The notes under the pieces: model-generated
Databases searched by the model: none
What the model saw: the letters and a program-made list of their open reading frames with translations, nothing else
What the model was told of the DNA's origin: nothing
In this document: piece after piece, positions 1-64,000 of the stretch
How the letters are laid out: every line of letters starts with the position of its first letter
How positions within the stretch are numbered: position 1 is the stretch's first letter
Assembly (NCBI GenBank): GCA_040285855.1
Contig: JAUFOQ010000018.1
Location: 434,001 to 498,000 of the forward strand
From: Eukaryota sp. GEM-RC1
Taxonomy: Eukaryota
Direction of reading: 5' to 3'
Length of the DNA: 64,000 nt
Position numbers and translations under genes: made by a program

Positions 1-2471
1 GAGAGAAAATTTGTTCTAATAGAATTAAATTTCTTGGCAAATGTTTCAGTAAGGGAATAGTCTAATCAACGTAAAAAATGATTAATTTTCCCGGAAAAAC
101 AGACCTGAAGCATAGCAAAGGAAACATGTTTGCTCACATCTAAAGATAATATTTGATTTAGTTTTTCTTCAATTGTAGTTAATGAACTCTCCAATTCTGA
201 ATGAATTTTCTCATAATTTCCCAAAAACGTGCCAAGGAAACGAAAACATTGAGTAGAATAATCGATGATAGGAATATTACAAAAACCAAGATTAGAAACA
301 TTCGAAGACTTAACAACAAGAAAACACTTATCAAAATTGATTGTTAAACCAATACTCAAAGAAAGTTCGATGAAACGTGAAAAACACTTTTTGAGAACGT
401 CAACTGGAGCGATCAGCGAAGAATCATCAGCATAAGCACAAATTTTAACAGTTGGAAATTCTAATTGTAAGATTTTAAATAATTTTTGCAGAGCGAGACA
501 AAACAAAAAAGGACCCAAAGGATCACCTTGCTTAACCCCTCTAGTTGATTTAATATCAAACTTGTCATAAATTAAATTCGACGCTTTACCATAAAAAAAT
601 ATTAAAATAGGGAATCAACTGAGGAAAAAATTTAGAAAGTTCGTCAGATATAGTTGATCTTAAAACACAATTAAATGCATTTTTAAAATCAATGTTCAAA
701 ATGGCATTTTCCTCATTTGAATGAAAAAGAAAATCAGAGGTTAAAGCAGCACACGTAGTACCATCAGGAACTCCAACTGCAAATTGAAACGGTCTAAAGA
801 ATTCAACAGAGGAATCTCTGACTCTCCTAAAGCACAAAGTTGAAAAAATACGAGAAATTGTTTCACCCACTGCAATTGGTCTCACACCTCCATTTGGTTT
901 GCTTAAAGCCACTAATCTAGAAGAGCAAAGAGCATGAGGTAATTTCTTTGTGCCTAATAAAACTTCATTAAAGAAAACAGCAAGATCTTCACAAATTTCA
1001 GGAACAGCATCAACGGCAATTTTAAAATGATCAAAACTCATTCCAGAAGGACCAGCAGCACGACCAGAAGGGGATGACGAAATTAATTGTAAAATTTCAT
1101 CAACTAAAACCGGTTTGTTAGTCCAGTACGACATGGAAAGTTCACCAAAAACCGGATTGCCTGAAAATTCTTCAACAGGGTGTAATTTTTTCAGTTTTTC
1201 AACAGTTTCAACAGAAACTTCAGCTGGAAGTGTGTGATTAAGGGAGGACAAAGCAGAAGAAAACTGACCTCGTAAAACAAGATTTTGAAATCTTTTAGCA
1301 ATAAACTTATCACTAACTTGAGACTTAAGAACAGGTTTAATTTTTCTATTGGACTTCTTAACAATTGACAACATATATCGCCAAAAGGTGCGGGATTCCA
1401 AATTCCACCACGTAAAATTTGTGTCACACTTCTAAGAGCAGTCCCGACATTAACGGCCGCCATTGGAGATATCATGATAGGAATTCTAAATTGTGGACGA
1501 CATACATCAATAGGTGAACAATCAAAACACACAAGAAGTGGACGATTGGATTTATTTTTCCCAGAAACAGATTTAGCACAAAAAAGACAGGTCAATGAAA
1601 TTGATGAATTAATTTTAGGCTCACAAACAGTCTCTTGGAAATCAAGAACAGACTGTTTAGACTCAACAGACAAAACAACTTCGGCAATCTTGGCATCATC
1701 TGAAGCAGACTTCCTAGTAGGGCAATTACGTCGATCATGACCACCCAGTTTGCACACACCACACTTTCTACTAGACTCATGCATCGATTCAGCAACAACT
1801 GGCCGAGAAATACAAGTATTATCTGACGATGTAAGACCAACCAAAGGAATACAAGCAGAAAAATTCGGAGCAATTGCCTCATTCAAAACATTCTGAACTA
1901 ATGGACTTATAGAAGAGGAAGATTTAACAGAAAAAATAGCTGTACTTCCATCAAAAACAGAAGATACAACCTTAGAAGGAGGAGAAATAGAACGAAGAGA
2001 AGAAGATTGAATGGATGAAGAAAAAGTAGCTGTACTTCCATCAAAAACAGAAGTTACAACCTTAGAAGGAGGAGAAGTAGAACGAAGAGAAGAAGATTGA
2101 TTGGATGAAGAAAAAGAAGAAAAAGACGGGTTTCGAGCTAAGTACTTAAGAGAAGAGACAGAACAACTTCCATCAAAGACAGAAGAAACAGCTTTAAGAG
2201 GAGAAGAAGCAGAACGAACTGAAGAAGGTTGGTTGGAGGCAAAGACAGAAGAATGAGATGACTTACGAACTAAACGATTTGAAAGCCGAGCATACCCCCG
2301 AACAGGAGCAGCAAGAGGAGGAGTAGTAATAGAGGAAGAAGAAGTACCTGCCAGTTTTTTAGCCAGATGATATGGTAATTTGGACTTACCCTTCACAACA
2401 CCAGAGTCAGAAGACTCACGGTTAGAAAGAGAAAGACTGCCAGACAATATGGCAGAATTTCTTAAAGACAT
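1..2471 (-). mobile_element. CRE-like RLE-clade non-LTR retrotransposon, 5' part (Ser-rich N-terminus, CCHC knuckle, reverse transcriptase); runs off window start
   Basis: ATG at 2471 (MSLRNSAIL), CCHC knuckle CGVCKLGGHDRRNC, RT motifs AAGPSG, VRPIAVGE, QFAVG, IDFKNAFN, GVKQGDPLGPFLFCLAL, AYADD, FLG. The three ORF pieces join at A/T homopolymers (~1385, ~595); one in-frame TGA at 66-68. Confidence 0.9.
1939..2235. repeat. Three imperfect coding repeats in the retrotransposon N-terminus
   Basis: QSSSLRS(T/I)SPPSKVV(T/S)SVFDGS repeated twice near-identically (~1939-2010, ~2029-2100) plus a degenerate third copy. Confidence 0.8.
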
Positions 2472-3716
2472 GAAGGCAAAAAAAACTAATGTTAACCTTC
2501 TTGCCAAATTCACATCACAATTGATTAAAGATGACAAAAACAGTTGAGCTGTTTTTGACAAGTTATATTGGTAACCACACTACAGTGTACATGCATCTAA
2601 TAATCAATGTCCTCAAAGACGGTTGAACTGAAATTCAACCATAAATATAAAATATACCGAAATTTCAATAAATTTAAATACCGTATGGTTGAAAAACCAA
2701 AGCATTATGTCTTTTTGAATTCAATTTAAGAATACAATCACAATAACGAAGACATTTCATATATCTTCAGCATTAACCAATAGATCATACAATGTTTTGC
2801 TACTAGCAGTATCATTACATGGATCCACAGTGGAGAAATCCAAAACAACTTCTTCACAATTTAATCATGGACTAATTAAATCGCCACGACTCTTATCACG
2901 AATGAAAGAATCAGAAAACGCGGACAATAGGGGTTCAATTTTACCATGAAATCCGTTTGATTTAAATCCAGAAAGTCATTGTTCACGAATACTGATGTGA
3001 AGGACAGAACTCATATGAATAAATTCAGGGCAATTAACAATGTGATGAAGCCTGCTTTGAAGCACTACAGATGCACTTAGACTGTTGAAGTAAGCCATTA
3101 CGCCAGAGCCCCAATCTCAAACGCATGTTAATTACCCATTCTTGATCACTCAAATTAAAATTGAAGCGTTGATGATAGACAAAAGAAGACGCACCAGCAC
3201 TTGAAACGTCCGTTAAAAAAGCACATTGGAAGTGAGAAAATAGAGCGTCTTGGGAATTCACTCACTGAAACAGGAAACCATTCTTCGGCATTAAAAAAAA
3301 CGGATTTATGTACGGAGAAAAACACATAACAAGATAAGTACAAATAAATAAACACTATTAAAACAAATTATCAAACGAACTACCTAATTCCGAAAAGTAG
3401 TTGCCTCCAAACAACTTGGACAAAATGGAATCAATCAGCATTAAGATTTTCGATAAAATTATTCAAGCCCAGAAGCACAAACATTGTGATCAAGATATAC
3501 CACCAGCAGTCCAACAATCTTTGAACCGTTCACGAAATTAATATGAAGAATTAATGAGTCATCCTAGAAAGGACCCTTCGGGTAAATATTTTGCTTTTGA
3601 GAATCCAATTCCAACAAATTCTGCTGAACTAAAACAATGAACAGGTAATGAATCATCATTGCCTACTAAACTACCTATACATTTTGTTTTCATTTTGCCA
3701 AAATTTCTTGAATAAT

Positions 3717-4350
3717 AAAGACAGTTTATTGATGGAGGGTACAAAAATACATATCATAATCAAAGCTATGAAACACTAGACACCGAAAATTCCTGGTCAA
3801 AAGTACCACAGTTTTTATACAACTTTGTGAAAATTGATTCAAAGAACTTAGGCACCGAACGGAACAAAGAAAACAAACGGTTATGCCAAATTGATAAGTT
3901 AAATCTCTTATTCTGAGACTTACACATAGATCCAAAATCAGTTAAAAACTTGGAAGCCATTTCGCCAATACTACCGAAAATAGAAATAGCAAATGGAACA
4001 AATACAAATTTTGAATATATATACATTTTGATTGAGTTTAGCAGCATCTTTGGAATACAAATCAATTTTACGGTTTTCAGCTGTTTCTAGGTGATTAAAA
4101 CCTTTTGAATTCAAGCTATTAACATAAGTTTGAGCACATGGATCTACTGTTATAACATCAAGGATAATTTGACTAGAATCAACAAAAGGACCATGTAAGT
4201 CACCTCGACGAGAATTATTAATTAAATCAAGACCCAACTTACTAAATAAAGGTTCAACTTTGGCATGAAATCCATGAGCCTTAAACATTTCAAATGTAAC
4301 ATCTCTTACAGCATTATGAAGAACTGAACGAAATTGAATAAATTTAAAAT
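3717..4350 (-). mobile_element. 5'-truncated RLE non-LTR insertion, present in the full array units
   Basis: RLE C-terminus (HNAVRD, RRGDL, LDVITVDP, AENRK). Flanked by TTGAATAAT at 3708-3716 and 4351-4359. A diverged empty site is seen at ~11450-11470. Confidence 0.75.
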
Positions 4351-5839
4351 TTGAATAATTACAAGTCACTTCAAGAAGAAGATCTCGAAGAATACGATTA
4401 ATTTTTCCTGTGACACAAGCTTGTAACATTGCAAAGCCACTTGTTTGCCGACATCTAAATCCAAGATTTCTTTTAATCGGAACTTTATGTAATATTATTT
4501 ACTTTATTGACAAGTTTTATTGACAACAACAGTACAGTGTACATACATCTAATAATCAATATCCTCAAAGTCCAGATTGCCTATCTGGAAATTTTCACCT
4601 ACCTTATCTGCATAATGGTTGCCAAGAGATGATAAAGCACTAGATACAGAAGTAACCATACCTTTAAAGATAGCAAACACAATTCGACTTTTACAATCTT
4701 CACAAAGATTTCAAGTAGTGATGTTGCAGATTCACCTAAAGAACCGTACACTGAAAATACAAAGGGGTATAACAAGTAATTCGAGTGTGAAGCCGAATTC
4801 AATAGTTTCAATTTAGCACAATATTTTTTCTTTTTTAAATTTTTCATTAATCAACAGAGGGTTTTTATCATTAAGTTTCTTGTTGGAACCATTACAAACG
4901 TCGATAGACACAATATCAGCAATAATGAAAGAACCATCGAGACCAGGAAATATGACATCACCATGGCTATTCCCAAACGATTTGTCAACATCTGTATCAT
5001 CAAACAAACCAGCCAGAACTGGTTCTAAAAAGGAAACTTTTCCATAAGATTTACACATACAATATAATTGATCCCTTACCGAATCATGAACCCTACTTCT
5101 AAAAGAAATAAAACGGTTACAATTCAATAAATGTGTAGGTGTTACAGATTGCTCACATTGACATTTCAAATTATGTGGAAGGTTATCAGGCCAAATATAT
5201 GACCGTAAACGCATGTTTAATGACCAAGAGTTATCATCAAGAAAAAGACCGTAAACTTGAGGGATTTGAGTAATCAGTCATGAAGCAGAGCTATTAGAAA
5301 CATCCATTAAGAAATTACGTGGACCATCGGGTCTTAGCTTTGACCATCTTAAAATTGCTGTTACACATACTGCTGAGGTTGTTGCAGACCTCGCATACTT
5401 TTTCAATTTGATTTGTTCACAACCACACAAATTTCCTCTTGTGTTGAAAAATAGTCGATTAGTAGCTTTATCTATGTTCGACCAATTATTTTTCCCGAAC
5501 ATACAATTTCATCCACTCGTGGTGTCAAGAAAGGTGCTCCTTTGGGCCCTTTTTCTTTTCTGTTTGCCGTTACAAAGAATTTTTCGCAAATTCTCAAGCG
5601 AATTCCCAGGATTAAGGTTGAACTCGTATGCTGATGATACCTCTTTGATTGTCCCTTTGGAAGTCATTAAATCGAGTTTTCCTCGTTTTGTTGAATTTTC
5701 TTCAAGTATTGGTTTGTCAATTAATTTTCAAAAATGTCTTGTCATTGGACGTTCTTCAGTTGATTTGAATTTTTCGGGAATCTTCCATTCCGTTTGTCAA
5801 TTATTCAGATGAATGTGTCCAGTTTTTGGGCAATTATAT

Positions 5840-8197
5840 TAGACCTGTGCAATCCACTCAGATAGTCGACTAAGTCGACTCGTAAACGCAGTCGAGTCGA
5901 GTCGACTCAAGTCATTTATTACATCACATCAAATCACACTACATGTGGTTTATAGATATTATCTTCCATTAAATAGTTCAATAAAGAATACTGAAACAAC
6001 ACCAATTGTCTTTCGTCTTTGTGGTTAAATAATTGAGTGAAGTTACTACATGTAGTACTCAATTTTATTTACACCAATTTCTTGTTTCTCCTCTTTGAAT
6101 GTCTTTACCTCCAACAAAGACCTGCAGAATTCTAACTGTACCAGGTGAAGAGATCACCATATCTTCTGATACTGAACCAGCACCGATAGTGCTATCTCCT
6201 CGTCAAACTTTCCAGGGGCATCGTCACTTCGTTTTACAAGAAGGATGGAAAGTGTGTAAGCTCTGCTCTAACGGCACTTCTTTTGCCTTAAAAACTTCAA
6301 CGACTGTCTTACGGTCTCATCTTAACGAGAAGCATCCCAACTGGGAGGGCCACTCACAACCAACTATTAAAACTGTAGCCCCAAAGATTAGGAGGAGTAC
6401 TACTAAATACATCAACCTTATGTTGGCGAAACTTGTACTGGAAAAATCTTTGTCTTTCAGTTTTGTGAACTCAAAAGCTCTAAAAGAGCTCCTGAACTTG
6501 CTAGCTCCTGGTTATAAGGTTCCCTCTAGATGGACACTTCAACGATCTCTCCATTCTGCCTTTTTGAGAAACAAAGCTGCGATTGCTAAGAAAGTTTCGA
6601 AAATTGCTGCACAATCCTTAACCACAGACCTGTGGACATCAAGATCTCAGGTACCATTTTTAGGTGTGACTGCACACTTTGTAGAGAGTGGAGAACTCAA
6701 AAGCATGGTCCTAGATGTCAAGATGCTTCCGTTTCCACACAATGACGAAGCTATTGCAATCGCAATTAAAGAAATATTGACGGAGTTTGACATTAAGAAG
6801 GTTTTGTGTGTAACCACTGATAACGCAAGAAACATGGTTAACGCGATGGAGTCACTACTTCCTTCCACATCCTCTTATCATGGGAGATGTATGGGACATG
6901 TTCTCAACATTTGTGTCAAAGCTGGTTTGGATTGCTTACAACCCTTTATTGCCAAAATACGAGAGTTTGTTGTTGACCTTCACCGAAGTCCCAAAGTTAG
7001 ACAAGAGTTCAGTGAGTTTTGTAAACGATTAGACTTTCACATTCCTAGTGAGATTGATTTGCAAAGTGGGGATGATGGTGATAACACAGAAGGAGACAAT
7101 AGCTCACAAGAAGATGGCGACAGAAGCTCCCAAGAACTTGCTGAAGATGATAAGCTCCCTGTGATTCCAAAAGGACTGATTCCATTAGATGTCGCTATTC
7201 GTTGGAACAGTTTGTACAGAATGATAAAGAGTTATCACAATTTTGGTTCTGTCATACCTTTGTTCCTTCGAAGTGTTGATAAGAACTTTTTAGCTCTTTC
7301 TCCAGATGAGGAATCTACTCTTAATCAATGCTTAGAACTGCTTAAACCGTTCTTCGCTGTCACTGAAGCTATTTCGGGAGAATCGTACCCCACCATGAGT
7401 TTTCTTTTAGCTGCTTTAACTCATTGTCTCGCTTACCTTTTGCCGAGAGACACAGATGAAACGTTCTTGTCTGAGGCCAAGCAACAAATGAAAGCCAAGT
7501 TTGATACTTATATTCCCTTCATGTACACATTTCCTGCTTTTGTGTGTGCAATCTTAGATCCTCGGTTCAAAAACCAGGTGGTTCCCCAATTAACAAACAA
7601 TTCTGGTTATTTTGAGCAATTAAAGGAGTTAATTAAGAGCCGCAAAACCGAAAAGGGTGTTCAAGAAGTCAGCGAACCAAGACTAGTACCATTTATTCCA
7701 ATTCCAATTCCATGCGGCGACGAACTTTCTCAATACTTAAGTGATCCACTGGCCGTCATAAGTACCAATCCGGTTCTTTGGTGGCATCAAAGTAAAGGCC
7801 GATATCCAATTCTCAGTGATTTGGCTGAAGAATTTTTGTCAATTCAGGCGACCTCTTCTCAAAAACAGGTGATATAGTTTCAAGGAAGCGTTGTTCTTTG
7901 AGTGACGAAAATATTAGAGCATCTGCATGTTTGCAGTCATGGAGCATCTTTCTTGGTGATGAATTTGTGTTATAGCTACTTCAGTACTTATAGACTTTAT
8001 TTGTGATGATATACTAATAGCTTTTCTTGTTTCTTGTTATAAAAATGTCCTGGATTTTGCCCGTTTTATAGACAAATGAATTTCAATGAGTGGTCTATAG
8101 TTACTATCGTTACTCAATAGTCGACTCGAGTCGACTCAAAGCCGAGTCGAGTCGACTCAGATAAATAATTAGTCGAGTCGAGTCGTGCACAGGTCTA
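5840..8197 (+). mobile_element. hAT DNA transposon (2358 bp)
   Basis: Perfect 12-bp TIR TAGACCTGTGCA/TGCACAGGTCTA. 8-bp TSD AATTATAT (5832-5839, 8198-8205). Subterminal GTCGA(C/G) repeats. Empty site GGCAATTATATTGGT in the other array units. Confidence 0.97.
6099..7975 (+). pseudogene. hAT transposase lacking the catalytic Glu segment
   Basis: BED finger CKLC..H..KH, TTDLWTS, TTDNARNM, RCMGH, RWNS, LDPRFK, WW..YP.LS.LA. After IQATS the (S)ER motif is missing and the C-terminus FSKTGDIVSRKRCSLSDENIRASACLQSW continues in another frame to TAG at 7975. Confidence 0.9.
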
Positions 8198-11100
8198 AAT
8201 TATATTGGTAATGTTGGCAAAATTAAGGAGACTTTATCACATAAGAATAATTGTGTCTTTCAGCAGCTTAACTAAATCGATAGATCATTGATCTAGATGT
8301 AGGCAAACAAGTTTCTTTTGCTATGCTGAAGTTTCTTTTGGTGGTAAAATTAATCACTTTTAACGTGGTTTACCGCCTGAACTAACTCTCGAATTATCTC
8401 GTAATTTTAATTCATTGCGCACAAATTTTGTTAGTTATCTGGTTGGTAACAAAGACTCTTCACTTCCTTCTCATTATTTCACTTCTACTTCTTTTGGTGG
8501 TATTGGTTTCCAAGAAAGATAAGTACATGCGTGATGGTGCCTTTTTGGGGCCTTTAAAGAAGTTTTTGTTTGAATTTCAGAATCGTTATCCTGTGTCATG
8601 GAAAACGAACGATTCTTTACTTCACTCACCTTGTACATGGTTAATTAGTCTTCAAAATTTAATTGATAGTCTTGACTCGAATTTGTGGTCAGATTTATTT
8701 CCTGTCGGGGTAACAGAAATTCAGCAGAGAAGCATTTTCTCTTTGCCTTTGTGTGTTCGTAAGTTACAGATAAAGTTTGTTTTGTTTCACGAAAGCTTGG
8801 ACTTTAAAAACCGTATTAGCTTGGCTAAGACTAAGAGTCCCGTTTTTTGTGCTTTTTTGAATGATATTTCTTCAAGTGCTGCGTCTCCATTTGTTTCTCG
8901 TTTGCCAAGAAAATTTTGTTTTAATCTTAAGGATCATGAATGGCTTAACATGATACTTAGGTTAGGTTTATGGATTTCAGGTCTTTTGAAGCATTCTCCT
9001 GTGACTTTGTGGTCGTTCAAAGGCTTCAAATTTTCATCATTTAGTTAACTGTCATCAATTTATTCATTTTGGGTCAATTATTCTCAACAGTATCCGGGAT
9101 ACATGTTTGGATATGTTTAAGGCTAACGGTTTTCATGGAAAAATTAGACCTTTACTTACTAATCTTTCTGATAAGCCAAAAGTTGATAGAAGTCGTGGTG
9201 ATTTGATTGGTCCTTGGTTATCTTGTCAGGAAATTATCATGGATTTCACGACTGTTGATCCTTGTAATTCACGATCAATTTCCAAATTTTTTGATGATTT
9301 TTCTGCTCTTGAAGTGGCTGAAAAAGGAAAAAATACAAAGTACTGTCACTTAATTAACCAATAGAATGTTGACAGATACAATTCTTTTGTGTTTCAACCT
9401 TTTGCAATGTCGATATACGATAATATTGGACCAGCTGCACAAGGTTTTTTAACTTTCTTTGGTAAATTGTGTTCTGAGTACGGTAAAGTTATGAATGAAT
9501 TTTTTTGGTTGAGTAGGTTAACTTTTGCGTTGTTTCATTCAATGCACAGATATTTTAATTCAATTTTAGGTAAGTTGTTCGGTGATGGACAGAAGGATCA
9601 TAGTTCAGATACTTTAGTTAGTGTCTGTTAGTTATTAACTTCTGCAAATTCATTTACTTCAATGACTGATCATAAACCCCGTTTTTTATGACAATTGTAA
9701 AAGAAAAAACATCTAGGACATTTGATCTTAGATTTTGGAAAAATCGAATTGTGTTATCTTTAAAGGTATGGTGACTTCTATCTTGGCAGACATTATGAGA
9801 ATAAGCTACGTGAGAATTTTCACATAGGCAATCTGGACTTTGATGATTATTAGATGTATGTAAACTGTACTGTTGTTGTCAATAAAAACTGTTAGACAAA
9901 AAATAGTTTTGGTTGAATCGTATTGTTTTTACAATATTTAAAACAATTCCTATCATGATTTCAAAAGCTCTATTAGCTCTCAGTGAGAAAAAGCTGATGT
10001 GAGGTGAGATTGTGGCTTTGAGTTCTAGTATTTGTGTTTATGTTAGTTTGTTTTTGTTCCATAGAAGGTGAAATTTCAAGAAAAAACAACTACAGCTTTG
10101 TCCTCATAAAAAAAACTCACAGCTAATATAACTTTGGAGAGGAGATTTTTCCGAACTTACAGTATTCAATAAATAAAATCTTTTGAAACATTGAACGAAA
10201 TATAGAAAAAACAAGAAGGTCCCTCCAAAAACTAATGTTAACCTTCTTGCCAAATTCATATCACAATTGATTAAAAGATGACAAAAACAGTTGAGCTTTT
10301 TTTGACAAGTTATATTGGTAACCACACTACAGTGTACATGCATCTAATAATCAATGTCCTCAAAGACGGTTGAACTGAAATTCAACCATAAATATAAAAT
10401 ATACCGAAATTTCAATAAATTTAAATACCGAATGGTTGAAATACCAAAGCATTATGTCTTTTTGAATTCAATTTAAGAATACAATCACAATAACGAAGAC
10501 ATTTCATATATCTTCAGCATTAACCAATAGATCATACAATGTTTTGCTACTAGCAGTATCATTACATGGATCCACAGTGGAGAAATCCAAAACAACTTCT
10601 TCACAATTTAATCATGGACTAATTAAATCGCCACGACTCTTATCACGAATGAAAGAATCAGAAAACGCGGACAATAGGGGTTCAATTTTACCATGAAATC
10701 CGTTTGATTTAAATAAAGAAAGTCATTGATCACGAATACTGATGTGAAGGACAGAACTCATATGAATAAATTCAGGGCAATTAACAATGTGATGAAGCCT
10801 GCTTTGAAGCACTACAGATGCACTTAGACTGTTGAAGTAAGCCATTACGCCAGAGCCCCAATCTCAAACGCATATTAATTACCCATTCTTGATCACTCAA
10901 ATTAAAATTGAAGCGTTGATGATAGACAAAAGAAGACGCACCAGCACTTGAAACGTCCGTTAAAAAAGCACATTGGAAGTGAGAAAATAGAGCGTCTTGG
11001 GAATTCACTCACTGAAACAGGAAACCATTCTTCGGCATTAAAAAAACGGATTTATGTACGGAGAAAAACACATAACAAGATAAGTACAAATAAATAAACA

Positions 11101-11548
11101 CTATTAAAACAAATTATCAAACGAACTACCTAATTCCGAAAAGTAGTTGCCTCCAAACAACTTGGACAAAATGGAATCAATCAGCATTAAGATTTTCGAT
11201 AAAATTATTCAAGCCCAGAAGCACAAACATTGTGATCAAGATATACCACCAGCAGTCCAACAATCTTTGAACCGTTCACGAAATTAATATGAAGAATTAA
11301 TGAGTCATCCTAGAAAGGACCCTTCGGGTAAATATTTTGCTTTTGAGAATCCAATTCCAACAAATTCTGCTGAACTAAAACAATGAACAGGTAATGAATC
11401 ATCATTGCCTACTAAACTACCTATACATTTTGTTTTCATTTTGCCAAAATTTCTTGACAAATTTCAAGTCACTTCAAGAAGAAGACCTCGAAGAAAGTTA
11501 TTAATTTTTACTGTGACACAAGCTTGTAACATTGCAAAGCCACTTGTT

Positions 11549-11625
11549 AGAGAGAGAATTTATTCGGCACCCAATAAGGTAACCTTCCTACAAACTATGA
11601 AATTGTAAAAACAAACAAATAATAC
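11549..11625 (-). mobile_element. 77-bp retroposed 3'-end fragment with (CT)n tail
   Basis: 11-bp TSD AGCCACTTGTT (11538-11548, 11626-11636). The minus strand ends AATAAA-TTCTCTCTCT. Same sequence family as 30739-30803. Confidence 0.85.
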
Positions 11626-14600
11626 AGCCACTTGTTTGCCGACATCTAAATCCAAGATTTCTTCTAATTGGAAATTTATGTCATATTATTATTCTTATTT
11701 TTAGTTAGTGTCTGTTAGTTATTAACTTCTGCAAATTCATTTACTTCAATGACTGATCATAAACCCCGTTTTTTATGACAATTGTAAAAGAAAATACATC
11801 TAGGACATTTGATCTTAGATTTTGGAAAAATCGAATTGTGTTATCTTTAAAGGTATGGTGACTTCTATCTTGGCAGACATTATGAGAATAAGGTACGTGA
11901 GAATTTCCACATAGGCAATCTGGACTTTGAGGATTATTAGATGTATGTAAACTGTACTGTTGTTGTCAATAAAAACTGTTAGACAAGAAAATAGTTTTGG
12001 TTGAATCGTATTGTTTTTACAATATTTAAAACAATTCCTATCATGATTTCAAAAGCTCTATTAGCTCTCAGTGAGAAAAAGCTGATGTGAGGTGTGATTG
12101 TGGCTTTGAGTTCTAGTATTTGTGTTTATCTTAGTTTTTTTTTGTTCCATAGAAGGTGAAATTTCAAGAAAAAACAACTACAGCTTTGTCCTCATAAAAA
12201 GAACTCACAGCTAATATAACTTTGGAGAGGAGATTTTTCCGAACTTACAGTATTCAATAAATAAAATCTTTTGAAACATTGAACGAAATATAGAAAAACA
12301 AGAAGGTCCCTCCAAAAACTAATGTTAACCTTCTTGCCAAATTCATATCACAATTGATTAAAAGATGACAAAAACAGTTGAGCTTTTTTTTGACAAGTTA
12401 TATTGGTAACCACACTACAGTGTACATGCATCTAATAATCAATGTCCTCAAAGACGGTTGAACTGAAATTCAACCATAAATATAAAATATACCGAAATTT
12501 CAATAAATTTAAATACCGAATGGTTGAAATACCAAAGCATTATGTCTTTTTGAATTCAATTTAAGAATACAATCACAATAACGAAGACATTTCATATATC
12601 TTCAGCATTAACCAATAGATCATACAATGTTTTGCTACTAGCAGTATCATTACATGGATCCACAGTGGAGAAATCCAAAACAACTTCTTCACAATTTAAT
12701 CATGGACTAATTAAATCGCCACGACTCTTATCACGAATGAAAGAATCAGAAAACGCGGACAATAGGGGTTCAATTTTACCATGAAATCCGTTTGATTTAA
12801 ATAAAGAAAGTCATTGATCACGAATACTGATGTGAAGGACAGAACTCATATGAATAAATTCAGGGCAATTAACAATGTGATGAAGCCTGCTTTGAAGCAC
12901 TACAGATGCACTTAGACTGTTGAAGTAAGCCATTACGCCAGAGCCCCAATCTCAAACGCATATTAATTACCCATTCTTGATCACTCAAATTAAAATTGAA
13001 GCGTTGATGATAGACAAAAGAAGACGCACCAGCACTTGAAACGTCCGTTAAAAAAAGCACATTGGAAGTGAGAAAATAGAGCGTCTTGGGAATTCACTCA
13101 CTGAAACAGGAAACCATTCTTCGGCATTAAAAAAACGGATTTATGTACGGAGAAAAACACATAACAAGATAAGTACAAATAAATAAACACTATTAAAACA
13201 AATTATCAAACGAACTACCTAATTCCGAAAAGTAGTTGCCTCCAAACAACTTGGACAAAATGGAATCAATCAGCATTAAGATTTTCGATAAAATTATTCA
13301 AGCCCAGAAGCACAAACATTGTGATCAAGATATACCACCAGCAGTCCAACAATCTTTGAACCGTTCACGAAATTAATACGAAGAATTAATGAGTCATCCT
13401 AGAAAGGACCCTTCGGGTAAATATTTTGCTTTTGAGAATCCAATTGCAACAAATTCTGCTGAACTAAAACAATGAACAGGTAATGAATCATCATTGCCTA
13501 CTAAACTACCTATACATTTTGTTTTCATTTTGCCAAAATTTCTTGAATAATAAAGACAGTTTATTGATGGAGGGTACAAAAATACATATCATAATCAAAG
13601 CTATGAAACACTAGACACCGAAAATTCCTGGTCAAAAGTACCACAGTTTTTATACAACTTTGTGAAAATTGATTCAAAGAACTTAGGCACCGAACGGAAC
13701 AAAGAAAACAAACGGTTATGCCAAATTGATAAGTTAAATCTCTTATTCTGAGACTTACACATAGATCCAAAATCAGTTAAAAACTTGGAAGCCATTTCAC
13801 CAATACTACCGAAAATAGAAATAGCAAATGGAACAAATACAAATTTTGAATATATATACATTTTGATTGAGTTTAGCAGCATCTTTGGAATACAAATCAA
13901 TTTTACGGTTTTCAGCTGTTTCTAGGTGATTAAAACCTTTTGAATTCAAGCCATTAACATAAGTTTGAGCACATGGATCTACTGTTATAACATCAAGGAT
14001 AATTTGACTAGAATCAACAAAAGGACCATGTAAGTCACCTCGACGAGAATTATTAATTAAATCAAGACCCAACTTACTAAATAAAGGTTCAACTTTGGCA
14101 TGAAATCCATGAGCCTTAAACATTTCAAATGTAACATCTCTTACAGCATTATGAAGAACTGAGCGAAATTGAATAAATTTAAAATTTGAATAATTACAAG
14201 TCACTTCAAGAAGAAGATCTCGAAGAATACGATTAATTTTTCCTGTGACACAAGCTTGTAACATTGCAAAGCCACTTGTTTGCCGACATCTAAATCCAAG
14301 ATTTCTTTTAATCGGAACTTTATGTAATATTATTTACTTTATTGACAAGTTTTATTGACAACAACAGTACAGTGTACATACATCTAATAATCAATATCCT
14401 CAAAGTCCAGATTGCCTATCTGGAAATTTTCACCTACCTTATCTGCATAATGGTTGCCAAGAGATGATAAAGCACTAGATACAGAAGTAACCATACCTTT
14501 AAAGATAGCAAACACAATTCGACTTTTACAATCTTCACAAAGATTTCAAGTAGTGATGTTGCAGATTCACCTAAAGAACCGTACACTGAAAATACAAAGG

Positions 14601-17489
14601 GGTATAACAAGTAATTCGAGTGTGAAGCCGAATTCAATAGTTTCAATTTAGCACAATATTTTTCTTTTTTAAATTTTTCATTAATCAACAGAGGGTTTTT
14701 ATCATTAAGTTTCTTGTTGGAACCATTACAAACGTCGATAGACACAATATCAGCAATAATGAAAGAACCATCGAGACCAGGAAATATGACATCACCATGG
14801 CTATTCCCAAACGATTTGTCAACATCTGTATCATCAAACAAACCAGCCAGAACTGGTTCTAAAAGGAAACTTTTCCATAAGATTTACACATACAATATAA
14901 TTGATCCCTTACCGAATCATGAACCCTACTTCTAAAAGAAATAAAACGGTTACAATTCAATAAATGTGTAGGTGTTACAGATTGCTCACATTGACATTTC
15001 AAATTATGTGGAAGGTTATCAGGCCAAATATATGACCGTAAACGCATGTTTAATGACCAAGAGTTATCATCAAGAAAAGACCGTAAACTTGAGGGATTTG
15101 AGTAATCAGACATGAAGCAGAGCTATTAGAAACATCCATTAAGAAATTACGTGGACCATCGGGTCTTAGCTTTGACCATCTTAAAGTTGCTGTTATACAT
15201 GCTGCTGAGGTTGTTGCAGACCTCGCATACTTTTTCAATTTGATTTGTTCACAACCACACAAATTTCCTCTTGCGTTGAACAATAGTCGATTAGTAGCTT
15301 TATCTAAACCGTAATGATGTTCGACCAATTATTTTTCCCGAACATACAATTTCATCCACTCGTGGTGTCAAGAAAGGTGATCCTTTGGGCCCTTTTTCTT
15401 TTCTGTTTGCCGTTACAAAGAATTCTTCGCAAATTCTCAAGCGAATTCCCAGGATTAAGGTTGAACTCGTATGCTGATGATACCTCTTTGATTGTCCCTT
15501 TGGAAGTCATTAAATCGAGTTTTCCTCGTTTTGTTGAATTTTCTTCAAGTATTGGTTTGTCACTTAATTTTCAAAAATGTCTTGTCATTAGACGTTCTTC
15601 AGTTGATTTGAATTTTGGGGAATCTTCCATTCCGTTGGTCAATTATTCAGATGAATGAGTCAAGTTTTTGGGCAATTATATTGGTAATGATGACAAAATT
15701 AAGGAGACTTTATCACATAAGAATAATTGTGTCTTTCAGCAGCTTAACTAAATCGATAGATCGTTGATCTAGATGTAGGCAAACAAGTTTCTTTTGCTAT
15801 GCTGCAAGTTTCTTTTGGTGGTAAAATTAATCACTTTTAACGTGGTTTACCGCCCGAACTAACTCTCGAATTATCTAGTATTTTTAATTCATTGCGCACA
15901 AATTTTGTTAGTTATCTGGTTGGTAACAAAGACTCTTCACTTCCTTCTCATTATTTCACTTCTACTTCTTTTGGTGGTATTGGTTTCAAGAAAGATAAGT
16001 ACATGCGTGATGGTGCCTTTTTGGGGTCTTAAAGAAGTTTTTGTTTGAATTTCAGAATCGTTATCCTGTGTCATGGAAAACGAACGATTCTTTACTTCAC
16101 TCACCTTGTACATGGTTAATTAGTCTTCAAAATTTAATTGATAGTCTTGACTCCAATTTGTGGTCAGATTTATTTCCTGTCAGGGTAACAGAAATTCAGC
16201 AGAGAAGCATTTCCTCTTTGCCTTTGTGTGTTCGTAAGTTACAGATAAAGTTTGTATTGTTTCACGAAAGCTTGGACTTTAAAAACCGTATTAGCTTGGC
16301 TAAGACTAAGAGTCCCGTTTTTTGTGCTTTTTTGAATGATATTTCTTCAAGTGCTGTGTCTCCATTTGTTTCTTGTTTGCCAGGAAAATTTTGTTTTAAT
16401 CTTAAGGATCATGAATGGCTTAACATGATACTTAGGTTAGGTTTATGGATTTCAGGTCTTTTGAAGCATTCTCCTGTGACTTTGTGGTCGTTCAAAGGCT
16501 TCAAATTTTCATCATTTAGTTAACTGTCATCAATTTATTCATTTTGGGTCAATTATTCTCAACAGTATCCGGGATACATGTTTGGATATGTTTAAGGCTA
16601 ACGGTTTTCATGGAAAAATTGAACCTTTACTTGCTAATCTTTCTGATCAGCCAAAAGTTGATAGAAGTCGTGGTGATTTGATTGGTCCTTGGTTATCCTG
16701 TCAGGAAATTATCATGACTGTTAATCCTTGTAATTCAAGATCAATTTCCAAAAATTTTGATGATGATTTTTCTCCTCTTGAAGTGGCTGAAAAAGAAAAA
16801 AAATACAAAGTACTGTCACTTAATTAACCAATAGAATGTTGACAGATACAATTCTTTTGTGTTTCAACCTTTGCAATGTCGATATACGATAATATTGGAC
16901 CAGCTGCACAAGGTTTTTTAACTTCCTTTGGTAAATTGTGTTCTGACTACGGTAAAGTTTTCAATGAATATTTTTGGTTGAGTAGGTTAACTTTTGCGTT
17001 GTTTCATTCAATGCACAGATATTTTAATTCAATTTTAGGTAAGTTGTTCGGTGATGGACAGAAGGACCATAGTTCAGATACTTTAGTTAGTGTCTGATAG
17101 TATAGATTTATGGGACAAAACCACTAAAATAAACACAAGTACTAGAACTCAATATCATTAAAGCAATAATCATTGCCATTAAAACTCATATCAGCTTTTT
17201 CTTCATAAAAAACACTGAGAGCTTATAGAGCTTTTTAGTGTCTGTTAGTTATTAACTTCTGCATTTATTTCACTGACTGATCATGAACCCCGTTTTTTAT
17301 GATAATTGTAAAAGAAAAATCATCTAGGACATCTTAGATGATCTTAGATTTTGGAAAAATCGAATTGTGCTATCTTTAAAGGTATGGTGACTTCTATCTT
17401 GGCAGACATTATGAGAATAAGGTACGTGAGAATTTCTAGATAGGCAATCTGGACTTTGAGGATTATTAGATGTATGTAAACTGTAGTGT

Positions 17490-19084
17490 AAAAAAAACGG
17501 ATTTATGTGCGGAGAAAAACACATAATAAGTTAAGTACAAATAGATAAACACTATTAAAACAAATTATCAAACGAACTACCTAATTCCGAAAAGTAGTTG
17601 CCTCCAAACAACTTGGACAAAATGGAATCAACATATCTATACATAGACCTAAAAATCGAAAAAGCAAATTTACTCTTCCAGTACGATCTGTTAAACTTCT
17701 TGCCAAGTTCTGAACACAAATTTTCAAATAAACTTAAAAACTCCTTGGTAGAAGAACCGAAATTTCCGTACAATGAAACTGCAAAAGGCTGAAAGACGAT
17801 ATTATTGTGTCTTCGTGAATTCAATGCAGCAACTTGATGTCCATACTTAGACACTTTGGCGTTCTCAGCGTCTTTCAGCGGATCATTTGAGGGATTCAAA
17901 ATGTTGGCAATAGCTGAAGCTTTGCAAGGATCAACGGTCGTAAAATCAACAACAATTTCTTGGCATGACAACCAAGGGCCAATAAAATCACCACGTTTCT
18001 GAGTAGAATCAGGGTGATCTGAAAGATGAGAAAGTAATGGTTCGACTTTGCCATGGAAACCATTTGCCTTAAACATTTCCAAACATGTATCTCGAAGACT
18101 GTTGTGCAAAATTGAACGACAATATATGAACTTTGAACAATTGACCAAATGATGAAAGCTAGCCTTATGTTTGTTTTTACAGATACACGTGCTGTTCTGT
18201 TACAAACCAAATGGCCAAAAACCTAAACGAAGTCTCATGTTAACAAGCCATTCATGATCTTTTAGATTAAAAATAAATCTCCCTGGCAATTGAGTAATGA
18301 AAGTAGATGCTGAATCACTACTCATGTCTTGTAAAAATGCACAGAAAGCGGGACTTTTAACTTTAGCCAAGCTAATGCAGTTAGTATAGTCCAAGCTCTC
18401 ATGGAAAGATACAAATTTCTTCTGAAATTTTCTAACACCAAGAGGAAGGGAAAAAAGCGTACGTTGAGGTGTTTCCGTCACAGATGCAGGGAACAAGGAT
18501 TCCCAAACATCAGGGTTCATACCATCTACAAGATTTTGAAGTGATATAAGCCATTGACAAGGCGAATATCGAATGAGATCTTCATTAGACCAAAGTAAGG
18601 GAACTACGTAATATATTATAACGTAACTGAAATTCATACAGAAGATTCTTCAAACATCCTAAAAAGGCACCTTCACGCATATAACGAGCCTTGGAAAACC
18701 AATTCCACCAAATCTCACAGCAGCAAATGAATGACGATGAATGGAAAGCTTTTTCGACTCTACCAGCTCTGACAAAAACTCTGTTCTCAGAGCGTTAAAA
18801 CGACGAGAAAGGTCTACCGTAAGCTCAGGAGGTAACCCACGTAAAAAATGATTGACTTTACCTGCAAAACAAACTTGCAAAGTGGCAAAGGATACTTGTT
18901 TACCTACATTCAAATCTAACACATTTCTCAACTTTTGATCAAGAGAATCAATCTTCTTCTCCAGCATACTCACAATTTGAGAGGAATTGCCAATAAAGTT
19001 TCCAAGAAACTTGATACAATCAGAAGAATAATTAATAAAAGGAATAGCAACACCTTCATGCAAAACAGTGTAAAAGCAAACAAC
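17490..19084 (-). mobile_element. 5'-truncated RLE non-LTR retrotransposon with oligo(T) tail
   Basis: RT-thumb and RLE ORFs (17555-19063). 10-bp TSD ACTGTAGTGT (17480-17489, 19085-19094). Sense 3' end CATAAATCCG-T8. Empty site at ~31815. Confidence 0.92.
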
Positions 19085-22000
19085 ACTGTAGTGTTGTTGT
19101 CAATAAAAACTGTTAGACAAAAAAATAGTTTTGGTTGAATCGTATTGTTTTTACAATATTGAAAACAATTCCTATCATGATTTCAAAAACTCTATTAGCT
19201 CTCAGTGAGAAAAAGCTGATGTGAGGTGTGATTGTGGCTTTGAGTTCTAGTATTTGTGTTTTTCTTAGTTTTTTTTTGTTCCATAGAAGGTGAAATTTCA
19301 AGAAAAAACAACTACAGCTTTGTCCTCATAAAAAGAACTCACAGCTAATATAACTTTGGAGAGGAGATTTTTCCGAACTTACAGTATTCAATAAATAAAA
19401 TCTTTTGAAACATTGAACGAAATATAGAAAAAACAAGAAGGTCCCTCCAAAAACTAATGTTAACCTTCTTGCCAAATTCATATCACAATTGATTAAAAGA
19501 TGACAAAAACAGTTGAGCTTTTTTTGACAAGTTATATTGGTAACCACACTACAGTGTACATGCATCTAATAATCAATGTCCTCAAAGACGGTTGAACTGA
19601 AATTCAACCATAAATATAAAATATACCGAAATTTCAATAAATTTAAATACCGAATGGTTGAAATACCAAAGCATTATGTCTTTTTGAATTCAATTTAAGA
19701 ATACAATCACAATAACGAAGACATTTCATATATCTTCAGCATTAACCAATAGGTCATACAATGTTTTGCTACTAACAGTATCATTACATGGATCCACAGT
19801 GGAGAAATCCAAAACAACTTCTTCACAATTTAATCATGGACTAATTAAATCGCCACTACTCTTATCACGAATGAAAGAATCAGAAAACGCGGACAATAGG
19901 GGTTCAATTTTACCATGAAATCCGTTTGATTTAAATAAAGAAAGTCATTGATCACGAATACTGATGTGAAGGACAGAACTCATATGAATAAATTCAGGGC
20001 AATTAACAATGTGATGAAGCCTGCTTTGAAGCACTACAGATGCACTTAGACTGTTGAAGTAAGCCATTACGCCAGAGCCCCAATCTCAAACGCATATTAA
20101 TTACCCATTCTTGATCACTCAAATTAAAATTGAAGCGTTGATGATAGACAAAAGAAGACGCACCAGCACTTGAAACGTCCGTTAAAAAAAGCACATTGGA
20201 AGTGAGAAAATAGAGCGTCTTGGGAATTCACTCACTGAAACAGGAAACCATTCTTCGGCATTAAAAAAAACGGATTTATGTACGGAGAAAAACACATAAC
20301 AAGATAAGTACAAATAAATAAACACTATTAAAACAAATTATCAAACGAACTACCTAATTCCGAAAAGTAGTTGCCTCCAAACAACTTGGACAAAATGGAA
20401 TCAATCAGCATTAAGATTTTCGATAAAATTATTCAAGCCCAGAAGCACAAACATTGTGATCAAGATATACCACCAGCAGTCCAACAATCTTTGAACCGTT
20501 CACGAAATTAATACGAAGAATTAATGAGTCATCCTAGAAAAGGACCCTTCGGGTAAATATTTTGCTTTTGAGAATCCAATTCCAACAAATTCTGCTGAAC
20601 TAAAACAATGAACAGGTAATGAATCATCATTGCCTACTAAACTACCTATACATTTTGTTTTCATTTTGCCAAAATTTCTTGAATAATAAAGACAGTTTAT
20701 TGATGGAGGGTACAAAAATACATATCATAATCAAAGCTATGAAACACTAGACACCGAAAATTCCTGGTCAAAAGTACCACAGTTTTTATACAACTTTGTG
20801 AAAATTGATTCAAAGAACTTAGGCACCGAACGGAACAAAGCAAACAAACGGTTATGCCAAATTGATAAGTTAAATCTCTTATTCTGAGACTTACACATAG
20901 ATCCAAAATCAGTTAAAAACTTGGAAGCCATTTCACCAATACTACCGAAAATAGAAATAGCAAATGGAACAAATACAAATTTTGAATATATATACATTTT
21001 GATTGAGTTTAGCAGCATCTTTGGAATACAAATCAATTTTACGGTTTTCAGCTGTTTCTAGGTGATTAAAACCTTTTGAATTCAAGCCATTAACATAAGT
21101 TTGAGCACATGGATCTACTGTTATAACATCAAGGATAATTTGACTAGAATCAACAAAAGGACCATGTAAGTCACCTCGACGAGAATTATTAATTAAATCA
21201 AGACCCAACTTACTAAATAAAGGTTCAACTTTGGCATGAAATCCATGAGCCTTAAACATTTCAAATGTAACATCTCTTACAGCATTATGAAGAACTGAGC
21301 GAAATTGAATAAATTTAAAATTTGAATAATTACAAGTCACTTCAAGAAGAAGATCTCGAAGAATACGATTAATTTTTCCTGTGACACAAGCTTGTAACAT
21401 TGCAAAGCCACTTGTTTGCCGACATCTAAATCCAAGATTTCTTTTAATCGGAACTTTATGTAATATTATTTACTTTATTGACAAGTTTTATTGACAACAA
21501 CAGTACAGTGTACATACATCTAATAATCAATATCCTCAAAGTCCAGATTGCCTATCTGGAAATTTTCACCTACCTTATCTGCATAATGGTTGCCAAGAGA
21601 TGATAAAGCACTAGATACAGAAGTAACCATACCTTTAAAGATAGCAAACACAATTCGACTTTTACAATCTTCACAAAGATTTCAAGTAGTGATGTTGCAG
21701 ATTCACCTAAAGAACCGTACACTGAAAATACAAAGGGGTATAACAAGTAATTCGAGTGTAAAGCCGAATTCAATAGTTTCAATTTAGCACAATATTTTTT
21801 CTTTTTTAAATTTTTCATTAATCAACAGAGGGTTTTTATCATTAAGTTTCTTGTTGGAACCATTACAAACGTCGATAGACACAATATCAGCAATAATGAA
21901 AGAACCATCGAGACCAGGAAATATGACATCACCATGGCTATTCCCAAACTATTTGTCAACATCTGTATCATCAAACAAAACAAGCCAGAACTGGTTCTAA

Positions 22001-24629
22001 AAGGAAACTTTTCCATAAGATTTACACATACAATATAATTGATCCCTTACCGAATCATGAACCCTACTTCTAAAAGAAATAAAACGGTTACAATTCAATA
22101 AATGTGTAGGTGTTACAGATTGCTCACATTGACATTTCAAATTATGTGGAAGGTTATCAGGCCAAATATATGACCGTAAACGCATGTTTAATGACCAAGA
22201 GTTATCATCAAGAAAAAGACCGTAAACTTGAGGGATTTGAGTAATCAGACATGAAGCAGAGCTATTAGAAACATCCATTAAGAAATTACGTGGACCATCG
22301 GGTCTTAGCTTTGACCATCTTAAAGTTGCTGTTATACATGCTGCTGAGGTTGTTGCAGACCTCGCATACTTTTTCAATTTGATTTGTTCACAACCACACA
22401 AATTTCCTCTTGCGTTGAACAATAGTCGATTAGTAGCTATATCTAAACCGTAATGATGTTCGACCAATTATTTTTCCCGAACATACAATTTCATCCACTC
22501 GTGGTGTCAAGAAAGGTGATCCTTTGGGCCCTTTTTCTTTTCTGTTTGCCGTTACAAAGAATTCTTCGCAAATTCTCAAGCGAATTCCCAGGGTTAAGGT
22601 TGAACTCGTATGCTGATGATACCTCTTTGATTGTCCCTTTGGAAGTCATTAAATCGAGTTTTCCTCGTTTTGTTGAATTTTCTTCAAGTATTGGTTTGTC
22701 ACTTAATTTTCAAAAATGTCTTGTCATTAGACGTTCTTCAGTTGATTTGAATTTTGGGGAATCTTCCATTCCGTTGGTCAATTATTCAGATGAATGTGTC
22801 AAGTTTTTGGGCAATTATATTGGTAATGATGACAAAATTAAGGAGACTTTATCACATAAGAATAATTGTGTCTTTCAGCAGCTTAACTAAATCGATAGAT
22901 CGTTGATCTAGATGTAGGCAAACAAGTTTCTTTTGCTATGCTGCAAGTTTCTTTTGGTGGTAAAATTAATCACTTTTAACGTGGTTTACCGCCCGAACTA
23001 ACTCTCGAATTATCTAATATTTTTAATTCATTGCGCACAAATTTTGTTAGTTATCTGGTTGGTAACAAAGACTCTTCACTTCCTTCTCATTATTTCACTT
23101 CTACTTCTTTTTGGTGGTATTGGTTTCAAGAAAGATAAGTACATGCGTGATGGTGCCTTTTTGGGGTCTTAAAGAAGTTTTTGTTTGAATTTCAGAATCG
23201 TTATCCTGTGTCATGGAAAACGAACGATTCTTTTCTTCACTCACCTTGTACATGGTTAATTAGTCTTCAAAATTTAATTGATAGTCTTGACTCCAATTTG
23301 TGGTCAGATTTATTTCCTGTCAGGGTAACAGAAATTCAGCAGAGAAGCATTTCCTCTTTGCCTTTGTGTGTTCGTAAGTTACAGATAAAGTTTGTATTGT
23401 TTCACGAAAGCTTGGACTTTAAAAACCGTATTAGCTTGGCTAAGACTAAGAGTCCCGTTTTTTGTGCTTTTTTGAATGATATTTCTTCAAGTGCTGTGTC
23501 TCCATTTGTTTCTTGTTTGCCAGGAAAATTTTGTTTTAATCTTAAGGATCATGAATGGCTTAACATGATACTTAGGTTAGGTTTATGGATTTCAGGTCTT
23601 TTGAAGCATTCTCCTGTGACTTTGTGGTCGTTCAAAGGCTTCAAATTTTCATCATTTAGTTAACTGTCATCAATTTATTCATTTTGGGTCAATTATTCTC
23701 AACAGTACCCGGGATACATGTTTGGATATGTTTAAGGCTAACGGTTTTCATGGAAAAATTGAACCTTTACTTGCTAATCTTTCTGATCAGCCAAAAGTTG
23801 ATAGAAGTCGTGGTGATTTGATTGGTCCTTGGTTATCCTGTCAGGAAATTATCATGACTGTTAATCCTTGTAATTCAAGATCAATTTCCAAAAATTTTGA
23901 TGATGATTTTTCTCCTCTTGAAGTGGCTGAAAAAGAAAAAAATACAAAGTACTGTCACTTAATTAACCAATAGAATGTTGACAGATACAATTCTTTTGTG
24001 TTTCAACCTTTTGCAATGTCGATATACGATAATATTGGACCAGCTGCACAAGGTTTTTTAACTTCCCTTTGGTAAATTGTGTTCTGACTACGGTAAAGTT
24101 TTCAATGAATATTTTTGGTTGAGTAGGTTAACTTTTGCGTTGTTTCATTCAATGCACAGATATTTTAATTCAATTTTAGGTAAGTTGTTCGGTGATGGAC
24201 AGAAGGACCATAGTTCAGATACTTTAGTTAGTGTCTGTTAGTATAGATTTATGGGACAAAACCACTAATAAACACAAGTACTATAACTCAATATCATTAA
24301 AGCAATAATCATTGCCATTAAAACTCATATCAGCTTTTTTCTTCATAAAAAACACTGAGAGCTAATAGAGCTTTTTAGTGTCTGTTAGTTATTAACTTCT
24401 GCATTTATTTCACTGACTGATCATAAACCCCGTTTTTTATGATAATTGTAAAAGAAAAATCATCTAGGACATCTTAGATGATCTTAGATTTTGGAAAAAT
24501 CGAATTGTGCTATCTTTAAAGGTATGGTGACTTCTATCTTGACAGACATTATGAGAATAAGGTACGTGAGAATTTCTAGATAGGCAATCTGGACTTTGAG
24601 GATTATTAGATGTATGTAAACTGTAGTGT

Positions 24630-26210
24630 AAAAAAAACGGATTTATGTGCGGAGAAAAACACATAATAAGTTAAGTACAAATAGATAAACACTATTAAAA
24701 ACAAATTATCAAACGAACTACCTAATTCCGAAAAGTAGTTGCCTCCAAACAACTTGGACAAAATGGAATCAACATATCTATACATAGACCTAAAAATCGA
24801 AAAAGCAAATTTACTCTTCCAGTACGATCTGTTAAACTTCTTGCCAAGTTCTGAACACAAATTTTCAAATAAACTTAAAAACTCCTTGGTAGAAGAACCG
24901 AAATTTCCGTACAATGAAACTGCAAAAGGCTGAAAGACGATATTATTGTGTCTTCGTGAATTCAATGCAGCAACTTGATGTCCATACTTAGACACTTTGG
25001 CGTTCTCAGCGTCTTTCAGCGGATCATTTGAGGGATTCAAAATGTTGGCAATAGCTGAAGCTTTGCAAGGATCAACGGTCGTAAAATCAACAACAATTTC
25101 TTGGCATGACAACCAAGGGCCAATAAAATCACCACGTTTCTGAGTAGAATCAGGGTGATCTGAAAGATGAGAAAGTAATGGTTCGACTTTGCCATGGAAA
25201 CCATTTGCCTTAAACATTTCCAAACATGTATCTCGAAGACTGTTGTGCAAAATTGAACGACAATATATGAACTTTGAACAATTGACCAAATGATGAAAGC
25301 TAGCCTTATGTTTGTTTTTACAGATACACGTGCTGTTCTGTAACAAACCAAATGGCCAAAAACCTAAACGAAGTCTCATGTTAACAAGCCATTCATGATC
25401 TTTTTAGATTAAAAATAAATCTCCCTGGCAATTGAGTAATGAAAGTAGATGCTGAATCACTACTCATGTCTTGTAAAAATGCACAGAAAGCGGGACTTTT
25501 AACTTTAGCCAAGCTAATGCAGTTAGTATAGTCCAAGCTCTCATGGAAAGATACAAATTTCTTCTGAAATTTTCTAACACCAAGAGGAAGGGAAAAAAGC
25601 GTACGTTGAGGTGTTTCCGTCACAGATGCAGGGAACAAGGATTCCCAAACATCAGGGTTCATACCATCTACAAGATTTTGAAGTGATATAAGCCATTGAC
25701 AAGGCGAATATCGAATGAGATCTTCATTAGACCAAAGTAAGGGATAACGTAACTTAAATTCATACAGCAGATTCTTCAAACATCCTAAAAAGGCACCTTC
25801 ACGCATATAACGAGCCTTGGAAAAGCAATTCCACCAAATCTCACAGCAGCAAATGAATGACGATGAATGGAAAGCTTTTTCGACTCTACCAGCTCTGACA
25901 AAAACTCTGTTCTCAGAGCGTTAAAACGACGAGAAAGGTCTACCGTAAGCTCAGGAGGTAACCCACGTAAAAAATGATTGACTTTACCTGCAAAACAAAC
26001 TTGCAAAGTGGCAAAGGATACTTGTTTACCTACATTCAAATCTAACACATTTCTCAACTTTTGATCAAGAGAATCAATCTTCTTCTCCAGCATACTCACA
26101 ATTTGAGAGGAATTGCCAATAAAGTTTCCAAGAAACTTGATACAATCAGAAGAATAATTAATAAAAGGAATAGCAACACCTTCATGCAAAATAGTGTAAA
26201 AGCAAACAAC
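24630..26210 (-). mobile_element. Second copy of the same truncated RLE insertion, duplicated with the array unit
   Basis: Same TSD ACTGTAGTGT (24620-24629, 26211-26220) and the same truncation point as 17490-19084. Confidence 0.92.
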
Positions 26211-29200
26211 ACTGTAGTGTTGTTGTCAATAAAAACTGTTAGACAAAAAAATAGTTTTGGTTGAATCGTATTGTTTTTACAATATTGAAAACAATTCCTA
26301 TCATGATTTCAAAAACTCTATTAGCTCTCAGTGAGAAAAAGCTGATGTGAGGTGTGATTGTGGCTTTGAGTTCTAGTATTTGTGTTTTTCTTAGTTTTTT
26401 TTTGTTCCATAGAAGGTGAAATTTCAAGAAAAAACAACTACAGCTTTGTCCTCATAAAAAGAACTCACAGCTAATATAACTTTGGAGAGGAGATTTTTCC
26501 GAACTTACAGTATTCAATAAATAAAATCTTTTGAAACATTGAACGAAATATAGAAAAAACAAGAAGGTCCCTCCAAAAACTAATGTTAACCTTCTTGCCA
26601 AATTCATATCACAATTGATTAAAAGATGACAAAAACAGTTGAGCTTTTTTTTGACAAGTTATATTGGTAACCACACTACAGTGTACATGCATCTAATAAT
26701 CAATGTCCTCAAAGACGGTTGAACTGAAATTCAACCATAAATATAAAATATACCGAAATTTCAATAAATTTAAATACCGAATGGTTGAAATACCAAAGCA
26801 TTATGTCTTTTTGAATTCAATTTAAGAATACAATCACAATAACGAAGACATTTCATATATCTTCAGCATTAACCAATAGATCATACAATGTTTTGCTACT
26901 AACAGTATCATTACATGGATCCACAGTGGAGAAATCCAAAACAACTTCTTCACAATTTAATCATGGACTAATTAAATCGCCACGACTCTTATCACGAATG
27001 AAAGAATCAGAAAACGCGGACAATAGGGGTTCAATTTTACCATGAAATCCGTTTGATTTAAATAAAGAAAGTCATTGATCACGAATACTGATGTGAAGGA
27101 CAGAACTCATATGAATAAATTCAGGGCAATTAACAATGTGATGAAGCCTGCTTTGAAGCACTACAGATGCACTTAGACTGTTGAAGTAAGCCATTACGCC
27201 AGAGCCCCAATCTCAAACGCATATTAATTACCCATTCTTGATCACTCAAATTAAAATTGAAGCGTTGATGATAGACAAAAGAAGACGCACCAGCACTTGA
27301 AACGTCCGTTAAAAAAAGCACATTGGAAGTGAGAAAATAGAGCGTCTTGGGAATTCACTCACTGAAACAGGAAACCATTCTTCGGCATTAAAAAAACGGA
27401 TTTATGTACGGAGAAAAACACATAACAAGATAAGTACAAATAAATAAACACTATTAAAACAAATTATCAAACGAACTACCTAATTCCGAAAAGTAGTTGC
27501 CTCCAAACAACTTGGACAAAATGGAATCAATCAGCATTAAGATTTTCGATAAAATTATTCAAGCCCAGAAGCACAAACATTGTGATCAAGATATACCACC
27601 AGCAGTCCAACAATCTTTGAACCGTTCACGAAATTAATACGAAGAATTAATGAGTCATCCTAGAAAAGGACCCTTCGGGTAAATATTTTGCTTTTGAGAA
27701 TCCAATTCCAACAAATTCTGCTGAACTAAAACAATGAACAGGTAATGAATCATCATTGCCTACTAAACTACCTATACATTTTGTTTTCATTTTGCCAAAA
27801 TTTCTTGAATAATAAAGACAGTTTATTGATGGAGGGTACAAAAATACATATCATAATCAAAGCTATGAAACACTAGACACCGAAAATTCCTGGTCAAAAG
27901 TACCACAGTTTTTATACAACTTTGTGAAAATTGATTCAAAGAACTTAGGCACCGAACGGAACAAAGCAAACAAACGGTTATGCCAAATTGATAAGTTAAA
28001 TCTCTTATTCTGAGACTTACACATAGATCCAAAATCAGTTAAAAACTTGGAAGCCATTTCACCAATACTACCGAAAATAGAAATAGCAAATGGAACAAAT
28101 ACAAATTTTGAATATATATACATTTTGATTGAGTTTAGCAGCATCTTTGGAATACAAATCAATTTTACGGTTTTCAGCTGTTTCTAGGTGATTAAAACCT
28201 TTTGAATTCAAGCCATTAACATAAGTTTGAGCACATGGATCTACTGTTATAACATCAAGGATAATTTGACTAGAATCAACAAAAGGACCATGTAAGTCAC
28301 CTCGACGAGAATTATTAATTAAATCAAGACCCAACTTACTAAATAAAGGTTCAACTTTGGCATGAAATCCATGAGCCTTAAACATTTCAAATGTAACATC
28401 TCTTACAGCATTATGAAGAACTGAGCGAAATTGAATAAATTTAAAATTTGAATAATTACAAGTCACTTCAAGAAGAAGATCTCGAAGAATACGATTAATT
28501 TTTCCTGTGACACAAGCTTGTAACATTGCAAAGCCACTTGTTTGCCGACATCTAAATCCAAGATTTCTTTTAATCGGAACTTTATGTAATATTATTTACT
28601 TTATTGACAAGTTTTATTGACAACAACAGTACAGTGTACATACATCTAATAATCAATATCCTCAAAGTCCAGATTGCCTATCTGGAAATTTTCACCTACC
28701 TTATCTGCATAATGGTTGCCAAGAGATGATAAAGCACTAGATACAGAAGTAACCATACCTTTAAAGATAGCAAACACAATTCGACTTTTACAATCTTCAC
28801 AAAGATTTCAAGTAGTGATGTTGCAGATTCACCTAAAGAACCGTACACTGAAAATACAAAGGGGTATAACAAGTAATTCGAGTGTGAAGCCGAATTCAAT
28901 AGTTTCAATTTAGCACAATATTTTTCTTTTTAAATTTTTCATTAATCAACAGAGGGTTTTTATCATTAAGTTTCTTGTTGGAACCATTACAAACGTCGAT
29001 AGACACAATATCAGCAATAATGAAAGAACCATCGAGACCAGGAAATATGACATCACCATGGCTATTCCCAAACGATTTGTCAACATCTGTATCATCAAAC
29101 AAACCAGCCAGAACTGGTTCTAAAAAGGAATCTTTTCCATAAGATTTACACATACAATATAATTGATCCCTTACCGAATCATGAACCCTACTTCTAAAAG

Positions 29201-30738
29201 AAATAAAACGGTTACAATTCAATAAATGTGTAGGTGTTACAGATTGCTCACATTGACATTTCAAATTATGTGGAAGGTTATCAGGCCAAATATATGACCG
29301 TAAACGCATGTTTAATGACCAAGAGTTATCATCAAGAAAAAGACCGTAAACTTGAGGGATTTGAGTAATCAGACATGAAGCAGAGCTATTAGAAACATCC
29401 ATTAAGAAATTACGTGGACCATCGGGTCTTAGCTTTGACCATCTTAAAGTTGCTGTTATACATGCTGCTGAGGTTGTTGCAGACCTCGCATACTTTTTCA
29501 ATTTGATTTGTTCACAACCACACAAATTTCCTCTTGCGTTGAACAATAGTCGATTAGTAGCTTTATCTAAACCGTAATGATGTTCGACCAATTATTTTTC
29601 CCGAACATACAATTTCATCCACTCGTGGTGTCAAGAAAGGTGATCCTTTGGGCCCTTTTTCTTTTCTGTTTGCCGTTACAAAGAATTCTTCGCAAATTCT
29701 CAAGCGAATTCCCAGGATTAAGGTTGAACTCGTATGCTGATGATACCTCTTTGATTGTCCCTTTGGAAGTCATTAAATCGAGTTTTCCTCGTTTTGTTGA
29801 ATTTTCTTCAAGTATTGGTTTGTCACTTAATTTTCAAAAATGTCTTGTCATTAGACGTTCTTCAGTTGATTTGAATTTTGGGGAATCTTCCATTCCGTTG
29901 GTCAATTATTCAGATGAATGAGTCAAGTTTTGGGCAATTATATTGGTAATGATGACAAAATTAAGGAGACTTTATCACATAAGAATAATTGTGTCTTTCA
30001 GCAGCTTAACTAAATCGATAGATCGTTGATCTAGATGTAGGCAAACAAGTTTCTTTTGCTATGCTGCAAGTTTCTTTTGGTGGTAAAATTAATCACTTTT
30101 AACGTGGTTTACCGCCCGAACTAACTCTCGAATTATCTAGTATTTTTAATTCATTGCGCACAAATTTTGTTAGTTATCTGGTTGGTAACAAAGACTCTTC
30201 ACTTCCTTCTCATTATTTCACTTCTACTTCTTTTGGTGGTATTGGTTTCCAAGAAAGATAAGTACATGCGTGATGGTGCCTTTTTGGGGTCTTAAAGAAG
30301 TTTTTGTTTGAATTTCAGAATCGTTATCCTGTGTCATGGAAAACGAACGATTCTTTACTTCACTCACCTTGTACATGGTTAATTAGTCTTCAAAATTTAA
30401 TTGATAGTCTTGACTCCAATTTGTGGTCAGATTTATTTCCTGTCAGTGTAACAGAAATTCAGCAGAGAAGCATTTCCTCTTTGCCTTTGTGTGTTCGTAA
30501 GTTACAGATAAAGTTTGTATTGTTTCACGAAAGCTTGGACTTTAAAAACCGTATTAGCTTGGCTAAGACTAAGAGTCCCGTTTTTTGTGCTTTTTTGAAT
30601 GATATTTCTTCAAGTGCTGTGTCTCCATTTGTTTCTTGTTTGCCAAGAAAATTTTGTTTTAATCTTAAGGATCATGAATGGCTTAACATGATACTTAGGT
30701 TAGGTTTATGGATTTCAGGTCTTTTGAAGCATTCTCCT

Positions 30739-30803
30739 TTTACAATTTCATAGTTTGTAGAAAGGTTACCTTATTGGGTGCCGAATAAACATCTCTCTCT
30801 CTC
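30739..30803 (+). mobile_element. 65-bp retroposed 3'-end fragment with (CT)n tail
   Basis: TSD TTCTCCT (30732-30738, 30804-30810). Ends AATAAACATCTCTCTCTCTC. Absent from the other array units at this site. Confidence 0.85.
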
Positions 30804-33800
30804 TTCTCCTGTGACTTTGTGGTCGTTCAAAGGCTTCCAATTTTCATCATTTAGTTAACTGTCATCAATTTATTCATTTTGGGTCAATTATTCTCAACAG
30901 TATCCGGGATACATGTTTGGATATGTTTAAGGCTAACGGTTTTCATGGAAAAATTGAACCTTTACTTGCTAATCTTTCTGATCAGCCAAAAGTTGATAGA
31001 AGTCGTGGTGATTTGATTGGTCCTTGGTTATCCTGTCAGGAAATTATCATGACTGTTAATCCTTGTAATTCAAGATCAATTTCCAAAAATTTTGATGATG
31101 ATTTTTCTCCTCTTGAAGTGGCTGAAAAAGAAAAAAATACAAAGTACTGTCACTTAATTAACCAATAGAATGTTGACAGATACAATTCTTTTGTGTTTCA
31201 ACCTTTTGCAATGTCGATATACGATAATATTGGACCAGCTGCACAAGGTTTTTTAACCTCCTTTGGTAAATTGTGTTCTGACTACGGTAAAGTTTTCAAT
31301 GAATATTTTTGGTTGAGTAGGTTAACTTTTGCGTTGTTTCATTCAATGCACAGATATTTTAATTCAATTTTAGGTAAGTTGTTCGGTGATGGACAGAAGG
31401 ACCATAGTTCAGATACTTTAGTTAGTGTCTGTTAGTATAGATTTATGGGACAAAACCACTAAAATAAACACAAGTACTAGAACTCAATATCATTAAAGCA
31501 ACAATCATTGCCATTAAAACTCACATCAGCTTTTTTCTTCATAAAAAACACTGAGAGCTAATAGAGCTTTTTAGTGTCTGTTAGTTATTAACTTCTGCAT
31601 TTATTTCACTGACTGATCATAAACCCCGTTTTTTATGATAATTGTAAAAGAAAAATCATCTAGGACATCTTAGATGATCTTAGATTTTGGAAAAATCGAA
31701 TTGTGCTATCTTTAAAGGTATGGTGACTTCTATCTTGGCAGACATTATGAGAATAAGGTACGTGGGAATTTCTAGATAGGCAATCTGGACTTTGAGGATT
31801 ATTAGATGTATGTAAACTGTAGTGTTGTTGTCAATAAAAACTGTTAGACAAAAAATAGTTTTGGTTGAATCGTATTGTTTTTACAATATTTAAAACAATT
31901 CCTATCATGATTTCAAAAGCTCTATTAGCTCTCAGTGAGAAAAAAGCTGATGTGAGGTGTGATTGTGGCTTTGAGTTCTAGTATTTGTGTTTATCTTAGT
32001 TTTTTTTGTTCCATAGAAGGTGAAATTTCAAGAAAAAACAACTACAGCTTTGTCCTCATAAAAAGAACTCACAGCTAATATAACTTTGGAGAGGAGATTT
32101 TTCCGAACTTACAGTATTCAATAAATAAAATCTTTTGAAACATTGAACGAAATATAGAAAAAACAAGAAGGTCCCTCCAAAAACTAATGTTAACCTTCTT
32201 GCCAAATTCACATCACAATTGATTAAAAGATGACAAAAACAGTTGAGCTTTTTTTTGACAAGTTATATTGGTAACCACACTACAGTGTACATGCATCTAA
32301 TAATCAATGTCCTCAAAGACGGTTGAACTGAAATTCAACCATAAATATAAAATATACCGAAATTTCAATAAATTTAAATACCGAATGGTTGAAATACCAA
32401 AGCATCATGTCTTTTTGAATTCAATTTAAGAATACAATCACAATAACGAAGACATTTCATATATCTTCAGCATTAACCAATAGATCATACAATGTTTTGC
32501 TACTAGCAGTATCATTACATGGATCCACAGTGGAGAAATCCAAAACAACTTCTTCACAATTTAATCATGGACTAATTAAATCGCCACGACTCTTATCACG
32601 AATGAAAGAATCAGAAAACGCGGACAATAGGGGTTCAATTTTACCATGAAATCCGTTTGATTTAAATAAAGAAAGTCATTGTTCACGAATACTGATGTGA
32701 AGGACAGAACTCATATGAATAAATTCAGGGCAATTAACAAATGTGATGAAGCCTGCTTTGAAGCACTGCAGATGCACTTAGACTGTTGAAGTAAGCCATT
32801 ACGCCAGAGCCCCAATCTCAAACGCATATTAATTACCCATTCTTGATCACTCAAATTAAAATTGAAGCGTTGATGATAGACAAAAGAAGACGCACCAGCA
32901 CTTGAAACGTCCGTTAAAAAAAGCACATTGGAAGTGAGAAAATAGAGCGTCTTGGGAATTCACTCACTGAAACACAGTTTTTATACAACTTTGTGAAAAT
33001 TGATTCAAAGAACTTAGGCACCGAACGGAACAAAGAAAACAAACGGTTATGCCAAATTGATAAGTTAAATCTCTTATTCTGAGACTTACACATAGATCCA
33101 AAATCAGTTAAAAACTTGGAAGCCATTTCACCAATACTACCGAAAATAGAAATAGCAAATGGAACAAATACAAATTTTGAATATATATACATTTTGATTG
33201 AGTTTAGCAGCATCTTTGGAATACAAATCAATTTTACGGTTTTCAGCTGTTTCTAGGTGATTAAAACCTTTTGAATTCAAGCCATTAACATAAGTTTGAG
33301 CACATGGATCTACTGTTATAACATCAAGGATAATTTGACTAGAATCAACAAAAGGACCATGTAAGTCACCTCGACGAGAATTATTAATTAAATCAAGACC
33401 CAACTTACTAAATAAAGGTTCAACTTTGGCATGAAATCCATGAGCCTTAAACATTTCAAATGTAACATCTCTTACAGCATTATGAAGAACTGAGCGAAAT
33501 TGAATAAATTTAAAATTTAAATAATTACAAGTCACTTCAAGAAGAAGATCTCGAAGAATACGATTAATTTTTCCTGTGACACAAGCTTGTAACATTGCAA
33601 AGCCACTTGTTTGCCGACATCTAAATCCAAGATTTCTTTTAATCGGAACTTTATGTAATATTATTTACTTTATTGACAAGTTTTATTGACAACAACAGTA
33701 CAGTGTACATACATCTAATAATCAATATCCTCAAAGTCCAGATTGCCTATCTGGAAATTTTCACCTATCTTATCTGCATAATGGTTGCCAAGAGATGATA

Positions 33801-36800
33801 AAGCACTAGATACAGAAGTAACCATAGCTTTAAAGATAGCAAACACAATTCGACTTTTACAATCTTCACAAAGATTTCAAGTAGTGATGTTGCAGATTCA
33901 CCTAAAGAACCGTACACTGAAAATACAAAGGGGTATAACAAGTAATTCGACTGTGAAGCCGAATTCAATAGTTTCAATTTAGCACAATATTTTTCTTTTT
34001 TAAATTTTTCATTAATCAACAGAGGGTTTTTATCATTAAGTTTCTTGTTGGAACCATTACAAACGTCGATAGACACAATATCAGCAATAATGAAAGAACC
34101 ATCGAGACCAGGAAATATGACATCACCATGGCTATTCCCAAACGATTTGTCAACATCTGTATCATCAAACAAACCAGCCAGAACTGGTTCTAAAAGGAAA
34201 CTTTTCCATAAGATTTACACATACAATATAATTGATCCCTTACCGAATCATGAACCCTACTTCTAAAAGAAATAAAACGGTTACAATTCAATAAATGTGT
34301 AGGTGTTACAGATTGCTCACATTGACATTTCAAATTATGTGGAAGGTTATCAGGCCAAATATATGACCGTAAACGCATGTTTAATGACCAAGAGTTATCA
34401 TCAAGAAAAAGACCGTAAACTTGAGGGATTTGAGTAATCAGACATGAAGCAGAGCTATTAGAAACATCCATTAAGAAATTACGTGGACCATCGGGTCTTA
34501 GCTTTGACCATCTTAAAGTTGCTGTTATACATGCTGCTGAGGTTGTTGCAGACCTCGCATACTTTTTCAATTTGATTTGTTCACAACCACACAAATTTCC
34601 TCTTGCGTTGAACAATAGTCGATTAGTAGCTTTATCTAAACCGTAATGATGTTCGACCAATTATTTTTCCCGAACATACAATTTCATCCACTCGTGGTGT
34701 CAAGAAAGGTGATCCTTTGGGCCCTTTTCTTTTCTGTTTGCCGTTACAAAGAATTCTTCGCAAATTCTCAAGCGAATTCCCAGGATTAAGGTTGAACTCG
34801 TATGCTGATGATACCTCTTTGATTGTCCCTTTGGAAGTCATTAAATCGAGTTTTCCTCGTTTTGTTGAATTTTCTTCAAGTATTGGTTTGTCACTTAATT
34901 TTCAAAAATGTCTTGTCATTAGACGTTCTTCAGTTGATTTGAATTTTGGGGAATCTTCCATTCCGTTGGTCAATTATTCAGATGAATGTGTCAAGTTTTT
35001 GGGCAATTATATTGGTAATGATGACAAAATTAAGGAGACTTTATCACATAAGAATAATTGTGTCTTTCAGCAGCTTAACTAAATCGATAGATCGTTGATC
35101 TAGATGTAGGCAAACAAGTTTCTTTTGCTATGCTGCAAGTTTCTTTTGGTGGTAAAATTAATCACTTTTAACGTGGTTTACCGCCCGAACTAACTCTCGA
35201 ATTATCTAGTAATTTTAATTCATTGCGCACAAATTTTGTTAGTTATCTGGTTGGTAACAAAGACTCTTCACTTCCTTCTCATTATTTCACTTCTACTTCT
35301 TTTGGTGGTATTGGTTTCCAAGAAAGATAAGTACATGCGTGATGGTGCCTTTTTGGGGTCTTAAAGAAGTTTTTGTTTGAATTTCAGAATCGTTATCCTG
35401 TGTCATGGAAAACGAACGATTCTTTACTTCACTCACCTTGTACATGGTTAATTAGTCTTCAAAATTTAATTGATAGTCTTGACTCCAATTTGTGGTCAGA
35501 TTTATTTCCTGTCGGGGTAACAGAAATTCAGCAGAGAAGCATTTTCTCTTTGCCTTTGTGTGTTCGTAAGTTACAGATAAAGTTTGTTTTGTTTCACGAA
35601 AGCTTGGACTTTAAAAACCGTATTAGCTTGGCTAAGACTAAGAGTCCCGTTTTTTGTGCTTTTTTGAATGATATTTCTTCAAGTGCTGTGTCTCCATTTG
35701 TTTCTTGTTTGCCAAGAAAATTTTGTTTTAATCTTAAGGATCATGAATGGCTTAACATGATACTTAGGTTAGGTTTATGGATTTCAGGTCTTTTGAAGCA
35801 TTCTCCTGTGACTTTGTGGTCGTTCAAAGGCTTCAAATTTTCATCATTTAGTTAACTGTCATTAATTTATTCATTTTGGGTCAATTATTCTCAACAGTAT
35901 CCGGGATACATGTTTGGATATGTTTAAGGCTAACGGTTTTCATGGAAAAATTGAACCTTTACTTGCTAATCTTTCTGATCAGCCAAAAGTTGATAGAAGT
36001 CGTGGTGATTTGATTGGTCCTTGGTTATCCTGTCAGGAAATTATCATGACTGTTAATCCTTGTAATTCAAGATCAATTTCCAAAAATTTTGATGATGATT
36101 TTTCTCCTCTTGAAGTGGCTGAAAAAGAAAAAAATACAAAGTACTGTCACTTAATTAACCAATAGAATGTTGACAGATACAATTCTTTTGTGTTTCAACC
36201 TTTTGCAATGTCGATATACGATAATATTGGACCAGCTGCACAAGGTTTTTTAACCTCCTTTGGTAAATTGTGTTCTGACTACGGTAAAGTTTTCAATGAA
36301 TATTTTTGGTTGAGTAGGTTAACTTTTGCGTTGTTTCATTCAATGCACAGATATTTTAATTCAATTTTAGGTAAGTTGTTCGGTGATGGACAGAAGGACC
36401 ATAGTTCAGATACTTTAGTTAGTGTCTGTTAGTATAGATTTATGGGACAAAACCACTAAAATAAACACAAGTACTAGAACTCAATATCATTAAAGCAACA
36501 ATCATTGCCATTAAAACTCACATCAGCTTTTTCTTCATAAAAAACACTGAGAGCTAATAGAGCTTTTTAGTGTCTGTTAGTTATTAACTTCTGCATTTAT
36601 TTCACTGACTGATCATAAACCCCGTTTTTTATGATAATTGTAAAAGAAAAATCATCTAGGACATCTTAGATGATCTTAGATTTTGGAAAAATCGAATTGT
36701 GCTATCTTTAAAGGTATGGTGACTTCTATCTTGGCAGACATTATGAGAATAAGGTACGTGAGAATTTCTAGATAGGCAATCTGGACTTTGAGGATTATTA

Positions 36801-37063
36801 GATGTATGTAAACTGTAGTGTTGTTGTCAATAAAACTTGTTATTTAAAAAAATGGTCACTGCAAGGTCCTACTTTATCCTCATAATGGCTGCCAAGAGAT
36901 AATAAAGCGCTAGATACCGAAGTCACCATACCTTTGAAGATAGCAAACACAATTCGACTTTTCCAAAATCTAAGATCAAAAGTACTAGATATTTTTCCTT
37001 TAATGACCAAGAGTTATCATCAAGAAGAAGACCGTAAACTTGAGGGATTTGAGTAATCAAGCC

Positions 37064-37156
37064 CACAATTAATCTCAGTGAGACTAATTTATGAATAGAC
37101 CACTTTGAAACTAGGTTATGATTTAGTCTCACTGAGACTAATTGTTGTGACTAATG
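37064..37156. mobile_element. Remnant of a Tc1/mariner-type MITE
   Basis: Palindromic TTAGTCTCACTGAGACTAA motifs; end ACTAATTGTTGTGACTAATG followed by TA. Related to 37865-38351 and to a 40-bp relic at 55053-55092. Confidence 0.55.
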
Positions 37157-37379
37157 TACATGTACTTGTCGAAAAAGAAGATTGACTTATCATTGACTTG
37201 GGTAACGCCAAATTGATAAGATTGAGACTTACACATAGATCCAAAACCACAACAACTAGAACTCAATATCATTAAAGCAACATTAATTGCCATTAAAACC
37301 CACCTCAGCTTTTACTTCATAAACGAGACTGAGAGCTAATAGAATTGATAGGCGAAAGGGAAAAGTACTGGTAAAAAGT

Positions 37380-37860
37380 TGATATTATCAAAAATCTTGA
37401 TGATTCAACAAGAGTTCATGCTTCATGGGTAAGTCAGTTCTAAATTTTTGTGGTGGGGAGTATTTCAGCAAGACAAAAGAAAAGGGACCAAGAGGATCAC
37501 TTTGTTTAACACCTGTTAGTGAACAAAAATTAGCCTATTTGTAGCACAAATCAGAGGAACTACCACAACAATTATCGAAAAACAAGATTCCAATTGTGGA
37601 AAATGGTCTTGGTAATTGAGGGAAAATAATAACTCGGTTTGAATGCGTTTTTAAAGTCACGATTAAAAACAATTTTCATCTTCGCGTTCAGATGTCAAAC
37701 CTGCAACTGTCAATTGTTTTAATTCCATATTGAAAAGAGAAAAAAATCACTGTTAAGAATCAAATCGTGTGTGAAACATTCTGTACCAAGACCCAGTATT
37801 CATTTATTTAGTGTTTCAAATGCCCACAATTTTGTAGGAATACTATTGTCATAACGTATT
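37380..37860 (-). pseudogene. Degenerate non-LTR RT relic
   Basis: Reverse strand reads GVKQSDPLGPFSF near 37480-37515 and DFKNAF near 37640-37660. Boundaries are approximate. Confidence 0.6.
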
Positions 37861-37864
37861 GCTA

Positions 37865-38351
37865 CACTCTTCACAACAATTAGTCTGAATCAGACTAATT
37901 ATGAATGTCAATTGAAACAGTACCAAACAATAATTACTCTGATTCAGACTAAATAATGGCTGGGAAAATTAGTCTGAATCAATATCCCAAACACAAACAC
38001 TATCTTGATCATAAAATCATGTTATGTCTTCATAAATGTTATGTTGTACATCAAAATCGTTGTTGGTACCTTAAATTGAGGTGTAAGACTGAAGAAATTC
38101 AGAAGAACTGGTCGGTCATCGAATTACCTCTTCAAAATTGATTAGTGACCGAATTGTCTTTCAAGCAAGTGCCAATAATGGGTGACACAGGCTGTATATG
38201 GCAATTCAACCAAAGTGTCTAGGAAGATAAGTTTAAAAAGGGATATGTAACACAATTTTACTCAAAAATATTGGACACTCCTAAAGCGGTCAAACAATAA
38301 TAAGTCTGATTCAGACTAATAAGTGATTCAGACTAATTGTTGTGAAGAGTG
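37865..38351. mobile_element. Tc1/mariner-type MITE (487 bp)
   Basis: Perfect 28-bp TIR CACTCTTCACAACAATTAGTCTGAATCA, flanked by TA on both sides. Internal AGTCTGA(A/T)TCAGACT palindromes. Confidence 0.92.
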
Positions 38352-38823
38352 TACCTGCTTTCAAACTATCGATCTGCGAAATGCAGAGTAGAACAATAAG
38401 CATACTACTCTTCCAAAAATCAGTATCTTCACAATATCTTTTGAACTGTTGGTCACGCAATATGAACATGCAGCTTTTTTACAAAAAGCCATGGGACGAA
38501 ATAGATGGAACAAAATTTCTGATTTAAAAATACAATTGGCATCTCAACTAGAACTCGTTCTGATTGATCTCAAGGTTGTTCACATTGTAACTGGCTGTTC
38601 TATTGTCAGATTGTTTCAATCATTAAGAACAGTATCGTTCAAGAGAGCTTTGCGAGCAAAATACTCACAGATCATGTTGTATCAGGTTCCACATCAAAAA
38701 CTGTCATAAAATACATGTTCGATCAATCTAACTTACAGGAATTTGAAAGAGAAGGACAATAATCATCCTTGATAGAACTGCATAGTGCAGAATTCGTATT
38801 TGTCCCCAACGTTACAAGATTGA

Positions 38824-40207
38824 ATGAATCCATCATCTGATTTCAAACGGTTGGAGGAGCAGTCCTCAATAAGGATCCTGGGAATATTTGCTGCCCTGCT
38901 ATCTCACAGCTCCATCTTCAACTCTCTCAATGGGATTTTGATTCCTGTGTTTATCGATCTTTATTTTGATGGTAACTCACGAGCTTTAGGATTCATCACT
39001 GGTATCGGCTCCATCGTCCAAATGAGTGGGGTTGTGTCATCCCTCTTGTCTGATAGAGTTGAATTCCGTACTGGTATGTTTTATTCATCCGCTAACAATA
39101 GGAAGAAGACGCCCATTCATCTTTGCTGCTACTGTTCTGTCTTGCCTGGGAATATTTTCTCTCCTTATCGTTGAATTTCTGGACTCCGCATCTCTTCTAA
39201 CCAACCGTATCTTCATTCTTGCTGGATACTACATTGCTATGTGTGGACTTTCCATTACCTCACCCATTACGACTGCGTTTCTGGTGGATCTCATTCCCGA
39301 GTCACAAAGAGGTATGGGTAGTGGAGTGGTCAGTCTTTACGCAGTCCTTGGATCTGCGGCCGGGTTTGCCTTATTTGTGCTTGATCTTACCATGACCAAA
39401 GTATTCATTATCTACATTGTGCTGACCATCGCTGCCAATACCAGTACTCTACTTAATGCCCAGGAGACTCAATACAAACGAACTGCCGATCAGGAGCTCA
39501 GCATTACTTCCATTCTCACCCATCTCAAGTTTGATCCCAAGAAACATTTCAATTTTATACGAATCTGCTTAGTTCGCTTAATTTTCTACATCGCTTTAGG
39601 AGTCCAAAGCTATATCCAGTTCTTTCTACGTGACATGATTGGAGTGACCGATGCTCCAACATCCATGGCTGTTCTTGCTCTTTGTATGTTGGGTTTTGGA
39701 ATTTTCATTTCAATTCCGGCTGGAAAACTTTGTGATAAGCATTCCAAACAGCTTTTCATGGGTATCGGAATCTCCAGCCTTGGTATTGCCGTCATTTTAA
39801 TGATGTTTGCTTCTCAATTTTGGCATATGATAATTGTTGTATGTTTCTTCAGTACTGGTCAAATTGTCTATGGCACTGCCGAAAGTGCTTTGGCATGCAG
39901 TATTTTGCCATCTCAACGACAGTCTGGTTCCTATCTTTCTATTCTCTCCTTGCTTAATATGGTTGGTTTAAGTTTGGGGTCCGTAGTGCTAGGTAATGTG
40001 CTAAGTTTCTTCCCTGATGGTGTTCCTATTAAGGATCTTCCCCAACAGTACACTCGTCAAGGATATGTTTTTACTTGGGGAGTTGCTGTATTGTTTTTGT
40101 TGTTGTCAATTGTTGTCTTATCTGGTATGAAGATTGTATCTAAACCAAAGGTTTTAGATGTTAATATTTTAGAGTCTGAAGATGATGAGATTCCTCTCGT
40201 TTTATAG
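38824..40207 (+). CDS. MFS transporter, sucrose/H+ symporter (SUC/SLC45/GPH)-like; 2 exons (38824-39073, 39102-40207)
   Basis: Many hydrophobic TM segments. Splicing gives LSDRVEFRTGRRRPF, the family loop motif. Also DLIPESQRG and GKLCDK. Confidence 0.85.
39074..39101 (+). other. 28-nt spliceosomal intron
   Basis: GTATGTTTTATTCATCCGCTAACAATAG: GTATGT donor, GCTAAC branch site, AG acceptor. Removal restores the frame and the GRRRPF motif. Confidence 0.9.
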
Positions 40208-40771
40208 TTTTCAACTTGCTTTAATTATTTGATTACATGTAAATACTCTGTGTCTATAGTGTTTTGAAACTTATCTTCTAGTTTCGTAATCTCAAAACCC
40301 TTTTTGATAGCTAAGAATAATCTAAGAATGAATTAAATCGTATATTTAGATAATCAGAAGTTTCGAACTGGTAATGGTAAAACAATATACGATGCTTTAG
40401 AGTATCATTTGGGCCAAATGATTTGGCTTTTTTAAAAAAGATATTTTAAACAATGGCCTTTTATTTTCCATAACATTAACAAAATAAAAGAAATTCTGAC
40501 ACTTTGTTGTTTTTAAATTTGCGAATGGTTAAGAAACTTCACACAACTTGGAATAAATTTTTGAAAAAACTTAGAAAAATGAACGTCTTTAGTGCTCTTG
40601 TTGACCTCAAACTGAGTAAATTCATTGCAAATGGATAACTTCTAAAAAACAAGATCACAACAAGTGTAAAAAGTGTTTCGATGAATGAATATTAAATCAC
40701 TGCTGAACATTAAACCAACAAATAAAAACGGAAAAGACATCTTTTCAAAAAAAAAAAAAGAAGATTAAGTA

Positions 40772-41702
40772 CTATTTTTTAAAAATTGACAATGATCCGT
40801 TATGTTCAATACTTACAAGACCATTCCTGTTCCTTGTGTGAGTAACTTTCTCAATAGCAGTTATGTGTTGACAAAGTTCTTGCAAATGTTTGCCATCTGA
40901 AACATTAAACAATTGAATAGTTCCACAAAGAGTCCCAATCGAAACGTGATTCGAATCAGCTGTAAAAGAAGATCCTAATACCAGAGCTCCAGATCGTATT
41001 TCAGGAGGAACCAGCCCTTGTGGAGGTACAGAGGGAAAAACGTGTTGAACATTGCCATTGAATGAGTCTACTAGCAAATGGTCAGATAGCTGGGTAGTTA
41101 GAAGAAGATATTTCCCATCTGGGGAAAATGACACGTCTTTAAGAGGACATCCTCGTGGATCAAGATTGTTGAAGTTTGAAAAAGGAACTGCTGGACTTCG
41201 TGAGTCAAAGAGGGATAAGTTCTTGCCAACAATAGAAGCGAAGACAAATCCTTGGAGATCATGTACAATTACAGGACTTGGACCAGGAGCCTTACCTGTG
41301 AAGCAAGGATCAGGGGTTTTGGGGTCGAACATTAGGTAGGTGGAATCTTGATAAGATGTGATGAATGTTTCGACAATAGGGTGTATTGACAAGCTAGTGG
41401 TGGGACTAGGAGTAGAGGGTTTATACGACCTTATAACGGTGTTGTCATAAGTTGATAACAACTTAATGTCGTTAGTTTTCGACGTAGTGTAGAGAACGCC
41501 TTCTTTATGTCGAGTGAAAGCAGCATTGCTAACACCAGTTGTATGGATAAACGAGTATTGTTGCAGGTCACCAGAAAGTAGACTGTATAAGGATACATTT
41601 CCAGAGGCAGTGACTGTTAGAAACAAATCTCCTGTTTCATGAACTGATAGAGAACGAATAAAACGATTTGAGGGAAGGATGAAAGGCAGTAACTCTGAAC
41701 AT
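40772..41702 (-). CDS. WDR82: WD40 protein, WDR82/Swd2-like (COMPASS/termination factor); one homopolymer frameshift
   Basis: IKLLSTYDNTVIRSY, SFSPDGKYLLLTT, LVDSFNG, SFTADSNHVSIG match WDR82. Start MFRVTAFH at 41702 joins IRSLSVHETGDLFLTV if one base of the A4 run at 41660-41663 is removed. Confidence 0.8.
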
Positions 41703-41734
41703 TTGAAACAATGAAACTACTACTGTGGATTTTC

Positions 41735-41857
41735 CAAGAAATGCATACTTTACACTTTCAAAGAAAGCTTCTTCATATACATCCCTTTTCTGCCGAAGCA
41801 CCACATTACGGCCTCCATTCAAGGTAACTTGAACTTCATCGGCCAATACATAGATAA
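41735..41857 (-). ncRNA. Candidate Fanzor omegaRNA scaffold
   Basis: Immediately 3' of the Fanzor stop codon. Hairpins: GGCC..TTCAAG-TTAC-CTTGAA..GGCC, TGC-TTCG-GCA (UUCG tetraloop), CTTTC-TTT-GAAAG. Boundaries are inferred. Confidence 0.6.
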
Positions 41858-43657
41858 TTAAGTACGTTGGAAAGCTTCAGGCCTAGTTCCAAATAAGTAA
41901 CCCTCTATAGCGATCTCAAGTTGATTTCTGGAGGCAGAAATATCTCTTGACCAAACCTGAGCACATGTTGGACATCGAAATATGGCGTGATTCACTCTTC
42001 TTACTCCATCAACTTCATGATATATCAACTGATGCCTCACTTTACAGCAGTTAGTTTTTGCGGAAGTGAAGTATTCATCGCCCATAATAACGGGAAAGAA
42101 TCTTTTGAGATATTCAAGGAATCCCTTTCTTGGAGACTTCACTTGCTGCCTAGATGGGCTAGCACCTCCTGTCCCAAACCAAACTCTGATTTGGCTTCCT
42201 TGTGCCATATTTTTCAAATTTTGAGCAAATAAATCAAATCGTTTCTGTTTTCTTATGAAGAAATCGAACTTGTTTCTCCGTAGGTTGGGTCTGTTCCCAT
42301 TTAATAAACACCGTTCTAGACTGTTCTTACTCATATTTTGATCAACAATAGTTTTCGATATCTCGAGCAGATACAGGTACATGTTCTGAACGGAATAGGT
42401 GTTCGACGTAGAGTTGCTCAAAGCACCAAACATAACAGTATTGATAGCCTTGGCTTTTGGTGCCAGTGTAATACCAGAGTCCAATAAATAGTCAGTGTTG
42501 GTTCCAATAGACCAACCACATAGGTTACTGTGGTTGGGATCAATTGCACACCATAACCAATCTTCATCAGGAGGAGGTTCGAAATCAGCTGTTCTCGCAC
42601 GTCGTCGTAACGGAGCCACTTTCTTCTGTAGGTTACACTTTCTCTTTCGAGACTTAACCTTGAAGTCTTCGGAGCCACTTGCCCTCCTTGACTCAAACTG
42701 CTCCTTGGTAGTACGGTTCCTTGTTTTTTTCGGCTTTGTGGAAAAATTATCCTCAAACTTACACCATCAGAGGCCAGGGTGTAAGTCTGGAAACGGGGGC
42801 GTTTCCTAAACGTTTTCAGTGGGTTACTTTTGAGAGTCCTTGAGAAGTTGAACTCTCTGAAGTGTTTCTCCACTTCCTGAGAGAATGATACAAACACTGG
42901 AGCATAGCTGGCCATTGGAACTAGAGCATGGCGGCGCATACAATCTGGCGCAGCATCCTCGAGAGCAGACAACAGGTTCAATCCAGCTGCGAATAGAAAT
43001 GAGGTGTTCGTTTCATTCAGGGCAACAGACCGTTCTGTCAATAGATTATTGAACAGGACAACATCCCCGACTAAGTGATTAAAGGTGGCCAGAGTTTGTT
43101 GGTGATGAGCATTCCACCATTGCTGCAGTGATGCTCCAGGTTGAGCACCACGTACGACAGCAGAAGCGTATCCCTTAGGGGTCGGGCAGTCGAGGAATAC
43201 AGCAGCGGTCCGGAAGAAGTTCAGCTTCCAACTGACTGGACCATCGGCCATCAGTTGTTGAAAAGCTTCAGACAACTGGCGTGACCTATCACTCAAGAGT
43301 TGTGAGTGACACCAGCGTGTCGGTTTGTGTCGGCCAAGAGGGGGGGAACGGCCAAATGGATACTGGCGGAAGACTCGACGACAGATGCAGTGCAGTGTAC
43401 ACTCCATTGTCGTTCTCAAAGGGGCGGTTTACTTTCGGCTCAGAGTGAGCAACGAACCCAAAGCACTGGTACCAGAAACGCTGGTCAGTCAACCAGCGTG
43501 CTAAGTGGGGGTGCTGGAGCACAAAGACCCGGGCCAGTAAAGTTGAGTGAACAGCAACGTCTCGAAGGTACCGAAATTGCCTGTTCATCACTGCCCGAGC
43601 TGGCGGGTCAAAAAACTTGGCAAGTGAACACGTGACCGTGGAGGTCGTGGTAGTCAT
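41858..43657 (-). CDS. Fanzor1 RNA-guided endonuclease (TnpB-like), ~599 aa after correcting two compensating homopolymer frameshifts
   Basis: N-terminal TVTCSL, SQLL..QL..F, SDGVSL, K/R-rich linker, RuvC-I CAIDP (D codon 42539-42541), VWFGTG, RuvC-II GDEYFTS (E 42074-42076), Cys residues NCC..CPTC, RuvC-III WSRDISASRN (D 41942-41944), C-terminal RPEAFQR. The 5' half is visibly more GC-rich than its flanks. Confidence 0.92.
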
Positions 43658-44193
43658 GTTCAAGAAATTTATGAAATATTGTGGATTTTCTTGTATTTCA
43701 ACTACATGTTACTTTCAGAAAAATATTTTACATCAATGATTAGAATCTTTTGGTAAATAGGTACAGTAGACTAGAGGTTGTTGTTCTCAGAATTGTTTGA
43801 ATGATCCCAATGGTATCGCTACAAGAATGAATAAGATTTACGATGGGTCATCTTAATCATCTTAATTCAAACTTTGACTTAGTGGCAACGTCTTTGTATA
43901 TGGTAGCTGCAGTATACAATCCCTGCTAGTGGAATTTGGGACTGACTGACTTTCTCCCCTTGACTGTGGGATGATTTTGTGGTGTTTCTCTCCTACTTTA
44001 CATTCATGAATCTCTTTCTCAACATCCTGAAATTCCTGACATCACTAACAGTGATAAAACGGACGACGACTCAAGAACACGAATGTTCTCAAAACACTAA
44101 GCAATAGTTTGTTGGTTTATTTATCATAAAAAGCTGTCGTCTGCTGTTAAAATTAAGATTATATTCAAGCAATATCTTCAAAAATAACTGGAA

Positions 44194-44465
44194 TGACTCG
44201 ACAAACACATGATATACATCATAGAGGCTCTGGAAATACTCTAGAGAAACACTGGACTCAAAATCTCGTTTAATTCTCTTGTTTAATTAATTCTGTCAAG
44301 AGATTCCTGTGGAGTCACATCAAGGAATATAATGCTGTTTCTCTTTCTCATAAAATTAGCCATGTTGTTAAACAAGCGGAGATAGGTTTCGTAGCCATGT
44401 TATTCCATGAGTCCTGAGTCTGAGAGCATTTTGGCAAAGACGGAGTCCTTATAGATTGTTCAGTC
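44194..44465 (-). pseudogene. Deoxynucleoside (dA/dG) kinase pseudogene fragment
   Basis: My translation: D*TIYKDSVFAKMLSDSGLME*HGYETYLRLFNNMANFMRKRNSIIFLDVTPQESLDRIN*TKRIKRDFESSVSLEYFQSLYDVY. This matches dNK DRTIYED / LDV.PE.S..RI..R.R..E motifs, with three in-frame stops. Confidence 0.8.
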
Positions 44466-44869
44466 ACTAATGGAACCACTGATGGAGCCGAGGGATGCCG
44501 AACTGAACGCCAGAAGTGGTCATGGCGAATAAAACTCTGTTGAGTCCAGTTTCTCGCTTTCTTTTGCAAAACTATGAAAAGAAGAATCAGAGATTCACGA
44601 AAAGTTCAGACGTGAAAGTATGATAAGAACTTCACCGGATCAGATACGCCTTTATTGAGATGAACAGCAGAGTATGTTCTACGAGAAGGATTGAGATCGT
44701 CAGGTTCTAGATGAATGTTCCGTGTATGATACAGATATAACAGCAAACCCATAAGAGAGAGGAAAAACTGAAAACCAGAACGGGGAAAAGAAATGTTGGG
44801 GAAAAGACAATTGGGAGGTTTATGCATCCGAACTGAAATCCCCAGTAAAGAGATCTTCACATCCTAGAC

Positions 44870-45433
44870 TAGGATTGTAATTTTGAGTCAAGCTGACTCA
44901 CTGAGCTTTGAGTCAGTCAGCTCGAGTCAGGCTCATTTGACTCATGAGTCAAGTCAAGCCTATGTTTCTATCCGTAAGTCAGCTCTACTCAAGTTTACTC
45001 TAATAAATAAAATTGAATACAATTCAAACGTATTCTATTACAATCACGTGTACATCGAATTAGTAGCTGATTTCTGTATAAATTCATTTGTCTTTCCTCA
45101 ATGTTTTCGTCAAACCCTATCATTATTGACGATGACTCCAGTAAAATTCGTTCTCCTGTTTGGAGTTCTCTGCTGCAAACCAAATTGTAACAAAGAAAGG
45201 AGCTAGACTATCTGACGATACTGCAAGGTGCTTACTGTGTTTACGTTCGTGGTACAAAACAGGTGTATTAAATTCAGATCAGTGAAAAACAGTAGGATTT
45301 GTGTTATGTTATGAAGTACAATAGAAAAAAGCATTCAAAATGAGTCAGCTCAAATCAGGTTGACTCATGAGTCAAGTCAAGCTTCAAATTGTAGGCTTGA
45401 CTCGACTTGACTCGGCTCATTTTAACAACCCTA
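44870..45433. mobile_element. Non-autonomous hAT element / MITE (564 bp)
   Basis: 8-bp TSD TCCTAGAC (44862-44869, 45434-45441). Imperfect TIR TAGGATTGT/ACAACCCTA. Subterminal TGAGTCA/TGACTCA repeat clusters. Confidence 0.9.
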
Positions 45434-45461
45434 TCCTAGACTCAACAATCGTTCGTTTGGA

Positions 45462-46310
45462 ATGACTCAATTCATTATCGGACTCTATGTCTGTCTTTTT
45501 TTCTATATAGGAGTTTCACTACATAGTATCATCGAACTTATTGTTTCCCGTCGTAAACTCGCTTCTCAGCTTGCTTTTGCTTCTGCTCTTCGGTCCAGGA
45601 TTCTTTTCTATGCTTTTCTAGCAGTTGCATGTCTCTCTCGTTTTCTAATAATCTCTCAACAAGTTTACCTTTACCATCAAGTAGAAGAAGTAGAACCTCA
45701 ATCATGGGAATATAGATGGATCCACTTACTACCAATTCTCTTCTTTCTTTCCGCTTTCTCTGTCATTGTGGTCTTCTTTTCTCGCCTGTATCACGCTACT
45801 CAATCACAACAGACCGATCTCATGTCAACCTTCTACTTTTACCTTAATTCTATTGTATATGTCGCATTTATATTGATATCAGTGTTCACGTTTTCCAATC
45901 AACCTGATTCAATTAAAATGAATTTGTTCAAGCGGTTGTCATTTATTTGTTTTGCCATCTCTTTCTTTGTTTCAGCAGCGTCTTTGTTGTTTTACGGAAG
46001 AAGAATCTCTTTGTCTTTGTCTAACGCCGTTTTCTTTAGAGGTGGGCTTGACCCAAAGACTTTTCTGAAGAGAAGATGTTTGGCATTAATGATCGTTATT
46101 GGAACGGTGTTTTTTGGACGGGGAATTTATTTCACCATTGAATCAACCCTTCAATCAGAGATCAGACCTTCCTTTATTCCAGATTTGATTTGGGAAACTA
46201 TATATTTTATGATTTTTGAGTGCATACCGTCAGTTATTTGTTGTCATTTATTGAATGCTAAACCTAAAACACAAAACAAGGATGCTCTTTTAACGGTAGT
46301 TAATGAATGA
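45462..46310 (+). CDS. 7-TM protein, TOM1/THH1 (DUF1084)/GPR137-like
   Basis: 282 aa with about 7 hydrophobic helices; LPILFFLSAFSVIVVFF and C-terminal IYFMIFECIPS resemble the family. Confidence 0.7.
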   Translation: MTQFIIGLYVCLFFYIGVSLHSIIELIVSRRKLASQLAFASALRSRILFYAFLAVACLSRFLIISQQVYLYHQVEEVEPQSWEYRWIHLLPILFFLSAFSVIVVFFSRLYHATQSQQTDLMSTFYFYLNSIVYVAFILISVFTFSNQPDSIKMNLFKRLSFICFAISFFVSAASLLFYGRRISLSLSNAVFFRGGLDPKTFLKRRCLALMIVIGTVFFGRGIYFTIESTLQSEIRPSFIPDLIWETIYFMIFECIPSVICCHLLNAKPKTQNKDALLTVVNE

Positions 46311-46523
46311 GTTGTGATATTGTCACTGAAAATTTACAAAGTCTGGTCCAAATTCATGGACTTTTTTCGTGAAAACGATTATTGTGTTCTTTATTTTTGT
46401 TGTATCATTAACATTATTTCAAAAGGGAGATTATAACAATTTACATACAGTAAGCATGTATAAATTGGAAAATTTATTAATTTTTTAAAATACAAGAGAA
46501 TATCATCAGAAGAAATTTTAAAA

Positions 46524-48617
46524 TTATTGGAACTTTAATTCATTAAAGACTTTAGTTAAAGAAGGATTTGATAGCTCTCGTGAACCTAAATTTCCCAAAA
46601 TTTTCAATACTTCTGACCTCAAATCAGCTAAATTTGAAATTATCGTAATTAAATCCAGAACAGGTGCATGACATTCGACATTGGTTCCAGGAAATAACAT
46701 TTTTAAACACGCAGAAAGCAATGGCAAATATTCCTTTAAAATATCAGGAAATAAATCAGCAATAAGTTTGACACAATTACAAGCCAAATGTACCAACTGG
46801 GGGTCACATAAAGAGACAAAAATCAACTCTTTGATTGATCCTAAAGAGCTCAACTGAGGTGGGGTCAAGTTCTGAGGTAATGCAGGTAGAAGAAAACTAA
46901 TAAGTTCTAAATGTTCAACTTCAAAGTTAACCAGTTTGTTAGCAGACACGAAGTAACTGAATGCCGACAGTACTTCCTCTGGAATCCAATATTTTTGAAT
47001 TATTAAAGAATTTGACCAAACGCCTAACCGAAGAGTATCATCAGATCCGAAAAGATTTGAACGAACAAAAGGATGGGCACTGAAGAAATATTTTAAAAAT
47101 GTTACAAATATCACTTCGTTTTCACGGAATTTCAGAGGCATTAGAACCTGTGCAAAAAAAGACAGAAAAACAAAACTTACTATCAGGTTATTCGAACTGG
47201 ATTCATATCTGTTCAAAAGGTGTGTTAACTTGTCAGAATCAAAATCTGATAAAGAAAGATCCGTCAGAAGAAACTCCAAGGTTTTTGCCTTGACGAAATG
47301 AGATTCGCTTGAAATATTGAAAATTTGGGAATATATTGAAGTTAAATCGGTAAACTCCAAAAGTCGCTGGAATATTGAAATTGAGAAAAACAAAACGTCA
47401 GAATTAGAATGATTAAAGTACAATAGTGCAAAATAAATTAAAATATCAACAATTTCAGAATTAACCAACGATGATGGGAGAACATTTACTAAAAACGCCA
47501 AAAAACTCATGAAAATTGTAGTATTATTGGAATAGCGGTCATTAAGATCTTTAATTAAATTAATAAAAGCATCAGAGTCGTTATCAATCAAGTCAACTAA
47601 AAATTTCATCAAAATTTGAAAATTATTAGTTGGAATTCTTACGACATCAGCATCTGATTCAAAAATTCCAGGGAAAAAATGATTAAATACCACAGTTTTA
47701 AAAGAAAACGACTGTTCGGATATCAAAAATTTTGAAATTGAGGCAAAATATTTAGACAAAAAGTGACCATGATCGCCTAGAGAAATTAACAGAGTTCTGG
47801 AAACTTTAGCAAAGAGAATTAAATCTGTGCGATTATTTAAAACTGCTTGTGCAATCAAATTAGATTGAGAGTCAAAATTTTCAAAAAACACTGACAATTC
47901 ATCATCTGCTAACTGATCCATCCTATTTAAAAAATCATTGATAGAAACAATGTTCAAAGAGGACAAACAATCTAGCAAAATAGAATCCAAACATGATCTT
48001 GATTGAGAAACGTCACTTGATTGATTGTCTTTTGATTGATTGGTAGGTGGCAGTTGCTTACTATATTGACCAGGATTTTTGATCTTCTTGACGGAAACTC
48101 TTTTAAATTCAATTCCTTTTCTTTTTGGAGATGAACTGTCAATTGTAGTTGATGATATATCTCGAAGGATGTGAGGCGCTTCATTTCTAGGGGCAGCGGG
48201 GGAGGTCTTGAGGGAGGCAGAGAGAGTGTTACGAGAGAAGGGGAGAGGCTTAGAGGGTTGAGATTGAGGAGCGGGTTGGATAGGAAGTGGGCGTTTGGTA
48301 AGGAAGGAATAGAACTCATTGACTAGAGAAAGGGCTGCTCCAGGCTTGCAAAAGATGACGTCATCAATGAGAGAATTGGAGAAAGGGATTTGCCGTTTGA
48401 CGAAGACACGGCATAAGAGTGACCAATTGTCTTTCTTTCTTGCAGCAGAATGGCCATTTTCAAAGGAATGTAGTTGTATATCTTGAGGATAATAACGAGA
48501 AAAGATCTCAGCAATAAGAAATCCATTAGAGAAGTCACGCTTGATGTTTTTGACGGAGTAGGAGAGATCAAGACTCTGTAGCCACTTAAGAACCTCTCGA
48601 GATGGCAATGAAGACAT
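46524..48617 (-). CDS. SPATA4/SPEF1-family CH-like domain flagellar protein
   Basis: N-terminus SREVLKWLQSLDLSYSVKNIKRDFSNGFLIAEIFSRYYP...KKDNW. ATG at 48617 is preferred to the GTG-started ORF call. Confidence 0.85.
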   Translation of the reverse strand: MSSLPSREVLKWLQSLDLSYSVKNIKRDFSNGFLIAEIFSRYYPQDIQLHSFENGHSAARKKDNWSLLCRVFVKRQIPFSNSLIDDVIFCKPGAALSLVNEFYSFLTKRPLPIQPAPQSQPSKPLPFSRNTLSASLKTSPAAPRNEAPHILRDISSTTIDSSSPKRKGIEFKRVSVKKIKNPGQYSKQLPPTNQSKDNQSSDVSQSRSCLDSILLDCLSSLNIVSINDFLNRMDQLADDELSVFFENFDSQSNLIAQAVLNNRTDLILFAKVSRTLLISLGDHGHFLSKYFASISKFLISEQSFSFKTVVFNHFFPGIFESDADVVRIPTNNFQILMKFLVDLIDNDSDAFINLIKDLNDRYSNNTTIFMSFLAFLVNVLPSSLVNSEIVDILIYFALLYFNHSNSDVLFFSISIFQRLLEFTDLTSIYSQIFNISSESHFVKAKTLEFLLTDLSLSDFDSDKLTHLLNRYESSSNNLIVSFVFLSFFAQVLMPLKFRENEVIFVTFLKYFFSAHPFVRSNLFGSDDTLRLGVWSNSLIIQKYWIPEEVLSAFSYFVSANKLVNFEVEHLELISFLLPALPQNLTPPQLSSLGSIKELIFVSLCDPQLVHLACNCVKLIADLFPDILKEYLPLLSACLKMLFPGTNVECHAPVLDLITIISNLADLRSEVLKILGNLGSRELSNPSLTKVFNELKFQ

Positions 48618-48871
48618 TACGGATTGATGGAAGTGAGTGACAATTGTTTGGATATTTTTTGACTTTACATACTGAAATTCACACGCATCCAGAAAACATC
48701 CATAGCAGTTCACCGTTACGCACTTGTTGAGCTTTCATAACTTGTACATCAATTTGGTTGGATCCGTTGGCTGTTTAAAGACTGTATTGACTTTCATTTT
48801 TGAGAACAATATACGAGAAACAAATATGATGATCCCTTGACTGCTCTAAAACATACTACACATGTTGAGTA

Positions 48872-49734
48872 CAGTTATGTATAAAAATTAGCGCACCGTT
48901 CACTACCGTAAGTTACGGTATACTCGGTATCCGTAAAATATGGCAAATGTAAAAAAGTTACGACAAATGTTACCGTAGTGAGAATGTACTATGTAATGAT
49001 TTTCATACCCTATAAATCGAAACATCAAAGCAGTACTGATCATTTTCATCAGATTTATAACAACTTTGCGACTATTTGTTGCCCTAGTACATGTACTTCT
49101 TGTAGATTGGACACATGACAAGAGCTCAAATACTTAGAAGCTGGTACAACATTATGATTTTTAACAATCAATCAAATGTGATAATCCTGTCAAGACAACT
49201 TCAAAAACCGTATTATGTTGATCATCGTCATCGTTTGAAGTGGAGCATTTTAAAACGTCAACTTTTGCTTCTCTACAATTTGAAGCTGGTGGAGATTGTG
49301 GAAGCGAATATACATGCAGGACATTCAGAAGAATTTTAACAATCCGATTTTCATTAGTGAAGGATCTTAATTTTTGTCCTTATTAAATATTTGCGGTTAA
49401 TTTTGAAAAAAAAACGGGGTTTATGCTCAGTCAGTGAAATAAATGCATTTGCAGAAGTTAATAACTAACAGACACTAACTAAAGTATCTGAACTATGATC
49501 CTTCTGCCCATCACCGAACAACTTTTTGTAGTTTCAATTATCCCTTTTGGCAAATCCTTTTATTTCACTGATTGATCATAAACATCGTTTTTTCAACACA
49601 TAATCTTCCGTATTCCGCTTATTCTCACTTCGTTACAAACTTGCGTAAAATACGGCAAGTGTAAAAATACGCAAATAATTTACGGCAAACTTGAAAAGTA
49701 CAGTATTTACGGCTACTATTTTTATACATCACTG
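48872..49734. mobile_element. hAT-like MITE (863 bp) containing a short LINE 3'-end insert (~49406-49523)
   Basis: 17-bp TIR CAGT(T/G)ATGTATAAAAAT with 1 mismatch. Degenerate 8-bp TSD GTTGAGTA/ATTGTGTA. Subterminal TACGG/CCGTA repeats. Confidence 0.8.
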
Positions 49735-49748
49735 ATTGTGTACAAATT

Positions 49749-51540
49749 TTTTTTGAATGAGTTTTTATGGAACAAAAACACTAAAATAAACACAAATACT
49801 AGAACTCAATATCATTAAAGCAACAATCATTGCCATAAAAACTCACATCAGCTTTTTTCTTCATAAAAAACACTGAGAGCTAATAGAGCTTTTGAAATCA
49901 TGATAGGAATTGTTTTAAATATTGTGAAAACAATACGATTCAACCAAAATTTGAAATCAAATTTCTTGTTCATTCTTTTTGACCACTTTCTCAAAATCAG
50001 AGAGAAAACAAAGAGCAACTCTACCAAGTCGACCATAAATTGAAATTGCAAACGGACATAATTTGTACTCAACATGTCTAATATGTTTGAGAGCAGTCAG
50101 TGGTTCATCATATTTGTTTCTCTTGTATTGTTCTGAAGAATTCAGTGGAGAAACTTCATTTTTGCATCCTTGAATGCACTTTTTTTGCAAACATCCACAG
50201 TAATCACATCAACAACGGTTAGTTCATCATTGACTGATGGAACTATGACATCAGCTTTTCTTTTACCAAAAGTCTTATCAGAATCACTATTTTTTGAATT
50301 ATTGATTTCCAATGATCTCAACAGTGGCTCAACGAAAGATTCGAATTTGTAGGACTTACACATGGCATGAATTTGATCTCTGACAGCATCATGAATACAA
50401 GTTCTATAAGTAATGAAACGATTACAACTCAAAAGGTGAGAAAAGGTAACTAATTTGCCACATTTGCATTGAAGATCATTGGGTAAATTAGAGGGCCACA
50501 AGAAACACCGAAGTCTGAATGTTGTAGTCCATTGATGATCATTCAACAACAAACCATCAATCTGTGGAATTTGGTTAATCAAAGCAACTGAAGAACTGTC
50601 CTTCAAATCGATTAAAAAATTTGCGGAAGCTGGATTTTTTTTCTTTGGCCAAGCCAAGTCGAATTTTAAAATCCAGACATTCAAAATGTTTTAAAAGGTG
50701 TTTTTGGAGTTTCTTAAGAGCAAATTTTAACGAGGTGACACATCGTTCTGGTATTTCACAAATATCTGCTGGAAAATAAGTTTGCCAGAGGTCAGGTGAA
50801 ATTAGCGACAATTCTGATCTCAAATTTACCAAGAAAAAACTACTTGTCGAAACAAGAAGATTTTCTTGACTTGGGTACCGTCTACAGAACTCAAAGACAA
50901 AATTCTTACCACCACCAATAAAAGCAGATTTGGTCCACCATTTAGACGAAGTAAAACCAATACCACCAAGATGAGGATCTGAGAAGATGTGATTGTTCAA
51001 AGCAGCAATATCCACTGATAACAAAAATGCAAGAAAGTCAGTACGAATTTTGTTAAAGCTTCTACAGAAGTTATAGGTAAGTACAGGGGCGAGAGAGTGA
51101 AGCAGATGGGTAACTTTTCCTGAATAACAAATTTTTAGCATAAAGAATTTGAGATGTTTTTCCAATTGCAATTCCTTAATTTGATCTAATTCTTTTCGCA
51201 TTGAATCCAAATATACATTCAGATCTTTAACAATGTTGTCATGTGAACCAAGATAGCAACCTAGAAATCTAAAGCTTGAAGATAAGTAGTTCACAGAGGG
51301 AACCTCTAAAGAATTAACAATTAAAGTTACAGGTACCTTGGCAATCAAAAAACATTTTTGCACATTGAATTGAAGTCCAATTGCATCGTACAAATCAGCA
51401 GCCTGATACGCAATAATACGAAGAGTTGACATAGGCGCAATACAAGAAATGTCATCCATATAAGCTACAATTTCTAAGTCTGCATGTTCTTCTTTGAGTT
51501 TTTTCAGGATTGGATGAATAGCCAAACAAAAAAAGAAGGG
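49749..51540 (-). mobile_element. 5'-truncated RLE non-LTR retrotransposon with poly(A) tail
   Basis: AYMDD, RFLG, CxC..HLLSC, IHDAVRD, RKAD, VDVITVD motifs. 14-bp TSD ATTGTGTACAAATT (49735-49748, 51541-51554). T-run on the plus strand at the 3' end. Confidence 0.9.
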
Positions 51541-52165
51541 ATTGTGTACAAATTATGTCCTTTTGCAATTTCAATTTATGGTCGACTTGGTAAAGATGCT
51601 TTTTGTTTTCTCTCTGAATTTGGGAAAGTTGTCAAAAATGAATGAACAAGAAATTTGATTTTCTGTTTTGGTTGAATCGTACTAGTATTGTTTTTACTAC
51701 TGTATATTTAAAACAATTCCGATTATCATTTCAATAGCTCTACTGTATTAGTTCTCAGTATTTTTCATGAAGAAAAAGCTGATGTGAGTTTTAATGGTAA
51801 TGATTGTTGCTCTAATAGTATTGAGTTTTTGCACTTATCTTACAGTTTTTTGTTCCATAAAGAAGATATTTCGAAAAAAAAGTATTGACTTGCAGTCATA
51901 TAGAAAAAAAAACTCCAAGAGAGTATTTGCTATTAATTATTAAGTCAATTTAAACTAACCAGGTTTATACTTTGTGGAAATTGGCTTTGTTGATATGATT
52001 GCTGGAAATTCCGGAATCACATTTGGTAATTTTTGTTGTAGACCCTGCTTGATTTACTTACTGGAAATCAATTCTTATAGTTTTGTATCTCTATCGATAG
52101 CAGTAGATTTCGAACTCTATATAATTAACAAAGGTTAAGCTCAGAAATTAACTGAAACAAATGAA

Positions 52166-52201
52166 TTACACTAGTGGTTACACTAGTGGTTACACTAGTG
52201 G
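52166..52201. repeat. 3 x 12-bp minisatellite TTACACTAGTGG
   Basis: Direct reading; palindromic core CACTAGTG. Confidence 0.9.
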
Positions 52202-52587
52202 TGTTTGGAAATAGATTATTGAAAAAACATACTTGGTTCAGGTGGTTCATTTGAAAAGATATATATCAATTAATTACGGTGCTACAAAGCAAGAAATTGA
52301 ATTTCCAATTATTTTATTACAATTTTACGTTGTGAAATCAATCCAACACATTTCAAAATATAGATCATTTTTTGAAAAATGATTCTTGAGTTGAGGGAAC
52401 GCATACAGACATACATATACACCAAAATACTGAACTAAGATTAAACAGGGAATAAACAGCTTTGAGCGAGGGACCCTCAGAAAGCAAAATAAATAAATCA
52501 AACAATTCAATTGTCAATCACTTTCTGACGCCGTCTGCCATTGAAGGAATTGTTTCCTGATTGATTTCTTGAGTGAGTAGCAAATTG

Positions 52588-54387
52588 CTATGGTTTTATT
52601 AAGGAGCGTCTTAATTCATTTAAAATTAGTTTCTTTTTCTCATCATCAACTAAATTTGTTAAAAAAGTACAAAATCTGTCAAAATTAATATTTCCATTTA
52701 ATAACGTCCCTGAAAAGAATTCATGTCTGAGCGACTCCTCAACAGTTACTCTTGTACGTACATCACGAACTAACATCAGTTTCATCAATCCAATCACCGA
52801 ATAACAGACACCTTCCTTTTCTGGAAAATCAATCACGTGCGAAGGGTCAGGAATAACTCGTAGTTTCTGATACATGTTCTTATATTTATCAAACGGGGGC
52901 CGTCCAAAGATCATTTGATATAGTATACACCCTAAAGACCAAACGTCAGCTTTTCTCCCAACCTTCATAGTCCCTTCAATCCCCTGGTCAACAATAGCTT
53001 CAGGAGCAATGTAATTCAAAGTTCCAGCAAGAGAGTTTCTGTGGATATTAGTGGTATCAGATTTGATTGATCCTGCAATTCCAAAATCAATCAATTTTAA
53101 TTGACCAGAAACAAGCATGAAGTTTGCAGGTTTTAAATCTCCGTGTACTATTCGATGTTCGTGGATAACTTGAACAGATTTTAACATCCTTTCAAAGTAC
53201 ATTCTAATAAAATTAATAGAAATAAACCCTTGTTGAGTTTCTCGACGTAAAACTGTGTTTAAGTCAGTCTCACCATATTCCAGAACAAGAACCATGTGAT
53301 CGTCATCAACCTGATGGTCAATCAAATTAATGATTAGATCCGTATTATTCAACAATTTTAAATATTTGACCTCATTTAATAACATTGAGCGAGTGTTGGG
53401 ATCGTTCTTATCAAATTGGATAACTTTAAGGGCAACAAGTGTGTTGTTGGTATCTAATGCCTTGAAAACTCTAGAAGTTCCTCCTTTTCCAACCTGTCCC
53501 AAGACTTCATATGACTCTCCATTGACTTCTATTGACTTTCGCTGACGTGTACCTTCATCGGCAAATCTTACTTTTCCTTTGCCCTCTTTTTGAGTAATTA
53601 CTTTAGGTTTGGGCTTAACAGGAGTTGAGAAGGGCGAATGATAGGGTTGTGTGTGGGAAACATCTAGTGATTCCTGAACGCTTTCTTGAACACTGTCTCC
53701 AATACTGGAAATAGAATTATTAGAATTATTAGAAATATTGGTAGGTACAGTAGATTCTTTGCCATGGTCATCCTCATGATCTGATAATGACAACGCATCA
53801 TTACCTGGCTCATCTTCTTTCCCTGGAGGTCCGAGCTTAGGACGTCGTTTCCGTCTACGTAGGAAGTGCGCAGGACCAGTGGAGTTGAGAGTAGAAGGAG
53901 TACCTGTAGCATATGACGCTAGTCTTTTAGCGGGAGTAACAGGAGGACGGGAATTGAGGGACAAGAAGATCTTTAAAGACTGTATATCTGAGTTAAAGTG
54001 AGTACGGATTGAGTCAGGGAATCTGGGCTCGTGGGTGGAGATGATACTGATGGCTTCGGGTTTGTCAAACGTGGACTTTAAACGGACAAAGTCTAATAAA
54101 AGACGAATGAAGTCGTAGTTATGATAGTTGGGGTTCTGTGACAGGTGTTCGAAGGCAGATGTGTAGACCTGTAGTTTGGTATAATTGGAAGGTATGGAAT
54201 TGACAATAGACAACCATGCAGAGGGTGAGTCTGCATCATCAGGTATTGGAAAGTAAGGTGATGGAGAAGAAGGTGTAAGGGACAATGATGAAGATGAGGA
54301 TGGCGTTTCTGAGACTACTTTGAGTCTGTCGATTCTTGATCGTAAGTTATCAACTGATAACGTAGGGGTTGGAGTTGGGATAGTCAT
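52588..54387 (-). CDS. TTK: Mps1/TTK dual-specificity spindle-checkpoint kinase
   Basis: GKGGTSRVF, ALK, EYGETDL, IVHGDLKPANF, LKLIDFGIAGSIKSDTTNIHR, GTLNYIAPEA, KVGRKADVWSLGCILYQM.FGRPPF. Confidence 0.93.
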   Translation of the reverse strand: MTIPTPTPTLSVDNLRSRIDRLKVVSETPSSSSSLSLTPSSPSPYFPIPDDADSPSAWLSIVNSIPSNYTKLQVYTSAFEHLSQNPNYHNYDFIRLLLDFVRLKSTFDKPEAISIISTHEPRFPDSIRTHFNSDIQSLKIFLSLNSRPPVTPAKRLASYATGTPSTLNSTGPAHFLRRRKRRPKLGPPGKEDEPGNDALSLSDHEDDHGKESTVPTNISNNSNNSISSIGDSVQESVQESLDVSHTQPYHSPFSTPVKPKPKVITQKEGKGKVRFADEGTRQRKSIEVNGESYEVLGQVGKGGTSRVFKALDTNNTLVALKVIQFDKNDPNTRSMLLNEVKYLKLLNNTDLIINLIDHQVDDDHMVLVLEYGETDLNTVLRRETQQGFISINFIRMYFERMLKSVQVIHEHRIVHGDLKPANFMLVSGQLKLIDFGIAGSIKSDTTNIHRNSLAGTLNYIAPEAIVDQGIEGTMKVGRKADVWSLGCILYQMIFGRPPFDKYKNMYQKLRVIPDPSHVIDFPEKEGVCYSVIGLMKLMLVRDVRTRVTVEESLRHEFFSGTLLNGNINFDRFCTFLTNLVDDEKKKLILNELRRSLIKP

Positions 54388-54672
54388 TCATCCCTTAATG
54401 AGGAAAATTTATGTTGTGAAGCGACAAATGCAATGAATAGATGATACTTTTCTCTTACTTTAAATTCACTCCTTCAATACTGATGGTATACTATATTTGT
54501 AATAGTAAATAAAACTACCATATGCTGTGAATCAATTAAATATTTGATTGTTCAAAACATCATCATTGAGGAACATTAGAAATCATGCCGCTCAGTTTAC
54601 AGGCAATAGAGTATTATGGTAAGGCTTTTGGGTTAATTTCTTAATTCAACTAATGTTAATGGAAAAAATATT

Positions 54673-54739
54673 TGACAGCGACGGGGATTGAACCCGCGCG
54701 GATTTCTCCACCAGATCCTAATTCTGGTGCCATACCACT
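54673..54739 (-). tRNA. 3' portion of a disrupted tRNA-Leu(TAG) gene (lacks first 13 nt)
   Basis: AGTGGTATGGC-A-CCAGA ATTAGGA TCTGG-variable arm-GCGGG TTCAATC CCCGT-CGCTGTC-A, with a T-run terminator downstream. The missing 5' end GACAGCGTGGCCG lies at 57408-57420. Confidence 0.85.
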
Positions 54740-55695
54740 TTTTCTCCAACTCTATTGTTCATTGTGGGAAGGTGTCTTTGAACACTGTAAGTCGAGTTTG
54801 ATGAATTAAAGCAGGCAAAAGCAATCAATGTGGTCAGAGCATCCGTCCCTCTTGGAGTCAGATTTGATTTCACTTGATTGTACAAAAACAGTAGATAAAA
54901 TGGTTGTTCAATACAAGTTTGAATGTTCTTGTAATGAAGAAACAGTGTGCGTATTTAGTATTGGTGTGAACACACTTCTTTACGATGTTTAGTCGACAAC
55001 TACATTGAGCAGAAATATATGAAACAGTTTGTATGTTTGAGATTTTAGGACACAATTAGTCTCACGAAGAATAACTTGCAGTGAGACTAATTACTGCTGC
55101 CGGTGTAATTCTCAAAAAAAGATTTATGGAACAAAAACAGTAAGATATATACAAAAACTAAAACTCAATATCATTAGTCCAACATTCAATGCCATTAAAA
55201 AAATCACATTAGCTTTTTGTTCCTTAATTAAAATTTATGGAGATAATGTTTGTTATAGGTCCTCATTTTTGGTAAATCTAGTTGGATAATGCACAATGTA
55301 AGTCATGAGTTTTTGCATTATCTGAAGCAGTAAGGGTTCATAGCACAATCGATCACACTGATTTACTTGGTAATTTCTTTAGCAATAAGACTCAAAAGAC
55401 TCTTATGACCTAATGTTATTCTCGAAGCAAGCATTTTCACCCACTCTATCGATATTGAAACAGTGGTTGAAGTTCTGATACGGCTAGCTGGGAAGAAGCA
55501 ACTCCATTGGAATGATCTTATAACGATAGATGTTGGAATATCTAATTTTATTAATACAATGTACAATGATGGAAGTAATTTCCAAAGCATTATTATTCTT
55601 GAAATATTAAGACTGACTTTGAAAGGTGTTTGGTATAAAGAAGCATAGTTCAGAATTTTACCGGTACAATTCAATTCTTCAATCTTAACTGACAC

Positions 55696-56680
55696 ATGGA
55701 CAGTCCTCTTCAGCAGATGCTTAAAGCCTTTGATTATTGTGAACTTAAGTCCAAGAAAACTTTCCCTCAAGAGTTTCTTAGAAATCACCGTCATTTAGTG
55801 GAAACAGACAGGTTGCTAGGGCCAGTGATCTGTGGAATAACCTTTCTGCACCCACTGCTGGTGCCAAAAACTTTATTTATGTTGGCCGTGCTGGAAACAG
55901 CTACTATTGTGGCCTTTCAACAGCCACAGTAGGAACTTCCTCTTGTCGTCTTAATCGACATATATTTATTCTTTTGATCTTAGTCCCTTTCAAAAACTAC
56001 TTTCTAAAATTCCAAAAGAGGAAAAAAGTGTGGCCAAAAATTTCAAGATTCTCTTGACTTTAAGAGAATTTGACTTACATCTACTTGATGAAGTTGGCAG
56101 AGATTTATGGTTACGAATTTTTGAAAGATCATGTATTTCAAAAGGACGCTTTTATATCCGAAATTCCCGAAAAGTTCCTGTGGATGAAATGGTTCTTAAT
56201 GGGTCTCCAGGCGGTGAACTTCCTTCTAAGAAAGACTCAGCTAGGGGAGGAAGAAGATCCATTGTCTCAGGAAAAATCCAAAGAACTGCTGCTCTAAAGA
56301 AATACAATGAGAGTGAAAAGGGGAAGACCCAAAACTCAACTAACGCTGTGAACACTAATACTGCTAGATGGGCAGCTATTTACTCCAAATTAATTTCTGA
56401 AGAAGGAAAAAAATACAATGCGTTTAAGCAGAACGACATATTATGTATTAAATTAAGTTTTGGAAAGTCTATTGCTGTTCCATTGCCAGAAGTCTCAACC
56501 AAGTCCCAAGAGAAATTTCCTGGTGAAAAAGGAACTGAAGTGGATGTGAAATTAATGAACAATGGAAATGAAAAACAATTAGTTGTTAGCTTTGACACAT
56601 GGTCCTATGTGATTACTCCTACTCCGAGCCAAAACACAATTAGACAAGTCATGAAGGCTATTTTTGATTATAACGAATAA
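55696..56680 (+). pseudogene. GIY-YIG homing-endonuclease-like gene, frameshifted
   Basis: FIYVGRAGNSYYCGLSTATVGTSSCRLNRH (55872-55961). One added T then gives YSFDLSPFQKLLSK..KNFKILL..L..FERSCI..LNGSPGGE, the GIY/YIG, R..H, catalytic E and N..GG layout, followed by YNESEKGK. The start codon is uncertain. Confidence 0.65.
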
Positions 56681-56989
56681 ATTGAATAATTTTAGTTCAA
56701 ATAATTGTTTCATCTTAATTTATGGTTAAGAACACATATATCCGCTGTTTGTGAGTGACTACTATAGGTTTGAGCTTAACAGAAAGAAGCGACAAAGTTC
56801 AACAGTTGAACCCTGAAGTACAGGAAATTATTGGAAAGCATTCCAAAGAATTCAATGAATCAGAGAGTGAGTTATTACAGGTTCAATTGGCTGTTCTTAG
56901 TGCCTTGCTCGTTGTTAGTCTACTTAGAAAGAGCGAAGAACCAGAGTGGAAGGAGTACATGTAGCAGATGCTGGTAAGCTTTTGGTGAG

Positions 56990-57112
56990 TGTGTTGGAAA
57001 GTAAGGTGATGGAGGAGAATGAGTAAAGGAGAATGATGAAGATGAACAAGGTGTTTCTGAGACTACTTTGAGTCTTTAAGTTACCAACTGATAACGTAGG
57101 GGTTGGAGTCAC
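56990..57112 (-). pseudogene. Diverged duplicate of the 5' end of the TTK gene
   Basis: GTTTCTGAGACTACTTTGAGTCT and CAACTGATAACGTAGGGGTTGGAGT match 54305-54375. Confidence 0.8.
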
Positions 57113-57305
57113 TTGTTCTGAAGCAAGTTTTGAGAATTTCTAGATCAGTAACATCAAGACATGAACAAAAAGTACACAACTCAATATCAAGGCAACATTC
57201 CTTACCATAGAAACTCACAAAAGCTTCTTCTTCATACATGCATAACCATTTGTTATAAACATGTATAACACAATATTGTCTTTAGCTGTTGTTTTGTCAA
57301 AAATT

Positions 57306-57388
57306 TGACAGTGATGGGGTTCGAACCCACGCGGAACCTAATCCACTTGATCCTAATTCAAGCACCTTTACCACTCGGTCACACTGTC
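57306..57388 (-). tRNA. tRNA-Leu(TAG), intact, 83 nt
   Basis: GACAGTG/CACTGTC acceptor stem, ACC..GGT D arm, CTTGA ATTAGGA TCAAG anticodon arm, long variable arm, GTGGG TTCGAAC CCCAT T arm, discriminator A, downstream TTTTT. Confidence 0.92.
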
Positions 57389-57404
57389 ACAACGATGTTT
57401 CTTG

Positions 57405-59022
57405 ACTCGGCCACGCTGTCTCCCGAATTAATTGGTTGTTTTTATGAGAACTTAATCGGAAAACGATAATTTTATGTTATAAATTAACGAAATACAAACA
57501 ACTAGTACTTAAAAGATATTAAATGATCCACATCTACTCTTGAACTATCACGATACAATTTGTCCAGAATACGATTCAAATACTTTGGGAAACTTCTATA
57601 TAAGGAAAAAACAATGCGATTGCGCCAAATAGACTGATTAAAATTTTTCCTATGGTCACGGCACAACTTTGAAAAGGCATCAAAGAATTTTTCAGCAGCA
57701 AATCCAATATTACCAAGAATTGAAATAGCAAAAGGAATGAACTTAAAAGAAGAATACAAATTGGAATTCAGTTTGATCATTGTGTCAGAATATGTATTAT
57801 TTTTTCTTTTTTCAGCTTTGGATAAATGATTTTCAGTATCACTCGAAACTGAATTCAAATATACTTTAGCACTTAATCGGAATATTGTATTTTATTGATA
57901 TATTTTCATTCTGTTTTATCACTACTTGAAATCATTGATGGCTTTAAAACATGTAATACCTGTTGAATACGAATTATTCCCGAATAACGCTCGGCCACGC
58001 TGTCTTCCGAATTAATTGGTTGTTTTTATGAGAACTTAATCGGAATATTGTATTATATTATATTTTAACTTTGTTAGATTTCTACTTGAAATCATTGATG
58101 GCTTTAAAACATGTCAAACATGTTGAATACGAAATATGCCCGAATAACGCTCGGTCACGCTGTCTTCCGAATTAATTGGCTGTTTTTATGAGAACTTAAT
58201 CGGAATATTGTATTATATTATATTTTAATTTTGTTTGATTTCTACTTGAAATCATTGATGGCTTTAAAACATTGTAAAACATGTTGAATACGAATTATTC
58301 CCGAATAACGCTGGGCCACGCTTTCTTCCGAATTTAGTGGTTGTTTGGATGGGAACTTAATCGGAATATTGTATTATATTATATTTTAATTTTGTTTGAT
58401 TTCTACTTGAAATCATTGATGGCTTTAAAACATGTAAAACATGTTGAATACGAAATATGCCCGAATAACGCTCGGCCACGCTGTCTTCCGAATTTAGTGG
58501 TTGTTTGGATGGGAACTTAATCGGAATATTGTATTATATTATATTTTAATTTTGTTTGATTTCTACTTGAAATCATTGATGGCTTTAAAACATGTAAAAC
58601 ATGTTGAATACGAAATATGCCCGAATAACGCTCGGCCACGCTGTCTTCCGAATTAATTGGTTGTTTTTATGAGAACTTAATCGGAATATTGTATTATAGT
58701 ATATTTTAATTTTGTTTGATTTCTACTTGAAATCATTGATGGCTTTAAAACATGTAAAACATGTTGAATACGAAATATGCCCGAATAACGCTCGGCCACG
58801 CTGTCTTCCGAATTAATTGGTTGTTTTTATGAGAACTTAATCGGAATATTGTATTATATTATATTTTAATTTTGTTTGATTTCTACTTGAAATCATTGAT
58901 GGCTTTAAAACATTGTAAAACATGTTGAATACGAATTATTCCCGAATAACGCTCGGCCACGCTGTCTTCCGAATTTAGTGGTTGTTTGGATGGGAACTTA
59001 ATCGGAATATTGTTTTATATTA
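57405..59022 (-). repeat. 160/161-bp tandem array; each unit is upstream flank plus the first 15-16 nt of tRNA-Leu
   Basis: CTCGGCCACGCTGTC (rc GACAGCGTGGCCGAG) or a 1-2 mismatch variant at 57406, 57990, 58150, 58311, 58471, 58631, 58791, 58952. The first unit is interrupted by a LINE and the last is partial. Confidence 0.95.
57462..57870 (-). mobile_element. 5'-truncated RLE non-LTR insertion in the tRNA-upstream repeat
   Basis: RLE C-terminus (AEKRK, FIPFAISILG, WRNRIVF). 12-bp TSD ACTTAATCGGAA (57450-57461, 57871-57882). Empty site present in the other units. Confidence 0.9.
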
Positions 59023-59227
59023 TAATGTAACGAGATTGCAAACTACATACTACAATATGTATGTAGATACAGTAGTTTATTTTTATTTGTAGTTTATTTT
59101 TTGACTAATTATTTTTATTGACAACAACACTACTAGATAGAGCTGTCAAATGGCTAGCCTCAAGCCGTAAGCCGATGGACTTGAGAAAAGTCATATCCAA
59201 ATTTGGCTTGGCTTACTCAAATGACTC

Positions 59228-59950
59228 AATCAAAGCAACTGAAGAACTGTCCTTCAAATCAATTAAAATTTACGAACGCTGGATTTTTTTCTTTGGCCGT
59301 ACCAAGTCGAATTTTAAAATCCAGACATTCAAAATGTTTTAAAAGGTGTTTTGGAGTTTCTTAAGAGCAACTTTTAACGAGGTGACACATCGTTCTGGTA
59401 TTTCACAAATATCTGCTGGAAAACTTGTTTGCCAGGGGTCATGTGAAATTAGCGACAAATCTGATCTCAAATTTACCAAGAAAAAACTACTTGTCGAAAC
59501 AAGAAGATTTTCTTGACTTGGGTAACGTCTACAGAACTCAAAGACAAAATTCTTACCACCACCAATGAAAGCAGATTTGGTCCACCATTTAGATGAAGTG
59601 AATCCAAAATTCTGAACACAAATTTTCAAATAAATGTAAAAACTCCTTGGTATAGGATCTGAAATTACGGGACATAGAAATCGCTGAAGAACGATATTTC
59701 TGTGTCTTCGTGAATTCAATGCAAGAACTTGATGTACGTACTAAGACACTTTAGCGTTCTCAGCGTCTGTCAGTTGACCATTTGAAGTATTCAAAATATT
59801 GGCAATAGCTGAAGCTTTGCAAGCATCAACGGTCGTAAAACAATTTCTTGGCATGACAAAAAGGCCAATAATATCACCACGTTTCTGAGTAGAATCAGGG
59901 TGATCTGAAAGCTGAGAGAGTAATGGTTGAACTTTGCCATGGAAACCATT
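59228..59950 (-). mobile_element. Fused relics of two non-LTR families
   Basis: 59228-59605 matches ~50577-50960; 59610-59950 matches ~17710-18065. Confidence 0.8.
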
Positions 59951-60015
59951 CGGATTATCATTTCTATTACTAGTGCTTAAAGTACATTAAAAGATCTTCA
60001 TCTACTTTTGAACTA

Positions 60016-60355
60016 CAGTCAACCCTGGATATAGCGTCATTATATGGTCGACGCTATATCCAGTTTTGCGCTATATCCAGTTTTCGTGTCTGGTCATAAA
60101 CATATCTACGGACAAATTTTATACATAACAAATGACGAAAGAAGACTAAAGGGATCATCAGCACAAAGTAAGGAGAGACTCTGAAACTATCACTGGGACA
60201 AGATATGACCACCAGAAATATTGGAGTGGTTGAAAGTAGCTGAGTTCAAAGCCCTAGTCATATCGTGTAATTGCTCAACTGTTACATTCTGTTGTTCTGC
60301 TGAGCGGAGGAAGTGTTGAATGGAAGTGAGAATCTCCTCACTGATCTCAACACCC
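60016..60355. mobile_element. One end of a pogo/Tigger-like (Tc1/mariner) element
   Basis: TA followed by CAGTCAACCCTGGATATAGCG, with internal CGCTATATCCAG repeats. The opposite end was not found. Confidence 0.6.
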
Positions 60356-60790
60356 TGTTCTGTATCACGATACAATTTATCCAGACTACGATTCAAATAC
60401 TATGGGAAACTTCTATATAAAGAAAAAACTATGTGATTGCACCAAAGAGTCTGATTATAATTATTCCTTTGATCATGACACAATTTTGTAAAGGCAACAA
60501 AGAAATTTTCAGCAGCACTTCAAATATTATTAAGAAGAAAAAATAAGGAATAGCAAAAGAACTTAAAAGAAGTATACAAAACGGAATGAATTCAGTTCGA
60601 TCATTGTGTCAGATTATGTACCAATCTTTCTTATTTCTGCTTTGGATTAATGGTTTTCGGAGTCACTCGAAACTGAATTCAAATACACTTTTGCACATGG
60701 ACCAACGATAGTAAAATCTGTCACTGCATGACAAGAATCAAGATATGGCAGAAAGAGATCACCTCGTCGAGAATTGGTAATATTACGATC
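60356..60790 (-). mobile_element. Degenerate RLE non-LTR fragment, same family as 57462-57870
   Basis: Aligns by eye to 57545-57870 (TATCACGATACAATTT, CACTCGAAACTGAATTCAAAT) and extends to the RRGDL motif. Confidence 0.8.
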
Positions 60791-61032
60791 ACTATTAGTT
60801 GTTTTTATGAGAACTTAATTGGAATGGTTCAATAAATTCTTCTTGAATTTGAACAAAACTTCAGTTAACCATTGGTTTGTACTGTTCTAAAAAAATATTA
60901 TAGAAACAAAGTTATTCTACTGAAAGGATTGATCTCGATTAAACTGTCCTTTTTGGATGGGATTGTCTCATTCATGGCACCAACGCATTCACGAAATTGT
61001 AGACGAAAGCACTTAAATCAATCTAATTTTAT

Positions 61033-62384
61033 CATAGTTGCAAATCACAAATTTTTGTGATGTGATTTTGTGATGTGATTGGTGTGATGTGGAGTGAATC
61101 ACAAACACAGCGTTTGTGATGAGATTTTGTGATTTGTGATGTGATTGCATCACGTGTACTTTGTGTTGTGATGACAAACTGTAGTCCTGTACAGTTCTTC
61201 TATCCCAAGTATCTCGAATTATTCGAGGAGAAGTAGAATATGAATTGTTCTGGCCCCACTTGAAACTAATTGTTGCCGCAGTAACCCCATGGTTGAGCTT
61301 ACTGCGAATGCCCGATGAATCAGCATCTGGATTTTCTTCATTCTTTTGTGGGCATATGGAGTGACTCGATCCAAAATGGAACATTGTATTTTTTCCACAT
61401 CAAGGTCCATTAACGATGAGTATGGCCAAGAAATTTTTACCGAACACTTATGCGAGAATTGCCGAACGCAAATCTTAGACGATATTGCTAAGTTTCGACT
61501 GCACTATATTTCTTCTCCTGGACTGATTTTCTCCCGAATCCTAAATCCCTCATTACATGCGGCAAACGTCCATCTGTTTGCTGATCAAGAACGGATGCTT
61601 ATTCTCCAGCAGTACTTTGATCTCAATTTTGCTGACCATGCACAACAGCTTAAAGTAGAGTTGACTGAGTATATAGAGTCCGGTTACTCGTTTACTGATC
61701 TTGATGACATTGCTTCTCATACATGGTGGATTGCTACCGGACAATCTTCTTTTCCTTTACTCTCAAAAATTGCGCCCAGAATAACTCAAAATGCTGCCCG
61801 TGCTTCTTCCACAGAAAGGAATAGGTCTACGTTTGACCATCAGTTACCAAAACGTAGAAGCCGTCTGGGTACCGACTTACTGAATGACTCTGTGACCATT
61901 GCATTCAACTATCCACTACTCCAAAGGAAGCCTGCTGATATGACGATGAACAGAATGATTTTAGCTTTAACTGCAGCACCAGAGCAAGTGATGCTGAACG
62001 AATCATTGATTGTTCCCGTCTCCGATACTGATATCACTACAATTGACGAAGTTGATTTAGATCTCAGTATGAATGAGGAATGTATAGAGGAAGTTATTGA
62101 TGTAGATTTCGTAGAGCCTAACGAATGTCAGGGGGGACAAGTTAGAAGTTCTGCTGTTTTAGTTGAGAAAGAAGATAGTGTACTACCGCTTCCCAAACAA
62201 AATAGGGGTTTTTTTGTAATACATGTATGTATGTTTATAAAGACTTGTATTTGGTACTTTTATGTAAACTTGTGATGAAATCTATCACATAAATCACACA
62301 AATCACGTGTGATGTGATGGATGTGATGTGATTGCTGTGATGTGAGGGAATCACAAAGTAATATTTTTGTGATTTACAACTATG
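61033..62384 (+). mobile_element. Internally deleted hAT transposon (1352 bp) retaining the transposase C-terminus
   Basis: TIR CATAGTTG(C/T)AAATCACAAA. 8-bp TSD AATTTTAT (61025-61032, 62385-62392). TGTGA/TCACA subterminal repeats. ORF 61346-62275 contains WW...FPLLSKIA..ASSTERNRS...KRRSRL (hAT dimerisation domain). Confidence 0.93.
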
Positions 62385-62408
62385 AATTTTATTGACTCGA
62401 CTTTTTCA

Positions 62409-63889
62409 ATGAATTCCTCCAAGAAGCCGTCACCCAAACGATGGTACTTCATCGACTGGCTTCGAGCTATGGGTGTTCTTCAAGTAGTTCTTGTACATTG
62501 TCTTCAGTTTTTGATCTTCATCCTAATTCCTTTGCTTTCAAGTTACGTGACACTCACAGTGATCCAAATGATATTCTTGAAGCATATCAACTTTATGCAC
62601 ACTCTTTTGGAATGCCCATCTTCTTTGTCATTGGAGGAATCTCTGCCGTTTTATCGTATTCTAAGAGCAACAATGTTTACAAAACCATCTTGATGCGAGC
62701 CTCTCGACTTCTTATCCCTCTAATTGTAGGTCTTGTTCTCCTTGTTGTTCCCGCCAAGTTTCCTCTTCGAATGGATAATGTCTGCAACGACATCACTCCC
62801 CCTTCTAATCTTTTTTCGTTCTACCTCTACTACTTCCATCACTGCTTCACTTCCCAAGGAGTTTGGTGGCTATGGTTCTTAGTACTTCTATTTGCTGTTA
62901 ATTCCATCGTCATGCCATTGGTCGATGTCTCTTGTAAACTGTTTGACAATCCCTCAGATAGTTCTTGTCATACCAAGTGTTTCATAATGTTTATAGTCTA
63001 TTCTTTGATCTCTTTTATTCCAGTCTTCTTCGGTCTTCCCCTTCTTTCGTCTGTTGGATTCACGGTTCAACTGTTCGTTGTTACTCTACTCTTGTCTCTT
63101 CAATGTCAGGCTATAAACAAAGGTAAAGATCTTTTTGGCTGCTTTGCTTGGATTGGAATAGGACTCTCTGTTGCAGCTAGAGTTCTTATTCATTTGTCTA
63201 TTCCAAAAGAAAACAAAACTATTGCTGTGTGGGTGTATATTCTCTATGGTTTCACCTCAACTCAACTTCTTGGCTCAGGTTTGGTGTTTTTTAAAAATGA
63301 TTTTTTAAAGTTTATTGAAAACAAAAAAGCACTTGGAATTTTTTCAGTTATTGTTTTTGTCTTCTCTCTCTTTACAATGGGGATCATTGGGGGTCAATCA
63401 GAGCCTCGATGGGATTACCTGAAACTGAATGGAATTTACGTGACTTATGACGGTGGGATTGGAAATACCAGTCGCATGACGTTTCACTTGACCACTTTGA
63501 TTCTGATGGCAGTCGTGCTTCCCTTTGCGATTCTTACTTTAAACCAAGAAATCTATGACTGGTTTTATTTATTTGTAAAACGATCTGTTATTTGTGTGTA
63601 TATGGTACATGGCTTAATTTTAACCTATCTAGCATTGTTAGTTAGACCTTTATCTTATGGACTTCAGCTCACCACCTTGGTTGTAGCTACTCCTGTTTTA
63701 AGCTATTCTATTTCAATTTTAATTGATAATATTAAATATTTGAGAATTGCTTTCGGATATACTGGAAAACCTGTACCAGATTTATTTAGGAAAAAGAGTC
63801 TACTTCTCAAAAGGAAATTGAAATTGACAATTATCCTAAAGTTTAGTAATAAAATATTTAACGTACTAAAACCATATTTTTTTAAATGA
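62409..63889 (+). CDS. Membrane acyltransferase family 3 (OpgC/OafA-like); one homopolymer frameshift
   Basis: RWYFIDWLR..VVLVH, MPIFFVIGG, RASRLLIPLIVG, LWFL, VYMVH. One extra T in the T5 run at 62508-62512 joins the two ORFs. Confidence 0.8.
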
Positions 63890-64000
63890 GTGATGATGTC
63901 ATCATAAGGTCGTAAATGATTGTTGCTGCTACATTCCAAGCAGCATGCTCAATGACCAATCTGATGACGTCATCAGCACAGATCAAAGGCGTTCTTTTTG

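Follow-up and report, generated by a model that had tools for sequence, protein, structure and literature searches.

The locus described here raises the question of whether the hairpins found directly downstream of a Fanzor gene are the omegaRNA of that nuclease and, if they are, whether the guide that would be read from the adjoining flank is directed at the allele lacking the element or at a regulatory target in front of a WDR82-like host gene. The question was addressed in a stretch of 64,000 nucleotides from Eukaryota sp. GEM-RC1, called the window hereafter, in which the Fanzor gene, the predicted scaffold, the repeats and the WDR82-like gene are all laid out on the minus strand. The answer that we favour, and consider probable with some reserve, is that the hairpins form the omegaRNA-bearing end of a mobile Fanzor1 element, and that their guide matches the element-free site upstream of WDR82 since this copy probably inserted there.

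The Fanzor stop codon lies at 41860-41858, and the 123 nt past it (41735..41857) make up the predicted omegaRNA scaffold, which was studied by folding, shuffles and sliding windows. It begins with a 5' stem domain (41801..41853) made of a GGCC helix (arms 41844-41841 and 41813-41810) and a nested 7-bp inner hairpin (41834-41817), with TTCAAG at 41833 and CTTGAA at 41823 on the minus strand; this nested stem, described in the initial annotation, was confirmed with pair probabilities of 0.91-1.0 in all four foldings, and the domain alone gives z -2.41 (4/200 shuffles). The UUCG-capped hairpin of the same annotation (41791..41800) is present but weak, with 3 bp and a pair probability of 0.29-0.84 that varies with the ends chosen for folding. 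It is followed by a terminal stem-loop (41736..41787) of 13 bp, an internal loop and 6 bp, in which 18 of the 19 pairs have a probability of 0.95-1.0 and which alone gives z -5.27 against shuffles. The 13-bp stem (41787-41775/41748-41736) ends one base before the right copy of an 11-bp repeat. As for the CTTTC/GAAAG hairpin (41768-41754, 6 bp), folding does find it, but only as the tip of this 13+6-bp terminal stem, which had not been listed.

Most of the fold signal comes from the terminal stem-loop, as windows ending at 41755 give z -0.10 and 0.27, and the signal is biased to one strand, a 126-nt stretch giving z -4.15 (0/200 shuffles) on the minus strand vs. -1.33 (19/200) on the plus strand. 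Among 678 sliding control windows of 126 nt taken from 38.5-47 kb and 52-57 kb on both strands, with 16 shuffles each, 26 fell below z -3 and four of them below -4, and the grid window closest to the candidate ranked 12th with -3.57; the candidate fold is in the top 2% of its region but not unique by score. No family was matched in an Rfam search of the 41735-41857 stretch, and hairpin-pattern scans returned 65 + 2 loci, with a Fanzor match or a similar RNA at 0/67. A structured region directly 3' of the Fanzor ORF, at the right end, is a feature expected of an omegaRNA and is present here. The solved Fanzor1 RNAs open with a 7-bp hairpin and close their scaffold with a long stem, placed directly before a flank-derived guide of about 15 nt (PMC11423790, PMC10432273). 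The omegaRNA candidate put forward initially thus has the place and shape of a Fanzor1 omegaRNA, with a strand-biased fold, as far as these can be predicted from sequence.

The gene itself (41858..43657, minus strand) is spread over three frames in this copy, and its identity as Fanzor1 was established from domain, relatives, Foldseek and residues. Its ORF carries a Cas12f1-like TNB domain (E 6e-6), the only long sequence match is SpuFz1 (E 0.0065), and Foldseek with the P0001 model, of low confidence (pLDDT 52), placed SpuFz1 and PpFz1 at ranks 1-6 (E 3.5e-4 to 4.8e-3) and Fanzor2 at rank 20 (E 0.7). The family models, of 589-590 aa, match the Fanzor1 size of about 600 aa. The D-E-D triad is kept in the window copy (GDEYFTS..CC, RDIS) and in 6/6 long models, and the rearranged RuvC-II glutamate shortly before the zinc finger is present. 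The C-terminal signature reported for Fanzor1 is D-X(125,275)-[TS]-[TS]-XX-[C4 zinc finger]-X(5,50)-RD (PMC3627910); here, the D-to-TS spacing is 157 and the RD stands 5 residues past the last Cys, with a first Cys pair that reads TNCC, not CxxC. There is DPN at RuvC-I, where the Fanzor1 motif is DPG, and SDG in WED in place of TDG; both variants are common to the sister families, and DPG is present in more distant family members.

The best relatives of this Fanzor carry the labels Eukaryota sp. GEM-RC1, TZLM1-RC and TZLM3-RCL, which we infer from PMC11316075 to be genomes of the metamonad Skoliomonas. The gene is 97-100% identical to seven named gene models, one of which (P0009) is identical to it over the last 290 residues. 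In its cluster, 7/8 members stand under one genome label, and the long models agree at 96-99% identity across their final 294 residues; the eighth member failed to align and was left out. Seven near-identical gene models under one genome label point to a mobile family, and by its sequence the gene belongs to a Fanzor1 family that has evidently spread recently. Its sister Fanzor clusters have 10, 14, 17, 18 and 41 members. One sister family (P0002, P0016, P0017, P0020, P0021, P0023 and P0028) has an N-terminal CX2CX4HX4C zinc knuckle in 7/7 models checked, and knuckles of this type occur in Mutator-type transposases and gag proteins. An XPG-like nuclease is joined to Fanzor-family sequence in P0246 and P0248 of a sister genome, maybe through an annotation fusion, and P0248 carries both XPG and TNB domains. 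Our literature search, confined to the papers themselves, found no Fanzor paper on metamonads, nor one on Skoliomonas among the matches listed. These are, in that sense, new divergent and recently spread Fanzor1 families in a protist group for which no Fanzor paper was found, with many young copies per genome, which suits them well to a simple alignment from which the ends of the element, the TAM and the guide start could be read.

Whether such a family still makes an active enzyme depends on how its frame breaks are read. The first break of the window copy lies in a run of 7 C (43340..43346), through which 5/6 long family models read. The second (42734..42762), near a run of 5 T (42746-42742), is bridged in 6/6 long models by a short GT-AG gap, with different ends in one of them; the gap removes about 10 residues that directly follow the SDG motif. 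A further break lies in the WDR82-like gene, so that the window has three breaks in or near homopolymer runs, two of them in the Fanzor gene. The Skoliomonas assemblies are long-read (PMC11316075). An intron candidate of 28 nt, whose AG follows 5 nt after a CTAAC branch motif, is found at 39074-39101 in an MFS gene nearby, and a 29-nt intron at the second break is therefore not absurd, although the loss of residues present in the sister families and the differing ends in one model speak against it; we hold homopolymer errors to be about equally likely.

A third possibility, which we judge unlikely, is that the Fanzor family no longer makes a working nuclease, in which case the hairpins would be leftovers and the elements would spread as passive cargo. 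The need for a gap at the same spot in all six long models, at the cost of residues that the sister families keep, would fit this, together with the additional break of the window copy, the broken nucleoside-kinase gene upstream and the report of a Chlamydomonas Fanzor with long duplications that bound RNA and did not cut (PMC10530073). Yet all three breaks sit at homopolymer runs, including the one in the single-copy WDR82, and the D-E-D triad persists throughout the long models. The models of one sister family likewise fit long-read errors, given that 5/8 long models skip one spot and 3/8 are contiguous there (two further models are uninformative).

The broken gene upstream, a deoxynucleoside kinase gene at about 44830-44000 on the minus strand, has in-frame stops and frame changes, and its pieces give two weak Pfam dNK matches (E 0.011 and 0.042). 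The host flank between it and the Fanzor element also contains a weak C/D snoRNA-like match (43865-43785, minus strand; snR75, E = 1).

Coming back to the mobile element that we favour, its likely ends are set by an exact 11-bp direct repeat that brackets it and that went unnoticed in the initial annotation. The 11-mer is found at just two places in the 64 kb, in the same direction, the left copy at 43680..43690 and the right copy, which is likely the first part of the guide, at 41724..41734. The right copy begins one base past the terminal stem, and the left one lies 22 nt before the Fanzor ATG; the leader between this left copy and the ATG (43658..43679) would reach to the left end of the element. 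The 1,945 bp between the repeats consist of this 22-nt leader, the Fanzor gene and the structured tail, and nothing else. A repeat as long as 11 nt was obtained in 19/5,000 shuffles (a chance of about 0.4%) and in 15/4,896 random segment pairs, and it is the longest among 19 candidate boundary pairs with a repeat of at least 7 nt. G+C is 0.41-0.57 inside the element vs. 0.29-0.34 at 43700-43900. The 11-bp repeat is probably a target-site duplication, with the ends and the duplication pattern read from one DNA copy.

No terminal inverted repeats were detected, with 5/20 terminal bases matching and p 0.24-0.74 for four choices of left end; among the features sought for Helitron2 and Replitrons, a 7-nt inverted match at the ends was not significant and the left-end hairpin gave z -0.88. 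No transposase is encoded in the element or fused to Fanzor in the 19 relatives scanned, and neither a second copy nor an RNA-only copy is found in the 64-kb window. Protein-pattern scans for relatives confirmed 0/274 metagenome and 0/60 viral candidates, and none of 148 further representative proteins, checked for models running into the flanks of the element, was informative.

Several other accounts of the repeat and its contents were tried and set aside. The 11-mer is not a general promoter motif, as it has 4 one-mismatch matches vs. 3.2 expected, and a longer similarity around the repeats was not accepted (p 0.05-0.07 for the upstream 30-40 nt, 0.07 downstream, and 0.4-0.5 for longer stretches). 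The element as a spliced intron was rejected because GT/AG ends are lacking at any position within the repeat, and a TIR DNA transposon (MuDR, hAT or Mariner) as its carrier because no inverted repeats lie just inside the duplication. Mobilisation by the retroelements of the window was likewise rejected, with no shared ends and no poly(A) tail, a verdict that leaves room for other retroelements.

The window is rich in repeated DNA of other kinds. The part from 1 to 37000 is occupied by large units of about 7 kb that recur with up to 99% identity and contain reverse-transcriptase pieces, and one hAT transposase (6099-7877) lies within it. A reverse-transcriptase element at 49719-51908 has broken frames, a C-terminal motif that resembles restriction-like endonucleases and, unusually among retroelements, flanking inverted repeats of about 370 bp that are 80% identical. 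At 57868-59030 lies a tandem array whose unit measures about 160 bp.

For the ends of the element, its RNA, its TAM, and the cutting and homing that would follow, we propose the following course. The element would extend from 43679 to 41735 (1,945 bp), lacking both inverted repeats and a transposase; an enzyme whose gene lies elsewhere would move it, duplicating about 11 bp of target in the process. Its transcript would continue past the right end, and trimming would leave a scaffold of about 123 nt followed by some 15 nt of flank. As the first guide base is expected 0-3 nt from the terminal stem (41734-41731), the TAM would fall among the A-rich bases at and near the beginning of the left repeat; the predicted 15-nt guide is 41720..41734, with a start up to 3 nt later or, in a rival account, at 41723. 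Loaded on Fanzor from the same or another copy, the RNA would direct the cutting of an element-free allele or chromatid, which would then be repaired with the filled allele as template and so receive the element by homing, a role already proposed for such systems (PMC13565253). With a guide made of the duplication and the bases that follow it, the full target with a TAM in front would exist only at the empty site. The match to the empty allele suggested in the initial annotation accordingly holds for the predicted guide, given that a guide taken from the flank would match the element-free site.

How an active enzyme of this kind would spare its own insertion is a puzzle, and all 12 possible guide starts inside the 11-bp repeat were tabulated against both junctions of the filled site. 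With 0-3 repeat bases in the scaffold, the left junction offers the TAM of the empty site plus 8-11 seed bases, the 11 seed bases belonging to start 41734 and the overall match to the guide being 13/15 for the first two starts; with at least 5 repeat bases in the scaffold, a full 5-nt TAM and a perfect target are found together at the right junction. Whichever guide start is taken, an 11-bp duplication leaves one filled-site junction as a near or perfect self-target. SpuFz1 is reported to have minimal activity with 10-nt guides, levelling off near 13 (PMC10432273), and 11 seed bases at its own left junction therefore count against start 41734; an active enzyme would be safest with a guide start at about 41731. 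A silent enzyme, as in a dead family, would dissolve the puzzle altogether.

Keeping the duplication in the scaffold, as predicted for insect-virus Fanzor1 RNAs (PMC10711439), works for duplications of 2-4 bp and, by this tabulation, fails for 11 bp, since the right junction then becomes a perfect self-target. This bears on an account that we find rather unlikely, in which the 11-mer is a fixed terminal direct repeat or target motif and part of the scaffold, and the guide runs from 41723 over the WDR82 5' leader. Besides that viral precedent, it could draw on the fixed 6-nt start of the MCi-2 duplications (PMC3627910), on the short terminal direct repeats of Replitrons (PMC10288648) and on a UGUGG (41805-41801) whose possible pairing with the final 5 nt of the repeat stops exactly at the repeat's last base and has a probability of 0.25-0.62. 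This UGUGG, however, has a rival partner inside the scaffold, with a probability of about 0.9 when the flank is left out, and with at least 5 repeat bases in the scaffold (at least 4 for a 4-nt TAM) an active enzyme would cut its own element at the right junction. Fanzor1 TAMs are described as 4-5 nt long (PMC13565253). A literature search found no treatment of how Fanzors with duplications longer than the TAM spare their own junctions, and this avoidance is a testable question that the present element exposes.

The near match at the left junction could also be put to use, and it is conceivable, if quite improbable, that the left repeat works as an operator, where the complex binds the TAM and 8-11 seed bases, does not cut, and damps its own expression. 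Apart from the template of the guide itself, this junction is the only 11-nt seed match in the 64 kb (13/15 overall), and Fanzor1 is reported to need about 15 bp to open its active site (PMC11423790). The match nonetheless follows automatically from the duplication, with no need of selection, and by our own estimate chance in AT-rich DNA would suffice for the 2 additional matches. The Fanzor ATG stands 22 nt past the left repeat and the WDR82 ATG 21 nt past the right one. Extended to metamonad genomes, which would carry many Fanzor-only elements with long duplications and no inverted repeats, each insertion would build its own operator 22-33 nt before the Fanzor ATG and repress itself while still cutting the empty allele, with a promoter borrowed from the host; we consider this generalisation just as doubtful. 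If true, a eukaryotic transposon nuclease would be regulating itself with an RNA guide. Cas9, which represses itself with short guides, is a parallel case.

There remains the host gene at which the homing guide of our preferred explanation happens to point. This WDR82/Swd2-like gene (40772..41702, minus strand), recognised by PDB and profile searches, has a frame break in a run of 4 T (41663-41660), and its profile score is 132.8 with the frame of the ATG at 41702 vs. 129.8 for the other frame. The identity first assigned to it is borne out by its best PDB match, the S. pombe WD protein C824.04 (E 4e-16), and by an entry named COMPASS component SWD2 (E 4e-12), and its ATG indeed follows shortly after the 22-mer that borders the hairpins (41734-41713), 32 nt past its first base. 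Orthologues of WDR82 were sought in the sister genomes and not found.

The suggestion that this gene is a regulatory target found no support. It would mean that a domesticated, TldR-like Fanzor uses its guide to regulate the WDR82 promoter, which we regard as very improbable, even though the 32 nt ahead of the WDR82 ATG would be overlapped by the guide. Since a guide taken from the flank necessarily matches the DNA that adjoins the element, its match upstream of WDR82 says nothing on regulation. The Fanzor belongs, besides, to a recent dispersed family of seven gene models, on contigs of five different lengths, rather than to a fixed single gene, its catalytic triad is kept, and a guide from 41734 would find the filled site devoid of a TAM (1/5 bases in common). 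Neither is its closeness to an ATG special here, given that a neighbouring MITE, the one control case, is likewise placed and ends 20 nt before another host ATG. This MITE-like element (44870-45433), presumably hAT-like from the length of its 8-bp duplication, has a terminal inverted repeat of 14/20 and many palindromic repeats, lies between two divergent genes and has the best fold scores of the region (z -5.3). No other full-length guide target exists within the 64-kb window. WDR82 is probably a bystander, to which the guide points only because this copy landed upstream of it, and the link matters little unless the insertion changes WDR82 expression.

Compared with known systems, the homing element that we favour is probably of a known kind, an ordinary Fanzor1 omegaRNA at its insertion site, in a lineage newly covered. 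Closest in general plan is MCi-2 of Mucor circinelloides, also a multicopy Fanzor1 element with 11-12 bp duplications, no inverted repeats and no clear mobiliser, but 7-9 kb long, variable in its 5' parts and equipped with a partial Crypton transposase (PMC3627910), in contrast to the 1.9 kb and just 22-nt leader of the window element, whose duplication is seen in one copy. CRe-1/2/3 of Chlamydomonas (CrFNuc) are Fanzor1 elements too, with variable duplications of 7-19 bp (PMC3627910), an intact 3' end with structured RNA and a short or cut 5' end (PMC3627910, PMC10530073), as here; unlike them, the window element shows no evident Helitron2 ends, the inverted-repeat tests being not significant, and no TTTT directly before the left repeat. 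SpuFz1, GtFz1 and PpFz1 are the best fold matches and share with our candidate the 7-bp first hairpin, the long last stem and the flank-derived guide, which is predicted here (PMC10432273, PMC11423790), and the predicted scaffold of 123 nt is between SpuFz1 (75 nt) and GtFz1 (a 150-nt RNA) in length (PMC10432273, PMC11423790). Their DPG is replaced here by DPN and the first zinc-finger pair by adjacent Cys-Cys, and Spu-1 differs further by having inverted repeats of 30 nt and a duplication of 2 bp that falls within the TAM (PMC10432273, PMC11423790). Finally, the TldR repressors resemble the present case in that the predicted guide would overlap a promoter-proximal region, but they are described as nuclease-dead and domesticated (PMC13565253), whereas the window protein keeps its D-E-D triad and belongs to a dispersed mobile family.

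What the first reader, a model, noticed from the sequence alone, without database searches (positions are those of the whole stretch)
41724..43690. 11-bp direct repeat tightly brackets the Fanzor cassette
Seen: TGTGGATTTTC occurs at 41724-41734 and 43680-43690. On the coding strand (GAAAATCCACA) it lies 21 nt before the WDR82-like ATG and 22 nt before the Fanzor ATG. Inference: either a target-site duplication defining a minimal 1945-bp element (ORF plus omegaRNA, no TIRs), or a shared promoter motif. A 10-14 bp TSD is the size made by the RLE LINEs in this window, so the cassette could have been retroposed and placed behind a host promoter. That would be an unusual route of Fanzor mobility.
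Basis: partly seen in the sequence, partly recalled or inferred. Interest (0 to 1): 0.7.

Follow-up and report, generated by a model that had tools for sequence, protein, structure and literature searches.

The report
Fanzor element flanked by its target
A 1.9-kb stretch encoding the RNA-guided DNA cutter Fanzor1 sits between two identical 11-base sequences that likely are its duplicated landing site; the second copy is predicted to begin its guide RNA, so the duplication may be a scar of the enzyme's own cut rather than of RNA-based copying.

Summary
The repeat is real (41724-41734, 43680-43690), and the spacings are as stated. Its position is what makes it unlikely to be chance. The 126 nt behind the Fanzor stop fold into a predicted omegaRNA (z -4.15), whose long last stem closes at 41736, two bases before the right copy; 0.0006-0.02 such matches are expected. 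The protein is a Fanzor1 (best fold match SpuFz) with five further full-length copies, 97-99% alike, in one labelled assembly. An insertion-site duplication around a 1945-bp element without TIRs is therefore likely (about 0.75). A common promoter motif is not seen in the window. Retroposition is weakly supported: the one clean LINE insertion here has an A8 tail and a 13-15 bp duplication, the Fanzor has no tail, and relatives show no excess of 5'-truncated genes. Fanzor1 elements without TIRs and with 7-19 or 11-12 bp duplications are published (CRe-1/2/3, MCi-2). Best mechanism (0.4): Fanzor cut the empty site and one-sided repair left 11 target bases behind. No genome, reads or flanks of other copies were available, so the decisive test is open.

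The parts
43680..43690 (-). Left copy of the 11-bp repeat (GAAAATCCACA on the coding strand); likely the host target bases left at the 5' junction
43691..43695 (-). Bases directly upstream of the left copy (TACAA on the coding strand); predicted TAM of this Fanzor if the guide starts with the repeat; untested
   Evidence: sequence; inference from the 5'-TAM layout in PMC10432273
43658..43679 (-). 22-nt leader between the repeat and the Fanzor ATG. No TIR. It holds ATTTCTTG, which also ends the right terminus (0.5% of AT-rich 22-mers hold one of the four terminal 8-mers tested; noticed after the fact)
41858..43657 (-). Fanzor1 gene, about 600 codons, in three frames. Breaks lie at a C7 run (43340-43346) and in the T5/A7 runs near 42723-42745. 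Conserved D363, E518, D562 and zinc-finger cysteines (P0141 numbering) are present
41736..41853 (-). Predicted omegaRNA scaffold: stem 41845-41809, small UUCG hairpin 41800-41791, short A-rich linker, long terminal stem 41787-41736
   Evidence: no RNA data
41724..41734 (-). Right copy of the 11-bp repeat; predicted first 11 nt of the guide
41720..41734 (-). Predicted 15-nt guide; its only match longer than 9 nt elsewhere in the window is the 11 nt at the left junction
40772..41702 (-). Host WD40 gene (WDR82/Swd2-like) starting 21 nt behind the right repeat, with one frame break near 41680
   Evidence: best solved relative: protein C824.04, E 4e-16; that it is a Swd2/WDR82 relative is recalled
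49734..51554 (-). Comparator, not part of the element: 5'-truncated LINE with an A8 tail and a 13-15 bp duplication (51554-51540, 49748-49734)

Best explanation
The 11-bp repeat is likely the duplicated landing site of a 1945-bp, TIR-less Fanzor1 element, and was likely left when the element's own RNA-guided cut was repaired by copying the element back in from one side only. Shown: the repeat, the Fanzor1 gene, its multi-copy family, no TIR and no A-tail. Predicted: the omegaRNA scaffold ends at 41736, so the right repeat is the start of the guide and the empty site (left flank, one repeat, right flank) is the target, with TACAA as the TAM side. Inferred: the first insertion was made without a duplication by an unknown transposase acting in trans. 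Fanzor then cut an empty allele some 15-20 bp behind the TAM. The right broken end copied the element from its 3' end and was joined to the left broken end, which still carried 11 target bases. Joins that kept 13 or more bases would be cut again, which would favour survivors of about this length. The Fanzor ATG then lies where the WD40 gene's ATG lay relative to the upstream host DNA (22 against 21 nt), so host-promoter use is possible but untested.
For: The terminal stem (pair probability 0.96-1.0 at three positions tested, about 0.6 at the outermost pair) closes two bases before the right repeat; whole region z -4.15, 0 of 200 shuffles. This is the layout of the SpuFz1 scaffold: short linker, long last stem, then the guide (PMC10432273 passage). 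Anchored chance 0.0006-0.02. Five further full-length copies at 97-99% identity on four contigs. CRe-1/2/3 show the predicted pattern: intact 3' ends, 7-19 bp duplications behind a fixed tetranucleotide in 5'-truncated copies, none in copies with the full 5' end; MCi-2 has 11-12 bp duplications, no TIR and fuzzy 5' ends (PMC3627910). PMC10288648 speculates that Fanzor cleavage causes such duplications. SpuFz1 cuts 16-21 nt from the TAM, is barely active with a 10-nt guide and plateaus near 13 nt.
Against: One locus only: no second pair of flanks, no empty allele, no reads. The model needs a 5'-truncated copy, yet 1945 bp is the size of complete Fanzor-only elements (1925-2149 bp), all five full-length copies keep the same N-terminus, and relatives show no excess of C-terminal pieces. 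Eleven bases is shorter than the 16-21 nt cut distance of SpuFz1, so end trimming must be assumed. An 11-bp duplication near a gene start also fits a non-TIR Mutator-type transposase (8-11 bp). In some folds CCACA pairs with UGUGG of the scaffold (probability 0-0.97 by window), which would put the repeat inside the scaffold, although random 11-mers do as well in 28-58% of trials. No mobilising transposase was identified.
Confidence: 0.4

Rival explanations
1. An ordinary target-site duplication of fixed length, made at insertion by a DNA transposase acting in trans on a complete, TIR-less non-autonomous element (non-TIR Mutator-like or MCi-2-like).
For: Mutator-like elements make 8-11 bp duplications, some lack TIRs, and parabasalid ones make 9-11 bp (PMC6446971 passages). 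Fanzor1 was captured by MuDR elements, and MCi-2A/2D have 11-12 bp duplications without TIRs. The element has the size of a complete Fanzor-only element.
Against: The MuDR-type Fanzor1 elements in that table have 31-42 bp TIRs and 9-bp duplications. No TIR here. No Mutator, Helitron or Crypton transposase was found among the window ORFs scanned (13 pieces); the genome could not be searched. A variable 11-bp duplication inside the guide would leave every copy with a seed match to its own left end.
Confidence: 0.22
2. The repeat is not an insertion scar: it is chance helped by a short promoter-like bias, or the element's own terminal or target motif (Crypton- or Replitron-like) that belongs to the omegaRNA scaffold, with the true left end further upstream.
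For: 11-bp pairs are common in this AT-rich DNA. Short C(A/C)ACA-like words lie 14-27 nt before several ATGs, and GACTCAACA lies 14 nt before two neighbouring ATGs. CCACA can pair with the scaffold. Sister families have 25-60 extra N-terminal codons. The 1.7 kb upstream holds a broken dNK gene and a MITE, so the inserted block could be larger.
Against: AAATCCACA occurs only twice in 64 kb and before 2 of 13 ATGs, the two in question. The coincidence with the stem end is hard to get by chance. The extra pairing is no better than random.
Confidence: 0.23
3. One reading: a Fanzor transcript was reverse-transcribed and inserted by the RLE LINE machinery, which made the 11-bp duplication.
For: LINE fragments are abundant in the window and one insertion has a 13-15 bp duplication. 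The left end lies just 22 nt before the ATG, as a transcript start might. A sister family has an N-terminal CCHC knuckle 44% identical over 32 residues to a LINE ORF of this window (E 5e-5 in 64 kb).
Against: No A-tail or simple repeat at either junction, unlike the LINE's A8. The right end coincides with the scaffold end, whereas a transcript would run at least through the guide. No excess of 5'-truncated genes: 29 full, 19 N-only, 14 C-only, 7 middle, 2 no match, of 71 listed members (gene models, confounded by frame breaks). A 2026 review finds no evidence for retrotransposons encoding Fanzor (PMC13565253 section 6.2). Such knuckles also occur in Mutator transposases.
Confidence: 0.12

Closest known systems
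CRe-1/2/3 Fanzor1 elements of Chlamydomonas reinhardtii (Bao & Jurka 2013, PMC3627910)
   Same: No ordinary TIRs, intact 3' end, 7-19 bp duplication in many copies.
   Different: They are 4-5 kb, intron-rich, have Helitron2 ends and more than 100 copies. Helitron2 ends and 5' truncation are not shown here.
MCi-2A/2D of Mucor circinelloides (PMC3627910)
   Same: Fanzor1, no TIRs, 11-12 bp duplication.
   Different: 9-10 kb, 1375-aa protein, partial Crypton gene, patterned target ATAATTNNNN(N). The element here is 1.9 kb and carries Fanzor only.
Spu-1 / SpuFz1 of Spizellomyces punctatus (Saito et al. 2023, PMC10432273)
   Same: Best structural match (E 7e-11, TM about 0.55, 12-13% identity); similar element size; predicted scaffold with a long last stem followed by the guide.
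   Different: Spu-1 has 30-33 bp inverted repeats and a TA duplication; neither is seen here.

Membership tests
Fanzor1 | D-x(125-275)-TS-xx-C4 zinc finger-x(5-50)-RD motif, plus the conserved G and E | tested here: met
   D363, G485, E518, T521 S522, C552, C555, R561 D562 nearly invariant in 32 aligned proteins; PF07282 E 1e-5, just under the curated cut-off
Fanzor1 | Fanzor1 fold rather than Fanzor2 or TnpB | tested here: met
   Model of the 97-100% identical P0141 (pLDDT 79.7): top 7 matches are SpuFz, PpFz and GtFz (E 7e-11 to 6e-8); mimivirus Fanzor2 E 4e-3
Fanzor1 | Structured omegaRNA at the right end, followed by a variable guide | tested here: inconclusive
   The fold is significant, but no covariation or RNA data; no credible Rfam match in the region
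Fanzor1 | RNA-guided DNA cleavage with a 5' TAM | not testable with these tools
   Needs biochemistry
LINE-retroposed insertion | Target-site duplication of LINE-like size | tested here: inconclusive
   11 bp against 13-15 bp for the one clean local LINE insertion
LINE-retroposed insertion | 3' poly(A) or simple-repeat tail before the duplication | tested here: not met
   The right junction ends TTTCTTG; the LINE has A8
LINE-retroposed insertion | Frequent 5' truncation across copies | tested here: inconclusive
   No excess of C-terminal pieces among 71 gene models; protein level only
TIR (DDE) Fanzor1 transposon: Mariner, hAT, MuDR, Sola2 | Terminal inverted repeats | tested here: not met
   Best 9 of 15 over all offsets; no inverted match up to 45500
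Non-TIR Mutator-like element | 8-11 bp duplication of fixed length across copies, and a cognate transposase | tested here: inconclusive
   The length fits; other copies and the genome were unavailable
Helitron2 / Replitron-type element | 3' hairpin with asymmetric inverted repeats or short terminal direct repeats, and a cognate HUH protein | tested here: inconclusive
   A 3' stem is present; the 8-bp direct repeat ATTTCTTG lies at the right end and 11 nt inside the left boundary; no HUH gene among the window ORFs scanned

The most novel reading that the evidence does not exclude
This Fanzor1 family is a protein-coding parasite of the host's RLE LINEs: it is copied through RNA, lands behind host promoters with 11-15 bp duplications, and a sister family has even taken up a LINE-type zinc knuckle. 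It would be a Fanzor moving as a retroelement, for which a 2026 review sees no evidence so far.
Probability: 0.1. Interest if true: 0.8.

Novelty: new member of a known kind. Interest (0 to 1): 0.45.

Why it matters
What Fanzors do for their elements in eukaryotes is still open. If duplications that begin exactly at the guide are scars of Fanzor cutting, they would be a genomic record of cut-and-copy homing in eukaryotes. TAM and cut position could then be read from genome sequence alone. These organisms carry several young families (clusters of 8-41 proteins), which makes that testable with one genome download. The family is also a distant Fanzor1 branch (12-13% identity to solved ones), about 600 residues long, with a predictable guide RNA. 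No held paper contains both 'Fanzor' and 'metamonad'.

Tried and rejected
Whole genome: none held. Sequencing runs: none was listed, so no reads were laid. Related loci: 0 of 273 metagenome and 0 of 48 viral candidate stretches were confirmed; a 21-base right-end pattern found 0 metagenome matches. WD40 orthologues for gene order or the true start: only the window's own protein at E 1e-10 or better. A longer (about 65 nt) duplicated promoter: rejected, not significant without the 11-mer. TIRs at these or wider boundaries: none. The neighbouring hAT-like MITE as a left end: rejected, it has its own TIRs and 8-bp duplication. The repeat as part of the RNA scaffold: not better than random, kept as a rival. 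A 29-nt intron in the Fanzor gene as an argument against retroposition: not used, because relatives encode that stretch and it lacks the CTAAC of the one clear host intron. Sequence search of solved structures with P0141: no hit. Rfam: four weak matches, none in the element. Earlier scan notes on this genome or sequence: none. Literature searches for a described Fanzor-cut scar or a retroposed Fanzor gave only the papers cited; most subscription journals are not searched.

Full report
Observation. The 11-mer is present exactly twice, at the stated coordinates, 22 nt before the Fanzor ATG and 21 nt before the ATG of a WD40 gene, enclosing 1945 bp. By itself that is weak: 112 exact pairs of 11 bp or more lie 0.5-4 kb apart in the 27 kb outside the large array, many from repeat families. 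Confined to the two intergenic regions the chance is 0.008-0.043. A looser 65-nt similarity around the two copies disappears when the 11-mer is removed.

The gene. The three frames between 43657 and 41858 match database protein P0141 at 100, about 99 and 97% in their in-frame parts. Its cluster has 8 members. Five are full-length, on four contigs of one assembly labelled Eukaryota sp. GEM-RC1. One (P0147) has the same out-of-frame start as this locus, may be its own gene model and is not counted. One is a C-terminal piece and one does not align. Further families at 35-50% identity, with 10-41 members, occur under two related labels. The catalytic and zinc-finger residues are conserved, and a model (pLDDT 79.7) matches the Fanzor1 structures SpuFz, PpFz and GtFz far better than Fanzor2, TnpB or Cas12f. 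So this is a young, multi-copy Fanzor1 family. Both frame breaks fall in single-base runs. The second is shared by all six models that span it, which bridge it with a 26-29 nt intron although relatives encode those residues. Assemblies of these labelled organisms were made from nanopore reads with short-read correction (bioRxiv 10.1101/2023.05.03.539051, passages), so assembly error is the simplest reading; slippage on the A7 run or a new intron is not excluded.

The right end. The 126 nt from the stop codon to 41735 fold at -36.6 kcal/mol, z -4.15, better than 200 of 200 shuffles; the region upstream of the gene does not fold. A 13-bp stem, 41787-41736, is stable in all seven windows tried. 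In SpuFz1 the scaffold ends with a short linker and a long stem directly followed by the 15-nt guide (PMC10432273, passage). The right repeat starts two bases after this stem. That is independent evidence that the element ends at 41735 and that the repeat is flank, and thus the start of the guide. With this anchor, 0.0006 to 0.023 chance matches are expected for 100 to 4000 nt upstream. Against this, CCACA can pair with UGUGG inside the scaffold, but random 11-mers give the same gain in 28% and 58% of 1000 trials.

Promoter motif. AAATCCACA occurs nowhere else in the window and before none of the other 11 ATGs inspected, several of which are transposon or uncertain starts. Shorter C(A/C)ACA-like words do lie before several ATGs, which raises the chance level somewhat. 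A genome-wide count was not possible.

Retroposition. The window is rich in LINE fragments. One 5'-truncated copy (51539-49749) has an A8 tail and a 13-15 bp duplication, the only such case among 14 rows of the scan. The Fanzor element has no tail at either end, and its end coincides with the scaffold end. Among 71 listed cluster members compared with their references (six clusters, 108 members in all, at most 15 listed each), 29 are full, 19 N-only, 14 C-only, 7 middle and 2 unmatched: no sign of LINE-like 5' truncation, though frame breaks blur this test. One point in favour: a sister family starts with a CCHC knuckle resembling that of a LINE ORF in this window, but such knuckles are not specific.

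What is known. Bao and Jurka (PMC3627910; parts 1-5 of 7 and supplement 1 read) describe TIR-less Fanzor1 elements with 7-19 bp duplications behind TTTT in 5'-truncated copies (CRe-1/2/3) and with 11-12 bp duplications (MCi-2). Craig (PMC10288648; passages and part 1 of section 9) tentatively links such duplications to Fanzor cleavage. Yoon et al. (PMC10711439; passages) report that duplications of TIR elements are built into the scaffold. Jiang et al. (PMC10530073; passages and section 7) list LINEs only as neighbours within 10 kb. [quoted passage not shown] Saito et al. (PMC10432273; passages and discussion) give cut positions and guide-length dependence. PMC6446971 (passages) gives Mutator duplication sizes. 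Figures and the other supplements of these papers were not seen.

Mechanism. I favour a scar of Fanzor's own cut (0.4). The guide targets the empty site; after the cut the right end copies the element from its 3' end and is joined to a left end that keeps the TAM and 11 target bases. This explains why such duplications recur across unrelated Fanzor1 carriers and why this one is just below the guide length that SpuFz1 needs. It is inference. It needs a truncated left end, which I could not show, and the element has the size of complete Fanzor-only elements. A fixed-length duplication by a non-TIR transposase (0.22), a non-scar origin (0.23) and LINE copying (0.12) remain. Two earlier scan notes on fungal Spu-1 copies voice the same scar idea; I saw the first before writing my hypothesis down, and neither was checked here.

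Verdict. A real and probably meaningful boundary repeat around a new, distant Fanzor1 family. The pattern has precedent, the retroposition claim is weak, and the deciding comparison of copies is still to be done.

Noticed in passing
window 44870-45433: Gene-less hAT-like MITE with TIRs (TAGGGTTG / TAGGATTG) and an 8-bp duplication GTCTAGGA, 30 nt upstream of a TOM1-domain gene.
   Followed up: partly
window 44089-44522 (-): Broken deoxynucleoside kinase fragment with in-frame stops (Pfam dNK, E 0.005 and 0.03) between the MITE and the Fanzor element.
   Followed up: partly
window 42723-42762 (-): All six gene models of this family that span the site skip 26-29 nt that relatives encode; a shared -1 break at T5/A7 runs could be assembly error, slippage or a new intron.
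   Followed up: partly
P0143 cluster (7 proteins) and window 1674-1763 (-): A sister Fanzor1 family begins with a CCHC zinc knuckle resembling that of a LINE ORF in this window (44% over 32 residues).
   Followed up: partly
window 39074-39101 (+): A clear 28-nt spliceosomal intron (GTATG...CTAAC...AG) in the MFS gene.
   Followed up: yes
window, 14 nt before the ATGs at 44522 (-) and 45462 (+): GACTCAACA precedes both divergent ATGs at the same distance; a possible promoter word.
   Followed up: no
window 2481-37000: Array of roughly 7.1-kb units, 96-99% identical, built from head-to-head LINE fragments, with a hAT transposase gene at 6099-7877.
   Followed up: no
window 57868-59030: About seven tandem units of 160 bp next to a LINE 3' fragment.
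   Followed up: no
window 37135-38345: A 16-bp direct repeat 1195 bp apart brackets degraded LINE-like coding sequence.
   Followed up: no

Follow-up and report, generated by a model that had tools for sequence, protein, structure and literature searches.

Introduction

Fanzors are a known and widespread kind of nuclease, and broken copies are common. Their defining feature is a RuvC-II glutamate placed beside the zinc finger, with a glycine or proline at the canonical site (PMC10711439, PMC10530073), and this moved glutamate and a DP motif are described as occurring alike in Fanzor1, Fanzor2 and the pro-Fanzors (PMC10711439). Because both features are common to all Fanzors, motifs leave the choice between Fanzor1 and Fanzor2 unsettled and it is structure that settles it; the solved Fanzor1 structures are those of SpuFz1 (8GKH), PpFz1 (9CF0/9CF1) and GtFz1 (9CER). 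A Fanzor signature has been given as D-X(125,275)-[TS][TS]-XX-C4 zinc finger-X(5,50)-RD (PMC3627910), and DPG is near exclusive to Fanzors according to Yoon et al. (PMC10711439). Fanzor1 RNAs are described as taking three-stem shapes (PMC10711439), with a first stem of 7 bp (PMC11423790). Among the elements that carry Fanzor1 genes, the MCi-2 elements of Mucor circinelloides are reported to have 11-12-bp target-site duplications and no recognisable inverted repeats (Bao and Jurka, 2013, PMC3627910).

In this work we analysed a Fanzor1-like locus within a 64-kb stretch of DNA (the window, which here means that whole stretch). The locus belongs to this known kind of system and represents a new, divergent Fanzor1 lineage. 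Among the papers listed by a literature search, none joined Fanzors with metamonads or Skoliomonas, the source of the relatives described below; the supplements of the Fanzor surveys may list such loci, and a term search of supplements of the Skoliomonas genome paper found nothing.

Results

Three minus-strand coding pieces form one gene. They lie in two frames and run from an ATG (43655-43657) to a TAA (41858-41860), a distance of exactly 1800 nt. The original prediction had joined three open reading frames into one protein of about 599 amino acids (aa), and this reading is borne out by P0001, a relative of 589 aa that aligns across all three pieces in frames -1/-2/-1. Its frame switches fall at the G7 run (43340-43346) and near the A5 run (42742-42746), which confirms the two frameshift sites proposed from the sequence; it is 100% identical to the window over aa 1-106 and 97% over aa 296-589. 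As assembled, the two shifts leave no single open reading frame from ATG to stop. The original prediction had noted that the shifts cancel and had called the gene possibly intact: the length is indeed exact, but it is no evidence of intactness, as the first break is private to this copy and the second is shared.

Piece 1 (43340-43657, minus strand, as are the other two) encodes aa 1-106, that is the first WED strand and the start of REC, and is the part fully identical to aa 1-106 of P0001. Piece 2 (42747-43338) continues through REC and WED up to the SDG-VSLRII hairpin, whose strands are E298-303 and E307-313 in the predicted model of the relative P0040. Piece 3 (41858-42745) holds the basic loop, RuvC-I, RuvC-II, the zinc site TNCC...CPTC, RuvC-III and the stop. 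The predicted motifs IDPN, GDEYFTS, TNCC...CPTC, RDISASRN and RPEAF are all found there, with the catalytic residues (minus strand) at 42539-42541 (RuvC-I Asp), 42074-42076 (RuvC-II Glu) and 41942-41944 (RuvC-III Asp). This piece matches Pfam PF07282 with an E-value of 1.3e-5, slightly short of the curated cut-off. The restored second junction shows no gaps against relatives, SDGVSLRIIF.TKPKKT being aligned with SNGLSLRFTFSKKPKKT, and the K/R-rich stretch that it creates lies opposite the WED loop region of SpuFz1 in the alignment, with a basic character throughout the family.

The gene is predicted to encode a divergent Fanzor1, which would cut DNA under RNA guidance. The original prediction had held that the motif order defines Fanzor1; this argument is not supported, as Fanzor1, Fanzor2 and pro-Fanzors all have the moved glutamate and a DP motif (PMC10711439). 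The identity itself is supported by structure searches of the kind that had been proposed, run with predicted models of relatives, which found the Fanzor1 fold. With the model of P0040, a whole relative (pLDDT 89; its alignment took in distant Fanzor1-like rows), Fanzor1 occupied ranks 1-7 of the fold search, with E-values from 2e-13 to 4e-9 and TM scores of 0.45-0.58. With the model of P0017 (pLDDT 72), which is 98% identical to P0001 and was built from family sequences only, Fanzor1 again took ranks 1-7, and Fanzor2 came at rank 20 with a TM score of 0.19. In both cases the top seven were PpFz1, SpuFz1 and GtFz1 structures, with no other solved kind among them, and the assignment is thus made through P0040 and P0017, not through the window's joined protein.

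The features of the window's protein can be set against those of Fanzors. The moved RuvC-II glutamate is present (VWFGTGG and GDEYFTS), and G510 and E543 (P0040 numbering) are invariant in 22/22 aligned rows. The RuvC-I motif of the family is DPN, which active SpuFz1 likewise has (D383-P-N385); among 36 distant matches, 28 have DPG and 2 have DPN. The spacing of the D, TS and RD elements fits the published signature and four cysteines are present, but these are arranged TNCC...CPTC. At the WED hairpin, the SDG of the window is aligned with the TDG of SpuFz1 at a predicted beta turn, where the sister families have TDG, SDG, TNG or SNG. The Fanzor1 fold, to which both relatives' models are assigned by their search ranks, is marked by enlarged REC and WED domains and a length of about 600 aa or more. 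A Fanzor2 or IS607-type element would instead have a compact, TnpB-like fold and an IS607 recombinase as neighbour; Fanzor2 has fold rank 20 (TM 0.19) and the neighbouring genes are of WD40, MFS, TOM1-like and CH-domain types. Searches by sequence gave an E-value of 4e-60 for SpuFz1 vs 4e-9 for Fanzor2 with a mixed profile, in which 14/22 rows were distant unnamed or non-family matches, so that the strong SpuFz1 match is transitive. A family-only profile run against solved structures found no Fanzor and only three TnpB-type chains (E 0.035-0.13), and the last piece alone found no match among them.

A search with the last piece found 14 proteins among 553 candidates, all from three Skoliomonas (metamonad) isolates. 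The cluster of P0001 comprises 8 proteins, of which 6 are nearly full length, with 96-99% identity; one of its proteins, P0015, is letter for letter the window from an ATG at 43407 minus 29 nt and was counted as the window's copy, so that the window probably comes from the same species. By sequence, the window's element is one copy of a multi-copy family in Skoliomonas proteomes. Identity to the sister families is 36-49%, and each of these counts 10 to 41 members; gene models are whole in 6/9 of those examined in one family and in 1/19 in another, P0265 is also whole and unbroken, P0009 and P0011 are further whole sisters, and partial models are many in all families. When a profile was run against 1.84 billion proteins, 452 matched at an E-value of 0.001 or better, the best outside Skoliomonas being near 1e-14. 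In a FastTree phylogeny of 49 rows with a midpoint root, which took in no named Fanzor1, Fanzor2 or TnpB references, 12/13 Skoliomonas rows fall on one long branch (support 99), with one long row outside. A DNA pattern taken from the junction and run against metagenome contigs found nothing. Among the relatives, the Fanzor part of P0012 is fused to glutaminase/ankyrin domains and that of P0152 to a repeat which the window also contains at 49839-50115, and both are probably chimeric models; P0016 has N in place of D before the catalytic E, and P0128 and P0136 represent further, more distant Fanzor families in another isolate.

Three features of the locus had been missed by the original prediction: an 11-bp direct repeat, a folded 3' tail and a 29-nt GT...AG stretch around the second break. 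The direct repeat brackets what is likely a whole non-autonomous element of 1,945 bp (41735-43679, minus strand), delimited here in one copy only. The candidate target-site duplication on the gene's 5' side (43680-43690, TGTGGATTTTC on the plus strand) ends 22 nt from the ATG, and the one on the 3' side (41724-41734) directly adjoins the tail's last stem. The 11-mer has these two occurrences in 64 kb and no others; in random trials, flanks of such sizes had an 11-mer in common in 1.4% (150x100 nt) to 11% (258x643 nt) of cases, and the repeat by itself is modest evidence of an element boundary. The GC content is 0.457 inside the element and 0.358 and 0.376 in the flanks. The predicted lack of terminal inverted repeats holds, no inverted repeat longer than 8 nt joining the two flanks, and inverted ends were rejected on this ground; nor is there any transposase among the neighbouring open reading frames.

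The 126 nt from the stop codon to the repeat (41735-41860, minus strand) are likely an omega-RNA (guide-RNA) scaffold, as judged from their predicted fold. They form three predicted stems, a 7-bp inner hairpin, a UUCG hairpin and a 13-bp terminal stem, with a z-score of -4.15 and 0/200 shuffles equally stable. The signal needs the whole stop-to-repeat stretch, as the tail did not stand out when sliding 100-nt segments were folded, and it had no match in Rfam. The agreement of the 7-bp inner hairpin with the first stem of Fanzor1 RNAs may be due to chance. By the Fanzor guide rule (PMC10432273), the guide would be taken from 41705-41734 (minus strand), which comprises the duplicated site and flanking host DNA ahead of a WD40 gene. 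This predicted guide matches the element's own left junction at 13/15 bases.

The WD40 gene (40772-41716, minus strand) lies directly downstream of the element. Its best match and its motifs point to WDR82/Swd2. Its likely ATG (41702) is 22 nt from the duplicated site and one base out of frame with the remainder, and its database model starts much later (186 aa); this reflects either a further indel or damage to the gene by the insertion. Elsewhere in the window, nested tandem duplications (2481-36851, about five copies of a unit of about 7 kb, 97-99.6% identity) repeat 152- and 160-aa open reading frames without a Pfam family. A hAT transposase with an open frame of 592 aa and a BED finger (6099-7877, plus strand), a second hAT fragment (61346-62275, plus strand) and weak reverse-transcriptase matches (586-1401 and 50575-51525, both minus strand) sit far from the Fanzor element. 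Other repeats are a MITE-like stretch at 44877-45413 with TGACTCA repeats and the palindrome TTGACTCATGAGTCAA at 44937 and 45360, a probable MITE at 37863-38353 with perfect 30-bp inverted repeats about 490 bp apart, and a tandem array with a period near 160 bp at 57868-59030.

The two breaks differ in their distribution among the copies. At break 1, in the G7 run (43340-43346, read on the plus strand), the window has one base too many, and 6/8 spanning gene models read through in frame (P0001, P0016, P0017, P0019, P0020, P0262); P0015 has the window's shift and P0109 departs from the frame otherwise. The gene models thus point to a break that is private to the window's copy. We read it as a private error or as a recent real slip, which look alike; short-read polishing is described as leaving single-copy errors within repeats (PMC8812927). 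At break 2 the A5 run (42742-42746) is one base short, within a 29-nt GT...AG stretch (42734-42762, minus strand) that encodes the second strand of the WED hairpin. None of the 7 spanning models reads through: six skip the 29 nt as a predicted intron. The seventh, P0262, which represents another copy and belongs to the other sub-lineage, has no splice there and is shifted in the same way as the window. Break 2 is therefore seen directly in two copies and inferred in five, and the idea that it is confined to the window's copy is ruled out by P0262. The ten skipped residues are the second hairpin strand in the P0040 model and are kept in frame in the sister families; in a model built without them the hairpin disappears (pLDDT below 50 at 280-306), a result partly confounded by a shallower alignment. 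A -1 slip on an A7 run (A AAA AAA, 42724-42730 on the coding minus strand) would also restore the frame and keep the WED strand. No stable structure was found downstream of this run (z +0.5 to +0.7), and a frameshift stimulator was rejected on that basis. For comparison, an MFS gene of the host has a 28-nt intron candidate (39074-39101, plus strand), GTATGT...CTAACAATAG.

The differences among copies suggest that the protein is under constraint. Across 8 copies, 27 residues vary, and the mean conservation of their columns is 0.34 vs 0.50 (P 0.0002); this avoidance of conserved columns is found in the N half (P 0.005) and in the C half (P 0.007), is unchanged under codon-mutability weighting, and leaves 2 variable residues, vs 7.5 expected, at columns conserved in at least 70% of ten relatives. 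In the out-of-frame tail of P0262, 4/5 of the base changes inferred leave the protein of the RuvC frame unaltered, vs 28% expected (P 0.025). These counts are small and the test is noisy, as two whole control families gave a weaker signal (P 0.047 and 0.27). Because the copies' differences avoid conserved residues on either side of break 2, the protein was probably made. A sister family also has a break that appears inherited: the allele at residue 99 is found in 3/3 copies that read through (P0040, P0006, P0046) vs 0/8 others (P0004, P0045 and others), which suggests that the shared break was inherited and kept spreading, and that lineage shows some avoidance of conserved sites too (P 0.02). 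A shared predicted intron near residue 256 of the same family tracks this allele.

Run-length differences are frequent in the window's tandem duplicates. Of 29 indels in these duplicates, 26 are single bases in runs (four pairwise comparisons, in which pairs share copies); one T run reads 6, 5, 6, 5 and 5 across five copies, and runs of 5 are off-mode in 5/78 copy-runs. Given this rate and 7/7 broken models, independent errors cannot explain break 2, and if it is an error it must be systematic. AUGUSTUS can place introns to bridge frameshifts. The assemblies of the named relatives were made from nanopore reads polished with short reads (PMC11316075), and homopolymer errors are described as persisting in repeats after such polishing (PMC8812927). 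An error common to all copies should be corrected by short-read polishing, unless an unseen correct copy draws the reads (our deduction from PMC8812927).

Discussion

On balance we lean towards viewing the locus as a multi-copy, likely non-autonomous 1.9-kb element with a twice-broken, divergent Fanzor1 gene, both breaks of which would most likely be homopolymer errors of assembly. For a gene under constraint that is broken in every copy, the best explanation is that one run was systematically under-called; this run would have the same context in every copy seen. The whole, unbroken gene models of the sister families count in favour of assembly errors, and the shared, apparently inherited break of one sister family counts against them. 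That the window's copy is intact in the cell is a more tentative proposition, to which we give somewhat less than an even chance, as it needs both breaks to be errors or to be bypassed. The 599-aa protein would bind an RNA made from the element's 3' tail, the last ~15 nt of which, from flanking host DNA, would serve as guide; the nuclease would cut the empty allele beside a short motif (TAM), as Fanzor1 biochemistry suggests (PMC10432273), and, by analogy with TnpB systems, repair from the filled allele would then keep or spread the element. The element itself would be moved by an enzyme encoded elsewhere.

It is unlikely, in our estimation, that this is a dead gene with two real breaks, a frameshifted founder having spread with the help of a trans-acting enzyme and its passenger copies perhaps still making guide RNA. 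Such a history would fit the presence of break 2 in both sub-lineages (window and P0262), the sister family in which 8 copies have an apparently inherited break and the many partial models in all families, but it leaves unexplained why differences arising among break-sharing copies avoid conserved columns on both sides of the break.

A real shared break would have another meaning, since a frameshift fixed in a gene under constraint would suggest recoding, which was not found described for Fanzors among the entries returned by a literature search. We hold it to be distinctly unlikely that the break is a recoding switch, at which the family would obtain the full nuclease only through a -1 slip or the choice of a tiny intron at the WED hairpin, the alternative being a 412-aa REC-WED product. 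Such a switch would hold cutting in check in an element that has a 13/15-base match between its predicted guide and its own left junction. A more specific reading, in which break 2 is real and is bypassed by -1 ribosomal frameshifting or polymerase slippage in the A7 run 12 nt downstream, would yield a minority of 599-aa nuclease and a majority of 412-aa protein without RuvC, and we rate it as very unlikely. It would reconcile the shared break with the constraint on RuvC, the A AAA AAA run lies in the right frame with the WED strand retained, and P0262 corresponds to the predicted 412-aa product; against these points, no stimulatory structure follows, the residues between the two runs match relatives in the -1 frame, suggesting no adaptation, P0017 implies a shorter A run, and no sister family needs such a shift. 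Finally, that the 29-nt stretch has recently become a genuine intron, giving a spliced 589-aa protein that lacks one WED strand, is highly improbable: it is removed in 6/7 gene models, has a GTAAGT donor and is close in length to the 28-nt host candidate (39074-39101), but its acceptor is AAG, the CTAAC branch motif of the host candidate is absent, every sister family keeps the strand in frame in its whole models, the hairpin is lost when the strand is left out of the model (partly confounded by its shallower alignment) and the gene models come from an AUGUSTUS pipeline (PMC11316075).

The locus adds a long-branch Fanzor1 lineage, with several multi-copy families in three metamonad proteomes where they are annotated only as hypothetical proteins. 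The lineage brings candidate ends, scaffold and guide, and among the sister proteins there are whole ones, about 600 aa long, that could be assayed at once.

Compared with the solved Fanzor1 proteins, the relatives have a similar overall fold. The likeness extends to a length of about 600 aa, a [TS][DN]G WED hairpin, a D-E-D triad with the moved Glu, a basic loop after the hairpin, a tail predicted to fold after the stop and a D-P-N motif like D383/N385 of SpuFz1. Unlike them, the lineage shows 10-13% identity in structural alignments, and the window has a zinc site of TNCC...CPTC rather than two CxxC, no inverted ends and, as assembled, two frameshifts. The moved RuvC-II glutamate and the DP motif are also those of Fanzor2 (mimivirus ApmFz2, 9B0L) and of IS607 pro-Fanzor TnpB, from which the window gene differs by the low rank of Fanzor2 in the fold search with P0017, by the weaker E-value of Fanzor2 with the mixed profile and by having no adjoining serine recombinase. 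As an element, it resembles MCi-2 as described (PMC3627910) in its candidate 11-bp duplication, its lack of inverted repeats and in that no mobilising enzyme has been assigned to it; in contrast with that description of MCi-2 as over 6 kb long, with variable 5' parts and a patterned duplication, the window element is 1.9 kb and consists almost entirely of the gene and its tail.

Follow-up and report, generated by a model that had tools for sequence, protein, structure and literature searches.

How a tRNA-Leu(TAG) gene of Eukaryota sp. GEM-RC1 came to be split by 2.67 kb of DNA carrying a second tRNA of the same anticodon and a nuclease-like gene is the question raised by this locus, which lies in a 64,000-nucleotide stretch of one contig (the whole of it analysed here and called the window). 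Two pieces make up the split gene:

57405..57420, minus strand: 5' piece of the split tRNA-Leu(TAG), nt 1-16, which also closes the eighth unit of a repeat described below
54673..54739, minus strand: 3' piece of the split tRNA-Leu(TAG), nt 14-80, followed by a T-run

Both pieces lie on the minus strand, with AGT as their overlap, as the first-pass annotation had described. Joined, they form an 80-nt tRNA that ARAGORN identifies as tRNA-Leu(tag); its acceptor stem has 7 of 7 pairs. A 5' partner pairing this well is expected by chance 0.0003 times per window and an equally good one occurred in none of 30 simulated windows; it is not due to chance. The proposal that DNA was inserted into a formerly intact tRNA gene is likewise supported. 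An exact 29-nt search of metagenome contigs for the 3' piece returned 0 stretches. An intron-containing or trans-spliced tRNA was considered and rejected: duplex energies of the flanks of the tRNA halves were not clearly below those of shuffles (7% and 79% of 300 shuffles were as low), and the T6 run 3' of the tRNA inside the insert was also counted against it.

The junction falls at nt 14-16, in the A-box region, with an overlap of 2-3 nt (2 nt with the array-type junction described below). No homology was found at either junction of the insert, and none was detected at the right junction of the 2.67-kb piece. This position recalls Dada transposons, which insert in the A-box region of tRNA genes and lack terminal inverted repeats (PMC3706591, PMC8869645), and such an element, or a one-ended transposition of it, might have opened the A-box. 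In Dada families the insertion site is tRNA nt 8-13, and for one of them the target is TGGCCG then AG (PMC8869645), a sequence present here, where the 3' piece starts at nt 14-15. However, Dada elements have a DDE transposase and create a 6-7 bp duplication at nt 8-13 (PMC3706591, PMC8869645). Here the right side carries no duplicate of nt 8-13, and the segment has neither an ORF for a DDE transposase nor a Pfam match to one. The Dada analogy drawn in the first-pass annotation fails on both counts, and an origin of this kind is very improbable.

The sequence upstream of the split gene is itself rearranged:

57871..59031, minus strand: tandem array, 7.2 units of 160 bp
57462..57870, minus strand: 5'-truncated end of a non-LTR retroelement with an open frame (123 open codons), which we take to be CRE-like
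60363..60825, minus strand: older copy of the same retroelement end, riddled with stops

Although the 5' piece is present at 57405-57420 as described, it is not unique, since its 15-mer ends eight repeat units: one at the junction and seven in the upstream array. Six of the eight copies are exact, one has one mismatch and one has two, and all stop at nt 15-16. In each 160-bp unit, tRNA nt 1-15 precede a scrap of sequence from a retroelement endonuclease in inverted orientation (75% match to 50053-50105), and the units differ from one another by 4.3% on average. The 56 nt at 57406-57461 differ by 1 nt from three of the units. As the 5' piece is repeated in the array, the original left junction could be 58952 rather than 57405, and the insert may measure 4.2 kb; terminal inverted repeats are absent at either possible left end. 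The sequences following the 5' piece are of two kinds, an array type and an insert type, which diverge at nearly the same base.

A local non-LTR retroelement might have caused both break and patchwork, its endonuclease nicking near the tRNA gene and its reverse transcriptase switching templates. Two copies of one element end terminate at an identical base, located 41 nt upstream of a tRNA 5' piece, and the array unit holds the inverted endonuclease scrap. The first 31 nt of the remnant at 60363..60825 recur just upstream of every 5' piece, which also fits retroelement involvement. This remnant is 82.5% identical to 57546-57872 and matches 29 of 31 nt at 57431-57461. A reading of the 31-nt repeat (60795-60825) as a target-site duplication was abandoned, since the repeat is more likely part of the retroelement coding sequence. 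The younger end at 57462..57870 is bounded by 12-bp repeat copies (57871-57882 and 57450-57461). These retroelement insertions, however, lie upstream of the tRNA gene and not at nt 14-16. Furthermore, the 2.67-kb insert has no Pfam match to a reverse transcriptase (a weak in-window similarity, reached by 1 of 1000 shuffles, was seen with one of three queries), and it has genes on both strands and non-coding spacers, unlike a single cDNA. A retroelement as the cause is improbable. Self-repeats make up 60% of the window, which contains nested fragments of retroelements and tandem repeats of 7.1 kb; arrays and patchwork are therefore the local norm.

From left junction to 3' piece and beyond, the following features were recognized:

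57306..57388, minus strand: tRNA-Leu(TAG) isodecoder, intact and long diverged, with a T6 run after it (ARAGORN; Rfam 56.8 bits)
57161..57236, minus strand: first scrap of a dispersed repeat that also occurs at several ends of retroelements within the window (75-80% match to 7 further sites)
56745..57124, minus strand: decayed copy, with internal deletions, of the neighbouring TTK gene's 5' half
55782..56680, plus strand: orphan gene with GIY-YIG-like motif order and a frame change near 55960
55120..55222, minus strand: second scrap of the same dispersed repeat (77-84% to several places)
54740..55119, no strand assigned: right end of the insert, without a relative in the window or homology to the left flanks
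52588..54387, minus strand: intact gene for a TTK/Mps1-type kinase; 285 bp separate it from the 3' piece, which lies upstream

The presence of an intact, sequence-diverged tRNA of the same anticodon 16 nt from the left junction (57405) was confirmed. It is identical to the joined split tRNA at 63 of 83 columns and differs at 20, with five compensatory pair changes among 24 stem pairs. At the 5' end 14 of 16 nt agree, with several further differences just beyond. This isodecoder probably made loss of the split tRNA harmless.

The TTK sequence, previously taken for one short fragment, is a collinear pseudogene of 380 bp that has undergone deletions; its collinear pieces score 351 (105 +/- 7 for 30 shuffles). 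It shows 32 differences in 222 nt (14%), 10 of them synonymous, against a neutral expectation of 28%; judged by this pattern, the copy is a neutrally decayed pseudogene. A TTK-based scan of metagenome contigs gave 79 pattern matches and 0 relatives. Collinear paralogs of both tRNA and TTK are present, and a simple tandem duplication of the pair was considered; it was rejected on unalignable tRNA-to-TTK spacers (score 26, shuffles 28 +/- 5) and mismatched divergences. Because the tRNAs are more diverged than the neutral TTK copy and the spacers cannot be aligned, simple co-duplication does not suffice and an extra assembly step is needed.

The orphan gene, which adjoins tRNA genes at this copy, is identical to the annotated model P0126 over 231 aa. 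GIY-YIG-like blocks occur in it in the right order: in a gap-tolerant block test, 0-2 of 2000 shuffles did as well. The gene nevertheless lies in two frames and is not recognized by profiles (Pfam, PHROGs, NCBIfam), and its block score of 26-35 falls below the family 10th percentile of 60-65. The frame break sits in an AT-rich run, a stop occupies 55779-55781 and no in-frame ATG precedes the first motif. A 54-sequence GIY-YIG HMM gave 0.2 bits (609 of 2000 shuffles scored as high), a 14-sequence HMM did not recognize the protein, and no match was obtained in Pfam, PHROGs, NCBIfam, PDB sequences or phage records. Nine pattern matches in viral contigs included 0 relatives, and the ESM Atlas gave no usable match for P0126 or P0122. 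Two of three matches among 50% cluster representatives, from Hydra and Enterovibrio, are long and repetitive and were set aside as repeat-driven. Single-sequence models reached mean pLDDT values of 36 and 57; one of them shows, at low confidence, two strands followed by a helix. Fold searches returned nothing at E <= 0.001, a result of little meaning at such pLDDT values. The nuclease assignment, drawn solely from motif order, is weak.

Could this gene have driven the insertion? The locus would then be a homing allele like the WHO elements of Torulaspora: the orphan protein would cut the A-box of the split-type tRNA-Leu, the cassette would carry a resistant isodecoder, the old 3' part would have been pushed downstream and repeated cutting would have left the array of 5' pieces. 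The order of parts matches the WHO model of resistant target, endonuclease and displaced old 3' fragment (PMC7282813). In both cases a nuclear locus holds a diverged working target, then an endonuclease or endonuclease-like gene, then a displaced 3' part (PMC7282813; bioRxiv 10.64898/2026.08.13.744650), the last a WHO feature present here at 54673-54739. The motif order, the common end of all eight 5' pieces and the differences of the isodecoder (2 of the first 16 nt and several positions just beyond) also agree with homing, and the two sequence types after the 5' piece would fit repeated cutting at one site.

The locus also differs from WHO. WHO encodes a LAGLIDADG protein with proven cleavage, whereas the protein here is broken and weakly GIY-YIG-like, and the segment contains no LAGLIDADG endonuclease (no Pfam or NCBIfam family). 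WHO joins homologously at the cut and makes a chimeric gene; here the junctions are non-homologous, the right one included, and a whole second tRNA gene is supplied 16 nt away. The target, unlike that of WHO, is a tRNA gene.

Phage T4/T6 SegB offers a second comparison, being a free-standing GIY-YIG gene among tRNA genes. The enzyme cuts tRNA gene sequence and can trigger tandem amplification (PMC2330249, PMC13096335). Such amplification near tRNA genes (PMC13096335) and the mostly 2-nt 3' overhangs left by SegB (PMC2330249) recall the array and its 2-nt junction overlap. But SegB recognizes a T-arm motif, is intact and leaves no split tRNA gene, whereas the orphan gene lacks an intact reading frame. 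SegB scores well against PF01541, and the orphan protein has no detectable similarity to it.

Standard profiles fail on the orphan protein, its gene is frameshifted without an in-frame start, and a homing element leaves the cargo of TTK pseudogene and repeat scraps unexplained. The only paralog of the orphan gene is truncated (90% aa identity, about 930 gene models from this locus), with no others among 457 and 62 candidates from two homologue searches. The homing-type cassette of the first-pass annotation is thus unsupported: the nuclease is only weakly assigned, the assembled gene is broken, its sole paralog is truncated, termini are undefined, neither junction shows homology and what is carried is a pseudogene with repeat scraps. 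A WHO-like allele is doubtful here, and slightly more doubtful is the fuller claim of a metamonad nuclear homing element whose divergent GIY-YIG endonuclease cuts one tRNA-Leu(TAG) A-box, carries a resistant isodecoder and leaves 5' stubs in tandem and a 3' half that has been displaced. If true, it would be a tRNA-gene, GIY-YIG counterpart of yeast WHO elements. Homing elements free of introns and inteins would then reach beyond yeast FBA1 to tRNA genes and a second nuclease family, with a directly testable enzyme-target pair. No eukaryotic nuclear homing system of this kind (tRNA gene, GIY-YIG) was found in the open-access literature.

Another explanation is an assembly or polishing error, in which long reads from the repeat array were wrongly joined to paralogous tRNA/TTK sequence. 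A tandem array lies directly at the left junction, a TTK copy with 96% identity exists elsewhere and the frame break lies within an AT-rich run, all of which would suit such an error. Nevertheless, the assembly has 119x long-read and 116x short-read cover (PMC11316075) and the whole structure is shorter than 7 kb. The pieces are also 4-24% from their relatives, more than collapsed copies would be, making an artefact quite improbable.

In templated-insertion repair, pieces are copied from several templates and joined with short overlaps. The reading we prefer, at a probability of about 55%, is that a single A-box break was repaired by template-switch copying from related DNA, the nuclease-like gene being a passenger. 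The insert is then likely a one-off DNA-repair scar and not a mobile element. Local rearrangement, which had been listed as an alternative to the homing cassette, fits more of the evidence. In favour of repair are the repeat-rich surroundings, the neutrally decayed TTK copy and the two repeat scraps within the insert, the lack of terminal inverted repeats, and junctions without homology that overlap by 2-3 nt.

Under this repair reading, the tRNA-Leu(TAG) gene would have been hit by one break at nt 14-16. The left end would have been extended through the inverted retroelement scrap and then back over its own last ~100 bp, giving a 160-bp unit that ended at the template end and was then amplified. 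The last unit would have been joined to the 2.67-kb piece, copied from a donor that carried an old tRNA-Leu isodecoder, the TTK pseudogene and the orphan gene, and a young retroelement would later have inserted into the last array unit. Donor choice was probably guided by likeness flanking the break (14 of 16 nt with the isodecoder 5' end on one side, TTK on the right), so that a tRNA of the same anticodon could come to lie at the junction without selection for cleavage resistance. That a gene with the motif order of GIY-YIG should lie 0.7-1.0 kb from each junction, with the 3' piece 1043 bp beyond it, is a coincidence under repair.

Rearrangement breakpoints at tRNA genes have been documented in yeasts (PMC2817429). 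The locus shares with templated insertions and tRNA rearrangement scars a break in a tRNA gene, short junction overlaps, several templates and local tandem amplification, and differs from them in that the captured piece carries a same-anticodon tRNA and an orphan nuclease-like gene. Read as repair, it is a clear but ordinary scar, an example of tRNA-gene breakage and replacement in a little-studied metamonad. A second TTK copy (96% aa identity, truncated) lies about 930 gene models from this locus and 28 gene models from the orphan-gene paralog; this distant locus is a plausible exchange partner.

A tRNA-Leu(TAG) gene lies on the minus strand in two pieces, 57405-57420 (5' piece) and 54673-54739 (3' piece), which overlap by AGT, as the first-pass annotation had described. 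Its 80-nt joined tRNA was also recovered: ARAGORN calls the join tRNA-Leu(tag), and all stems are paired (acceptor 7/7, anticodon 5/5, the D and T stems each including a single G-T). A matching 5' partner has an expectation of 0.0003 per window and occurred in 0 of 30 simulated windows. Since the 3' piece has no visible decay, the split is probably recent. Splicing of the tRNA halves is unsupported.

The intact but diverged tRNA with the same anticodon, also proposed earlier, is present at 57306-57388 (minus strand); it is the only intact tRNA in an ARAGORN scan of the window and matches the join in 63 of 83 columns. Both sides are changed in 5 of 24 stem pairs, so both types of tRNA-Leu(TAG) were long under selection. 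Both have A at position 32, the first of the anticodon loop, a position that normally carries a pyrimidine.

The junction 15-mer recurs as the terminus of all seven 160-bp units of a tandem array upstream (57871-59031). Six of its eight copies are exact. Each ends at nt 15, except the last, which reaches nt 16. The last unit overlaps the 3' piece by 3 nt, the other units by 2 nt. A difference of 1 nt separates the final 56 nt ahead of the junction from three of the array units, so the 5' piece named by the first-pass annotation is an array unit itself. The original left half could be the first or the last unit; the insert between the tRNA pieces is therefore 2.67 or 4.2 kb. No terminal inverted repeats were found at either possible left end. 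Two retroelement ends lie on this side:

57462-57870, minus strand: 5'-truncated retroelement end with a 123-codon open frame, separating the 5' piece from the array
60363-60825, minus strand: older copy of the retroelement end, with stops

Two copies of a 12-bp repeat flank 57462-57870. One retroelement end occurs in two minus-strand copies (57462 and approximately 59008), one open-framed and one decayed, both terminating at the same base 41 nt upstream of a tRNA 5' piece; a site preference near tRNA genes is possible. These 41 nt (57421-57461, minus strand, and in each array unit) have a short imperfect inverted repeat at both ends, as fold-back would leave.

Contents of the insert, in order from the intact tRNA:
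76-bp repeat scrap
decayed copy of the neighbouring kinase gene TTK
nuclease-like orphan gene, 55782-56680, plus strand (opposite to the TTK copy)
approximately 560 bp without clear relative
second repeat scrap
380 bp without relative

The neighbouring gene encodes a TTK/Mps1-type kinase (52588-54387) with 96% identity to a protein labelled Eukaryota sp. GEM-RC1, and 50% and 43% identity to proteins from two sister isolates. The decayed copy is collinear with its 5' half (score 351, against 105 ± 7 in 30 shuffles). Its five solid pieces total 222 nt and show 32 differences, spread evenly across codon positions; 10 are synonymous (random expectation 28%), a pattern of neutral decay. The two tRNA-to-TTK spacers, one for each tRNA, show no alignment (an equally good score is reached by 69% of 300 shuffles). 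Thus, the insert mirrors its host locus, yet is not a simple duplicate of it.

The orphan gene had been described as GIY-YIG-like; the motif blocks are indeed in order, but profile scores are at shuffle level and the gene is frameshifted. It spans two frames (55782-56054 and 55955-56680), has no ATG ahead of the first motif and is unnamed by Pfam, PHROGs, NCBIfam, PDB sequences, phage records and the ESM Atlas. An HMM built from 54 viral GIY-YIG domains gave the protein, with X placed at the frame break, 0.2 bits, a score that 609 of 2000 shuffles equalled or exceeded. A gap-tolerant test used seven blocks of the GIY-YIG family, chosen after motifs were spotted by eye; the protein's score was reached by 0, 1 and 2 of 2000 shuffles (three gap penalties) and by 0 of 38 controls from the window. 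That score (26-35) is far under the family's 10th percentile (60-65), and a block other than the expected Glu block was selected. A GIY-YIG assignment is plausible but putative.

The annotated model GEMRC1_011219 is identical to the orphan gene across 231 aa. The single paralog, GEMRC1_010314, has 90% identity across 103 aa and is thereafter out of frame. It lies 28 gene models from GEMRC1_010286, another TTK copy, which has 96% identity and ends within the kinase domain after residue 437, and approximately 930 models from the split-tRNA locus. The contig that carries them all is 2,239,312 bp long; at average gene density the paralog site and the split-tRNA locus would be near opposite ends. 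No relatives from the sister isolates turned up in a set of 457 candidates of 132-422 aa or among 62 longer ones.

The first-pass annotation, whose observation is partly confirmed and interpretation partly supported, proposed a homing-type cassette that destroys a tRNA gene and supplies a cleavage-resistant substitute. WHO elements, as described, have the same order of parts (PMC7282813; bioRxiv 10.64898/2026.08.13.744650). SegB, a GIY-YIG enzyme, is reported to cut within the sequence of tRNA genes, leaving 2-nt overhangs (PMC2330249), and to drive tandem amplification (PMC13096335). However, homing repair, as in WHO elements, goes through homology and gives a chimeric gene, whereas here both junctions are non-homologous; the orphan gene is broken as assembled, and no multi-copy family was found. 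A WHO-like, nuclease-driven origin is thus unlikely, and no published eukaryotic counterpart was found in open-access text. The suggested analogy with Dada fails on the Dada transposase and 6-7 bp duplication reported in PMC3706591 and PMC8869645.

A repair scar at the tRNA gene is the favoured reading, with a probability of roughly 55%. One break at tRNA nt 14-16 could account for everything. Any unit templated by the broken left arm would stop where the arm stops, so the end point common to the array would need no repeated cutting. The 2.67-kb piece would have come from a donor resembling the sequence on either side of the break (14 of 16 nt at the 5' end of the tRNA; TTK on the right), a likeness that would favour capture and bring a tRNA with the same anticodon to the junction. 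tRNA genes are described as breakpoints in yeasts (PMC2817429). Against a repair scar, the donor tRNA is older than the donor's TTK copy, the donor is hypothetical and the nuclease-like gene has to be a coincidence.

The window is eukaryotic DNA. GEM-RC1 and its sister isolates are reported to be free-living and to belong to the metamonad genus Skoliomonas; the GEM-RC assembly is given as 33.5 Mb, 48% repetitive, with 119x long-read and 116x short-read data (PMC11316075). Of the window, 60% has a match elsewhere within it; besides 7.1-kb tandem repeats there are numerous fragments of reverse transcriptase, genes for hAT transposases and a TnpB-like gene. The 7.1-kb unit occurs in approximately 3.5 tandem copies (11951-37060, 99% identity), with nested retroelement fragments on both strands. 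Retroelement pieces presumed 'CRE-like' from their motifs are assigned only RVT_1 by Pfam. The hAT-type genes lie at 6099-7877 (plus strand; almost full-length and carrying a BED finger) and 61346-62275 (plus strand). The TnpB/Fanzor-like gene (41858-43708, minus strand) is spread over three overlapping frames, the last piece having a Pfam Cas12f1-like_TNB match (E 1.3e-5) just under the cut-off. The two arms of a perfect 30-bp inverted repeat occupy 37863-37892 and 38324-38353.
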